Notes under the pieces: model-generated | What the model saw: the letters and a program-made list of their open reading frames with translations, nothing else | Database searches by the model: none | What the model was told of the DNA's origin: nothing | Part shown: positions 1-7,243 of the stretch, in pieces | How the letters are laid out: the number at the start of each line of letters is the position of its first letter | Numbering within the stretch: the stretch's first letter is position 1 | IMG/VR virus record: IMGVR_UViG_2548876950_000015 | Location: 1-7,243 of that record | Source: a virus | Taxonomy: Duplodnaviria; Heunggongvirae; Uroviricota; Caudoviricetes | Strand: one strand, 5' to 3' | DNA: 7,243 nt | Made by a program: the position numbers and the translations under genes

Positions 1-1797
1 TTAGAACTCCTTCACATCTGCGCCAGAAGACACGCTCCAGATCGAAACAGGCGACCCGTTTACACCTATTAACCTTGCTTTCAACCCATTTCCGCTTGCT
101 CTTGGTACGGTTAAATTTGCAGCAGATGGATTCATAGCCCAATCTCCTCCATTTAATATGACACTCATTTCAACTACGCCACCATTATCAATATCTATTA
201 TAGGTGTTTGCACTACCGGGCTTTGTTGATCAATTGGCAGAAAGCCATTGACAATAATAGATGGTCTGAATGATGGGTTTCCCTGAACGCTAACACGAAG
301 TTGCCCACCCTTAACAAATTCTGTTGCACAAGTATTCATGACAATGCAATACGGATTTACAAAATCAAATGCATAGCAAATTGACTCCCCATCCATTGGC
401 GTGCAGTTTTCAGCAGTACAATTGGTCATGGTGGTATATTGCATTCCTGACATTCTAAATGACAACTGGTAACCGTTAACCTGAACAAGGCGCATATCCA
501 TAGAAGTGCCTATTACTTTTATTTGACCATCCCTAAAATCTTCAAATAAAACGCCAGCATATCCTTTCCCTGGATATTGTGGGAAACCGACCATTTCCAT
601 TACGCCAGAGAACGGCACATAAGAGAAGCATCCGATATAAGCACATTCAAAAATTGACTGTCTGATAACTGGTGCTGCTGATTTTCCTAAAAACAGTCCG
701 TAATAATTTCTATAAGAATCTACGTTTTCTTGTGTTAAGCCAAGCCTTCTAAACATGCAGTTTTCAACTCTACCGTTAACACAAAATGAACTCATTGAGT
801 TATCTGTTAGATCCCATTGTTTTGGTATAAAAGCACATAATGCATCCACCTGAAGAATTACTTCTCCATTTTTTGTGAGATCTATTTTGTCATTTGTTGT
901 TTTATAAAAAACTGTCGCTTCAGCCTTTCCCTGTCCTCTAATTCCCATATTGTCATAAATTGGGATTGTTTTTGATGTATTTATGTTTCCAGCAGGAGCC
1001 TCTAGAATGCATTTGTTTGAGCGGGCAAAGTTAGTTGCAAGAGTTATAGCTGTTGCGTTATCTGTGACTCCGTCAGGTTTCACCCCCCAAAATTGCATGT
1101 CGTAAGTGGTAAAATTAATTCGTCTCCATACCATCGTTCCAGTTTCTGGCTTGATTACAATTCCACCATCATCAGCCCACGCCTGAATGTTATCAACAGA
1201 CTCGAAAAAGCCGCCACCAAGGTGGTTTTCAGCATGTGTAGTGCTAGCTGCTGATGCTACGTATACAATCTGCCCTGCCTCCTCCGGAACACAGGAGCGA
1301 AGCTCTGAAAGATTGAGAAAGCGGCCAATAGCGTTAAATCCTGTTTTATCAATTAATGAATCATGTGTAGCTTTCAAGATCTCCAGCTCAATCTTTACGG
1401 TTGTGCCTCCATAACCAACCAGAGATGCGCCATCATGGCCAGAAAGCTCAGCCCTTAACTGATCTGGAGAATATTTCAGTAGATCAGGATAATAGAATTG
1501 TTGTGCACCATACGCATCATACACAGCCATGGAGTGATTCTGTACAGTTACGAACTTGGCAATCTGTCCGTTATATACAGGGTAACCAGCAGCGTTAATG
1601 ATGATTGGTTGCGAAACAGGGACGTGAGAACCATCTTCGTTCTCCACATAAACCTGAATCTGGTTTTCAGGATTTACAGGGTCAGTGTCAATTTTACCAA
1701 TATAAATTTTGCCATTGGCAACCGCTTTAAAAGAACGCGCCATAGTGAAGAGTTGCGAAGGCATCGATACGATCACATTGGCTGTAATGTCTGTCAT
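1..1797 (-). CDS. Tailspike protein: P22 gp9-type head-binding N-terminal domain fused to a divergent receptor-binding domain
   Basis: 598-aa ORF, ATG at 1797-1795 with GGAG about 10 nt upstream, TAA stop at 3-1. The first ~110 residues ([59 protein letters not shown]...KYSPDQ) match, from memory, the conserved head-binding domain of P22 gp9 and the Sf6/HK620 tailspikes. The rest does not resemble the P22 endorhamnosidase body as I recall it. Position after the immI module matches P22 synteny. Confidence 0.88.
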
Positions 1798-1855
1798 TTA
1801 ATTTGCTCCAGATGCAAGGAATCGCCGCAGCATGGCTACGGTGAATTTTGGGCAT

Positions 1856-1880
1856 AAAAAAAAACCCAGCCGAAGCTGGG
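1856..1880 (-). terminator. Rho-independent terminator downstream of the antirepressor-like gene
   Basis: Read on the minus strand: 6-bp GC-rich stem CCCAGC / GCTGGG (1880-1865) with a TTCG loop, followed directly by a run of nine T (plus-strand A-run 1856-1864). Lies about 20 nt after the stop at 1900. Confidence 0.6.
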
Positions 1881-1899
1881 TCGTTGCGTTGGTTATCTG

Positions 1900-2790
1900 T
1901 CAGTAGTTATGTACTGAAGGAGGTAATTCTTTATTCTTAAGTCTCATCCATGCGGAACGATTCGTTGGTCCGTCTGGCTCATTAATATCAACATCTAGTG
2001 TGTGATTGATTAAAACGTCTCTCGCTATATCGATAATACGGGAGAACTCATAACCGCAGTCATGACATCTGCCGGAATAGTTCGATTGAATTTGTTTCAG
2101 CGCCGGATACAATTCGCGGAATAATGCCTGTGAGCGGTTGGCATAATCCCATAACCATACAAGGCTGTTTGCTTCTTTTGCAGAAAGCTCGTTGGTTTTC
2201 TTCTCTTGTTTGCCGATAAATTCACCTTCAAGCACTACCCTGTGGATGTACTCTACGGCCAGCGGGATTTGTTCAATTGAAAGTTCATCAATGCTGTCAA
2301 TACCAAAACGCTGATGAACCATATTGTATGCATCGTCATAGCGAAGTCCTTTCTTTCCTACCAGCATGTTTACTGCATCGCGTAGCGGTGTGCGTTCAGC
2401 TACTGAAGTTTTACCGCCAATACTCTTCCTCTCTTGTGTGGCAGTAACCATTGCGTCATATGCACGGATAACCTTCAGCGCAAATGCTGCGCTAATCCAC
2501 ATGGCGTAGGAGTAAACAAGCTCCTTGCACACGTAGGTTCCACCATATCGACCTTTCTTAGAAAGGACGGGATTCTTATTCTGCATATCCGCAGAATTAA
2601 AAATTTCATTAATCAATTCAATAGTTTCATTTCTACGCATGAAGAAAGCTGGCTGATGTTTTTCCTCCTTTCCAGACGCTACATGAAGGTCATTAAGCGA
2701 GTAACGACCCTCTGAATCCATATGAATCTTGACGTCAGAAATGATGATGCTATTAGTGCAATTTACAGTTGACTTTGCTAAGCTTGACAT
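1900..2790 (-). CDS. KilA-N domain antirepressor-like protein
   Basis: The ORF track extends to 2856, but that start is a GTG overlapping the upstream stop. The ATG at 2790-2788 (MSSLAKS...) has a GAGG 10 nt upstream and puts the KilA-N-like motif ([39 protein letters not shown]) near the N-terminus, as is usual for this family. Family call is from motif recollection only. Position after arc corresponds to ant in P22 immI. Confidence 0.62.
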
Positions 2791-2852
2791 ATCAATAATA
2801 CCTCGTAAGTTTTGTTGATACCGAAGCCCTGACTGTTCCCGCAGTTGGGGCT

Positions 2853-3074
2853 TCACTGTTTTTGTAAGTCACTGTAGCTATAAAGCCACTGACCACTCAT
2901 TTTTGATTTGATTGACTCTACTGAGTCACGGCAAGGAATGATTCCGCCTGACATCATTCTGATCTCCGTAAATTCACCACTCCTTATCGATTCAATGCCA
3001 TCAATGTTAACTAAAGATTTACCTCTACCAAGTGCATTCTCATAGCCAATCTCATCAACCTCAATAAACCTCAT
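2853..3074 (-). CDS. Hypothetical 73-aa protein between arc and the antirepressor-like gene
   Basis: ATG at 3074-3072 overlaps the arc TGA stop (ATGA). A GAGGGG sits about 8 nt upstream. TGA stop at 2855-2853. No family recognised. Confidence 0.4.
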
Positions 3075-3229
3075 GCCGTTATCCCCTCTCTCTTCAGGCT
3101 GTCCAACACTCGCTTGTAAATCTCAGAGTTAACAGATCGCCCGTTCTCTTCAGCTACCTTGCGCACCAAATCCAATACTTCTTTAGGCCACCGCAAATTG
3201 AACTGAGGCATTTTTCTTGCACCTTGCAT
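3071..3229 (-). CDS. arc: Arc-like ribbon-helix-helix transcriptional repressor
   Basis: Manual minus-strand translation gives [52 protein letters not shown] (52 aa), near-identical over the core to P22 Arc as I recall it (MKGMSKMPQFNLRWPREVLDLVRKVAEENGRSVNSEIYQRV...). ATG at 3229-3227 with GGAG 6 nt upstream; TGA at 3073-3071. Missing from the ORF track because it is under 60 aa. An in-frame ATG at 3250 would add 7 residues but has no SD. Confidence 0.85.
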   Translation of the reverse strand: MQGARKMPQFNLRWPKEVLDLVRKVAEENGRSVNSEIYKRVLDSLKREGITA

Positions 3230-3322
3230 ATTCAACTCCATTTCACTCATTGATAGTACCGTACTACTATTGAAAGCGTACTACTACCGTTCTAGCATGT
3301 CAACAAATAAAAGGAGAACGAC
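3230..3322. promoter_or_regulatory. Divergent mnt/arc control region with overlapping candidate promoters and operator-like repeats
   Basis: 93-bp interval between divergent arc and mnt. Inverted repeat TAGTAC-c-GTACTA at 3254-3266 inside GATAGTACCGTACTACTAT (3252-3270), whose flanks resemble the P22 arc operator as I recall it (ATGATAGAAGCACTCTACTAT). Direct repeat CGTACTACTA at 3260-3269 and 3277-3286. Candidate rightward promoter: -35 TTGAAA 3270-3275, -10 TAGCAT 3293-3298. Candidate leftward promoter: -35 TTGACA (complement of 3298-3303), -10 TACGCT (complement of 3275-3280). Confidence 0.5.
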
Positions 3323-3565
3323 GTGGCTAGAAATGATCCACAATTCAACGTAAGAATGCCTGATGAGATAAAACAGCAACTTACGCATATTGCTGCAACA
3401 AATCGCCGCTCGATAAACGCAGAGATTATTTCAGCTATCGAACTATGGATAAAAATTCATAAAGGGCAGCTAATACCTTCAAGTAGTCGAATCCTGACAA
3501 AGTCTGAGCAAGAGGCGTTTGATGTAGCTATTGATGTGTTAAAACGTGTAAGAGATGGAGGATAA
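3323..3565 (+). CDS. mnt: Mnt-like ribbon-helix-helix repressor
   Basis: 80-aa ORF with GTG start at 3323 preceded by AAGGAG (3311-3316). N-terminus MARNDPQFNVRMPDEIKQQL...NRRSINAEI resembles P22 Mnt as I recall it (MARDDPHFNFRMPMEVREKL...NGRSMNSEL). Divergent from arc, as in P22 immI. Confidence 0.85.
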   Translation: MARNDPQFNVRMPDEIKQQLTHIAATNRRSINAEIISAIELWIKIHKGQLIPSSSRILTKSEQEAFDVAIDVLKRVRDGG

Positions 3566-3567
3566 CC

Positions 3568-3801
3568 ATGGAGCAACAACAAGGGTCGCCATTATCATTG
3601 ATTATTATGGTGATTTTTTTCGTTTTTATCTTTTTTATACCTGCGTTAAAAATATCCAAAAAGGCCGGCTTTGACTGGAAGATGGCTGTATGTTTAACAA
3701 TCCCTGGCTTTAACGTGGTGGCGTGGCTCGCGCTTGCGTTCATGGATTGGCCAATTCACAAGTATCTACCAAAAGATGTGAATCGTAAGGATGCAAAATG
3801 A
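3568..3801 (+). CDS. Small two-helix membrane protein, co-transcribed with mnt
   Basis: 77-aa ORF. ATG at 3568 lies 2 nt after the mnt stop, with GGAGG (3557-3561) 6 nt upstream. Hydrophobic stretches LSLIIMVIFFVFIFFIPAL and MAVCLTIPGFNVVAWLALAF, basic C-terminal tail. No family recognised. Confidence 0.6.
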   Translation: MEQQQGSPLSLIIMVIFFVFIFFIPALKISKKAGFDWKMAVCLTIPGFNVVAWLALAFMDWPIHKYLPKDVNRKDAK

Positions 3802-4007
3802 ATAAAAAACAGCTTATTAAGTCAAAAACGTCAAGCAAGGAAGAATTAGAGAAGGAGCTAAACTCCCTGAAATATGCTCTGTGTCTGGTTTACTCAAGAC
3901 TGCCAATGGAAGATAAAAACGCCATTTACAATGAAATGATTAGCAGCCTTGATTTTAACGATAGAGACCTAGCATCCCACCTCAACAGCTTCCGCGTCCC
4001 TGAGTAA
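3798..4007 (+). CDS. Hypothetical 69-aa hydrophilic protein, translationally coupled to the upstream membrane protein
   Basis: ATG at 3798 overlaps the upstream TGA stop (ATGA); AAGGA 6 nt upstream. Charged, helix-prone sequence. TAA stop at 4005-4007. Confidence 0.5.
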   Translation: MNKKQLIKSKTSSKEELEKELNSLKYALCLVYSRLPMEDKNAIYNEMISSLDFNDRDLASHLNSFRVPE

Positions 4008-4167
4008 TTCTGTTGCGGATTTGCTTCTTGCGGTGGTTTAAGCTGGAGAGCTTGGCTTCTGCTTCTGATATTTGCGCATCAAGATCTTTAAGCTCAAGAT
4101 CTGAAAGTCGCTGGTCAAGCAGGGTTTGGTTCAACTCAATGTTGTTCAGGCGTTCTTCTATGGTCAT
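3982..4167 (-). CDS. Hypothetical 61-aa coiled-coil-like protein
   Basis: ATG at 4167-4165 with AAGGAG 5 nt upstream. MTIEERLNNIELNQTLLDQRLSDLELKDLDAQISEAEAKLSSLNHRKK has heptad-like Leu/Ile spacing. The longer track ORF begins at a GTG (4215) with no SD. Its 3' end overlaps the 3' end of the 3798-4007 gene by 26 bp. Confidence 0.4.
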   Translation of the reverse strand: MTIEERLNNIELNQTLLDQRLSDLELKDLDAQISEAEAKLSSLNHRKKQIRNRITQGRGSC

Positions 4168-4308
4168 GATTTCTCCTTGTTGAGGTTGATGTGAAACGAT
4201 TGATTGTATACGCACTCTTTTGTTAGCTAGTAGCTTTGCTTAATCGCAAGATAAAGTTTCTGATTAATCCCTAAAAATCAAAAAATAAAGTTAAAACAGG
4301 TACATGAT
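4168..4308. promoter_or_regulatory. AT-rich divergent intergenic region, presumed promoters for the 3982-4167 (-) and 4309-4512 (+) genes
   Basis: 141-bp AT-rich spacer between two divergently oriented small genes, with several TTG-containing hexamers (for example TTGTTA 4220-4225, TTGCTT 4236-4241). I could not pair a convincing -35/-10 by eye. Confidence 0.3.
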
Positions 4309-4512
4309 ATGGAATGGATCATAGGATTTGTTGTTCTTATCTTCATAGCCAGTATGTTTAAACCAAGAAGTTGCGATATCTGTGGTGCTGGATTTAAGAA
4401 AAAGTACTTCACATGGACTATCGATGGAAAGAAACAGCATCTTTGTCCGTACTGCAACAGTAAAATGGAGAGGCGCAACAGCGATAGGCGCTTTAAGGAT
4501 CGATTTGGTTAA
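4309..4512 (+). CDS. Membrane-anchored zinc-ribbon mini-protein (N-terminal TM helix plus CxxC-x23-CxxC)
   Basis: 67-aa ORF MEWIIGFVVLIFIASMFKPRSCDICGAGFKKKYFTWTIDGKKQHLCPYCNSKMERRNSDRRFKDRFG: one hydrophobic helix, then two Cys pairs (CDIC, CPYC), then an Arg/Lys-rich tail. TAA stop at 4510-4512 is followed about 20 nt later by the terminator hairpin. SD is weak. Confidence 0.55.
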   Translation: MEWIIGFVVLIFIASMFKPRSCDICGAGFKKKYFTWTIDGKKQHLCPYCNSKMERRNSDRRFKDRFG

Positions 4513-4530
4513 CCATTTTATCTCCAACAA

Positions 4531-4560
4531 AAAACCCACCTGACGGTGGGTTTCATTTCT
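4531..4560. terminator. Bidirectional rho-independent terminator between convergent genes
   Basis: Hairpin CCCACC-TGAC-GGTGGG (4535-4550). On the minus strand it is followed by TTTTTTGTTGG (strong, serves the lipoprotein gene ending at 4560). On the plus strand it is followed by TTTCATTTCT (weaker, serves the 4309-4512 gene). Confidence 0.7.
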
Positions 4561-4979
4561 TAATCTTGCTTTGTAGACGGTATAAGGGATGCGTTTGCCT
4601 CTTTTGGCTTCAAGGTATACATCCCACCATTAAATGGATCAACAGCAAGCCAACCAATTAACCCACCAAACACAAGGTTTCCACCAATATACCAACCATT
4701 AGCATTGGCTTTGATTGGCAGGGTAACTGGTTCGTACCCATCCTTTTCCATAGTGATCTGGTAACTCTTTTTGCCAAAATAACTACCATCTGACTTGGCA
4801 AGAGTTACTCCTTGTGGGGTCTTACCTTGCGCAACAATCACGCCTGATTCGTCTTTTACCTTAAAGCTCGCACCGGAAGGATTGCTGTTCACTTGCACAA
4901 GCTGTGTTTCGTCACCAACAATAGTTGCGCACCCAGATAACATGATAGCGCCAGCAACGACGCCAATAATCCTCTTCAT
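4560..4979 (-). CDS. Lipoprotein with a PEGA-like beta-rich domain and a Gly-rich C-terminal segment
   Basis: Signal peptide with lipobox: MKRIIGVVAGAIMLSGC. The track ORF starts 4 codons earlier (ATG 4991, MEID...) with no SD; ATG at 4979 gives the canonical lipoprotein N-terminus. The mature region (NSNPSGASFKVKD...GKTP...ITMEKDGYEP) resembles a PEGA-type fold by motif recollection. C-terminus GWYIGGNLVFGGLIGWLAVDP is Gly-zipper-like. TAA stop at 4562-4560, then the strong terminator. Confidence 0.7.
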   Translation of the reverse strand: MKRIIGVVAGAIMLSGCATIVGDETQLVQVNSNPSGASFKVKDESGVIVAQGKTPQGVTLAKSDGSYFGKKSYQITMEKDGYEPVTLPIKANANGWYIGGNLVFGGLIGWLAVDPFNGGMYTLKPKEANASLIPSTKQD

Positions 4980-5074
4980 ATCAATTTCCATATCTAAAAA
5001 ACCGGAAACATCCTAATGACAAACCATTCAAATGTGAAGCACGAGATAAGATCAATCCATCCGTGGACGACTAA

Positions 5075-7243
5075 TTACTCCTGTGTCATTCCGCTTAGCG
5101 ATGCCACAATCCCAGCCCTCGACAAACGCTGGAACTCTTCGTTTCCTAGTGCATCGCGAATTGCTTTTACGGCGGCCTTATTTGCCATAAATCTGCGTTC
5201 CGCCGCCGCTAATGCGCCATCACTTGCCCCAACCTTAACTGCCTTTGTTGCCTCTTGAACAGCCTTTTCAATAGCGTAACGACCACTTCTGGTTGCGGAT
5301 AATTTCGCTATCGATCCTTTTGCTATCGCATCAATTGCTCCACCAGCAGCGCCACCCACTATTGCTCCAATAACACCTCCTCCAGAGAACCCTGCGATAG
5401 CGCCAGCGGTTGGAAAAGCGCCAGACAATACGCTCTCTAAAACTGGATGAAGGCCATTCTCAAGAGTGCTAATGGCTGGCATAGAGCGCCCTGTTTGTTC
5501 AACATATCGAAGTGGCTTTGTTGCAGCTCTTGCAAGTTCTCCGTATGAACTTGTAATCCTGCCAAGTTCTGGAGAATATCGACTAATTGCCTTCACGTTT
5601 TGTGGGGTAAGAATAGTCGCGATATGCTTAATTCCAGCTCCTTCAGACTTACCTCCGCGTACCCCTTGCGATACCGCATCTTGTAATATTGATGCAATTG
5701 CTGGCGCGCGTTCCGACTCAGGTAGGGCGCTTATTATTTTATGGAACTGACCTGTTCCACTTTTTGCTGAACCCTGTAACGCCTTAGATCCATTAGTTAC
5801 CAACTGATCAGTTGCAAGGTCTCTACCAAACGCTGCTTCAGCCTGTTCTTGTGCTGTAAATCTTGCCTTTGACAGATCATTAGCTTTTTGCCAGTCATCA
5901 AGAAAATCGCCATTTTGAGCCATTATGCGCATATCTTCCGTTGCTGCATCACGAAGCTCAGCCATGCGCCTTGCCGTATTTGCCTCACCAGACCTTATAT
6001 ACTTCTGCTCTGCGTCAGCAAGTTTACTTCGCCATGCCTTCATGGCATCAAACGTGATTCCTTTTTTACCAGTTTTAGCATAAGCAGATGCGAATTGTTT
6101 CATCTCAGGAGTTAGCGGCATGCCAGCCAAAATATCACCCTGAATTGTAGCGTTCAGGTTTGACATTCTGGCCTTTGCGTCAGGCATCGTGGAGCGGACG
6201 CTATCCCATGCGGCCTTTTCTGAATTTTTCATTTTATCAATACTTGCCAAAACCCTTTGTTTTATGGCTGCACTTTTTTCTGATGCAGTTCCTGCTTCAG
6301 CCCCAAACTCATCCAATGCTGAGTTAAATTTCGACTCTATTTCACTGAATGCTTTGGTGTGTGCATCCTGTGTAATTCCGGGCTTTGATGCCAGAATCCC
6401 CTCCGCCTGAGCAAGACCACGACTACCTGATCTCATGCCAGGAGTTAATGCGTTGATATCTATTCCAGCAGTATCTGCTGCTTTTGCTATTTCGTCTGAC
6501 ACATTAGCTGACTGTCTGGCAATAATCTCTCTTCCTGTACCAGACTTTGCCATTTTCGAAACATCAGCAGCGGAATTTATTGCCCCGCCACCAAGAACTT
6601 GAGGTGATTTAGAGGTTAAGATCCTTCCAGCCCCAGAAAGTATCCCCTGAGCACCAATATTGATACCACCGTTAATGGCAGCATTTTGTGCAAAGTCGCC
6701 CTCCTGATTTGCAGCATCAGCAAGAGAACCTGCAATCATGTTTCCTGCGGAACCGATATCTCCAGCGAGCTTTGCTGGCGCTCCAGCAGCTTTTGCCGCT
6801 GTGCCAATTGGCAGGAGATACCCACCAATTGTTTCACCGGCTTGCGCGTAAGGGTCTGTCGGTCGATCGACAGGGCGATAAACATCATCCAAAACCTTGG
6901 GGCCGCCAAGCCCCTGGCTGATTGCATTAATCAGACTTGCGCCACCCTGCAATACGTCAAATGGTATGTTTACCAGACCACGACCAGCCTGTTCTGCAAT
7001 TTGCCCTGCACTTTGACCACCTGTGAGCCAATCACCAGCTTGTTGCATCAATGATGGTTCTTCTTTCTGCTGCTGAGGCGGAGGGTATGCTGCATAAAAC
7101 TGATCTCTTGCTTCAGCCCATTTGTCACCAGCCTTAGGGGCAACAACCTCATCAAAATATTGCGCTTGAGCCTGTGCTTTCTGTTCTTCAGTTAACGCCT
7201 GATACTGTGGAGAAGCGATAACATCTTTCCATGCTTTAGCCAT
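5075..7243 (-). CDS. Phage DNA-ejection / DNA-transfer protein (P22 gp16/gp20-like by position and composition)
   Basis: 722-aa ORF; ATG at the window edge (7243-7241), so the true N-terminus may lie outside the window. TAA stop at 5077-5075. Ala/Gly/Gln-rich, low-complexity and helix-prone, with a Gly-zipper segment ([31 protein letters not shown]) near the C-terminus. It sits on the distal side of the accessory island, where P22 has gene 16. Product assignment is by synteny and composition, not by remembered sequence identity. Confidence 0.6.

Follow-up and report, generated by a model that had tools for sequence, protein, structure and literature searches.

The 7,243-nt stretch of DNA analysed here (hereafter the window) begins with the tailspike gene of an E. 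coli prophage that is P22-like (Lederbergvirus) and complete. The protein is a real mosaic, in which a P22-type head-binding domain is joined to a receptor-binding module common to the Uetakevirus TL-2011b, and it is most likely an O103 O-antigen-binding spike which, judging from its homologues, probably also hydrolyses this O-antigen. For the whole explanation, that is, a P22-like prophage spike with an O103-recognising beta-helix that would act as an endoglycosidase and would have been exchanged with Uetakevirus phages as a cassette, we estimate a probability of about 0.8. Tailspike modularity, the O103 receptor module and its pairing with a P22-type anchor are already known; what is new here are the exact joints, the co-transfer of an acyltransferase gene, the existence of two alleles in O103 hosts, each with its own conversion gene, and a quantified host association.

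The tailspike gene, equivalent to gene 9 of P22 and gene 14 of Sf6, occupies positions 1..1797 on the minus strand, a strand that the initial annotation had not given. Its open reading frame is intact from the ATG (1797-1795) to the TAA (3-1, included in the coordinates), codes for 598 aa and is preceded by a GGAG ribosome-binding site located 8-9 nt 5' of the start codon. A strong intrinsic terminator, with an 8-pair stem and a T9 run, was found ~65 nt upstream, after the antirepressor gene ant (1863..1882, minus, read from 1882 to 1863), in a P22-like layout. The rest of the window corresponds to the part of a P22-like phage genome that carries immI and the ejection-protein genes, and contains ant, a 73-aa ORF, arc, the divergent mnt, small ORFs, a 143-aa ORF and the gene for a 722-aa DNA-transfer protein. 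On the prophage map, a complete set of P22-like morphogenesis and immI genes, namely those for portal, scaffold, coat, gp4, gp10, needle and DNA-transfer proteins together with mnt, arc and ant, ends with the tailspike gene, which is followed in the source prophage by an acyltransferase gene and then by the host gene torT. The tailspike gene thus closes the late/immI region after mnt-arc-ant, beside the conversion genes and att, as in Lederbergvirus; P22 gp9 is likewise encoded after mnt-arc-ant(-sar), behind a terminator. In Sf6 the order is also tailspike, O-antigen acetyltransferase and int/att.

The first ~110 residues had been likened to the head-binding domains of P22, Sf6 and HK620, and the searches bore this out. 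Residues 1-113 (1459..1797, minus) matched the Pfam Head_binding family (PF09008) over 113/113 model positions, with E=2.5e-65. In phmmer searches against the PDB, the closest solved head-binding domain was the N-terminus of Sf6 gp14 (7sg7), aligned over aa 1-118 with E=2e-62 and ~85% identity as counted from the alignment, and the N-terminus of the P22 tailspike aligned over aa 1-117 with E ~1e-48 and ~71% identity. At the DNA level, the 5' ~345 nt of the gene are 83-91% identical to many P22-like tailspikes. The following residues, aa 114-148 (1354..1458, minus), were delimited from alignments and the model as a helical neck or linker in its P22-lineage version, with helices at 111-119, 123-126 and 134-149 in the AlphaFold2 model. 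This neck is identical in the S56-type spike described below, and its similarity to that of TL-2011b is weak and limited to the motif ELxxxxGxxLVGYGxxTVK. The spike presumably forms a trimer, which aa 1-113 would dock onto the tail hub (gp4/gp10/gp26) in the P22/Sf6 fashion, with aa ~114-148 serving as its helical neck.

Beyond aa 118, no significant alignment was obtained with the full-length chains of P22 (2xc1, 8tvr) or Sf6 (7sg7) in the phmmer search of the PDB at E<=1, therefore the proposal that the remaining ~480 residues are unlike the P22 body is correct as far as sequence is concerned. The P22 chains aligned over aa 1-117 only, placing the endorhamnosidase body (GH90) of this phage outside the matched region, and the body of the present spike had no sequence match to the tailspike bodies of P22, Sf6 or HK620. 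Regarding the fold, the AlphaFold2 model of the monomer was confident for the body (pLDDT mostly >90 from ~aa 230) and shows aa ~149-598 as a right-handed parallel beta-helix, the fold that the initial annotation had suggested looking for by structure prediction and a receptor-binding architecture characteristic of Lederbergvirus. Only the N-terminal domain was poorly modelled (pLDDT <50), as proteins with three different anchors had been combined in the alignment. The nearest structural relatives of the body detected with Foldseek were tailspike depolymerases, and a profile of 56 family members searched against the PDB retrieved the depolymerase gp86 of Acinetobacter phage Belisarius (24qi) with E=1.9e-12. 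This protein and AS12 gp42 (6eu4) are 18-20% identical to the spike, but their targets are A. baumannii capsules and not an E. coli O-antigen. The P22 gp9 body, whose receptor is a Salmonella O-antigen, is also a parallel beta-helix, though it ranked only 37th in the Foldseek search (TM 0.28). For the Sf6 body, an endorhamnosidase acting on the S. flexneri Y O-antigen, a generic fold match was found (2vbm, E=9e-6) without sequence similarity; Sf6 gp14 is a trimeric beta-helix endoglycosidase with its active site located between subunits.

A database search with aa 119-598 yielded 225 homologues, which constitute a single receptor-module family carried on three types of anchor. Proteins of ~597-603 aa with the P22 head-binding anchor (PF09008) come from E. 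coli, Yersinia and Proteus; those with an epsilon15/phiV10-type N-terminus of ~216 aa have 697 aa and come from E. coli, E. albertii and Cedecea; and a third group of ~600-aa proteins with a TSP1/gp66-type anchor (PF18668) was found in Cronobacter, Cedecea, Enterobacter and Proteus. The spike of the lytic phage PAS7 belongs to the same receptor-module family. PF27114 is the family precomputed for the homologues of the tailspike, and in NCBIfam neither the spike nor the acyltransferase had a match.

The receptor-binding module (aa 149-598; 1..1352, minus) is ~97% identical to TL-2011b gp48 (YP_007001999.1) at the amino acid level, whereas the N-termini of both proteins are unrelated: gp48 is longer (697 aa vs 598) and has, where our spike has the P22 head-binding domain, an epsilon15/phiV10-type anchor of 216 aa. 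In the DNA, gene nt 446-1797 show 95% identity to the TL-2011b tailspike gene, so that the left joint of the shared cassette lies at gene nt 446 (window 1352). Identity is ~100% over the first ~800 nt from this point and 80-95% thereafter, and the match extends for 2505 nt in total, at 90%, across the intergenic spacer and nearly all of the acyltransferase gene. As the match is unbroken through this gene, the exchanged unit comprises both the receptor module and the conversion gene. The acyltransferase, encoded just past the window end, was assigned to the O-acetyltransferases of phrog_3333 (E=2e-79), and a homologous O-acetyltransferase gene likewise lies 3' of the spike in TL-2011b, an epsilon15-like Uetakevirus whose host is O103:H25. 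The domain shuffling among tailspikes put forward in the initial annotation is thus apparent from a P22-like 5' end followed by a 95% DNA match to an unrelated phage with another N-terminal anchor, and full-length high identity to an already characterised tailspike was not found. We propose that the beta-helix and the O-acetyltransferase (serotype-conversion) gene were swapped as one cassette of ~2.5 kb with epsilon15-like phages (Uetakevirus) of O103 strains, TL-2011b being an example. Once in the lysogen, the acyltransferase would presumably alter its O-antigen and so block superinfection; O-antigen modification by Sf6 oac and by the phiV10 acetyltransferase has this effect.

An O103 subtype of receptor-binding proteins (RBPs), with members from Ro103C3lw, TL-2011b and the Lederbergvirus prophage of RHB38-C21, has been described by Pas et al. 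2023 (Virol J 20:174, PMC10408124), where membership requires at least 30% amino acid identity over the receptor domain and agreement in host serogroup. The present spike belongs there, with ~97% identity to TL-2011b from aa 149, 49-51% to PAS7, and a host association with lysogens that carry the O103 O-antigen gene cluster. The RBP of RHB38-C21, from E. coli O103, combines a P22/HK620-type anchor, delineated at aa 123, with a receptor domain of the TL-2011b/Ro103C3lw group (PMC10408124), and its likeness to our spike in architecture, serogroup and receptor-domain transfer logic is taken from the description in that paper. No mention of a co-transferred acyltransferase or of an internal breakpoint is made there (PMC10408124). 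As the receptor module falls within a published and partly validated O103 subtype that already has a P22-like member, the mosaic is less remarkable than it seemed.

The validation comes from relatives. The lytic phages PAS7 (Cepavirus) and Ro103C3lw (Kayfunavirus) have different anchors and a receptor domain of the same family as that of this spike, and their targeting of O103 was demonstrated by host range and grafting. PAS7, whose spike is 51% identical to that of TL-2011b, forms plaques with multilayered halos on an O103 strain (Pas et al. 2024, PMC11522302), and an R2 tailocin fitted with its receptor domain is lethal to O103 strains (PMC11762384). Similarly, the Ro103C3lw receptor domain grafted on CBA120 gave an O103-specific luciferase signal (PMC12737597). 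The grafted domains are only ~50% identical to the one studied here; together with the host association, they suggest that its receptor would be the E. coli O103 O-antigen.

This association was quantified among complete genomes. The serogroup of the source was reached indirectly, by searching the wzx-wzy genes of two carriers, GSH8M-2 and 19KM2326N, against all the genomes. Strain 19KM2326N carries a prophage inserted at argW with an intact spike gene (98.6% identity). Its wzx/wzy genes are named "O103 family" by PGAP, and the search with them identified 32 O103 strains among 5426 complete E. coli genomes (32/5426). Intact spike carriers were O103 in 4/4 cases, to which two carriers of remnants and two of a diverged allele have to be added, and near-identical intact copies were present in three O103 strains other than the source. 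The hypergeometric probability of such an enrichment is 1.5e-8 for the intact class (4/6 carriers) and 2.5e-17 when all are counted (8/10). The prediction of a polysaccharide specificity and host serotype different from those of P22 is in line with these data, since the carriers are E. coli O103 and not Salmonella O:4/O:9. The possibility that all carriers were O184 was rejected because only the GSH8M-2 clone has this serogroup. As a separate observation, in the O103 cluster of 19KM2326N the first gene for a GT2 glycosyltransferase (L013 15732-16612) seems to be split into a CDS of 540 nt and a "hypothetical" one of 171 nt, so this strain may make an altered O-antigen or none.

Concerning the mechanism, candidate acidic residues were mapped by alignment from the in-silico prediction published for PAS7, in whose spike two acidic clusters were proposed (PMC11522302), and their placement in a pocket rests on that prediction. 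The corresponding clusters in our spike consist of D282, E293 and E384, and of E463, N464, E493 and D523, with N464 standing in place of PAS7 E348. Across the family, variation was found at three of these seven pocket positions (D282, N464 and D523). The remaining four are glutamates: E293 (919..921; PAS7 E177), a candidate catalytic or substrate-binding acid, is acidic in 100% of the 56 members; the candidate acid E384 (646..648; PAS7 E268) is 98% conserved; and the candidate acids E463 (409..411; PAS7 E347) and E493 (319..321; PAS7 E377) are invariant in the 56 members (all coordinates on the minus strand). We infer a hydrolase chemistry, in which the beta-helix would be an endoglycosidase that cuts the O103 O-antigen with E293/E384 and/or E463/E493, located in a groove, and this cleavage would allow the virion to advance step by step towards the outer membrane.

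Other explanations have to be weighed against this one. The beta-helix could just bind the O-antigen, or alter it by other means, for example deacetylation or a lyase reaction, with no glycosidic hydrolysis. A sub-threshold Pfam match of the body to a pectate-lyase-like RHGA/epimerase family points in this direction, but the multilayered halos of PAS7, with its homologous receptor domain, are typical of a diffusible depolymerase, and both the near-invariant glutamates of the predicted pocket and the depolymerases found as nearest structural relatives argue for hydrolysis, making a non-hydrolytic spike unlikely. The lyase variant has an additional difficulty: the O103 repeat unit is not known to contain uronic acid, whose absence would rule out beta-elimination. 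It could also be that the module recognises another glycan, either a D-Fuc3N-acyl epitope common to several O-types including O184, or capsule or ECA, and that the link with O103 merely reflects clonal spread. In fact, the GSH8M-2/WP8-S18-CRE-02 clone is an exception to the association, being O184 and not O103, and the first five genes of the O184 and O103 clusters (rfbB-rfbA-fdtA-GNAT-fdtB) are 92% identical in DNA, so both O-antigens probably contain the same 3-amino-3,6-dideoxyhexose derivative. Moreover, homologues with 55-62% identity are present in Cronobacter, Cedecea, Proteus and Yersinia, none of them O103. Against this, the O103 carriers were isolated from chicken, dog and human in Korea, Switzerland, USA, Russia, China and Norway, and their prophages are integrated at no fewer than two attachment sites (torT and argW) and belong to two phage genera, a variety that makes a clonal artefact unlikely. 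The grafted homologous receptor domains were O103-specific in panels with other serogroups. As for the O184 copy, it is a relic, within an IS-riddled prophage and with the spike gene split by an IS3 element, that could predate an O-antigen switch eased by the shared 5' rfb genes; thus, the exception could be due to such a later switch or to a shared Fuc3N-type epitope. On balance, we regard recognition of a different glycan as quite unlikely.

That the gene might be a non-functional relic in a cryptic prophage, with no current role, is very improbable. Related copies are certainly decaying, as seen in the IS3-split gene of GSH8M-2 and in strains 33-6 and 58-3, where only the C-terminal 148 codons of the spike are left, and the source chromosome is IS-rich and heavily rearranged relative to MG1655. 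In contrast, the source ORF is intact and has its ribosome-binding site, all the P22-like structural and lysis genes of the prophage are annotated as intact, the 90%-identity cluster of the tailspike holds 273 member sequences, and the intact copies of the three other O103 strains are nearly identical. The matches H39/H40 (gene nt 1302-1793), which correspond to strains 33-6 and 58-3, were also considered as a separate C-terminal module, and this candidate was discarded when their context turned out to be that of a deleted prophage remnant.

A second mosaic joint was located within the beta-helix, at ~aa 261 (1015..1017, minus), from the megablast matches H37/H38 (gene nt 34-783) and the alignment. 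The spikes of S56 and APEC20/16 are ~96-98% identical to ours before ~aa 261 and ~60% identical after it, where they resemble Cronobacter and P0078-type sequences. Both are followed by gtrABC instead of the acyltransferase, whereas an O-acetyltransferase gene lies 3' of the spike analysed here and of those from TL-2011b, 19KM2326N, GPEC349-628, GSH8M-2 and the remnant in strain 33-6. Between these alleles, three of the seven predicted pocket residues are different (D282/S, N464/E and D523/G), with the four glutamates kept. From this it is tempting to imagine an arms race, in which a recognise-and-convert cassette would cross genera, the alleles would be tuned to acetylated and to glucosylated O103, respectively, and recombination at aa ~261 would swap just the distal part of the helix, which would determine the specificity; we advance this scenario as a tentative one, and rather doubtful as a whole. 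The second allele lies at 2968-4761 of the S56 locus (L003) and 3965-5761 of the APEC20/16 locus (L014), and its distal part is close to prophage spikes of Cronobacter sakazakii (P0072).

These results change no concept, and their practical value is modest. An intact spike in which a P22-type anchor and an O103-type receptor domain are naturally combined may be of use for detection reagents against O103 STEC/APEC and for the retargeting of tailocins or phages, and a construct with aa ~115-598 could be expressed to obtain enzymological or structural data on an O103 depolymerase for the first time. The natural joints documented here, at aa ~149 between genera and at aa ~261 within the helix, are useful for chimera engineering. 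Furthermore, an acyltransferase that moves with the receptor domain bears on why some O103 strains resist O103-directed phages.

Several minor features were observed in the rest of the window. The sar antisense RNA was detected at 2792-2857 (+; Rfam RF00262, 61.7 bits, E=3e-11), opposite the translation start of ant, and this RNA includes a terminator-like hairpin of 14 bp (2823-2854, +). The start of ant is placed at window position 2789 by RefSeq, and at an upstream GTG at 2856 in the ORF list. The protein encoded by ant (1899-2856, minus) has KilA-N and P22AR_C domains (phrog_2812), and its N-terminal modules differ in the 19KM2326N and GPEC349-628 counterparts, so that ant itself is mosaic among prophages with the same spike. 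The 143-aa ORF (4560-4991, minus; phrog_6823) is flanked by the gene for the DNA-transfer protein and by the immI region, in the slot of P22's sieA. The encoded protein begins like a lipoprotein (…LSGC) and matches a PEGA domain weakly (E=0.004), and the ORF is a candidate superinfection-exclusion or envelope moron. Finally, a cluster of small ORFs occupies the mnt-proximal moron slot, at 3568-4007 (+), 3982-4215 (-) and 4309-4512 (+). Its putative products include a zinc-ribbon-like protein of 67 aa (CxxC…CxxC) without PHROG match, a predicted membrane protein of 77 aa (phrog_32536), a 69-aa protein (phrog_16466) and a coiled-coil-like protein of 61-77 aa (phrog_7586).

Follow-up and report, generated by a model that had tools for sequence, protein, structure and literature searches.

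Regulators of the "Bro network", which draw on the KilA-N, Bro-N, P22_AR_N, P22_AR_C, ANT and AntA domains among others and include the Ant proteins of Kapi1 and phi24B, are modular proteins that join N-terminal predicted DNA-binding domains to shared C-terminal modules. This shuffling was reportedly first described in 2002 by Iyer, Koonin and Aravind, who are also said to have defined the domains. The exchange of KilA-N, Bro-N, P22_AR_N and P22_AR_C is a recognized feature of this network (PMC10111431). The Ant proteins of P22, epsilon34, 611R6, N7 and CUS-3 share one domain pair, P22_AR_N (PF10547, 144-155 bits in these proteins) and P22_AR_C. The specificity of P22 Ant is broad and includes lambda CI, as summarized in PMC3064807. 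The Ant protein of phi24B, which has only its last 104 residues in common with P22 Ant, promotes induction and is required for prophages to be induced efficiently (PMC3064807). An N-terminal KilA-N-type domain is also found in the BstA abortive-infection proteins of P22-like prophages, where it is followed by a second, independent domain; as of 2021, BstA was the sole characterized bacterial KilA-N protein (bioRxiv 10.1101/2020.07.13.199331).

The DNA analyzed here is a viral stretch of 7,243 nucleotides (IMGVR_UViG_2548876950_000015, referred to in its full length as the window) and comes from a P22-like (Lederbergvirus) prophage of E. coli, in which it forms the immI region, also called the "ant moron". 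Very probably, this locus encodes a KilA-N-swapped Ant that is translated from ATG 2790 and that is regulated and acts in the manner of P22 Ant. Such a KilA-N variant is already known: Salmonella phage Emek and E. coli prophages in RefSeq carry it in annotated form. Public databases thus contain the gene with its start and domains, and nothing new is added here beyond a lesson for annotation and an example of recombination.

Organization of the immI locus

The placement of ant in the window matches the gene order of P22 immI, with arc upstream, the tailspike gene downstream, and mnt divergent. The genes and the terminator of the locus are as follows.

1-1797, minus strand: tailspike gene with a P22-type head-binding N terminus (open reading frame and domain search)
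1863-1882, minus strand: intrinsic terminator 3' of ant, a terminator-like hairpin with a T run, where the Emek record annotates a rho-independent terminator
1900-2790, minus strand: ant coding sequence, 296 amino acids plus stop from ATG 2790, comprising KilA-N, a middle module and P22_AR_C
1900-2856, minus strand: mechanical open reading frame of ant, 318 amino acids from a GTG start
2853-3074, minus strand: orf73, a small gene of 73 codons between arc and sar/ant (open reading frame; PHROG 11805, "unknown function", E 3e-53)
3071-3250, minus strand: arc, encoding the Arc repressor (PF03869, 91.7 bits)
3323-3565, plus strand: mnt-like repressor gene, divergent from arc-ant (Arc-like domain PF03869, 47 bits; "mnt" in Emek)
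5075-7243, minus strand: DNA-transfer gene of the gp16 type, separated from arc by several small genes

The public annotations of arc (Emek, RefSeq) begin 21 nt further in, at 3229, which gives a coding sequence of 159 nt. The arc gene is 84% identical at the nucleotide level to those of P22 and epsilon34, and a promoter scan reports a promoter-like site at 3270-3298 on the plus strand, near the mnt-like gene. Among the annotated loci compared, orf73 is present as a hypothetical protein in Emek, 611R6 and E. coli prophages, and is absent from P22, epsilon34 and E. coli 266917_2. A possible relationship of its product to FlbD was rejected, as the match (E 0.025) falls below the cut-off and is regarded as chance.

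Similar to P22 ant, the window's ant is positioned between arc and the tailspike gene, has its start codon at the same place with the same 10-nt Shine-Dalgarno spacing, abuts the sar RNA at its ATG, and is followed by a terminator. The main differences between the window and P22 are that the first 126 residues of the window's Ant are of the KilA-N type and have no detectable similarity to P22_AR_N, that the window contains the extra 73-codon gene between arc and sar/ant, that hairpin 1 of sar and the leader differ in sequence with the pairing compensated, and that the -10 hexamer of the putative P_sar is TAAGCT rather than TATACT.

The Ant proteins of Emek (vB_SemP_Emek; AFM54341 / YP_006560573) and of E. 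coli prophages (WP_024236921.1 and WP_137551425.1) are encoded by the same gene as that of the window, with an identical coding length of 891 nt and the order arc-orf73-ant-terminator-tailspike, but the receptor-binding part of the tailspike differs. The coding sequence of WP_024236921.1 ("P22AR C-terminal domain-containing protein") shows no differences from that of the window in 296 codons. Emek Ant, deposited in 2012 and labeled a KilA-N domain protein in RefSeq, is 96% identical in amino acid sequence. Of 5426 complete E. coli genomes, 34 contain the exact N-terminal DNA, and in each case the annotation of the gene that carries it is P22AR C-terminal domain, Ant or KilA-N protein. The combination of KilA-N with P22_AR_C extends to Salmonella, Enterobacter and Klebsiella aerogenes in addition to E. 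coli, at identities down to 54%, and in E. coli, Salmonella and Enterobacter it is found repeatedly at the ant position.

Domain architecture and the N-terminal exchange

The ant product is divided into the following segments, with amino acid positions counted from ATG 2790.

2413-2790, minus strand: exchanged N-terminal segment, aa 1-126, which holds KilA-N and lacks nucleotide homology to the ant genes of P22 and epsilon34
2449-2736, minus strand: KilA-N domain, aa 19-114 (Pfam PF04383)
2224-2412, minus strand: conserved helical middle module, aa 127-189, shared among Ant variants (alignment)
1987-2205, minus strand: P22_AR_C domain, aa 196-268 (PF10548)

An earlier reading of the sequence had noted a KilA-N-like motif at the N terminus of this gene, and the Pfam search identifies that domain as PF04383 at E 4e-19 to 4.6e-19, matching positions 7-104 of the 107 in the profile with a score of 68.7-68.8 bits (cut-off 23.8). 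The product has the APSES-like alpha/beta fold expected of KilA-N proteins. PF10548 is matched along its whole length (97 bits against a cut-off of 22.4; E ~6e-28 to 7e-28; profile positions 1-73 of 73), and in the AlphaFold model P22_AR_C folds into a helical hairpin composed of helices 204-233 and 239-263. The P22_AR_N domain (PF10547) gives no Pfam match in the ant product at E <= 0.01. Neither the P22_AR_C domain nor the sar RNA had been mentioned in the earlier reading.

The same reading had left in doubt whether P22 Ant belongs to the KilA-N family. The doubt was justified: canonical P22 Ant is composed of P22_AR_N and P22_AR_C and is therefore not a KilA-N protein. Kapi1 Ant, encoded at the same locus, represents a third arrangement, in which Bro-N is combined with P22_AR_C and the middle and C-terminal modules are those of the window. 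The middle module is common to the P22_AR_N, Bro-N and KilA-N forms compared and to a KilA-N form with another C terminus, and it is the best-conserved part of the protein; in an alignment of 56 sequences, 11 of the 13 invariant columns lie within it. PHROG 2812 ("unknown function") matches ant residues 1-292 at profile positions 1-286 of 288, and no NCBIfam model matches either the ant product or P22 Ant. Relatives of solved structure were found neither by single-sequence nor by 56-sequence profile searches, the middle and C-terminal modules included.

Comparison with P22 Ant places the boundary of the exchange precisely. Residues 127-296 (170 amino acids) align without gaps at 83% identity by BLASTP, which detects no similarity to P22 Ant before aa 127, and blastn homology to the ant genes of P22 and epsilon34 begins at window position 2412, that is, at codon 127. 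The proposed exchange of an antirepressor module thus stands for aa 1-126, which have been swapped, and does not extend to aa 127-296; as only the first 126 residues differ and the remainder is P22-like, ant is not a foreign replacement of the whole gene. We regard the case as ordinary domain shuffling of an already catalogued kind.

In the AlphaFold model, linkers of low pLDDT at residues 118-126 and 190-199 divide the protein into three folded segments. The breakpoint relative to P22 coincides with the first linker. At the second linker, dS in comparisons with Emek and E. coli relatives rises from 0.01-0.07 (before aa 190) to 0.24-0.28 (after aa 190), and the variant P0038, composed of KilA-N, the middle module and an unrelated C terminus, departs from the window there as well. 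In Emek ant, the C-terminal third differs in having a dS of 0.26, compared with ~0.01-0.02 for the N-terminal two thirds, which points to a further recombination boundary near aa 190. That breakpoints and shifts in divergence both fall at linkers argues that ant is a mosaic of three modules, which recombine at these linkers.

The ancestor would have been a P22-type ant gene in which the P22_AR_N segment (codons ~6-126) was replaced by a KilA-N segment, with the junction placed in the linker between domains and KilA-N itself spanning aa ~13-117. The first five codons of ant, encoding MxS(I/L)A, are similar across all types of N-terminal domain; as these codons overlap the -10 element of P_sar, the exchange appears to have left the sar promoter region in place. 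No donor of the KilA-N segment was found, the best relatives outside Ant, in phage genomes, being ~45-51% identical. As a natural case of recombination at the level of domains, the locus is clean: the N-terminal domain of Ant was swapped at a linker, and the swap could guide experiments that locate the repressor-binding part of Ant.

A chimera of this kind might also be a recombinational accident, a decaying and defective Ant devoid of antirepressor activity. The Emek record marks ant as "(Defective?)", P22_AR_N is missing from the ant product, and degraded ant genes occur in some P22-like phages, according to the epsilon34 genome paper (PMC2629481). Nevertheless, no interruption of the reading frame is seen in the examined loci or in full-length homologues from the databases, whose identity goes down to 54%. 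A Salmonella Newport homologue, 58% identical, occupies the same immI position (gp16 ... mnt-arc-ant-tailspike) and retains mnt, arc, sar and the terminator. Measured against this homologue, the KilA-N segment has a dN of 0.10 and a dS of 1.1, a dN/dS of ~0.09; judged by these rates, the KilA-N part is under purifying selection. The borders of the modules, moreover, lie in linkers and not within domains. Spread, conserved position and low dN/dS argue against the "(Defective?)" label, and we consider an accident of this type very unlikely.

The ant start and the sar RNA

The region between orf73 and ant contains two candidate starts for ant and, on the opposite strand, the sar RNA with its putative promoter.

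2776-2784, plus strand: putative extended -10 element of P_sar, TGcTAAGCT, inside ant codons 3-5 and aligned to the annotated P_sar of P22 and epsilon34
2791-2856, minus strand: 22-codon "extension" from GTG 2856, a non-coding leader antisense to sar
2791-2864, plus strand: sar antisense RNA, composed of hairpin 1 (2791-2819), a terminator hairpin (2823-2854) and a T-tract, and complementary to the ant ribosome-binding site
2801-2804, minus strand: Shine-Dalgarno sequence GAGG, with a 10-nt spacer to the in-frame ATG 2790-2788

The GTG at 2856-2854 overlaps the TGA of orf73 at 2855-2853 in the tetranucleotide GTGA. The sequence-only reading had described both this overlap and the Shine-Dalgarno-supported ATG 2790, each of which is present in the sequence, and had favored the ATG; the alignment with P22, the upstream in-frame stops in relatives, and the sar RNA at 2792-2857 bear out that preference. 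Seven independent lines of evidence speak for ATG 2790 as the start of ant translation. This codon aligns base for base with the ant ATG of P22 and epsilon34, and in P22 the sequence GGAG precedes the ATG by an identical 10-nt spacer. The start of P22 ant was reportedly fixed experimentally by Sauer et al. in 1983. The start methionine is invariant in 18 aligned homologues, and the N terminus, MxS(L/I) together with the 11 letters of the motif that follow, is conserved among KilA-N-type homologues. The alignment to PHROG 2812 begins at residue 1 of the form that starts at ATG 2790. Every public annotation examined (the Emek GenBank record and RefSeq PGAP, four E. coli prophages included) gives an 891-nt coding sequence, corresponding to positions 1900-2790.

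In the alternative, a 318-residue form would be translated from GTG 2856, with the GTGA overlap coupling it to the stop of orf73. No in-frame stop lies between 2856 and 2790, the annotators of Kapi1 selected the equivalent TTG as a start, and some gene callers give N-terminally extended Enterobacter homologues. An open frame of 22 codons, however, has a chance of about 1 in 3, (61/64)^22 = 0.35, and the 66 nt in question encode the sar RNA, which accounts for this stretch being conserved and open. The equivalent stretch is interrupted in frame by TAA in P22 and by TAG in the Salmonella Newport KilA-N homologue. Substitutions in the "extension" among relatives are few; they either change the amino acid or create a stop, and they affect the loop of the hairpin, a G-U wobble position or a weak U-G pair, a pattern that fits an RNA structure and not a coding region. 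Loci that lack orf73 have no overlap of the GTGA type, GTG 2856 itself is without a Shine-Dalgarno sequence and adjoins the 14-bp hairpin, and the Enterobacter extensions are unrelated in sequence to that of the window, with the internal methionine invariant. A start at GTG 2856 is therefore very improbable.

The assignment of ant to ATG 2790 has a consequence for annotation. Directly upstream of ant, P22-like immI regions encode the sar antisense RNA, and extension of the ant open reading frame to a GTG or TTG inside the sar terminator is an artefact, as seen in the Kapi1 record. The mechanical open reading frame of the window would repeat an artefact of this type.

The sar RNA is identified by a full-length match to Rfam RF00262 (model positions 1-68) at plus-strand positions 2792-2857, which scores 61.7 bits where the gathering score is 43 (E 2.9e-11). 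The match starts 2 nt from ATG 2790; an offset of 1-2 nt is also observed in the annotated P22 and epsilon34 loci and in six further loci, which cover Ants with P22_AR_N, Bro-N and KilA-N. The minimum-free-energy structure of the RNA has two hairpins (-29.1 kcal/mol, z -6.4). A terminator scan of the plus strand reports the 14-bp hairpin at 2823-2854, followed by ACTGTTTTTG, as a terminator-like site. The CCUC of loop 1 faces the GAGG Shine-Dalgarno sequence.

The stem of hairpin 1 was assessed by folding each of ten sar sequences separately, and its pairing is maintained by three different sequences: GUUGGU...ACUGAC in the P22-type loci, (A/G)UCAAUA...UGUUGAU in the KilA-N and Bro-N loci, and GUCGU...ACGAU in CUS-3. 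The anti-Shine-Dalgarno sequence is found in the loop of every type of hairpin 1. Applied to a MAFFT alignment of the ten sequences, RNAalifold predicts only the terminator stem, because the groups of sequences are shifted by one base in register at stem 1. In stem 2, one compensatory and one wobble change are found among relatives.

The opposite strand of the first five ant codons reads TTGCTATACT, an extended -10 element at the site annotated as P_sar in P22 and epsilon34. Transcription from this element would start ~7 nt downstream, at 2791/2792. The sequence TGCTATACT is conserved at P_sar in six relatives, from which the window differs at two positions. The -10 hexamer TAAGCT is found in the window, in Emek and in two other loci, and TATACT is conserved in the relatives. 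The putative P_sar is not reported by a consensus promoter scan, in which it falls below the threshold. Given the two departures and the outcome of the scan, the level of sar may be lower in the phage of the window.

Proposed regulation and function of the KilA-N-type Ant

By homology to P22, Mnt would repress P_ant in the lysogen. After infection, P_ant would transcribe arc-orf73-ant, and Arc would then shut off P_ant. The sar RNA would be made from the promoter inside the first ant codons and would pair with the ant ribosome-binding site, thereby blocking translation.

Searches of the literature returned no experiments on a KilA-N-type Ant (KilA-N with P22_AR_C), and we know of no mapping of the repressor-binding part of P22 Ant. 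By analogy, we infer that the KilA-N-type Ant would be an antirepressor. Like P22 Ant, it would bind immunity repressors of the lambdoid HTH + S24 type non-covalently and thus inactivate them. This activity would reside mainly in aa 127-296, the part that is common with P22 Ant, and KilA-N would play an accessory part, probably by binding DNA, and would be interchangeable with its equivalents P22_AR_N and Bro-N.

The KilA-N form could instead have another job, as a DNA-binding regulator or as a BstA-like defence or exclusion factor that makes use of the immI cassette. KilA-N is predicted to bind DNA, and a KilA-N-like N terminus is present in the BstA protein of a P22-like prophage (bioRxiv 10.1101/2020.07.13.199331). 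In addition, superinfection immunity is unaffected by phi24B Ant, and near-identical KilA-N Ants are found in phages with unrelated repressors. In contrast to BstA, however, the C-terminal part of the window's protein is that of P22 Ant, with 170 residues 83% identical to a proven antirepressor, and its gene lies in an immI locus under the full control of Mnt, Arc and sar, the purpose of which in P22 is to silence Ant. A PADLOC search for known defence-protein models returned nothing beyond a weak, partial match of aa 73-124 to the candidate PDC-S22 (39.5 bits), and no BstA model was listed. Independence from the type of repressor also fits the broad specificity of P22 Ant, lambda CI included (PMC3064807). 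Another job for the KilA-N form is thus distinctly unlikely.

It is likewise unlikely, if less so, that the middle module (aa 127-189) is the repressor-inactivating core and that the N-terminal domains target DNA sites or act on competing phages. Were this the case, KilA-N Ants would differ from P22 Ant, for example by acting on operator DNA or as exclusion factors.

For an Ant of the P22 type, with its activity mainly in aa 127-296, the relationship between N-terminal domain and repressor is informative. The C2 protein of Emek is 99% identical to P22 C2, although Emek Ant is of the KilA-N type and P22 Ant of the P22_AR_N type. Conversely, an E. coli prophage with an Ant identical to that of the window has a repressor (WP_024237240.1) that is just 31% identical to C2 over 65 amino acids. 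The idea that the type of N-terminal domain tracks the type of immunity repressor is thus contradicted by three genomes, those of Emek, P22 and the E. coli prophage. Together with the role of phi24B Ant, this lack of correspondence lends indirect support to an activity located in aa 127-296.

Gene content and putative promoter between arc and ant

Immediately downstream of arc, the ant operon of the window contains a small gene, orf73, that is read in the same direction as ant.

2853-3074, minus strand: orf73, 73 codons; PHROG 11805, function unknown
2776-2784, plus strand: putative extended -10 element of P_sar, the promoter of the antisense RNA sar, TGcTAAGCT

The arc stop codon, which overlaps orf73 in an ATGA motif, and the sar terminator form the exact borders of the orf73 insertion in the window. 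The gene is present in the P22-like phages Emek and 611R6 and in several E. coli prophages, and is missing from P22, epsilon34, and E. coli 266917_2. The presence of orf73 and the type of N-terminal domain carried by Ant are independent of each other.

The putative P_sar -10 element, TGcTAAGCT in the window, differs from the TGCTATACT observed in P22, epsilon34, 611R6, Kapi1, CUS-3, and one Salmonella Newport KilA-N locus. The two changes correspond to Ant residues 3-4, which are encoded by Ser-Leu codons here and by Ser-Ile codons in the other loci, and may weaken sar transcription in the window.

Start codons of ant and arc

In phage Kapi1 (MT813197), the "anti-repressor", which comprises Bro-N and P22_AR_C domains, is annotated at 807-1751 with a TTG start that lies within the terminator of sar (805-871). 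The ATG at 873 is almost certainly the true start of this gene. The Kapi1 annotation is over-extended by 22 codons, the same over-extension that the sequence-only reading had suspected for the window ant, from ATG 2790 to GTG 2856.

A second ambiguous start codon within the ant operon of the window is found in arc.

3071-3250, minus strand: arc, mechanical ORF of 59 aa from ATG 3250

Arc is 52 aa in the Emek and RefSeq annotations, with a start 21 nt downstream of the window ATG 3250.

Mosaic ant and tailspike genes and a predicted lipoprotein

A further Ant variant is encoded in two Salmonella prophage loci (L015, 4001-4891; L016, 606-1496) between arc/sar and the tailspike gene, the same position as that of the window ant. 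Across the KilA-N domain and the middle module, this variant is almost the same as the window Ant, differing by one amino acid in the first 189 residues, whereas its C-terminal ~107 residues are unrelated and are not P22_AR_C.

1-1797, minus strand: tailspike, mosaic
4560-4991, minus strand: 143-aa ORF with signal peptide and lipobox (LSGC); PHROG 6823, function unknown

The receptor-binding part of the tailspike (1-1352) shares 95% identity with an entry of Stx phage TL-2011b annotated as "hypothetical protein", and the sequence from ~1451-1487 upward, including the head-binding N terminus, matches the tailspike genes of P22-like phages, among them HK620 and 611R6. Given its signal peptide and lipobox, the product of the 143-aa ORF is likely a lipoprotein, and the ORF may represent a moron or exclusion-type gene inside the ant moron.

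Follow-up and report, generated by a model that had tools for sequence, protein, structure and literature searches.

ORF73, a conserved gene of the exchangeable arc-sar slot in P22-like immI regions, with a probable SwrD/FlbD-RemA-like fold

A 73-codon open reading frame (ORF73) lying between arc and the sar antisense RNA gene of a P22-type immI region is a genuine conserved phage gene, and is one of at least nine interchangeable cargos of an arc-sar slot whose architecture is general and whose coupling signals are conserved. It was studied in a stretch of 7,243 nucleotides of a Caudoviricetes virus (IMG/VR record IMGVR_UViG_2548876950_000015, positions 1 to 7,243), hereafter called the window. 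Our overall explanation, to which we give about an even chance, is that ORF73 is an accessory cargo gene of the Pant operon, coupled to arc, whose product would adopt a ring-forming fold and act on a protein target.

Arc, Mnt, sar and Ant make up the regulatory circuit of the P22 immI region, a textbook example. All the corresponding elements are present in the window in the canonical order (mnt, arc, sar, ant), with the following features:

1863..1882, minus strand: intrinsic terminator 3' of ant, end of the Pant operon (terminator scan; annotated in Salmonella phage Emek)
1900..2790, minus strand: antirepressor-like gene of 296 aa with KilA-N and P22AR_C domains (Pfam 68.8 and 97.1 bits)
2788..2852, minus strand: ant mRNA leader (RNA fold -24.2 kcal/mol, z -3.1)
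2792..2857, plus strand: sar antisense RNA gene (Rfam RF00262, 61.7 bits for a gathering threshold of 43, E 2.9e-11)
2853..2864, minus strand: right slot boundary, CAAAAACAG-TGA, whose TGA merges into the sar stem (TGAAGCCCC)
2853..3074, minus strand: ORF73 coding sequence, 73 codons plus TGA (match to PHROG 11805; orf73 in Emek)
3071..3074, minus strand: ATGA overlap of the ORF73 start with the arc stop (kept in 30/30 loci, as GTGA in locus L026)
3071..3229, minus strand: arc, ribbon-helix-helix repressor gene, 52 codons from MQGARKMPQF (Pfam Arc 91.7 bits)
3074..3103, minus strand: Arc C-terminal tail of the DSLKREGxxx type, left slot boundary
3083..3088, minus strand: Shine-Dalgarno (SD) sequence GAGGGG of ORF73, 8 nt 5' of the ATG, inside the arc codons R-E-G
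3270..3303, both strands: divergent promoter region, with a Pmnt-like site on the plus strand (3270-3298) and a putative Pant on the minus strand
3323..3565, plus strand: mnt-like ribbon-helix-helix repressor gene (Pfam Arc 47.3 bits; mnt in Emek)

The mechanical arc ORF extends to 3250, and the Emek annotation of arc covers 159 nt. The antirepressor-like gene corresponds to PHROG 2812/245 and to ant of Emek. From its position, its likeness to the epsilon34 annotation and a reading of the sequence, Pant would have its -35 box (TTGACA) at 3303-3298 and its -10 box (TACGCT) at 3280-3275 on the minus strand. A terminator scan placed the sar terminator stem-loop at 2823-2854 with a T-run to about 2863, within the last ORF73 codons. 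In the ant leader, which is intact and the same in the cargo-less relative L005, hairpin I begins at the ORF73 stop codon and hairpin II spans the ant SD and AUG. A mechanical 318-aa ORF starting with GTG (1900-2856) and abutting ORF73 was discarded as an artefact; likewise, the GTG at 2856 was rejected as a coupled upstream start of ant, as an in-frame TAA closes this extension in related leaders.

The preliminary description had placed ORF73 between arc and the antirepressor gene. There is indeed an extra gene at this place, but ant is not its direct neighbour, since sar (2792-2857) intervenes. In P22-type phages sar and ant come directly after arc, as observed in epsilon34 and in an E. coli relative sharing the same mnt and flanks; this agrees with the P22 arrangement that the description used for comparison. 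The arc stop lies 216 nt from the sar stem in the window, against 4-7 nt in cargo-less phages. ORF73 starts with ATG at 3074-3072 and ends with TGA at 2855-2853; the arc stop is the TGA at 3073-3071. Its ATG is 284 nt from that of ant (2790), and the two genes are in different frames, as previously stated (284 mod 3 = 2). The idea that ORF73 is not a split antirepressor N-terminus also held: as well as being in the wrong frame for a split or degenerate Ant, it matches neither P22_AR_N, BRO-N nor KilA-N, complete Ants lie downstream, and it is found upstream of three Ant N-terminal types.

Since the window holds 69 mechanical ORFs of at least 30 aa, the size of ORF73 alone is not above chance; its conservation is. 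In 30/30 related loci retrieved, ORF73 is intact and both its overlap with arc and its SD are kept (29 ATGA and 1 GTGA, the latter in a divergent homologue), as expected for the translational coupling suggested at first reading. Full-length ORF73 was found in 51/5,426 complete E. coli genomes (95-100% nucleotide identity), each copy being an annotated CDS adjoining an Arc gene. Among close alleles, the eight with protein changes have dN/dS values of 0.14-0.48 and a ninth carries one synonymous change only. The 84-aa homologue P0008 is 65% identical, with a dN/dS of 0.22 at a dS of 1.13, at which synonymous sites are saturated, and lies in the same context (mnt / arc / GTGA / ORF / sar hairpin / ant). 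Between these two lineages 42 residues are invariant, and the product is acidic in both (8.3 kDa for ORF73, pI 5.0, net charge -2.5). Conservation and dN/dS therefore rule out a chance ORF. Variants with a 45-aa in-frame deletion, a frameshift or a stop-loss were also seen, indicating that the gene is dispensable in some lineages. In one locus (L004), ant is truncated and the neighbouring ORF73 is still intact. An antisense 45-aa ORF opposite ORF73 (2908-3045) is without support.

ORF73 had been considered unrecognised, which proved incorrect. It matches PHROG 11805 over its full length (E 2.8e-53), bears the name orf73 in the annotation of Salmonella phage Emek (vB_SemP_Emek), and is listed by both phage vB_EcoP-611R6 and RefSeq as a hypothetical protein; the Emek and PHROG 11805 annotations give no function. 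With phmmer, the relatives retrieved from 1.84 billion representatives were P0008 and a truncated allele; a match to P0009 was rejected as a low-complexity false hit, and a profile search gave no relatives beyond the phmmer set. No match was found in one genome per GTDB species. Compared by sequence with solved structures, ORF73 gave FAIM1 alone, at chance level (E 0.097). Searches of PADLOC (defence proteins) and NCBIfam returned no match, and ORF73 was therefore rejected as a defence-system protein. In the literature that could be searched on Emek, immI, genes of the arc-ant interval, and SwrD in connection with phages, neither ORF73 nor the slot was found described.

Comparing arc-ant junctions across P22-like phages, as had been proposed, revealed shared slot boundaries; ORF73 is thus not a one-off insertion but one of the alternative cargos of an arc-coupled slot. 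On the left, the Arc tail DSLKREGxxx is common to three divergent Arc N-terminal classes and is followed in nearly all cases by a cargo ORF, intact or decayed, while cargo-less arcs have tails such as SFKKEGRIGA. Each cargo starts with ATGA or GTGA within this tail, and the ORF73 SD belongs to a pattern, GAYAGCCTGAAGMGNGAGGGG, common to all cargo-bearing arcs. On the right, every cargo family terminates in AAA[AC][GA][TG]TGAAGCCCC, whose A-run corresponds, on the opposite strand, to the U-tract of the sar terminator, and intact cargo ORFs have their stop at offset -2 to the sar stem wherever the stem was found. In cargo-less phages, the arc stop either precedes the stem by 4-7 nt or is fused to it. 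Two samplings of P22-like loci in IMG/VR illustrate the extent of this arrangement: a scan for the Arc tail gave at least 79 cargo ORFs (at least 19 distinct), and a scan for the sar hairpin gave, among the matches listed, 53 loci with an empty slot and about 25 in which a cargo is present. About one third of the sar-bearing immI regions sampled thus have a small ORF in the slot. The at least nine families that occupy it are unrelated to one another and include ClpX-type zinc fingers, membrane proteins and a second FlbD-like protein; about 10 loci have a frameshift in a 67-aa cargo and are otherwise kept. The same Arc tail is followed by six or more distinct ant 5' ends. ORF73 itself lies upstream of at least six such ends and of three Ant N-terminal domain types, and the types of Arc, Mnt and Ant that accompany it vary, as do the operators. 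In phage CUS-3, arc and its cargo are unannotated within a feature labelled "boundary sequence".

The ORF73 product probably has a fold of the SwrD/FlbD-RemA type, a ring-forming family, and this prediction is moderately supported. The Pfam FlbD model (PF06289) gives ORF73 a score of 14.6 bits (E 0.025), below its 24.7-bit gathering threshold, and matches 8/8 members of the ORF73 family in the same register, all sub-threshold (E 0.007-0.025). Alignment with 47 true FlbD proteins by hhalign gave a P of 7.9e-4 and a probability of just 25% over 43 columns, and paired N23, I27, E28 and T36 of ORF73 with N15, I19, E20 and T28 of SwrD. Both ORF73 lineages keep N23 and I27 without exception, so that the N-x-x-x-I/L motif of the 3-10 turn, which lines the pore in SwrD, is present; the SwrD surface loop Pro26-Asp27-Thr28 aligns to E34-F35-T36, with Thr alone kept. 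The best AF2 model (pLDDT 81.6, core > 90), one of two confident models out of five and built on an alignment of 6 sequences only, predicts a beta1-beta2 hairpin (2-8 and 18-23), a turn at 24-26, strands beta3-beta5 (27-32, 36-40 and 45-48) and a C-terminal helix (52-60), in the same order as in SwrD. The AF2 model of P0008 was poor (pLDDT 41) and was left out of the support. The best structural matches in BFVD are phage entries named 'Flagellar and swarming motility protein' (TM 0.6-0.8), whereas Foldseek found no significant match in the PDB. When the FlbD HMM was run, with filters off, on 13,691 six-frame segments of P22-like DNA, an 80-aa cargo of the same slot ranked first and second and the ORF73 family third to eleventh (E-values 0.15-0.76); this 80-aa cargo is clearly FlbD-like (hhalign probability 93%, E 3.6e-7). 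A tblastn search of phage genomes with the FlbD consensus gave one unrelated metagenomic phage only, and the Pfam RemA family gave no match to ORF73. In the predicted structure, the beta3-beta4 connection is a 3-residue turn (S-G-E) without the Arg-rich insertion of RemA, and the C-terminal tail is strongly conserved and aromatic (SGQWxYSYxDL).

Taken together, these data suggest that ORF73 is the third cistron of the Pant operon, in the order Pant, arc, ORF73, sar target with ant leader, ant. Ribosomes ending arc would translate ORF73 through the ATGA overlap and the SD embedded in the special Arc tail, and its output would stay roughly in step with that of Arc. By analogy with P22, the protein may be made in a short burst after infection or after loss of Mnt repression, followed by shut-off by Arc. 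Because it is located upstream of the sar target, ORF73 should escape the sar antisense block on ant. The preliminary description tied its expression to the arc/antirepressor switch; expression must indeed depend on the Pant operon, but the fixed partner is arc and not ant. ORF73 would stand outside the core switch, as an exchangeable cargo bounded on the left by the Arc tail and on the right by the TGA joined to the sar stem. Proteins of the SwrD/FlbD-RemA fold form hexameric or octameric rings, in which a sheet is shared between adjacent subunits. We infer that ORF73 is an accessory early protein made with Arc, which would form a ring and bind a host or rival-phage protein early in infection, for host take-over or counter-defence. 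The SGQWxYSYxDL tail may share in partner binding. The acidic character of ORF73 and its want of a RemA-type Arg-rich insertion were counted in favour of a protein partner over DNA, and we do not think that it acts on immI DNA or RNA.

A regulatory role is nevertheless conceivable, since RemA and LytTR relatives bind DNA and the operon is itself regulatory. ORF73 would then be a fourth immI regulator, a RemA/LytTR-like ring acting on Pant, Pmnt or Psar DNA or on the sar-ant RNA and tuning the antirepressor together with Arc. Its place among two repressors and an antisense RNA, and its strict linkage and coupling to arc, speak for this reading, which we nonetheless judge unlikely: most P22-like immI regions do without ORF73 (the slot is empty in about two thirds of those sampled), and the unrelated zinc-finger, membrane and other proteins filling the same slot are hard to reconcile with it; the varied Arc, Mnt and Ant types and operators accompanying ORF73, and an acidic protein devoid of the Arg50/51/53 insertion of RemA, also speak against it. 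That slot proteins are unrelated to one another would agree with an effect in cis, in which translation from the arc stop to the sar hairpin is what matters (for folding of the ant leader, sar pairing or transcript stability) and the protein is secondary. All intact cargo families have their stop codon joined to the sar stem at one and the same offset, and a ribosome that terminates at this point would melt hairpin I in the ant leader. Purifying selection on the protein (dN/dS 0.22 at dS 1.13; 42 invariant residues) makes this very improbable, however; moreover, cargo-less phages obtain the same geometry from an arc that ends 4-7 nt before the stem or is fused to it, and the 67-aa cargo is frameshifted without loss of the locus.

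Two further explanations were considered. Pfam FlbD is the sole sequence-family signal of ORF73 and SwrD is tied to stator and torque function, so that ORF73 might act on the flagellar motor in the manner of SwrD/FlbD and alter host motility during infection. We regard this as the least probable of the readings considered and scarcely credible, since SwrD is reported absent from Escherichia, the P-D-T surface motif is lost in ORF73 except for T36, and the structurally similar phage proteins in BFVD come from Mycobacterium and Enterococcus phages. Most members of these two genera are non-motile. Small early phage proteins often block host housekeeping processes, and ORF73 could likewise block cell division or another such process, as a functional counterpart of P1 Icd. 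The latter binds FtsZ and is encoded by a 73-codon gene of an antisense-controlled immI operon with a 4-nt overlap with ant1. This too appears a slim prospect: the partner of Icd in coupling is ant, and the C4 antisense RNA acts on Icd itself, whereas ORF73 has arc as its partner and is located upstream of the sar target, and homology of ORF73 to Icd was rejected as hhalign found no aligned region (P 0.78).

Our preferred reading, of an accessory cargo of the Pant operon, can be extended in a bolder and rather doubtful form, in which the arc-sar interval is an acr-aca-like counter-defence or anti-competitor locus, with Arc in an Aca-like position and ORF73 as an inhibitor forming a SwrD-fold ring. 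If true, Arc would double as the ribbon-helix-helix autorepressor giving a brief self-limiting burst of whichever inhibitor is plugged in, the target of ORF73 would be a host immune protein or a rival prophage, and the cargos resembling ClpX zinc fingers would be alternative inhibitors. More generally, roughly one third of the sampled relatives of a well-known operon carry an extra arc-coupled gene, drawn from at least nine families with exact shared junctions. The slot thus yields a list of small phage proteins, ORF73 included, expected in an early self-limiting burst, a pattern shared by known anti-defence and host take-over proteins. For engineering, it also provides a rule by which a gene could be added to the operon with sar and ant left undisturbed. 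Finally, the fold prediction would extend the little-understood SwrD/FlbD-RemA fold to enterobacterial phages.

Like the immI regions of P22 and epsilon34, the region described here has mnt and arc, divergent promoters, sar, ant leader hairpins, an ant gene coding for a P22AR_C domain and, ahead of the tailspike gene, a terminator, all in the same order. It differs by the 222-nt gene interposed where their arc stop lies 4-7 nt before the sar stem, by the last 10 or so codons of arc (DSLKREGxxx instead of ESFKKEGRIGA), and by a KilA-N instead of a P22_AR_N domain at the Ant N-terminus. Among SwrD/FlbD proteins (PF06289), those of B. subtilis and B. burgdorferi have crystal structures, both hexameric (preprint PMC13232269). 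ORF73 resembles these proteins in its predicted order of elements, in the N-x-x-x-I/L at the 3-10 turn, in a core register consistent across methods, and in that the viral proteins best matching it structurally carry this annotation. Unlike them, it scores under the Pfam threshold, does not conserve the P-D-T loop, has a beta1-beta2 loop 8-19 residues longer, and possesses a conserved, aromatic C-terminal tail where theirs is variable and charged. SwrD/FlbD genes belong to the flagellar (fla/che) operon, whereas ORF73 belongs to a phage immunity operon in hosts reported to be without SwrD; in the P22-like phages and prophages examined, it is always between arc and sar and never in a flagellar operon. 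RemA, a biofilm activator forming an octameric DNA-wrapping ring (PDB 7BME / 7P1W), binds DNA through an Arg-rich beta3-beta4 insertion; ORF73 is acidic and has neither this insertion nor a RemA Pfam match.

The immI region of P1 (c4 antisense RNA, icd, ant1/2) shares with ours a separate 73-codon ORF in an antirepressor operon under antisense RNA control, with a 4-nt overlap between neighbours. The proteins are unrelated, and icd overlaps ant and carries the antisense target, whereas ORF73 overlaps arc and lies upstream of that target. The acr-aca anti-defence operons likewise combine, in one transcript, a small autorepressor with variable small cargos that are unrelated and lie between conserved flanks, and an early burst of cargo followed by shut-off is expected; we take it from P22 that Arc represses its own promoter. 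Here, unlike in acr-aca operons, the cargo follows the repressor gene and is coupled to it in translation, an antirepressor and an antisense RNA are encoded in the operon as well, and inhibition of defence by the cargos is hypothetical. A ribbon-helix-helix protein, Aca14, has been shown to fill the Aca role in an acr-aca operon (PMC13551039), and the layout of the immI slot, in which the Arc tail and the sar stem enclose cargos of at least nine families, is of the same kind.

The window carries a classical immI region with one additional gene, ORF73. It is 98% identical to Salmonella phage vB_SemP_Emek (Lederbergvirus, P22-like) over positions 1800-3600 and 100% identical to an E. coli prophage over 2700-3300. 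Its features are the following:

1-1797, minus strand: tailspike gene
1863-1882, minus strand: terminator
1900-2790, minus strand: antirepressor-like gene (ant), with KilA-N and P22AR_C domains
2792-2857, plus strand: sar antisense RNA gene (Rfam 61.7 bits against a gathering score of 43)
2853-3074, minus strand: ORF73, overlapping the arc stop codon through ATGA, with GAGGGG 8 nt upstream
3071-3229, minus strand: arc
3323-3565, plus strand: mnt, divergent from arc

The preliminary description placed ORF73 between arc and the antirepressor-like gene. An extra gene does follow arc, and it adjoins sar, which lies before ant. A GTG overlapping the ORF73 stop codon (GTGA) was considered as the ant start, giving a mechanical ORF at 1900-2856 (minus strand) that traverses the sar hairpin in frame; it was rejected as a conserved start because related leaders carry an in-frame TAA. 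Two in-frame ATGs are available for arc (3229-3250, minus strand), the upstream one adding 7 residues; the 52-codon arc is the form annotated in Emek, and its product lines up at the N-terminus with those of other P22-type phages (MKGMSKMPQF…). The arc-mnt promoter region (3255-3300) is unlike the one annotated in epsilon34 and contains a repeated AGTAGTACG and the palindrome TAGTACGGTACTA, suggesting that operator specificity differs here; the -10 proposed for Pant (TACGCT) matches the consensus poorly. On the 3' side of mnt, two small ORFs on the same strand (3568-3801 and 3798-4007, plus) share an ATGA overlap, one of 77 aa whose N-terminal stretch is hydrophobic (PHROG 32536) and the other of 69 aa (PHROG 16466); both would be expected to be expressed in lysogens if co-transcribed with mnt. 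Two further ORFs were observed: one of 67 aa (4309-4512, plus) in which CDIC…CPYC, resembling a zinc ribbon, comes after a hydrophobic N-terminal segment, and one of 143 aa (4560-4991, minus) whose N-terminus resembles a lipoprotein signal (…AIMLSGC…) and which has the immI region on one side and a DNA-transfer (ejection) protein gene on the other.

The ORF itself, its overlap, its Shine-Dalgarno sequence and a frame different from that of ant were all as first described. Since the window contains 69 mechanical ORFs of at least 30 aa, a length of 73 codons is unremarkable by itself and the case rests on conservation. ORF73 is intact, with both overlap and Shine-Dalgarno kept, in all 30 related loci fetched. 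Full-length copies (95-100% identity) occur in 51 of 5,426 complete E. coli genomes, every one annotated as a CDS and adjoining an Arc gene. Across ten DNA alleles of 222 nt, dN/dS relative to the allele in the window does not exceed 0.48 (0.14-0.48 for the eight that change the protein). HMMER, run exhaustively on 1.84 billion representative proteins, returned a single more distant relative, P0008, an 84-aa homologue with 65% identity and the same context (mnt, arc, GTGA overlap, ORF, sar hairpin, ant). The two genes differ by an in-frame insertion of 11 codons, with dN 0.25 and dN/dS 0.22 at a saturated dS of 1.13. The substitution pattern identifies ORF73 as a protein-coding gene under purifying selection. 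The initial observation stands and its interpretation holds in part: the gene was not unrecognised, being already catalogued as "orf73, hypothetical protein" in Emek, as a hypothetical protein in phage vB_EcoP-611R6 and RefSeq, and as PHROG 11805, of no known function.

Damaged alleles (P0002, P0006 and P0007) also exist: a stop-loss form of 90 aa that runs into the sar hairpin, a frameshifted form of 48 aa and a 45-aa form with an in-frame deletion (residues 34-61), found on 9 contigs. ORF73 is therefore dispensable in some lineages. E. coli 203740 (L004, 1311-4755) carries a tandem pair of immI modules. The first consists of mnt, arc, ORF73 and an ant pseudogene of BRO-N type, which is truncated; another mnt, arc and ant come after it. 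ORF73 is here intact beside its own broken ant.

To locate the limits of the added segment, the window was aligned to epsilon34 and to an E. coli prophage sharing mnt, ant and flanking genes, both of which lack cargo. Divergence begins within arc, about 10 codons before its end, where these relatives read ...SEIYQRVMESFKKEGRIGA, and stops precisely where the sar terminator stem, GAAGCCCC, begins. The differing unit is therefore "Arc tail plus ORF73", upstream of the sar target. The sar gene and ant leader are unaltered, and the final ORF73 codons encode the T-run of the sar terminator. The predicted fold of the sense RNA has two hairpins, one beginning at the stop codon of ORF73 and the other covering the ant Shine-Dalgarno and AUG (z -3.1).

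This interval, bounded by the Arc tail DSLKREGxxx and the sar stem, also houses other small ORFs, hereafter cargo. We scanned IMG/VR for the Arc-tail DNA GAYAGCCTGAAGMGNGAGGGG and analysed 80 loci out of 87 matching stretches: only 12 contain ORF73, and the remainder another small ORF initiating at the same ATGA or GTGA. The ORF73-type tail is carried by three quite different Arc N-terminal classes and is followed by at least six different ant 5' ends. A second scan keyed on the sar hairpin, hence a sample not selected for the tail, gave among the matches listed at least 53 loci in which arc stops 4-7 nt short of the stem or is fused to it, and a cargo ORF in at least about 25 loci, that is, an occupancy of roughly one third of these sar-bearing loci.

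Cargo families of the arc-sar slot (loci from both IMG/VR scans pooled; lower bounds)
67-aa Cys-rich protein: at least 26 loci, about 10 frameshifted
57-aa basic protein: at least 19 loci
ORF73: at least 12 loci
89-aa protein, its N-terminal stretch hydrophobic, with weak coiled-coil family matches: at least 10 loci
74-aa zinc-ribbon protein: at least 7 loci
60-aa protein with a ClpX C4 zinc finger above the Pfam threshold (42.2 bits): at least 5 loci
80-aa FlbD-like protein: at least 3 loci
Further Cys-rich proteins of 63 aa and 61 aa: at least 2 and at least 1 loci, respectively
71-aa Cys-rich ORF (candidate): once, the sar stem not being resolved there

As judged from sequence comparison, the arc-sar interval (2853-3103 in the window; loci L033-L204) is a general cargo slot of P22-like phages, with at least nine unrelated families of small ORFs. 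Its junctions are fixed: cargo starts at ATGA or GTGA within the Arc tail, and in all intact cases where a stem was found its TGA is fused to that stem at the same offset, the last codons being AAA[AC][GA][TG], whose A-run is the U-tract of the sar terminator on the opposite strand. Several cargos have a ClpX-type zinc-finger-like character, and PHROGs gives function unknown for every family it holds. Two loci (L143 and L173) have a cargo-type tail (DSLRREGITV) yet just 33 nt to the sar stem, and may be remnants of deleted cargo. In CUS-3 (CP000711), a feature annotated solely as "bsq2; boundary sequence" (2277-2758) holds a complete, unannotated 67-aa Cys-rich cargo ORF; judged by the slot pattern, an arc gene, also unannotated, is presumably present directly upstream. 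The epsilon34 paper describes arc as apparently absent from CUS-3. In the literature searched, we found no description of the slot, nor of the probable fold of ORF73 and its slot membership.

ORF73 is an acidic protein of 8.3 kDa (pI 5.0), and its 84-aa homologue is likewise acidic. Its sole sequence-family signal is FlbD (PF06289, the SwrD family), sub-threshold and in the same register in 8 of 8 family members. A profile-profile comparison with 47 aligned FlbD sequences (retrieved with a consensus as query, all matches listed carrying PF06289) gave P 7.9e-4 and a probability of 25%. It pairs N23, I27, E28 and T36, invariant across the ORF73 family, with N15, I19, E20 and T28 of SwrD, positions that are conserved or structurally important (preprint PMC13232269); the SwrD surface motif P-D-T is not retained. 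As a control, an FlbD HMM was run without filters against all 13,691 unique six-frame segments of at least 40 aa from 1.84 Mb of P22-like DNA: the 80-aa cargo ranked 1st and 2nd and the ORF73 family, divergent member included, 3rd to 11th. The 80-aa cargo is clearly FlbD-like by its profile match (hhalign probability 93%, E 3.6e-7), so that two cargo families would share this fold type. AlphaFold2, with a six-sequence alignment, gave two confident models out of five for ORF73, the best with pLDDT 81.6 (above 90 for residues 21-60) and the SwrD order of elements (beta1, beta2, 3-10 turn, beta3-5, helix); the 84-aa homologue was modelled poorly. The best Foldseek matches among viral models were phage proteins bearing the name "Flagellar and swarming motility protein" (TM 0.6-0.8, probability 1.0); against the PDB, Foldseek gave no significant match. 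Overall, ORF73 probably adopts a SwrD/FlbD-type fold.

In P22, Pant fires at once on infection and is subsequently repressed by Arc, and in lysogens by Mnt, while the ant ribosome-binding site is blocked by sar. The coupling of ORF73 to arc, as put forward initially, is upheld in its conserved signals; its timing is extrapolated from P22, whereby ORF73 would be produced in parallel with Arc, as a brief burst early in infection, would be silent in lysogens and would escape the translational block by sar. We favour the reading that ORF73 is an accessory protein aimed at the host or a competitor, which would work as a ring via protein-protein contacts, with a possible contribution of its highly conserved aromatic tail. 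This reading is suggested by the unrelated proteins found in the slot and the cargo-less state of most relatives, by the occurrence of ORF73 with varied Arc, Mnt and Ant types and its intact state next to a truncated ant, and by its acidity. A purely cis role, in which translation up to the sar hairpin matters and not the protein, is unlikely because selection is detected on the protein sequence. The main rival, a dedicated immI regulator, draws on the regulatory operon in which the gene resides and on DNA binding by characterised relatives of the SwrD/RemA fold; we judge it improbable.

In SwrD hexamers and RemA octamers, beta1-2 of each subunit pairs with beta3-5 of its neighbour to build the ring, and the N-x-x-x-I motif that lines the SwrD pore is retained in ORF73. 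RemA binds DNA via an Arg-rich beta3-beta4 insertion, whereas both SwrD and ORF73 lack it. The P1 protein Icd, also of 73 aa, lies in immI, overlaps ant1 and targets FtsZ; homology having been ruled out, the parallel is architectural only. Finally, a ribbon-helix-helix Aca regulator, Aca14, has recently been demonstrated (PMC13551039), and we tentatively raise, as a possible if rather doubtful reading, a counter-defence role for the slot, which would then be an acr-aca-like locus whose autorepressor is Arc.

Follow-up and report, generated by a model that had tools for sequence, protein, structure and literature searches.

A probable P22-like immI switch with its own candidate Mnt and Arc operators in the arc–mnt spacer of a phage Emek-type locus

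Results and Discussion

Gene organization of the locus

The window, that is the whole 7,243-bp stretch of viral DNA that was analysed, corresponds to the immI region of the Salmonella phage vB_SemP_Emek, with which it shares 99.8% identity. In the GenBank record of Emek, the tailspike gene, ant, orf73 and arc are annotated on one strand, and mnt is located divergently on the other. This is the arrangement of a P22-like immI region, in which arc(-ant) and mnt diverge from a spacer of about 90 bp and are positioned between the ejection-protein and tailspike genes. The spacer of the window (3230–3322) comprises 93 bp between the ATG codon of arc (3229, minus strand) and the GTG codon of mnt (3323). 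These boundaries agree with the Emek annotation and bear out the 93-bp divergent control region proposed in the first-pass annotation of this DNA.

The arc gene (3071–3229, minus strand) encodes a protein of 52 amino acids that matches PF03869 (E=1.6e-26) and the Arc structures 1arq/1par in the PDB (E=1.3e-23). The product shares 81% identity with P22 Arc and belongs to the 53-aa class of ribbon-helix-helix (RHH) repressors with the strand PQFNLRW. This beta-strand, which contains Gln9, Asn11 and Arg13, is identical in both proteins. Through these three residues Arc makes contact with six base pairs in each half-site (PMC12645479). The N-terminal arm, which contributes to operator binding (PMC3325190), reads MQGARK in Emek Arc versus MKGMSK in P22 Arc.

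The mnt-like gene (3323–3565, plus strand) starts with GTG and encodes 80 amino acids. Its product matches PF03869 (E=1.8e-12), and its best match in the PDB is 1mnt (E=1.1e-5), aligned over residues 2–40. The N-terminus, (M/V)ARNDPQFNVRMP, belongs to an RHH domain of the Arc/Mnt family, as found in Mnt repressors. Emek Mnt shares 33% identity with P22 Mnt, and its DNA-reading strand is PQFNVR versus PHFNFR in P22. Among the Mnt classes, the strand of Emek Mnt is the most Arc-like. The C-terminal part, which in a Mnt repressor supplies the tetramer-forming helix, displays no sequence similarity with the C-terminus of P22 Mnt. A single-sequence AlphaFold2 model places a C-terminal helix at residues 60–78, at low confidence (mean pLDDT 54).

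In P22, the immI circuit has a third regulator, the antisense RNA sar. Its counterpart in the window, at 2792–2857 on the plus strand, scores 61.7 bits with Rfam RF00262 (gathering score 43). This RNA runs antisense to the orf73–ant junction and the ribosome-binding site of ant, lies opposite the translation start of ant, and has its terminator hairpin in common with P22. The Emek immI type is common: its arc–spacer–mnt segment was found over at least 80% of its length in 75 of 5,426 complete E. coli genomes. The ant moron is highly variable across P22-like phages (PMC2629481; PMC8022706). In the literature searched, we found no paper containing the motif described below, reporting these operators or treating the immI region of Emek, and no report of binding, footprinting or transcripts for this phage.

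Promoters and repeats in the arc–mnt spacer

Two divergent promoters are predicted in the spacer. The rightward promoter Pmnt has the −35 hexamer TTGAAA at 3270–3275 and the −10 hexamer TAGCAT at 3293–3298 on the plus strand (TTGAGA and TATCAT in P22), both given by a promoter scan and by the alignment with P22. It agrees with the consensus at 9 of 12 positions and is the sole sigma-70-like site obtained from the scan of positions 2800–3900. The leftward promoter Pant, located on the minus strand by the P22 alignment, has the consensus −35 hexamer TTGACA at 3298–3303 (read from 3303 to 3298) and the −10 hexamer TACGCT at 3275–3280 (read from 3280 to 3275; TATATT in P22). The promoter scan did not list Pant because its −10 hexamer matches the consensus at only three of six positions. 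The assignment of this putative promoter, the strength of which is uncertain, rests on homology, namely on base-for-base alignment with the annotated Pant hexamers of P22. Its TTGACA hexamer is identical in nearly all of the related loci examined. In both promoters the hexamers are separated by 17 bp. The two sigma-70 promoters overlap and are collinear with Pant and Pmnt of P22, and the first-pass annotation had rightly placed these four hexamers on opposite strands of almost the same DNA, as they are in P22.

An inverted-repeat search revealed the core palindrome TAGTAC-c-GTACTA at 3254–3266, centred on 3260. It extends imperfectly into arms of 13 nt (3247–3259 and 3261–3273) that are 77% complementary. 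The flanks GATAG (3252–3256) and CTACTAT (3264–3270), noticed earlier together with the repeat, are present as well. The 10-mer CGTACTACTA occurs on the plus strand at 3260–3269, where it consists of the palindrome centre, the mnt-proximal half and three flanking bases, and again at 3277–3286, 17 bp from start to start. These are the only two copies in the 7,243-bp window, as expected from the earlier claim of a second copy 17 bp away; 0.10 matches are expected by chance, and two or more copies occurred in 1 of 200 shuffles. With up to two mismatches, the sequence TAGTACNGTACTA is found in the window only at 3254–3266 and 3282–3294.

The palindrome and the second repeat fall into two 21-bp candidate operators, both delimited by P22 alignment and covariation. 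Site 1 (3250–3270), the equivalent of the P22 operator Omnt, covers the predicted start region of Pant. Site 2 (3278–3298, centre 3288) is the equivalent of Oarc; its minus-strand sequence is ATGCTAGAACGGTAGTAGTAC, and it lies between the −35 and −10 hexamers of both promoters. The centres of the sites are 28 bp apart, the same distance as in P22. Promoters and sites are interlocked: positions 1–6 of site 2, read as the reverse complement, give the −10 hexamer of Pmnt, which follows TAnnnT in every type of locus described below, site 2 positions 19–21 start the −10 hexamer of Pant, and the gap between the sites together with the first base of site 1 forms the −35 hexamer of Pmnt. This base, 3270, is the last of site 1 in window coordinates and the first of the hexamer. 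The second copy of CGTACTACTA is made up of the distal half of site 2 and four bases of the Pant −10 hexamer. The cores of the two sites are identical at 11 of 13 positions and have AC-[C/G]-GT in common. Site 2 is a poor inverted repeat (TAGAAC versus TACTAC) without the inverted TAGA boxes of P22, and its distal hexamer AGT|AGT, on one strand, resembles the Arc hexamer in direct orientation.

Ten distinct spacers of the Emek type were compared, and the stretch 3258–3303 varies among them by four singletons only. The half-site variants of this type are TAGTAC, TATTAC and TAGCAC, and the same three stand side by side in Acinetobacter loci. Within the spacer, close relatives differ most in the leader of the arc mRNA (3230–3249, minus strand), which by sequence reading carries the Shine-Dalgarno motif GGAG (3239 to 3236). 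The mnt gene is preceded by GGAG at 3313–3316 on the plus strand, 6 nt ahead of the GTG start.

The 5′ end of the arc mRNA would include the palindrome, which could in principle have arisen by chance or form an RNA hairpin in the arc leader, neither of the repeats being bound by protein. The leader RNA folds at −4.0 kcal/mol, no better than shuffled sequences (z = 0.31), and the hairpin was rejected. The motifs are also unique to the spacer, conserved and covarying with the proteins encoded beside them, and a role other than protein binding is highly improbable.

Alignment with P22 and assignment of the palindrome

The annotated promoters and protein-binding sites of P22 immI (BK000583 and X01916) served as the reference for an alignment of P22, epsilon34, the window and E. 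coli phage N7. The alignment, which the first-pass annotation had recommended, is gapless from the −35 hexamer of Pant onwards, across both operators. The P22 Oarc sequence ATGATAGAAGCACTCTACTAT, situated between the Pant hexamers, aligns with 3298 to 3278 on the minus strand of the window, that is with ATGCTAGAACGGTAGTAGTAC. The P22 Omnt sequence, which contains AGGTCCACGGTGGACCT, aligns with 3270 to 3250, ATAGTAGTACGGTACTATCAA, and its central ACGGT is kept. The palindrome is thus positioned on Omnt, downstream of the Pant −10 hexamer, and not on Oarc.

The palindrome had been described earlier as similar to the Arc operator. The likeness itself stands: site 1 matches P22 Oarc at 15 of 21 positions and is the best match in the window. 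Its hexamers GAT|AGT and AGT|AGT resemble the Arc hexamers GAT|AGA and AGT|AGA of P22 with the identical spacing of 11 bp, both TAGA boxes being replaced by TAGT, and the Arc beta-strand is the same as that of P22. If the palindrome were the Arc operator, Arc bound there, at the second repeat or at both would gate the two promoters. A match of 15/21 or better was present somewhere in 42 of 200 (21%) whole-window shuffles, and it was not counted as evidence for Arc binding; the resemblance counts only because it is located inside the spacer, and, real as it is, it constitutes weak evidence. The position of the palindrome outside the interval between the Pant hexamers speaks against its being the Arc operator. 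Furthermore, as detailed below, the class of site 1 does not follow the Arc allele: it shifts with Mnt under a constant Arc (L141 versus L143, Emek versus L093), and it persists beside unrelated partner proteins (L020/L022, L019) and, as a class, in the absence of arc (ST64T). We consider it improbable that the palindrome is the Arc operator, and this part of the earlier description was not upheld. Because of its Omnt position and its covariation with Mnt, the palindrome is most likely a Mnt operator of distinct immI specificity. An operator that covers the start region of Pant belongs to Mnt in the P22 system, and both position and covariation of site 1 agree with this.

Covariation of operators and repressors in related loci

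The comparison was extended to 71 non-identical loci, which came from viral contigs scanned with Mnt and three Arc variants, from annotated phages and from E. coli prophages. The Mnt scans gave seven confirmed loci in metagenomes and three in GTDB genomes, and added L044, the Brenneria loci and little more. Seven natural types were distinguished, and all of them follow one plan: TTGACA, the 21-bp site 2, 7 bp, the 21-bp site 1, then the leader and arc.

Across the 71 loci, the sequence of the Mnt strand and the class of site 1 correspond without exception. The strand PHFNFR is accompanied by GGTCCAC-N-GTGGACC, PQFNVR by TAG[TC]AC-N-GT[AG][CA]TA, PQFKLR by GAACCAC-N-GTGGT[TC]C and PQFNLR by AGACCAC-N-GTGGTCT. 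Likewise, the Arc arms MKGMSK, MKGASK, M[QI]GAR[KN] and MK[DG]AR[KT] each have one site 2 class of their own.

The P22 type combines the Arc arm MKGMSK and the Mnt strand PHFNFR with site 2 TAGAAG-C-ACTCTA and site 1 GGTCCAC-N-GTGGACC. The loci L085, L137 and L138 carry the same Mnt strand and site 1 together with the arm MKGASK, and their site 2 reads TAGGAC-[CG]-ATG[GC]TA. In the type of Emek, N7 and L143, the arm MQGARK and the strand PQFNVR are found with TAGAAC-G-GTAGTA as site 2 and TAG[TC]AC-G-GT[AG]CTA as site 1. Two further types with the strand PQFNVR, L094 (arm MQGARN) and L132 (arm MIGARK), have Emek-like variants of both sites. Type C (L093, L096, L103, L131, L141) has the arm MQGARK and the Mnt strand PQFKLR, in the context MSREDPQFKLR, with site 2 TATAAC-G-GTGATA and site 1 GAACCAC-N-GTGGTTC. 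The last type, L144–L150, combines MK[DG]AR[KT] and PQFNLR with TATTAC-G-GTG[GA]TA as site 2 and AGACCAC-G-GTGGTCT as site 1.

The Arc and Mnt proteins reassort naturally among these types, and the sites follow. L141 and L143 have the same Arc (the first 30 amino acids are identical) and different Mnt proteins, and site 1 differs to match. Between Emek and L093, the DNA encoding the arm is identical at 21 of 21 positions and site 2 at 16 of 21, whereas site 1 agrees at only 10 of 21 and mnt at 24 of 39. Conversely, the P22-type Mnt and site 1 pair with an Arc carrying either MKGMSK or MKGASK (P22 versus L137), and site 2 switches with the arm. Site 1 adjoins arc and site 2 adjoins mnt, and each tracks the gene across the spacer. 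This pattern speaks for functional coupling and against hitch-hiking, since simple linkage would give the opposite one. The independent reassortment events are few, roughly two to four, and the association of the Arc arm with site 2 could come partly from shared ancestry. For site 2, the position matches that of an Arc operator and the class follows that of the arm, within these few independent events; the inverted TAGA boxes are absent.

The pairing of the Mnt strand with its palindrome extends beyond arc-containing loci. Distant loci that encode the N-terminus MAR[NT]DPQFNVRMP retain GATAG[TC]AC-N-GTA[CA]TAC about 70–77 bp upstream of the Mnt-like start, and their divergent RHH partners are unrelated (..IPPTSIRLP in L020/L022, ..KTSTIRLP in L019; also the Brenneria loci L018/L027). 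ST64T lacks arc and ant, yet a palindrome of its own class persists upstream of mnt. With up to two mismatches, TAGTACNGTACTA gave 48 matches in the 4,030 bp lying upstream versus 3 in 87,157 bp elsewhere when all these loci were searched.

In Acinetobacter loci the motif TA[GT][TC]AC-N-GTACTA is present two or three times. Such near-copies upstream of a Mnt-like gene (L024/L029, L047), and the AC-[C/G]-GT core that is present in both sites of the window and is typical of Mnt-family operators, would fit an arrangement of two Mnt operators, one strong and symmetric and the other weaker and autoregulatory, with Arc binding elsewhere or through the TAGAAC half-site only. Each half of site 2 (TACTAC, TAGAAC) deviates from the tolerated Mnt half-site sequence TA[G/T][T/C]AC at a single conserved position. 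Site 2 is also alike in Emek and type C, which share Arc and not Mnt, and in the P22-type loci it varies with the Arc arm under a constant Mnt. Two Mnt operators are, on this evidence, a doubtful explanation with little probability. The assignment of site 1 to Mnt and of site 2 to Arc is preferred.

The similarity of the two sites raises the question of whether the repressors share them. The Arc strand PQFNLR and the Mnt strand PQFNVR might read the same hexamer rrTAGT and bind at both sites, discrimination being achieved by the arrangement of half-sites or by concentration. The dyads of the four hexamers would lie at about 3254.5, 3265.5, 3282.5 and 3293.5, at distances of 11, 17 and 11 bp. 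Three of the four hexamers read (A/G)(G/A)TAGT, the exact 10-mer TAGTAGTACG is present in both sites, their cores agree at 11 of 13 positions, and the Mnt strand involved is, as noted above, the most Arc-like of its classes. Other RHH proteins are known to bind both direct and inverted repeats (ParG boxes, PMC3413123). In a more elaborate form, the paralogous repressors would have converged on nearly the same strand and hexamer, and the four hexamers would form a composite array in which Arc and Mnt are told apart by the orientation or arrangement of half-sites (an inverted pair in site 1, a direct or hybrid one in site 2) or bind across deliberately. Either way, if true, the engineered Arc/Mnt hybrids would have an equivalent in nature.

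Several observations argue against shared operators. The exact 10-mer repeat is confined to the Emek/N7/L143 group and is not kept by its sister types (L094, L132 and type C). In type C, site 2 bears no relation to GAACCAC, the half-site of the Mnt of that type, and yet it keeps the distal GATAGTAC; because of this retention, GATAGTAC belongs to Arc or to the promoter and not to Mnt. Mnt of ST64T and of the L144 type has Gln6, Asn8 and Arg10 as well and uses AGACCAC. The idea that the exchange of His6 for Gln makes Mnt Arc-like and hence produces an Arc-like operator was rejected on these grounds: the Gln-Asn-Arg triad alone cannot explain TAGTAC, since ST64T and L144 use GACCAC. The distal half of site 2, read as an Arc half-site in direct orientation (rrTAGT), fits Emek, L132 and type C; this reading fails in L094 (AATATT) and L137 (inverted AGTAGC). 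Operators shared by both repressors are a possible but rather unlikely explanation, and the same low probability is given to the converged array. On a smaller scale, Arc might also bind site 1, in view of the Oarc likeness and the same Gln-Asn-Arg strand, and Mnt might also bind site 2, with which its own site has the core identity of 11/13 and AC-[C/G]-GT in common.

Proposed function of the spacer

We propose, with a probability of about 0.66, that the spacer is a bidirectional P22-like immI switch in which site 1 is the Mnt operator and site 2 the Arc operator. The anatomy of the spacer, its collinearity with the annotated P22 sites and the covariation of sites and proteins are the observations on which this proposal is built. 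According to it, Pant would drive arc, orf73 and ant leftward and Pmnt would drive mnt rightward, the divergent promoters being nearly superimposed, and two 21-bp RHH operators with centres 28 bp apart would control both of them. Upon infection, Pant is expected to fire, and Arc, Orf73 and Ant would be made. Arc bound to site 2 would then turn off both Pant and Pmnt, since site 2 lies between the −35 and −10 hexamers of each. In the lysogen, Mnt produced from Pmnt would bind site 1, cover the predicted start of Pant (~3268) and stop the synthesis of the antirepressor. Pmnt would probably be left free or be stimulated by Mnt, as site 1 reaches no further than the Pmnt −35 hexamer. The sar RNA (2792–2857) would add an antisense layer of control on ant. 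For binding, stoichiometry, start sites and the signs of regulation we infer the behaviour of P22, from which they are carried over; the paradigm of P22 immI is reportedly due to Sauer et al. in 1983 and Vershon et al. in 1985 and 1987.

The earlier suggestion that both promoters could be gated from either repeat by a bound repressor agrees with the proposed switch for the second repeat, as site 2 overlaps both promoters. It does not hold for the palindrome, which covers the leftward start only and abuts the −35 hexamer of the rightward promoter. The suggestion that an operator differing from that of P22 points to a distinct immI specificity has gained support. Neither the operators nor the DNA-reading N-terminal segments of the two proteins are those of P22, which argues for a separate immI specificity of the Emek type.

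The immI region decides whether a superinfecting P22-like phage expresses its antirepressor in a lysogen and induces the resident prophages. Given this role, distinct specificities of Arc, Mnt and their operators would define which phages fail to respond to one another's control. The Emek locus is a new allele of a well-understood system and not a new mechanism, and the accepted picture of immI is unchanged. Together with its relatives it forms a natural series of at least four Mnt–operator pairs and four classes of Arc arm and operator on one fixed scaffold. This allelic series provides material for studying how specificity changes in DNA readers that use a beta-sheet, and may be a source of orthogonal pairs of small repressors and operators, their specificity being deduced from the covariation.

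Comparison with known systems

The P22 immI region is the closest known system. It has the same gene order (mnt, divergent arc–ant, tailspike gene) and the sar antisense RNA, a spacer of 90 bp against 93 bp here that aligns gaplessly across promoters and operators, the identical TTGACA hexamer within overlapping divergent promoters, two 21-bp sites 28 bp apart, and the central ACGGT of the promoter-distal site. The two loci differ in the operators, which agree at 9 of 21 positions in site 1 and 12 of 21 in site 2, in the Arc arm (MKGMSK in P22, MQGARK in Emek) and in Mnt, which is 33% identical with an unrelated C-terminal part. The −10 hexamer of Pant is weaker in Emek (TACGCT versus TATATT), site 2 of Emek is not a clean inverted repeat, and Emek contains the extra gene orf73 between arc and ant.

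The other immI types, namely L085/L137/L138, type C, L132, L144–L150 and the arc-less mnt remnant of ST64T/L, have the same architecture and overlap of promoters and operators, with a site 1, a site 2 or both of their own. Among them all, the Emek-type Mnt operator TAGTAC-N-GTACTA is the one most similar to an Arc operator.

Short repeats about one helical turn apart are also found in the operators of the RHH proteins omega, CopG and MetJ. Dimers of another RHH protein, ParG, bind short repeats in direct or inverted orientation (PMC3413123). The operators of ParG, omega, CopG and MetJ serve plasmid partition, copy control or metabolism and are not homologous to the sites described here in sequence or context.

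A further parallel is offered by the engineered Arc/Mnt hybrid repressors, which were reportedly made by Knight and Sauer in 1989 and by Raumann, Knight and Sauer in 1995. In this repressor family a short N-terminal segment sets the choice of operator, and the natural alleles differ in exactly that segment. In contrast to the hybrids, which are constructs, the alleles of the Emek series are natural, and the covariation of their operators with the N-terminal segments points to the specificity of each.

Distribution of the operator type

The sequence TA[GT][TC]AC-N-GTACTA, to which the palindrome in the arc–mnt spacer conforms, has a much wider distribution than the immI region. Two or three copies of it are found upstream of genes encoding a MARNDPQFN[LV]R protein in Acinetobacter populi and phages (loci L024 and L029), in L047, and in Brenneria alni (L018 and L027). 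All of these loci are distant divergent RHH gene pairs outside the P22-like phages.

With window positions 3091-3457 as the query, the Emek-type arc–spacer–mnt segment was found over 80% or more of its length in 75 of the 5,426 complete E. coli genomes, and the matches were chromosomal in every case. About 170 further E. coli genomes matched the arc part alone; all five of the arc-only loci that were read (L030-L034) contain P22-type spacers.

In L109, an insertion of 36 bp interrupts a P22-type Mnt operator at about 575-700 on the arc-sense strand, and CCACCGTGGA is duplicated, with one copy on each side of the insertion. This may be a natural disruption or duplication of the operator. Locus L025 contains the perfect palindrome TAGAAC-C-GTTCTA about 75 bp upstream of the start of a Mnt-like gene, the product of which includes MARNDPQFNLRIS. 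The palindrome is the symmetric form of the promoter-proximal half of site 2, the Oarc-equivalent of the window (3278-3298).

Arc start and the genes downstream of arc

An in-frame ATG on the minus strand at 3250 lies within the palindrome; a start there would extend Arc by seven residues (MSEMELN-; 3250-3229). The ATG at 3229 is favoured as the start codon by the GGAG at 3239-3236 and by the alignment with P22. The Emek Arc matches chain G of PDB entry 9pio, a 79-aa "Arc family DNA-binding protein" (E=1.2e-22).

Between arc and ant lies orf73 (2853-3074, minus strand), which has a 4-nt overlap with the arc stop and no match in Pfam. P22 lacks this gene; the E. coli prophages L030, L031 and L034 contain the same insertion. 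The ant reading frame, delimited mechanically, spans 1900-2856 on the minus strand, with a GTG at 2856 as its upstream limit. A second candidate start, the ATG at 2790, is accompanied by the Shine–Dalgarno sequence GAGG. The antirepressor, labelled "Defective?" in GenBank, has a KilA-N domain together with the P22AR C-terminal domain and lacks the N-terminus of P22 Ant.

The sar antisense RNA was located at 2792-2857 on the plus strand, where the Rfam family RF00262 scores 61.7 bits (gathering score, 43). The RNA is complementary to the transcript across the orf73–ant junction and the ant ribosome-binding site, and its position supports the ATG at 2790, rather than the GTG at 2856, as the ant start. 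Its terminator hairpin (2823-2854) is conserved with that of P22 sar. P22 sar abuts arc, whereas the window sar does not contact arc because orf73 intervenes.

Follow-up and report, generated by a model that had tools for sequence, protein, structure and literature searches.

The window, that is, the whole stretch of DNA analysed here (7,243 nucleotides), is the "ant moron" (sieA-immI region), a variable part of a P22-like (Lederbergvirus) Escherichia coli prophage. A prophage in the chromosome of E. coli Z1323CEC0019, in which the orf61 CDS is annotated, matches the window at 100%, and partial matches were found in the Lederbergvirus phages Emek (Salmonella) and Kapi1 (E. coli). The name "ant moron" was given by Villafane et al. 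(2008, PMC2629481) to the interval between genes 16 and 9 of P22-like phages, the gene content of which is in rapid flux; in P22, RNA polymerase initiated at PLate crosses this interval into the tailspike gene (PMC2629481). As late transcription passes through the region toward the tailspike, the minus strand of the window is the late-operon strand. The following features were identified in the window:

1 to 1797, minus strand: tailspike gene with the P22 head-binding N-terminus (from annotation)
1900 to 2856, minus strand: ant
2792 to 2857, plus strand: sar antisense RNA of the immI region (Rfam RF00262, 61.7 bits, E 2.9e-11)
between ant/sar and arc in gene order, minus strand: orf73
3071 to 3250, minus strand: arc
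3270 to 3298, plus strand: candidate Pmnt-like sigma-70 promoter, TTGAAA-17-TAGCAT (a consensus match only)
3323 to 3565, plus strand: mnt, a ribbon-helix-helix repressor of the Arc/Mnt family (Pfam Arc, E 1.8e-12; mnt in Emek)
3568 to 3801, plus strand: orf77, a small hydrophobic (membrane-like) protein, phrog_32536, overlapping orf69 by ATGA
3798 to 4007, plus strand: orf69, a 69-aa three-helix protein, phrog_16466, WP_016049822.1
3982 to 4007, both strands: tail-to-tail overlap of orf61 and orf69, 26 bp
3982 to 4167, minus strand: orf61, a protein-coding gene of 61 aa, WP_000151196.1, phrog_7586
4173 to 4178, minus strand: Shine-Dalgarno sequence AAGGAG of orf61
4179 to 4528: context-specific insertion between the terminator and the orf61 Shine-Dalgarno sequence (from comparison of upstream flanks)
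4186 to 4221, plus strand: short 5' remnant of another plus-strand gene, within the insertion
4309 to 4512, plus strand: orf67, within the insertion
4529 to 4553, minus (late) strand: intrinsic terminator, AAACCCACC-GUCA-GGUGGGUUU followed by U6
4560 to 4991, minus strand: orf143, lipoprotein-like, phrog_6823
5075 to 7243, minus strand: gene encoding a gene 16-type ejection (DNA transfer) protein (PF26808, Phage_P22_gp16, in relatives)

The gene 16-type gene is the final core gene of the late operon ahead of the ant moron. At the other end of the region the tailspike gene would, by analogy with P22 (PMC2629481), be the endpoint of the late transcription that runs through orf61 and antisense to the mnt operon. 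Between them, orf143 has a promoter-like site of its own (5038-5010) and is followed by the terminator at 4529-4553, and therefore shows the classic moron layout; such late-strand morons may occur upstream of orf61. The gene orf67 was found in 12 of the collected orf61 loci. On the opposite strand, mnt, orf77 and orf69 are separated by gaps or overlaps of 2-4 nt, and the placement of the Pmnt-like site agrees with the Pmnt/Pant arrangement of P22. With this spacing and promoter, orf69 is likely the last gene of the mnt operon, to which the first-pass annotation of the window had assigned it.

The same annotation had described orf61 as a 61-aa ORF with a strong Shine-Dalgarno sequence, and this description stood. 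The gene is read on the minus strand from an ATG (4167-4165) through 61 sense codons to a TGA stop (3984-3982), and its AAGGAG (4178-4173) is separated from the ATG by a spacer of 5 nt (AAATC). A Shine-Dalgarno-like purine run (AAGGAG, TAAGG, AGGA or AGAGG) is present in every upstream context of orf61. A 77-aa version starting at GTG 4215 appears in the mechanical list of ORFs; it was rejected, since the extension is unconserved in any other context, and ATG 4167 is therefore the start. The RefSeq CDS corresponds exactly to the 61-aa form (WP_000151196.1, hypothetical protein; annotated in NZ_CP148401). The gene is identical with orf61 of phage Emek, where it is called "hypothetical", and in Kapi1 it forms the core of a longer call, Kapi1_061. 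The PHROG profile phrog_7586, also "hypothetical", matched positions 1-61 of 61 (E 3.3e-44); by this full-length match and the identical public sequence, orf61 belongs to the PHROG 7586 / WP_000151196.1 family. N-terminally extended versions of 89-92 aa, to which PGAP gives the name "hemolysin XhlA family protein", are artefacts of particular upstream contexts. Some gene callers skip orf61 altogether; it is uncalled in three of the five complete diverged loci.

Since the window contains 69 ORFs of at least 30 aa, a length of 61 codons is by itself within chance, and the coding status of orf61 was assessed from its substitution pattern. The set comprised 68 copies from IMG/VR contigs, assemblies and phage records; a scan of viral contigs with the orf61 alignment yielded 62 loci, and no locus was confirmed by the scan of genome contigs. 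Among the 68 loci there are 49-50 distinct coding sequences, all of them open, about 28 of which give an identical protein, and the sole exception at the start codon (ATG to ACG) has an in-frame upstream ATG. The homologues of orf61, 42 in number, are 67-98% identical. Variable sites are found at codon positions 1, 2 and 3 in 23, 21 and 45 cases, respectively. In the orf61 frame (codons 1-53) pN/pS is 0.10, and 0.14 when six diverged lineages with 75-80% protein identity, one of them a Serratia prophage, are added; the antisense frame with shared wobble positions has a value of 0.30, and the remaining frames have 0.87-3.9. The gene orf61 is thus a genuine protein-coding gene under purifying selection. 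The first-pass annotation had also considered that the antisense transcript might be non-coding and its ORF incidental; as pN/pS is about 0.1 in the orf61 frame only (0.10-0.14 vs 0.3-3.9 in the five other frames), this reading was rejected. An antisense ORF of 56 aa (4013-4183, plus strand) was likewise discarded, no antisense frame being constrained beyond the frame artefact.

The order gene 16, orf61, mnt/arc is retained in all loci, and orf61 is everywhere co-directional with genes 7, 20, 16, arc, ant and the tailspike gene. By both strand and location, within the run from gene 16 to gene 9, it is placed as a gene of a P22-type late operon, and its neighbours on the mnt side (mnt and cargo genes; sieA in some relatives) occupy the opposite, prophage-expressed strand. 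The flanks of orf61 fall into at least 15 unrelated clusters upstream and at least seven downstream, and homology to the window ends together with the gene, within a few bases of the Shine-Dalgarno sequence on one side and of the stop codon on the other. By these joints, orf61 is a conserved anchor within a mosaic, in contrast to the remainder of the ant moron. P22 has no homologue of orf61, the equivalent slot being occupied by an unrelated ORF of 125 aa; no sequence relative was found in P22, HK620, Sf6 or epsilon34, and a tblastn search of 50,697 phage records gave orf61 matches only in Emek, Kapi1 and S.Kent 1-2-1. Such absence from P22 and from most phage records is the pattern of presence and absence among syntenic relatives that is expected of a moron.

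The same mosaic structure could be read in another way, namely that the segment has been conserved as DNA or RNA, either as a recombination linker or as a spacer or 3' region of a Pmnt transcript leading to sieA or orf67, with the ORF being incidental. Mosaic joints do occur at both ends of the segment, two copies of orf61 bracket an insertion in locus L005, and truncated and fused variants exist (P0035-P0042). Moreover, in two loci (L071 and L004) sieA starts on the other strand about 25 nt from the orf61 ATG, and no convincing sieA promoter was found there within the antisense of orf61; therefore, Pmnt transcripts may run antisense through orf61 into sieA in some relatives, and in the window they could likewise run into orf67. 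However, substitutions are concentrated at the third codon positions of orf61, with the low pN/pS confined to that frame, and the ORF, its length of 61 aa and its Shine-Dalgarno sequence are retained at 72-80% identity (Serratia, metagenomes). This codon-level pattern already largely refutes conservation of the segment as mere DNA or RNA, a reading that we regard as very improbable.

The terminator upstream of orf61 bears on how the gene is expressed. The hairpin at 4529-4553 has a folding energy of -16.4 kcal/mol (z -3.4 vs shuffles), and its plus-strand reading is a weaker terminator-like structure. In 22 of the 68 loci only 13 or 32 nt separate the T-run of the same hairpin from the orf61 ATG (GGGTTTTTTATAAGGAGAAATCATG). 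The terminator adjoins the orf61 Shine-Dalgarno sequence behind six or more upstream sequences that are unrelated to one another, so that terminator, Shine-Dalgarno sequence and orf61 form the conserved unit; in the window, a cassette of about 350 bp with the oppositely directed orf67 appears to have been inserted between the hairpin and the Shine-Dalgarno sequence. Transcription starting within 4168-4308 had been envisaged in the first-pass annotation. This stretch turned out to be part of the context-specific insertion, and a consensus scan, which is weak evidence, revealed no usable sigma-70 site in it. One weak promoter-like site was found 150 nt upstream of orf61 in L071. A moron in the sense of Hendrix and Juhala is an insert that is expressed independently, from a promoter of its own and up to a terminator of its own; for orf61 neither an upstream promoter nor a downstream terminator was found, again by the weak evidence of a consensus scan.

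Given that no promoter travels with the gene and that the terminator touches its Shine-Dalgarno sequence in many relatives, orf61 is most likely reached only by antiterminated late transcription, as far as the anatomy of the locus and the analogy with P22 indicate. Polymerase modified by a late antiterminator (Q/gp23-type) would read through from the late promoter toward the tailspike gene, transcribing orf61 on its way, and orf61 would be translated from its own strong Shine-Dalgarno sequence. The terminator itself might be there mainly for the upstream moron, or for the opposite strand.

A different possibility is that orf61 is a moron expressed in the prophage, with a function in exclusion, defence or lysogenic conversion, from its own promoter or that of a neighbouring divergent gene. 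The ant moron is full of such cargo (sieA, mnt, lipoproteins). Where the context is of the Kapi1 or sieA type, the upstream neighbour of orf61 is a divergent gene instead of a terminator, so that a local promoter could be hidden inside that gene. Elsewhere the anatomy speaks against such expression: the T-run close to the ATG in 22 of 68 loci leaves no room for a promoter, the window shows no promoter-like site serving orf61, and no promoter is conserved together with orf61, since homology ends at its Shine-Dalgarno sequence. Besides, orf61 is on the late-operon strand, opposite to the cargo that is demonstrably of the prophage type. In RNA-seq of a Kapi1 lysogen mnt was undetected, and Kapi1_061 and Kapi1_062 are absent from the list of undetected genes (PMC12922286); Kapi1 cultures, however, spontaneously release about 1e8 PFU/ml (PMC8787464), so that detection of late genes in lysogen cultures is to be expected. 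The non-listing of Kapi1_061 is compatible with lysogenic expression and equally with spontaneous induction. On balance, expression of orf61 as a prophage moron is doubtful. The toxicity of Kapi1 delta-hyp19 constructs could be assigned to no gene.

The 26-bp convergent overlap of orf61 with the 69-aa gene (3982-4007), and the lack of a terminator between the two, were both reported in the first-pass annotation and were both confirmed; the scan of 3400-4530 revealed no terminator-like site on either strand. The partner, orf69, is a real gene as well (pN/pS 0.16). Within the overlap, orf69 encodes its C-terminus ...LNSFRVPE* and orf61 encodes ...TQGRGSC*. Identical 26-bp geometry was found in six diverged lineages (the Serratia locus L003 and L070-L074).

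The wobble position of either gene is the second codon position of the other, so both cannot drift freely in the overlap, and the constraint proved to be asymmetric: pN/pS of the overlap is 0.12 in the orf69 frame vs 1.19 in the orf61 frame. The orf69 C-terminus HLNSFR(V/I)PE is nearly invariant, and the tail of orf61 varies freely (QGRGSC, QGCGSC, QGRESC, RGCESC, QVRGSC, etc.). Natural 58-aa variants of orf61 without the tail exist, and the predicted structure loses confidence at the C-terminus (pLDDT down to 58). The overlap is probably tolerated because the last eight or so residues of orf61 are dispensable. Judging from these comparisons, it is best seen as inherited tight packing in an old orf69-orf61 module, at the point where the late unit would meet the Pmnt operon.

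The first-pass annotation had gone further and suggested that the overlap might couple expression of orf61 to that of the mnt operon, by transcriptional interference or by a 3' antisense duplex. No specific support for such coupling was found. Late and Pmnt transcription are certainly opposed, but along all 0.7 kb of the mnt operon, and likewise in P22, which lacks orf61; the antisense relation thus extends over the entire mnt operon (PMC2629481) and is not peculiar to the overlap. About 40% of orf61 carriers have no orf69. Four other downstream contexts exist, and where orf61 occurs alone it is followed by other cargo genes that converge on it from the mnt operon. Only the orf69 frame is constrained in the overlap. 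RNA folding shows no advantage of the overlap region over shuffles (z -1.4 and 0.05). Synonymous divergence in the rest of orf61 and orf69 is ordinary (pS 0.20-0.30), and therefore gives no sign of RNA-duplex selection.

These observations also bear on the proposal that orf61 and orf69 form a cassette, a strong form of the idea in the first-pass annotation. In such a cassette the overlap (through convergent transcription or a 3' duplex), or binding between the two helical proteins, would keep late-expressed orf61 and prophage-expressed orf69 from being active together, as a lysis/lysogeny toggle or a toxin-antitoxin-like pair. Several features would suit a cassette. First, orf69 never occurs without orf61, and always with the same 26-bp overlap, in 46 loci with an intact pair and in the five complete diverged loci (a sixth, L075, stops inside orf61). 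Second, the two proteins co-diverge, orf61 being 75-80% and orf69 78-83% identical in the same lineages, and the overlap remains exactly 26 bp in all six lineages. Third, there is no terminator between them. Finally, locus L004 keeps, beside orf61, a remnant of 23 C-terminal codons of orf69 with its own Shine-Dalgarno sequence. However, orf61 is solitary in many lineages, and 130 of 5426 complete E. coli genomes carry it vs 74 for orf69. The one-sided conservation of the overlap and the ordinary pS argue against a selected duplex, opposition to late transcription would exist without the overlap, and neither protein resembles a toxin or an antitoxin. A dedicated orf61-orf69 pair is therefore unlikely.

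About as weak a case, or slightly weaker, can be made for orf61 as a switch embedded antisense in the Pmnt operon (mnt, cargo, orf61, sieA or orf67), acting at the handover from prophage to lytic growth and tuning the flux of tailspike-bound polymerase. If so, the operon transcript of the lysogen would mask orf61. Once the prophage is induced, antiterminated late transcription crossing orf61 would silence mnt and orf69 along with the exclusion and cargo genes, and the coiled coil encoded by orf61 might, in addition, neutralise a cargo protein such as orf69.

As for the orf61 protein, the first-pass annotation had noticed a heptad-like pattern of Leu and Ile, and the pattern held up. Heptad runs of Leu/Ile span residues 3-24 and about 25-54, with a break of register at about residues 24-26; the enrichment of Leu/Ile at a/d positions of residues 25-52 was equalled by 15 of 5000 shuffles. 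AlphaFold2 predicted a single helix over residues 3-59 with a mean pLDDT of 94. The protein thus combines the long helix and the a/d periodicity of a coiled coil. Its net charge is -6 over residues 1-44 and +6 over residues 45-61; the predicted amphipathic helix, of 7 kDa, is thus acidic in its N-terminal two-thirds and basic in its C-terminal tail. Composition and predicted structure suggest that orf61 most likely self-associates as a coiled coil and, in lytic growth, would bind to another protein (or to a nucleic acid).

Homology searches added little to this picture. All matches of orf61 in Pfam, NCBIfam and PADLOC were sub-threshold coiled-coil noise (XhlA, DUF3847, MscS_porin, SMC-like, PbeC, JetC), and the sequence-profile search of PDB returned only noise of the leucine-zipper type (HY5, E 0.012; KCNQ1; M protein). 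Among 1.84 billion representative proteins, only the orf61 family and one repeat protein (E 4e-4) were recovered by a profile search. The orf61 family is narrow and enterobacterial. Foldseek found no match for orf61 in BFVD and none for orf69 in PDB. The predicted structure of orf69 is that of a small polar three-helix protein, and no relatives of known kind were found for it. Toxin-like or antitoxin-like features were seen in neither orf61 nor orf69, and neither had a match above noise in Pfam, NCBIfam or PADLOC.

Taken together, our analysis favours, with a probability of roughly 0.6, orf61 as an accessory gene of the ant moron that is expressed late by antitermination and encodes a coiled-coil product, its overlap with orf69 being inherited packing. 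We infer the dependence of expression on late antitermination, the coiled-coil oligomerisation and the protein-binding role. In more general terms, orf61 is an ordinary, already annotated, uncharacterised accessory gene of a known variable region in P22-like prophages, and the overlap is real and old, with no evidence that would make it a regulatory device. What has been gained is proof of the coding status of orf61 and its correct start codon, a layout of terminator and Shine-Dalgarno sequence that points to late, antitermination-dependent expression, and the asymmetric constraint in the overlap. A short overlapping ORF that some gene callers skip is thus a strongly constrained gene. Nothing here contradicts current understanding, and the importance of the findings beyond housekeeping is small; the role of orf61, if worked out, would add to the knowledge of how P22-like phages manage opposing prophage and late transcription toward the tailspike gene.

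Among known systems, the XhlA family (PF10779) offers a superficial likeness, as orf61 is also a small phage protein with an N-terminal coiled-coil-like helix and gives a weak match over residues 3-53. Membership was rejected, the score being 14.1 bits vs the gathering cut-off of 34.7, with no NCBIfam match. Proteins of the XhlA family have a C-terminal membrane-spanning segment; orf61 has no hydrophobic membrane segment, and its C-terminus is basic and polar (HRKKQIRNRITQGRGSC). An extension of orf61 with a hydrophobic patch occurs in one upstream context only and is unconserved.

Convergent type I toxin-antitoxin pairs with overlapping 3' ends are known from prophages of Bacillus, such as txpA/RatA and bsrG/SR4. 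The orf61/orf69 pair is similar in that two convergent units overlap at their 3' ends within an accessory region of a prophage. However, a type I pair is made up of a non-coding RNA and a small hydrophobic toxin, whereas orf61 and orf69 are both coding, under purifying selection, and specify polar helical proteins with no sign of selection for RNA pairing; this assignment was rejected as well.

Expression of the P22 tailspike, as Berget, Poteete and Sauer are said to have found in 1983 (reference 76 of PMC2629481), is controlled by termination and antitermination in the late operon. The position of orf61 is comparable, on the late strand directly behind an intrinsic terminator, where it would be reached only by antiterminated PLate transcription running antisense to mnt. 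In P22 the terminator lies after ant, not before mnt, and for orf61 such control is suggested by anatomy only.

A further counterpart is the P22 ant moron itself (sieA, hkcC, orf59a and mnt-arc-sar-ant; PMC2629481), which occupies the same slot as orf61, from gene 16 to the tailspike gene 9. Like the window, it mixes small genes of the prophage strand and of the late strand and is in high flux, and the window shares with it mnt, arc, ant and sar. From the genes of the P22 ant moron, among which it has no relative, orf61 differs in being a conserved anchor across many contexts.

In the 58-aa E. coli protein P0040, residues 1-28 of orf61 (61 aa, late-operon strand) are joined in frame to the C-terminal ~30 residues of Ant (ending ...PPSVHNY); this is a natural deletion, in which orf69 (the 69-aa last gene of the mnt operon), mnt, arc and most of ant have been lost. 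In locus L005, a Salmonella prophage, orf61 is present twice, at 5001-5177 (58 aa, 72% identity) and at 6983-7168 (61 aa, 98% identity), and the copies flank an insert of ~1.8 kb that includes a gene for a SocA_Panacea-domain protein. Two copies bracketing an insert suggest that orf61 can act as an anchor for recombination when cargo is exchanged. In two further loci, L004 and L044, pieces of the orf69 C-terminus persist beside orf61, while the rest of the gene is gone:

L004 5164-5235, minus strand: C-terminal remnant of orf69, a 23-codon ORF (MSNRFKISDKDLASHLNRFRAPE) located after mnt and preceded by its own AAGGAGG.
L044 4161-4316, minus strand: orf69 remnant, a 51-aa chimera with the C-terminal end NRFRAPE.

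Upstream of orf61, two features of the window were recorded:

4186-4221, plus strand: 11-codon remnant (GTG AAA CGA TTG ATT ...) left from the 5' part of a gene that runs divergently.
4309-4512, plus strand: orf67, a 67-aa ORF inside the context-specific insertion at 4179-4528.

The counterpart of the remnant in L051-type loci continues as an open frame (VKRLIASMFLF...); the remnant shows the upstream flank in the window to be a derivative, formed by deletion or insertion. The orf67 product has a hydrophobic N-terminal segment and a CxxC...CxxC zinc-ribbon pattern, and its database matches are weak only (Zn-ribbon and Lar-like). The ORF, which lacks a PGAP annotation in the source genome, was found in 12 other loci with 98-100% identity; its position is past the end of the mnt operon, whose strand it shares, and a terminator-like hairpin follows it.

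Beyond mnt and arc, on the side away from orf61, lie:

2792-2857, plus strand: sar antisense RNA (P22 immI region), which matches Rfam RF00262 with 61.7 bits, E 2.9e-11.
1900-2856, minus strand: ant ORF as listed (GTG start, 318 aa).

sar reaches into two genes, overlapping ant at its start region and orf73 at its end. The PGAP version of ant is shorter (296 aa) and is named 'P22AR C-terminal domain' protein, and ant of the Salmonella phage Emek was marked as possibly defective by its annotators. The N-terminal domain of the antirepressor may be altered in this lineage.

In Kapi1, a Lederbergvirus of E. coli, orf61 is contained in Kapi1_061. The authors of this phage did not succeed in deleting 'hyp19', and constructs that carried the flanks of hyp19 proved toxic to non-lysogens and led to loss of the prophage (PMC8787464). 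The region concerned is:

L069 30414-33387: Kapi1, putative hyp19 region.

Counting genes points to Kapi1_058 (gene 16-like) as the probable hyp19; if so, the flanks could include Kapi1_059-061.

In P22 itself, the slot held elsewhere by orf61 is filled by another late-strand ORF, unannotated in its record:

L006 (P22, BK000583) 2850-3227, plus strand: 125-aa ORF with an HExxH motif (AHECAHM).

This ORF probably corresponds to the 'hkcC' named in PMC2629481.

Follow-up and report, generated by a model that had tools for sequence, protein, structure and literature searches.

Organization of the locus

The window analysed here, a 7,243-nucleotide stretch of Caudoviricetes DNA, is a P22-like immI region (Table 1). 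The product of its mnt gene is 42% identical to the N-terminus of P22 Mnt, and the counterpart in Emek is annotated as mnt. The candidate promoter Pmnt matches Pmnt/Pant of P22 and epsilon34 in position. Between mnt and the gene under study (positions 4309–4512, hereafter the target gene) lies a block of three genes, orf77, orf69 and orf61 (3568..4170), matching PHROGs 32536, 16466 and 7586. This block is found in Emek without the target gene, and the two co-occur only in the E. coli lineage, where the divergent orf61 accompanies the target gene in every case. A functional link between orf61 and the target was considered and rejected because Emek and Kapi1 carry orf61 and orf69 but lack the target, and neither of these genes is found with it outside E. 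coli. The equivalent mnt-to-gene 16 interval of P22 carries orf59a and sieA.

Table 1. Features of the window, with coordinates counted from its first nucleotide.
Feature	Position	Strand	Basis or remark
Tailspike	1-1797	-	
ant	1900-2856	-	
sar RNA	2792-2857	+	Rfam, 61.7 bits
orf73	2853-3074	-	
arc	3071-3250	-	
Candidate Pmnt (TTGAAA-17-TAGCAT), arc/mnt divergent control region	3270..3298	+	Promoter scan
mnt, Arc-family repressor	3323-3565	+	Pfam Arc, E = 1.8e-12
orf77, TM protein	3568-3801	+	
orf69	3798-4007	+	
orf61, coiled coil	3982-4170	-	
AT-rich upstream part of the module	4179..4308	+	mnt 3' relic, intercistronic AGTTAAAA, weak Shine-Dalgarno
Target CDS, 67-aa membrane-anchored Cys4 mini-protein	4309..4512 (including stop)	+	ORF list, homologue conservation, purifying selection
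N-terminal transmembrane helix, residues 2-17	4312..4359	+	AF2 helix 2-16; N-terminus probably outside, remainder probably cytoplasmic
Predicted Cys4 treble-clef zinc finger (C22, C25, beta-hairpin 34-45, C46, C49)	4372..4455	+	
Basic C-terminal helix with P47, N50, S58 and F-K-x-R-F-G end	4447..4509	+	AF2 helix 47-66, alignments
Bidirectional hairpin	4532-4553	both	Intrinsic terminator, common with the convergent lipoprotein gene
Lipoprotein gene	4560-4991	-	
Gene 16 homologue	5075-7243	-	

The product and its predicted fold

The target gene starts with ATG at 4309 and ends with a stop codon at 4510–4512, encoding a 67-aa product, MEWIIGFVVLIFIASMFKPRSCDICGAGFKKKYFTWTIDGKKQHLCPYCNSKMERRNSDRRFKDRFG. 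Residues 2–17 are hydrophobic and residues 18–67 contain 14 K/R against 5 D/E (net +9), giving the whole protein a pI of 9.75; the N-terminal membrane helix and basic C-terminal part described in a sequence-only reading of this DNA were thus both borne out. The cysteines lie at positions 22, 25, 46 and 49, so the spacing is CxxC-x20-CxxC, and the x23 given in that reading was a miscount.

An AlphaFold2 (AF2) model built on a 17-sequence alignment had a mean pLDDT of 82.8 and comprised a helix at residues 2–16, a knuckle at C22/C25, strands at 34–38 and 41–45, and a helix at 47–66. Strand 41–45 ends with C46, and the first turn of helix 47–66 contains C49, so that C46-P-Y-C49 begins the helix. 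Because the knuckle is followed by a hairpin and then by a helix donating the second ligand pair, the predicted fold is a treble clef rather than a two-knuckle zinc ribbon. The same arrangement of knuckle, β-hairpin and helix with the second Cys pair is seen in the treble clefs of the HNH/EndoVII ββα region, FYVE, LIM, ArfGAP, GATA, L24e and CsfB. Of the zinc ribbon proposed earlier, the conserved Cys4 site stands, but the fold does not: the second Cys pair is supplied by the helix in the model rather than by a β-hairpin knuckle, and the Pfam zinc ribbons scored far below threshold (Zn_ribbon_8, 16.8 vs 34.4 bits; DZR_2, 15.4 vs 27 bits). The finger probably binds zinc, as the conservation of all four cysteines suggests.

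Fold searches yielded generic treble clefs only, and a search of BFVD gave no match below E = 0.019. Profile matches to the PDB were discarded as spurious, since they bridged two adjacent C2H2 fingers. One relative of the target came close to Pfam zf_Tbcl_Rhp7, a treble-clef model (26.9 vs 27 bits). For the target itself, no family reached threshold in Pfam, NCBIfam, PHROGs or PADLOC. Its PHROG matches were either unannotated or sub-threshold, with no annotated exclusion PHROG at E ≤ 0.1, and no defence model of PADLOC-DB v2 matched at E ≤ 1. Further family assignments were rejected. The match to Lar-like restriction alleviation proteins (phrog_6422; E = 0.021, 16.2 bits) spans the Cys4 region only. 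Scores for the Ogr/Delta and HNH families were far below threshold. Phage Mu Com is a soluble protein of ~62 aa, whereas the target is membrane-anchored, and the Pfam scan of the target returned no Com family at E ≤ 1. A literature search found no described membrane-anchored zinc-finger exclusion protein. These searches, along with the absence of similarity to SieA, agree with the earlier remark that the protein was not recognised as a described exclusion or defence protein. The family is undescribed, having no Pfam, NCBIfam or PADLOC model.

The finger and the tail are probably cytoplasmic, in an N-out/C-in topology. The residues KPR follow the helix, consistent with the positive-inside rule. 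The architectures of the relatives (see below) all point the same way: in some, a signal peptide and Sel1 or SH3_3 domains precede the TM helix, and in the commonest the finger comes after a basic stub at the N-terminus and two TM helices. A Cys4 zinc site requires a reducing compartment, which fits a cytoplasmic placement of the finger.

Coding status

The window holds 44 ORFs of at least 40 aa, so the size of the target ORF is not significant by itself and the case for a gene rests on conservation. By tblastn, full-length homologues with 66–69% identity were found in the Klebsiella phages KP12, klb_E and KpnBHU6 and in the Edwardsiella phage Edno5. A large protein database contained 18 target-related clusters (65–97% identity), and scans of viral and genome contigs added 71 further homologue loci. 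The frame runs uninterrupted in 77 of 81 related loci, full-length homologues being 60–100% identical. In diverged loci, pN was 0.13–0.26 with synonymous sites saturated (pS 0.8–1.1); in the closest pair, the window and locus L010, pN was 0.13 against a pS of 0.35. The target alignments show no variation at C22, C46 or C49 and hardly any at C25, for which there is one natural C25S variant (P0007/L028); a lack of conservation of the Cys pairs, which the sequence-only reading had named as a refutation, was thereby ruled out. F62, F66 and G67 are also invariant within the close family.

The minus-strand ORF at 4291–4539 (82 aa), of which the plus-strand ORF would be a mere shadow, was the case that the earlier reading had set against its own choice of strand. 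It is open in the window and in KP12, but its frame contains 2–5 stops in seven other loci (L003, L004, L005, L007, L008, L009 and L010), where the sense frame is always open. The substitution pattern follows the plus frame, the antisense ORF has no family matches, and it would cross the terminator hairpin. We regard the chance that it is the real gene as negligible, and the plus-strand choice was upheld. With its frame conserved, its pN low, its cysteines kept and the antisense frame broken in homologues, comparison of these sequences indicates that 4309–4512 is a genuine plus-strand gene under purifying selection.

The gene is largely missed by standard annotation. PGAP did not call it in locus L001, where nothing is annotated between orf61 and the lipoprotein gene, and it is likewise unannotated in almost every one of the 32 E. 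coli genomes with the gene. These 32 were found among 5,426 complete E. coli genomes, the target-bearing module being always present as a single chromosomal copy with at least 98.6% identity. The target ORF is intact and 98.6–100% identical in all 32 genomes and in 11 viral contigs, while the prophages differ elsewhere.

Module borders and expression

The target gene lies in a discrete mosaic block of 348 bp (4179–4526). At its left border (4178/4179), similarity to Emek stops 8 bases past the orf61 start codon, and in Emek a terminator comes next. At its right border (4526/4527), similarity to epsilon34 starts at the hairpin. The hairpin folds with −14.2 kcal/mol on the plus strand and −16.5 kcal/mol on the minus strand, where it also has a U6 tract better than that of the plus strand. 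In epsilon34 the same element lies directly 3' of mnt and is annotated as a terminator; it is therefore an element of the P22-like backbone rather than a private terminator of the target gene.

GC content is 0.32 in the 138 bp upstream of the target gene, compared with 0.435 in the window, and 0.32–0.40 in the module, compared with 0.47 in the adjacent late genes. Alignment with the 3' end of mnt in L010 revealed an mnt-like 3' relic of ~40 bp at about 4249–4288, with a TAA stop at 4286–4288, followed as in L010 by the conserved intercistronic AGTTAAAA. The Shine-Dalgarno sequence is reduced to AGG (4298–4300), in comparison with GGAG or AGGAG in homologues. No sigma-70 site within 4171–4308 passed a 9/12 scan, the best permissive match being 7/12. 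An independent cargo unit, as the gene had been described, is thus correct in part: the block is discrete and its upstream region AT-rich, but no promoter exceeds 7/12, the hairpin belongs to the backbone, and the gene is usually part of an mnt operon. The own terminator and distinct composition expected of a moron are both present, though the hairpin is a common backbone element.

The most economical route to expression in the window would be read-through from Pmnt across orf77–orf69, with mnt as the probable operon leader. This route is suggested by the lack of a promoter above 7/12, the weak Shine-Dalgarno sequence, and the fact that no plus-strand terminator is predicted between the candidate Pmnt and 4532. 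There is also a small chance that the gene is a silent passenger in this prophage, cut from its operon by the insertion of orf77–orf69–orf61 and no longer usefully expressed. Its distance of 743 nt from mnt with antisense orf61 in between, the mnt relic upstream, the shortened Shine-Dalgarno sequence and the weak promoter matches would all fit such a fate. On the other side, the path from Pmnt to the gene is free of plus-strand terminators, and each of the 32 E. coli genomes and 11 viral contigs has the ORF intact, although these copies are too alike for selection to be measured and their near-identity is weak evidence both for and against silence.

Linkage to mnt across phages

Edno5, KP12 and many contigs of uncultivated phages have the homologue −4 to 36 nt after a same-strand gene; immediately beyond that gene, arc and an antirepressor gene are found on the opposite strand. 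Among the distinct upstream neighbours with a gap of at most 60 nt (n = 19), 15 belonged to the Pfam Arc family (Mnt-like) and one had HTH_3 and Peptidase_S24 domains. The latter is the cI-like repressor of locus L008, which is paired with a P22_AR antirepressor. When all loci were scanned with an Arc/Mnt HMM, a same-strand Arc/Mnt gene was found upstream in 45 of the 51 phage-derived loci; co-occurrence with neighbouring genes across prophages, which had been suggested as a check, is thus clear. The Arc/Mnt gene lies within 40 nt upstream in 22 of the 28 distinct target alleles. As a rule, then, the phage clade sits behind a repressor gene that silences an antirepressor, usually mnt and once a cI/S24-type gene. 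The arrangement spans P22-like podophage backbones and myophage-type prophages with E217/Pam3-like tail and baseplate genes. Exceptions include L004 and L023, in which the homologue stands alone among tail genes. In the E. coli lineage, the orf77/orf69/orf61 block separates mnt from the target gene. Judging from gene order, the target homologue in phages is normally the second cistron of the mnt operon.

The chromosomal sister clade

A sister clade of homologues is chromosomal and occurs in Morganella, Proteus, Photorhabdus, Xenorhabdus, Enterobacter, Serratia, Dickeya and other genera. Its proteins are about 58–71 aa long (most 68–69 aa) and 55–71% identical. Their genes lie among housekeeping genes, such as those for an ABC-2 permease with peptidase U32, for an ABC importer with TetR, dxs, or a GntR-aminotransferase gene, and the neighbourhoods are constant within a genus and different between genera. 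None of the 25 chromosomal-clade loci has mnt upstream, and no phage genes were found in these neighbourhoods. In a neighbour-joining tree, phage-borne and chromosomal copies separate with two exceptions, one of which (L072) lies in a prophage. Since the chromosomal copies have no nearby immI genes, the target protein probably works without Mnt, Arc or Ant, as far as gene context can indicate.

The wider family

When 1.84 billion representatives were searched with a profile, 306 clusters were retrieved at E ≤ 0.001, 74 of them at ≤ 1e-10; with clusters defined at 50% identity, the family comprises at least 306. Among the best 150 relatives, a TM helix lies right before the finger in all but a few, most of which are fragments or multi-repeat proteins lacking a TM helix. 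When architectures were binned crudely by length and position, 34 relatives had the minimal one-TM form of the target, 68 carry the module C-terminally behind an N-terminal extension (mostly proteins of ~100 aa in which the finger follows a basic stub and a pair of TM helices), and 21 have the module first, followed by a C-terminal extension usually with a second TM helix. Some longer relatives consist of a signal peptide, a Sel1 or SH3_3 domain, a TM helix and the finger. A DUF1311-like assignment for the periplasmic domains of two relatives (P0048 and P0054) was dropped, as Pfam gave no support at E ≤ 0.01.

In an alignment of 38 superfamily sequences, S58 is invariant, P47 and N50 are conserved in at least 90%, and the four cysteines are conserved. 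The hairpin carries basic and aromatic residues (KRKYYxW, GKK), and many members end in F-K-x-[RK]-F-G. In a single distant relative the finger is followed by a cytoplasmic HIRAN domain, a type of domain that binds DNA ends. Two distant relatives adjoin integrases in mobile elements, and apart from such nearby integrases the distant two-TM relatives have no conserved neighbours. The source names of the relatives are all 'hypothetical', except for an automated JGI label, 'FluMu Com', on two distant two-TM relatives, for which Pfam gives no support.

Comparison with known systems

HK97 gp15 and T4 Imm are small single-pass inner-membrane proteins that block DNA entry, with moron-like expression positions, and they resemble the target protein in size class and single-pass inner-membrane topology. 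To our knowledge, neither has a metal-binding domain.

The closest positional comparison is with P22 SieA, an inner-membrane protein expressed by the prophage, which has the motif FxRYPxEAxxFNK conserved on its cytoplasmic side (PMC10883804). The P22 map reads Pmnt-mnt-orf59a-terminator and then sieA, an interval and orientation equivalent to those of the target gene, and both genes lie in the variable mnt-gene 16 interval, antisense to late genes. Like sieA, the target gene falls between the gene 16 and gene 9 homologues (tailspike, ant, arc, mnt, then the target gene, then gene 16). The proteins themselves are dissimilar. BLASTP of P22 SieA against the target gave no match, and tblastn found no SieA in any target-carrying locus. 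SieA-family proteins are ~160–200 aa long with three or four TM helices (P22 SieA, 162 aa, three TM helices, no cysteine motif), whereas the target has 67 aa, one TM helix and a Cys4 site. P22 SieA has its own mapped promoter, in contrast to the matches of at most 7/12 upstream of the target gene, and is restricted to P22-like prophages, while the target gene also occurs in myophage-type prophages and chromosomes. Target homologues fill the same slot as P22 orf59a, after mnt and before the operon terminator; however, orf59a encodes a soluble Gly/Lys-rich protein of 59 aa with no TM helix or cysteines, and a relationship to it was rejected for want of any sequence similarity.

In architecture, the nearest precedents are AbiP of Lactococcus and PdpSau of an S. 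aureus prophage, which join an N-terminal anchor to a cytoplasmic domain of positive charge and presumed nucleic-acid binding (PMC10127798). The target resembles them in its TM anchor (residues 2–16) and basic domain (net +9), a likeness of architecture only, and all are accessory genes of mobile elements or prophages. AbiP and PdpSau are four times larger, come from Gram-positive hosts, have no sequence relationship to the target and contain an OB-fold, whereas the cytoplasmic domain of the target is predicted to be a 46-residue treble clef. A small prophage-expressed membrane accessory gene in a hypervariable slot is thus already familiar; the linkage to mnt and the architecture of a treble clef on a membrane helix are new here.

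Possible functions

The charge of the protein and the lone HIRAN fusion in a distant relative hint indirectly that it might bind nucleic acid or protein at the membrane. We tentatively favour a lysogenic-conversion factor that would act in exclusion of, or defence against, other phages from the cytoplasmic side of the inner membrane. The lysogen probably makes the protein from the mnt transcript, and its basic hairpin and helix might bind DNA as it comes in, an injection conduit at its exit, or an inner-membrane protein of the host that phages need; it would then be a positional and functional analogue of P22 SieA on a different fold. This assignment draws on gene context and analogy: the slot is common to the target gene and sieA, sieA is absent wherever the target gene is present, most P22-like phages lack sieA, which is missing from two thirds of them (PMC10883804), distant relatives occur in mobile-element contexts, and AbiP and PdpSau provide a precedent for membrane-anchored, basic, nucleic-acid-binding proteins (PMC10127798). 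Several observations count against it. Neither a PADLOC model nor an annotated exclusion PHROG matches the protein, and the fold searches yield only generic treble clefs. Here the gene stands 743 nt from mnt with a Shine-Dalgarno sequence of AGG only and promoter matches of at most 7/12. The linkage to mnt could reflect hitch-hiking in a mobile immI cassette. The housekeeping contexts of the chromosomal clade, with mnt in none of 25 loci, argue for a protein able to work on a generic host target, for which an anti-phage role is not required. The bolder proposal that the family constitutes a new class of exclusion or defence from the cytoplasmic side, for example by seizing the entering DNA end or plugging the exit of the injection conduit, with the chromosomal copies domesticated, seems doubtful.

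Ranked behind exclusion or defence as its main rival is a small-membrane-protein regulator that docks on a host transporter, protease or sensor, encoded by a gene that the phages borrowed from the chromosome, so that conversion would be unrelated to defence. We consider this somewhat unlikely. It would suit the conservation of the chromosomal clade within genera in housekeeping contexts, the sister-group relationship of phage and chromosomal copies, and the conserved FKDRFG at the extreme C-terminus, which is typical of a docking peptide. In Morganella and Photorhabdus the homologues closely follow ABC transporter operons of the same strand, and in one distant relative a weak match to ABC2_membrane_3 precedes the module. 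Yet the neighbours vary between genera with no consistent partner, the ABC adjacency may be chance, and the strict placement in lysogeny operons and the mobile contexts of distant relatives suit conflict functions at least equally well. It is less likely still, indeed improbable, that the protein is an accessory immI component that tethers or titrates Ant, Arc/Mnt or another regulator and so tunes induction or the lysis-lysogeny decision. The tight coupling to the ant repressor in many phages (gaps of −4 to 36 nt, with ant and arc almost always adjacent) invites such a role, and the coupling persists in L008, where the cI-like S24 repressor replaces mnt beside the P22_AR antirepressor. Against it, the chromosomal clade and hundreds of distant relatives do without immI genes, L004 and L023 carry the gene alone among tail genes, and P22, the model immI phage, works without it.

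The mnt-gene 16 interval of P22-like phages is filled with unstudied small genes. Being conserved, under selection, missed by standard annotation and coupled to a repressor in unrelated phage backbones, the target gene is a well-defined and cheap-to-test candidate for a new inner-membrane prophage function. Should it prove not to act in exclusion, it would be another small accessory ORF. If it does, it would add a zinc-finger mechanism where few inner-membrane exclusion proteins are understood, and would provide an entry point to a module present in hundreds of bacterial and mobile-element protein families. A member of a large, unrecognised family joining a TM helix to a treble clef (at least 306 clusters) appears to have been wired into a lysogeny-maintenance promoter by temperate phages of two virion types.

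Gene content of the immI region and its accessory genes

The window contains a P22-type immI region that, judged from its sequence, appears functional; this reading is confirmed by a genuine sar antisense RNA, whose sequence extends across the start of ant (see the table below). In P22, the position between arc and ant holds no gene, whereas in the window orf73 is inserted on the ant side of arc and overlaps the arc stop.

Features of the window flanking the target gene
Feature	Coordinates	Strand	Description
sar antisense RNA	2792-2857	+	Rfam RF00262, 61.7 bits, full-length match
orf73	2853-3074	-	phrog_11805; between arc and ant
orf77, orf69, orf61	3568-4170		three small genes; functions unassigned
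Predicted lipoprotein gene	4560-4991	-	lipobox LSGC, phrog_6823, weak PEGA-domain match

Between mnt, the Arc-family repressor gene, and the target gene (4309-4512) lies a block of three genes, among which orf77 encodes a TM protein and orf61 a coiled coil, while orf69 and orf61 are convergent and overlap by 26 nt (3982-4007) at a terminator-free junction. The block is also found in Salmonella phage Emek, and part of it in E. coli phage Kapi1. At positions 4551-4988, the Yersinia prophage loci L005 and L006 carry a YafO-family toxin gene and a gene for a 186-aa partner between mnt and the target homologue; accessory cargo has thus entered the mnt-to-target interval repeatedly. Just 5' of the target, window positions 4249-4301 align with positions 4930-5000 of L010, a homologue-carrying locus in a different phage, which correspond to the last codons, stop codon and intercistronic spacer of an mnt-like gene. 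This mnt-like stretch is a footprint left by the recombination event in which the target was parted from mnt.

On its other side, the target is followed by the predicted lipoprotein gene, which separates it from gene 16 and has a homologue in gene 15 of phage epsilon34. The product has 143 aa, or 139 aa from the phrog-supported start, and is a candidate for another envelope or exclusion factor; its likeness to Cor is limited to the lipoprotein's signal peptide.

Annotation, variants and relatives of the target

The target was not called by PGAP/RefSeq in the source genome (L001 6001-6391); of the 32 E. coli genomes carrying it, almost every one likewise lacks the annotation. In Klebsiella phage KP12 and Edwardsiella phage Edno5, the gene was called by the GenBank submitters. 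One natural allele (locus L028, protein P0007) has the second cysteine replaced by Ser (CDVSG) and is still coupled to mnt through a 4-nt overlap; either its metal site has three ligands or this copy is decaying.

Chromosomal homologues in Morganella and Photorhabdus (L058, L060, L063, L065, L078 and L079) lie just downstream of a same-strand ABC transporter operon. In Morganella this operon encodes an ABC-2 permease pair, whereas the Photorhabdus operon encodes an ATPase together with a BPD_transp_1 permease. This adjacency could be due to chance or could be a functional hint.

Among the distant relatives of the finger module, P0094 has two TM helices, between which lie the Cys4 finger and, after it, a HIRAN domain (E = 2.8e-17); this is the only fusion pointing to DNA ends as a possible ligand of the module. 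Three much longer proteins (P0130, P0137 and P0145; 529-968 aa) contain 5-10 tandem profile-matching fingers and no TM helix, and may belong to an unrelated repeat family that matched the profile through its Cys4 pattern.

Follow-up and report, generated by a model that had tools for sequence, protein, structure and literature searches.

A lipoprotein cassette beside the DNA-transfer gene of a P22-like Escherichia coli prophage

Extent and carriers of the cassette

The window analysed here is a stretch of 7,243 nucleotides from a P22-like E. coli prophage (IMG/VR record IMGVR_UViG_2548876950_000015). Positions 4527-5039 constitute a discrete moron: a single gene preceded by a sigma-70 promoter at the 5' edge and followed by an intrinsic terminator at the 3' edge. 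The cassette is self-contained and appears to have been inserted between gene 16 and the immunity-I region. The features of the locus are:

5075..7243, minus strand: gene of the gene-16 type for a DNA transfer (ejection) protein, the final gene of the late set ahead of the accessory region (phrog_770, E = 4e-218)
4527..5039, minus strand: moron cassette of promoter, lipoprotein gene and terminator (edges of blastn homology blocks)
5010..5038, minus strand: sigma-70-type promoter-like element, with -35 TTCACA at 5038-5033, a 17-nt spacer and -10 TAGGAT at 5015-5010 (consensus scan)
4560..4979, minus strand: lipoprotein gene, 139 codons plus the stop at 4560-4562 (PGAP, phrog_6823, homologues, dN/dS)
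4526..4553, minus strand: intrinsic terminator of the cassette, bidirectional in form, which also closes the convergent ORF 4309-4512

The lipoprotein gene starts 95 nt downstream of the gene-16-type gene on the same minus strand. PGAP names the latter 'DNA transfer protein', and its match to phrog_770 confirms the original prediction, which had placed the lipoprotein next to an ejection-protein gene. The reading frame had been given as 4560..4991 (minus strand, 143 amino acids). The frame exists, but its start is the conserved ATG at 4979 (139 amino acids) rather than the unconserved ATG at 4991, because PGAP annotates a gene of 420 nt, the alignment to phrog_6823 begins at residue 5 of the 143-residue frame, and Gally-type loci lack the upstream ATG while keeping the GGAAAG Shine-Dalgarno sequence. 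With 726 homologues and a median dN/dS of 0.037 (49 nucleotide alleles, dS up to 0.41), the gene is not a chance ORF; it is real and under strong purifying selection. Its orthologues include gene 15 of Salmonella phage epsilon34 (ACF16641.1), GALLYPH_14 of Escherichia phage Gally, the members of PHROG 6823 and WP_024236923.1. Proteins of the first three are 98.6-99.3% identical, and all of these are annotated as hypothetical.

The terminator consists of a 10-bp stem followed by UUUUUUGUU. The hairpin with its U-tract has a folding energy of -16.4 kcal/mol (z = -3.4), in agreement with the strong terminator predicted at the gene end. An equivalent terminator lies directly 3' of the gene in epsilon34, Gally, 720R6, lambdoid prophages of E. 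coli and Proteus, and a prophage remnant; in the epsilon34 record it is annotated as Rho-independent. The gene had been described as terminator-flanked, which holds for the 3' side only: the spacer at 4992-5080 contains no terminator (fold z = +1.2). Instead, a consensus scan finds a promoter-like element there, at the edge of the cassette, from which transcription is expected to start near 5003. The Gally-type variant of this element reads TTCACG-17-TAAGAT, with equal spacing and a divergent spacer sequence. The pattern CTTCACR-N17-TANGNT-NTTTC, for which the chance expectation in the window is none, occurs once per cassette and elsewhere only upstream of HK97 gene 15 (188 loci), so that the two share a promoter core. 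A sigma-E-type promoter was weighed by eye for the window's allele and dismissed.

Comparison of the window by blastn with 80 IMG/VR loci places the boundaries of the cassette. The upstream edge of the homology block is at 5039 in 49 loci and at 5023 in 16, the downstream edge at 4527/4529 in 73 of the 80, and the flanks outside the block are unrelated among the loci compared. Measured from the -35 hexamer to the end of the terminator, the cassette comprises 513 bases. Its boundaries are identical in 73 of the 80 viral contigs despite three gene-16 alleles and varied neighbours; within the P22-like phages, the lipoprotein is 98-99% identical throughout, although the gene-16 alleles it is paired with are very different. 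The same cassette with the same terminator is found in epsilon34 and Gally, likewise between gene 16 and mnt. Both differ from the window by an extra opposite-strand gene between gene 16 and the cassette, the Gally type also by its -35 and spacer. In lambdoid tail operons the cassette occupies four moron slots, the HK97 gene-15 slot among them, which brings the total to five different slots in two phage types; the slots used include T/H, K/I, I/J and the interval from gene 16 to gene 9. The GC content is about 43% in the cassette (0.43-0.44 in the gene), which is just a little lower than the 45-52% of gene 16, and the entire accessory region is GC-poor.

The cassette is present in some close relatives and missing from others, is intergenic within an operon, and carries its own terminator as well as its own promoter, with expression from the repressed prophage shown on the Gally orthologue; these are among the properties by which morons in the sense of Juhala and Hendrix are recognised. 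It is found in 132 of 5426 complete E. coli genomes (~2.4%), exclusively in prophage contexts, and its carriers include pathogenic lineages such as AIEC LF82 and O111:H8. Among isolated phages the gene is rare: only three distinct phages in 50,697 phage records carry it, and tblastn finds matches only in epsilon34, Gally and 720R6, as well as weakly in one Caulobacter phage. P22 itself and most P22-like phages lack the cassette.

Transcription from the prophage

Expression data are available for the Gally variant. Its gene copy is 99% identical to that of the window; the -35 and the spacer are different. In published RNA-seq of LF82, expressed as log2(fpkm+5), GALLYPH_14 stands at 9.8-10.5 in DMEM and, at 1 h in macrophages, at 11.0, close to the level of the C2 repressor (10.5-12.0); gene 16 together with all late genes stays at 2.3-4.5 (PMC9928086 S1 Table). 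The Gally copy is therefore transcribed roughly 60-130x over the silent gene 16 immediately upstream, and by transcript level it ranks second among the Gally genes, both in DMEM and at 1 h in macrophages. It is 14-fold up in macrophages at 6 h versus stationary LB (log2FC 3.84, q = 1.4e-31; PMC9928086). The authors of that study did not call GALLYPH_14 a moron, because in overnight LB it lies only 3.3x over the prophage background (PMC9928086). Their statement that Gally carries no moron is corrected here, given the rank of the gene in their own table. Growth phase alone may account for the difference between overnight LB and DMEM.

The original prediction had asked whether the gene is expressed late, from its own promoter, or both. 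Expression from its own promoter is supported by the conserved element and by the Gally copy, which is on when the late genes are silent; a dormant prophage of the kind in the window would likewise transcribe the gene with its late genes off. In the lytic cycle, transcripts from the late promoter presumably run through the gene as well, which answers the second part of the question by inference only. We note that GALLYPH_14 is already high in DMEM, and that the same is noted by the authors for the Bor moron of prophage Perceval (PMC9928086).

The lipoprotein and its cellular family

Four parts of the encoded protein can be distinguished:

4929..4979, minus strand: signal peptide (residues 1-16) and lipobox L14-S15-G16-C17, with Ala at +2 (PS51257 match)
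4701..4907, minus strand: beta-sandwich domain (residues 25-93), PEGA/CnaB/transthyretin-like, with the conserved loop K62-S-D-G-S-Y-F-G69 (structure prediction)
4641..4697, minus strand: Gly-rich hydrophobic helix (residues 95-113) with a glycine face and the invariant Asn101 (alignment, helical wheel)
4587..4643, minus strand: V-D-P-x-x-G-x-M-Y motif and C-terminal beta-strands (residues 113-131) (alignment, structure prediction)

The N-terminus combines MKR with a hydrophobic core, and VVAGAIMLSG followed by C17 fits PROSITE PS51257. C17 is invariant in 60 of 60 homologues, A18 is invariant as well, and G16 is at least 90% conserved; nine of the 60 homologues match Pfam LPAM_1. The clear lipobox signal peptide noted earlier is thus confirmed. 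The precursor would be cleaved and lipidated at Cys17. By the Lol rule of E. coli, Ala at +2 implies sorting to the outer membrane, and we predict this location for the lipoprotein on that basis. The mature protein would then begin with a short, invariant tether (CATIVG), followed by a beta-sandwich of PEGA/CnaB-like type, the glycine-zipper helix that carries the invariant Asn, and the conserved VDPxxGxMY hairpin. No transmembrane segment is found in the lipoprotein beyond the signal peptide.

The beta-sandwich is predicted with confidence, by structure prediction and by fold matches. It agrees with the beta-rich, PEGA-like body of the original prediction, although Pfam PEGA (PF08308) scores 17.5 bits against a gathering threshold of 20.8 and yields weak matches in 18 of 60 homologues. 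A Gly-zipper C-terminus had also been proposed. The glycine face exists at residues 95-113 (GWYIGGNLVFGGLIGWLAV), where five Gly (G95, G99, G105, G106 and G109) fall inside a 120-degree helix arc beside Asn101; it does not form the extreme C-terminus, which is separated from it by 26 more residues including the VDPxxGxMY beta-hairpin. G95, W96, Y97, N101 and G109 are invariant in 60 homologues, as are D114, P115, G118, M120 and P125 further downstream. The helix is predicted with low confidence (pLDDT about 58), the strands 121-124 and 127-131 with a pLDDT of about 91. With a Kyte-Doolittle mean of 1.28 and a Hessa sum of about +4 kcal/mol, the helix is too weakly hydrophobic for Sec stop-transfer and would not stall in the inner membrane. 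It would be suited to helix-helix packing or to shallow insertion into the outer membrane, where any membrane role is an inference. The Gly-zipper families of Pfam (Rick_17kDa_Anti/SlyB, TraT, Gly-zipper_Omp) are matched neither by the query (E <= 1) nor by the 60 homologues (E <= 0.1). Searches of Pfam, NCBIfam, PHROGs and PADLOC return merely the sub-threshold PEGA match, a weak match of the C-terminal half to the Leptospira family LEPBI_I2678 of NCBIfam (E = 5.8e-5), and the unannotated PHROG.

The lipoprotein belongs to an old, large, chromosomal proteobacterial family, of which E. coli has no chromosomal copy. A profile search retrieves 5578 clusters. Cellular homologues are located at fixed non-phage sites: about 19 Erwiniaceae have the order mmuP-mmuM-[gene]-speG, Photorhabdus has rimJ...[gene]-murJ, and Kluyvera has mppA-[gene]; further homologues occur in Halomonas, Shewanella, Nitrosomonas and others. 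The chromosomal homologues have no conserved operon partner. Their neighbours vary by lineage (mmuP/mmuM, speG, nrdHIEF, rimJ, murJ, sap, mppA, a small beta-barrel OMP, other lipoproteins) and suggest no pathway. A search for a characterised homologue that would reveal the role of the cellular family found none, and the literature on epsilon34 and on PEGA-domain lipoproteins yielded no characterisation of the lipoprotein. In a neighbour-joining tree the phage-borne copies group as a single clade. Phage and cellular proteins agree at each position that is conserved within both groups, and every family-invariant residue is kept by the phage copies.

These observations suggest that the gene was captured from chromosomal proteobacterial lipoproteins, and that one phage-adapted lineage moves between podophages and siphophages. 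Since the invariant residues are kept under strong purifying selection, the phage copies most likely act as the cellular proteins do. The role in the lysogen would then be the cellular role, with a conserved outer-membrane or periplasmic component as its target instead of a particular phage protein. E. coli would thereby acquire an envelope trait that is otherwise missing from it. In this sense there is good support for lysogenic conversion of the envelope, and we regard it as probable overall that the cassette is a prophage-expressed moron carrying a captured cellular envelope lipoprotein that brings about such a conversion.

Possible roles in the lysogen

Within this explanation, a more specific version is that the protein is an envelope-fitness or host-niche factor unrelated to phages, which stabilises or remodels the outer membrane under stress and aids lysogens, for example inside macrophages. 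We consider this a real possibility, though clearly short of an even chance. The old cellular family and the retention of all its invariant residues favour an activity in the envelope over one specific to phages, and the fixed chromosomal sites have no defence genes as neighbours. The induction of the Gally copy in macrophages relative to stationary LB and the presence of the cassette in the pathogenic lineages named above are consistent with such a role, as is the modelled structure, in which a lipid anchor, a beta-sandwich and a glycine-face helix with a buried Asn would suit oligomerisation in or on a membrane. The proposed analogy is one of functional class, namely of lipoproteins that supplement the envelope or are induced in it, as are lambda Bor/Iss and E. 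coli SlyB. Bor confers serum resistance; SlyB, which combines a lipid anchor with both a glycine-zipper helix and a beta-sandwich, shields outer-membrane proteins. However, the domain order of SlyB is different, no Pfam match to Lambda_Bor, Rick_17kDa_Anti (SlyB), TraT or other Gly-zipper families is obtained (E up to 1), and neither Bor nor SlyB is among the fold matches. The contrast between overnight LB and DMEM may, as said, be one of growth phase only. A preprint on a CRISPRi gut screen of LF82 and its supplement make no mention of the gene, and deletion of the whole Gally prophage did not reduce macrophage survival according to the text of PMC9928086. If this version is correct, a prophage gene present in about one in forty complete E. 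coli genomes and strongly transcribed inside macrophages would contribute to envelope fitness.

Superinfection exclusion is another specific version of the same explanation and does not contradict it. Anchored under the outer membrane, the lipoprotein would mask or lock an outer-membrane receptor, or block the DNA channel that ejection or tape-measure proteins build across the periplasm, and in this way keep incoming phage DNA out. We hold this version to be plausible by analogy but tentative, and on balance doubtful. Phage lipoproteins with this activity exist: T5 Llp and Cor of phi80/N15 are outer-membrane lipoproteins that exclude incoming phage (PMC3594210). Both act on FhuA. They resemble the window's lipoprotein in being small, in their predicted or known location in the outer membrane and in lying near host-entry genes; they differ in sequence and in fold. 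The NCBIfam Cor model NF047972 gives 12.2 bits against a cut-off of 31, over residues 1-30 (signal peptide) only, and T5 Llp shows neither sequence nor fold similarity. To our knowledge, no large cellular family stands behind Llp and Cor.

Position and expression also argue for exclusion. The gene is expressed from the prophage (Gally copy), and in P22-like phages the cassette resides in the interval from gene 16 to gene 9 where sieA sits. SieA (types A and B) resembles the cassette in being prophage-expressed from an accessory interval beside gene 16, and the two were never together in the loci examined: sieA of either type is present in 22 of 66 P22-like phages but in none of the P22-like loci that bear the lipoprotein gene (74 viral loci, the window, epsilon34, Gally and 720R6), and SieA of types A (P22) and B (HS1) has no tblastn match in the window or any cassette locus. 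SieA is, however, a multi-pass inner-membrane protein with the motif FxRYPxEAxxFNK, encoded on the strand opposite to gene 16, whereas the window's lipoprotein is secreted, lies on the late strand and has no similarity to it. A second parallel is provided by HK97-like prophages (G, T, tube and tape-measure genes 58-82% identical to HK97), in which relatives of the lipoprotein fill the orthologous T/H slot that in HK97 holds the exclusion gene 15. HK97 gp15 has no tblastn match in these loci. Besides its slot and its promoter core, gene 15 shares with the cassette the order of promoter, gene and terminator, expression from the prophage, and derivation from a cellular envelope-protein family. 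Its product is an unrelated, YebO-like single-pass inner-membrane protein of 62 residues and not a lipoprotein; exclusion has been shown for gp15, while the window's lipoprotein is a candidate only.

The positional argument is weaker than it looks, because T/H, K/I, I/J and 16 to 9 are generic moron slots of HK97 and P22-like phages that also receive genes of other or unknown function, and the exclusivity with sieA may be mere slot competition among related prophages. In addition, the predicted structure has no fold match to Llp, Cor, SieA or gp15, sequence similarity to the four is likewise absent, and no model of PADLOC-DB is matched (E up to 1). The near-identity of the protein across three very different gene-16 alleles speaks against exclusion, as do purifying instead of diversifying selection and the stable, non-defence sites of the cellular homologues. 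The C-terminus of HK97 gp15 has diverged from cellular YebO, a non-excluder (PMC3594210), whereas the window's lipoprotein shows no phage-specific divergence at family-conserved positions. If exclusion is nevertheless true, the agent would be a lipoprotein with no relationship to Llp or Cor that can take the place of SieA and gp15 and acts from the outer-membrane side, which would bear on phage therapy and on the partitioning of hosts among prophages. A still bolder proposal, which we consider rather unlikely, is that the protein is the founding phage-borne member of a very large, uncharacterised family of proteobacterial outer-membrane lipoproteins made up of tether, beta-sandwich and glycine-zipper helix. 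Its native activity on a conserved envelope machine would alone bar the DNA of podophages and siphophages, as a third and mechanistically new alternative to SieA and gp15, and it may also aid survival of AIEC/EHEC lysogens in host cells. Whether through fitness or exclusion, the cassette would offer a first handle on a bacterial lipoprotein family with thousands of uncharacterised members. It makes a good candidate for experiments, though no surprise.

Two further readings place the protein in the phage life cycle itself. As a helper in the lytic cycle, expressed mainly from the late operon, it might spare progeny DNA from lysing cells and debris or assist in disruption of the outer membrane. 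A second role of the former kind, by which progeny virions do not waste DNA on lysing cells and debris, has been proposed for T5 Llp. The gene shares its strand with the late genes and lies within the late transcription unit between genes 16 and 9, and a Q-type antiterminator of the prophage should, from what is known of P22, read through the terminator. Against this, the Gally copy is highly transcribed with all late genes silent, most P22-like phages do without the gene, the lysis cassette of the prophage is complete elsewhere, and the protein has no o-spanin features, so that we judge such a role very unlikely. An o-spanin as such was ruled out, since the lysis cassette is complete elsewhere and an Rz partner is lacking. 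A structural or assembly component of the P22-like virion, which only the position beside the ejection-protein genes would favour, is effectively refuted. The original prediction had also considered homology to a conserved virion or assembly component of P22-like phages, and none emerged: the product is a secreted lipoprotein, its gene is missing from P22 and most P22-like phages, is found among isolated phages in three and weakly in one Caulobacter phage, and it occurs in siphophage prophages as well as at non-phage chromosomal sites. The authors of the epsilon34 sequence likewise list the gene as non-morphogenetic, as part of an 'ant moron'.

The cassette and its lipoprotein gene

The interval at window positions 4527-5039 (-) is well supported as a 513-bp moron that encodes a prophage-expressed lipoprotein. 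The gene noticed in the original prediction is real and its annotation can be sharpened: its product is orthologous to epsilon34 gene 15, and the cassette belongs to a known kind of element, not to a new kind. Its surroundings in the window are as follows.

Features flanking the cassette (window positions)
5075-7243: DNA transfer protein of the gene-16 type (phrog_770, E 4e-218)
4309-4512 (+): 67-aa ORF (hydrophobic segment at the N-terminus, C4 zinc-ribbon motif)
3798-4007 (+): 69-aa ORF (phrog_16466, unknown function)
3568-3801 (+): 77-aa ORF with two hydrophobic segments (phrog_32536, unknown function)
3323-3565 (+): mnt, immunity-I
3071-3250: arc, immunity-I
2853-3074: extra 73-aa ORF between arc and ant (phrog_11805)
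2792-2857 (+): sar antisense RNA (Rfam RF00262, 61.7 bits, E 2.9e-11), overlapping the start of ant
1900-2856: ant, immunity-I
1-1797: tailspike

All elements of the earlier description are present, with two corrections. The open reading frame placed at 4560-4991 exists, but conservation places its start codon at ATG 4979 and not at 4991, since PGAP annotates 139 codons, the PHROG alignment starts at residue 5, and loci of the type found in phage Gally lack the upstream ATG and keep GGAAAG six bases 5' of the shared one. The gene had also been called terminator-flanked, which holds on the 3' side only: a strong terminator (-16.4 kcal/mol, z -3.4, followed by U6GUU) lies right after the stop codon, whereas folding of the upstream spacer revealed no terminator-like fold (z +1.2). 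The lipobox was correctly recognized, as MKR, a hydrophobic core and L-S-G-C17 match the PROSITE lipobox rule; Cys17 is found without exception across 60 diverse homologues. An AlphaFold2 model built on an alignment of 60 homologues (mean pLDDT 79.8) likewise bears out the proposed beta-rich, PEGA-like body with a confident beta-sandwich at residues 25-93, and further contains a low-confidence helix (residues 95-112) and two confident strands (residues 121-131). The Gly-zipper corresponds to the helix GWYIGGNLVFGGLIGWLAV, which has five glycines along one face, beside an Asn that does not vary. With a Kyte-Doolittle mean of 1.28 and a Hessa sum of about +4 kcal/mol, the helix is not hydrophobic enough to act as a stop-transfer segment; shallow insertion or oligomerisation may be its role. 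That the gene encodes a lipoprotein precursor combining a PEGA-like sandwich with a glycine-face helix is well supported, and Ala at +2 predicts sorting to the outer membrane.

Comparison of the window with 80 IMG/VR contigs encoding the lipoprotein delimits the cassette. Homology ends upstream at 5039 in 49 of the 80 loci and at 5023 in 16, and downstream at 4527 or 4529 in 73. Position 5039 is one base 5' of the -35 hexamer of a promoter-like element (TTCACA, 17 nt, TAGGAT; 5038-5010), and 4527 is the last base of the terminator U-tract. The 16 loci with the edge at 5023 are of the Gally type: their spacer is unrelated, yet TTCACG-17-TAAGAT is kept at the same distance of 30 nt from the start codon. 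A promoter pattern drawn from these features, which chance alone would not be expected to produce in the window, has a single match in each cassette across the 188 loci scanned; the only other match lies immediately upstream of HK97 gene 15. HK97 (L188, 1850-1884) and the window (5005-5039) have the core GCTTCACAT in common with identical spacing, followed by a 17-nt spacer, a -10 element (TACGCT or TAGGAT) and (C/G)TTTCC. This shared pattern is absent elsewhere in about 1.7 Mb of loci, although it was partly drawn from HK97 and the statistics are only indicative. The sequence match suggests a portable promoter module common to unrelated morons.

Distribution and cellular ancestry

In 74 of the 80 contigs, gene 16 and mnt of a P22-like phage flank the cassette. 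It is paired there with three gene-16 alleles that differ greatly from one another, and a gene on the opposite strand may or may not intervene. Of 5426 complete E. coli genomes, 132 have the cassette, LF82 and O111:H8 strains among them, and it is chromosomal in all of these; in 50,697 phage records it is confined to epsilon34, Gally and vB_EcoP-720R6.

Lambdoid siphophage prophages of E. coli, Proteus and other enterobacteria carry relatives that are 66-80% identical, each encoded on the late strand with its own terminator behind it. The relatives occupy four intergenic slots of the tail operon (T/H, H/M, K/I and I/J). The E. coli carriers are HK97-like, with G, T, tube and tape-measure genes 58-82% identical to those of HK97, which places the T/H copy in the orthologous slot of HK97 gene 15, a superinfection-exclusion gene and the first moron described. 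The K/I and I/J slots of HK97 hold morons of unknown function; the slots of the lipoprotein gene are therefore general moron slots and not reserved for exclusion. HK97-like E. coli prophages with the lipoprotein gene in the T/H slot carry a second insertion between tail genes M and L, a porin gene (Pfam Porin_1/Porin_4, 357-387 aa; locus L002 10261-11424, also L004-L007). In one Proteus prophage (L009 6001-6411) the lipoprotein gene is not directly upstream of the tape-measure gene and adjoins a cI-like repressor (HTH_3 plus Peptidase_S24), so that the cassette is found beside a lysogeny module too.

The lipoprotein family is very large, bacterial and uncharacterised. A profile search yields 5578 clusters at E <= 0.001 and 2074 at E <= 1e-10, and a scan with one genome per species finds a relative in 182 species; family libraries, PDB and literature contained no characterised member. 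About 19 Erwiniaceae share a single fixed site (mmuP-mmuM-[gene]-speG near nrdHIEF), Lonsdalea and Pasteurellaceae each have their own, the Photorhabdus relative lies between rimJ and murJ, and that of Kluyvera 3' of mppA. Further members occur in Halomonas, Shewanella, Nitrosomonas, Zoogloea and a Nitrospinota MAG. Comparison of neighbourhoods across lineages revealed no conserved neighbour of the chromosomal relatives that would suggest a pathway. A subfamily of 162-186 aa (proteins P0106-P0120) has a conserved C-terminal extension (...NN..DGSISIVLLQDVP..L...M..I) past the VDPxxGxMY hairpin.

A neighbour-joining tree places all phage-borne copies from enterobacteria, P22-like and lambdoid, in one clade nested among chromosomal enterobacterial lineages, which suggests a single capture and subsequent movement between phage types. 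Between this clade and 67 other sequences, no position differs among those at least 85% conserved in both, and only at positions 37 and 44 has the phage clade relaxed a conservation seen elsewhere. The 49 nucleotide alleles of the P22-type gene reach a dS of 0.41 with a median dN/dS of 0.037. That the lipoprotein derives from, and still resembles, a cellular envelope lipoprotein is well supported.

Expression in the lysogen

Gally (L022) is the P22-like prophage of the AIEC strain LF82. Its product GALLYPH_14 and the lipoprotein of the window share 99.3% identity. Expression values are available from RNA-seq set GSE154648 as re-analysed by Misson et al. (PMC9928086).

Expression of GALLYPH_14, log2(fpkm+5), two replicates each (PMC9928086 S1 Table)
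LB overnight: 6.2 / 4.8
DMEM 1 h: 9.8 / 10.2
DMEM 6 h: 10.5 / 10.2
Macrophages 1 h: 11.0 / 11.0
Macrophages 6 h: 9.4 / 9.5

The gene ranks second among Gally genes by transcription in DMEM and in macrophages at 1 h. The values for gene 16, its immediate upstream neighbour, lie at 3.6-4.15 throughout, those for all other late genes except capsid and adaptor at 2.3-4.5, and those for the C2 repressor at 8.9-12.0 (PMC9928086). These data are direct evidence for an autonomous cassette that is expressed from the prophage, as measured on the Gally promoter variant and not that of the window; expression of the lipoprotein by the lysogen is well supported. We note that Gally was termed 'devoid of any moron' (PMC9928086), a result of requiring five-fold expression over background in overnight LB, where GALLYPH_14 reaches 3.3-fold.

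Gene orientation, the Q-type antiterminator of the prophage and the precedent of the P22 ant moron point to additional read-through from the late promoter in lytic growth. A purely lytic-cycle role is unlikely, and a role in the virion highly improbable. The tailspike gene downstream of the cassette also rises (S1 Table of PMC9928086, LF82 1,032,854-1,037,235), for which incomplete termination at the end of the cassette or de-repression of Pant could account. A different lipoprotein, GALLYPH_13 (L022 2881-3396 (-), MKKSLLIIPLLLAGC..., 171 aa), is encoded between gene 16 and the cassette in Gally-type prophages, divergent from the latter; the same gene is present in L023 and about 16 IMG/VR loci, and is expressed from the LF82 prophage (log2 6.0-6.3 in LB, 10.3 in macrophages at 1 h; PMC9928086). 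Its epsilon34 counterpart, gene 14, is hkcB-like, combines a transmembrane segment with a coiled coil, and is not a lipoprotein.

Candidate functions and neighbouring genes

Because the phage copies keep all family-invariant residues under strong constraint, we propose that the lipoprotein would act via the native activity of its family on a conserved envelope component. The gene is confined to prophages in the 5426 complete E. coli genomes, and lysogeny would give the host an envelope property otherwise absent.

Such an activity might serve fitness in the envelope or host niche, unrelated to phages, a tentative reading that agrees with the cellular origin of the gene and with the strong transcription in DMEM and macrophages. 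The original prediction, by analogy with Llp and Cor, was superinfection exclusion. This hypothesis is reasonable, if doubtful: the cassette occupies the gene-16-adjacent interval that houses sieA in other P22-like phages (PMC10883804), neither type A nor type B sieA occurs in any cassette-bearing P22-like locus examined, and in HK97-like prophages the lipoprotein gene takes the place of gene 15. However, the protein shows no relationship to Llp, Cor, SieA, gp15 or any PADLOC model, the slots are generic, the same protein accompanies all three gene-16 alleles, the 49 alleles give no sign of diversifying selection, and the cellular relatives occupy stable sites without nearby defence genes. We rate exclusion and envelope fitness about equal; the evidence from sequence does not favour the former over the latter.

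A small accessory region lies between the lipoprotein gene and the immunity-I genes. With mnt, arc, sar and ant all present, the prophage has a complete P22-type immunity-I region. The end of mnt (3565), the next ATG (3568) and an ATGA overlap (3798-3801) follow almost without gaps on one strand, and the ORFs at 3568-3801 and 3798-4007 would share a transcript with mnt in the lysogen, making the 77-aa membrane protein another candidate prophage-expressed envelope or exclusion factor. The ORF at 4309-4512, not annotated by PGAP in the source genome, has only weak Pfam zinc-ribbon matches and no PHROG match; it runs towards the lipoprotein gene, and both end at one bidirectional hairpin. An acyltransferase-family gene, probably an O-antigen-modifying conversion gene, lies 3' of the tailspike gene in the source genome (L024 25370-26479 and 26909 onward). 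The integration site of the prophage adjoins torT/torS and is also used by Gally and HK022.
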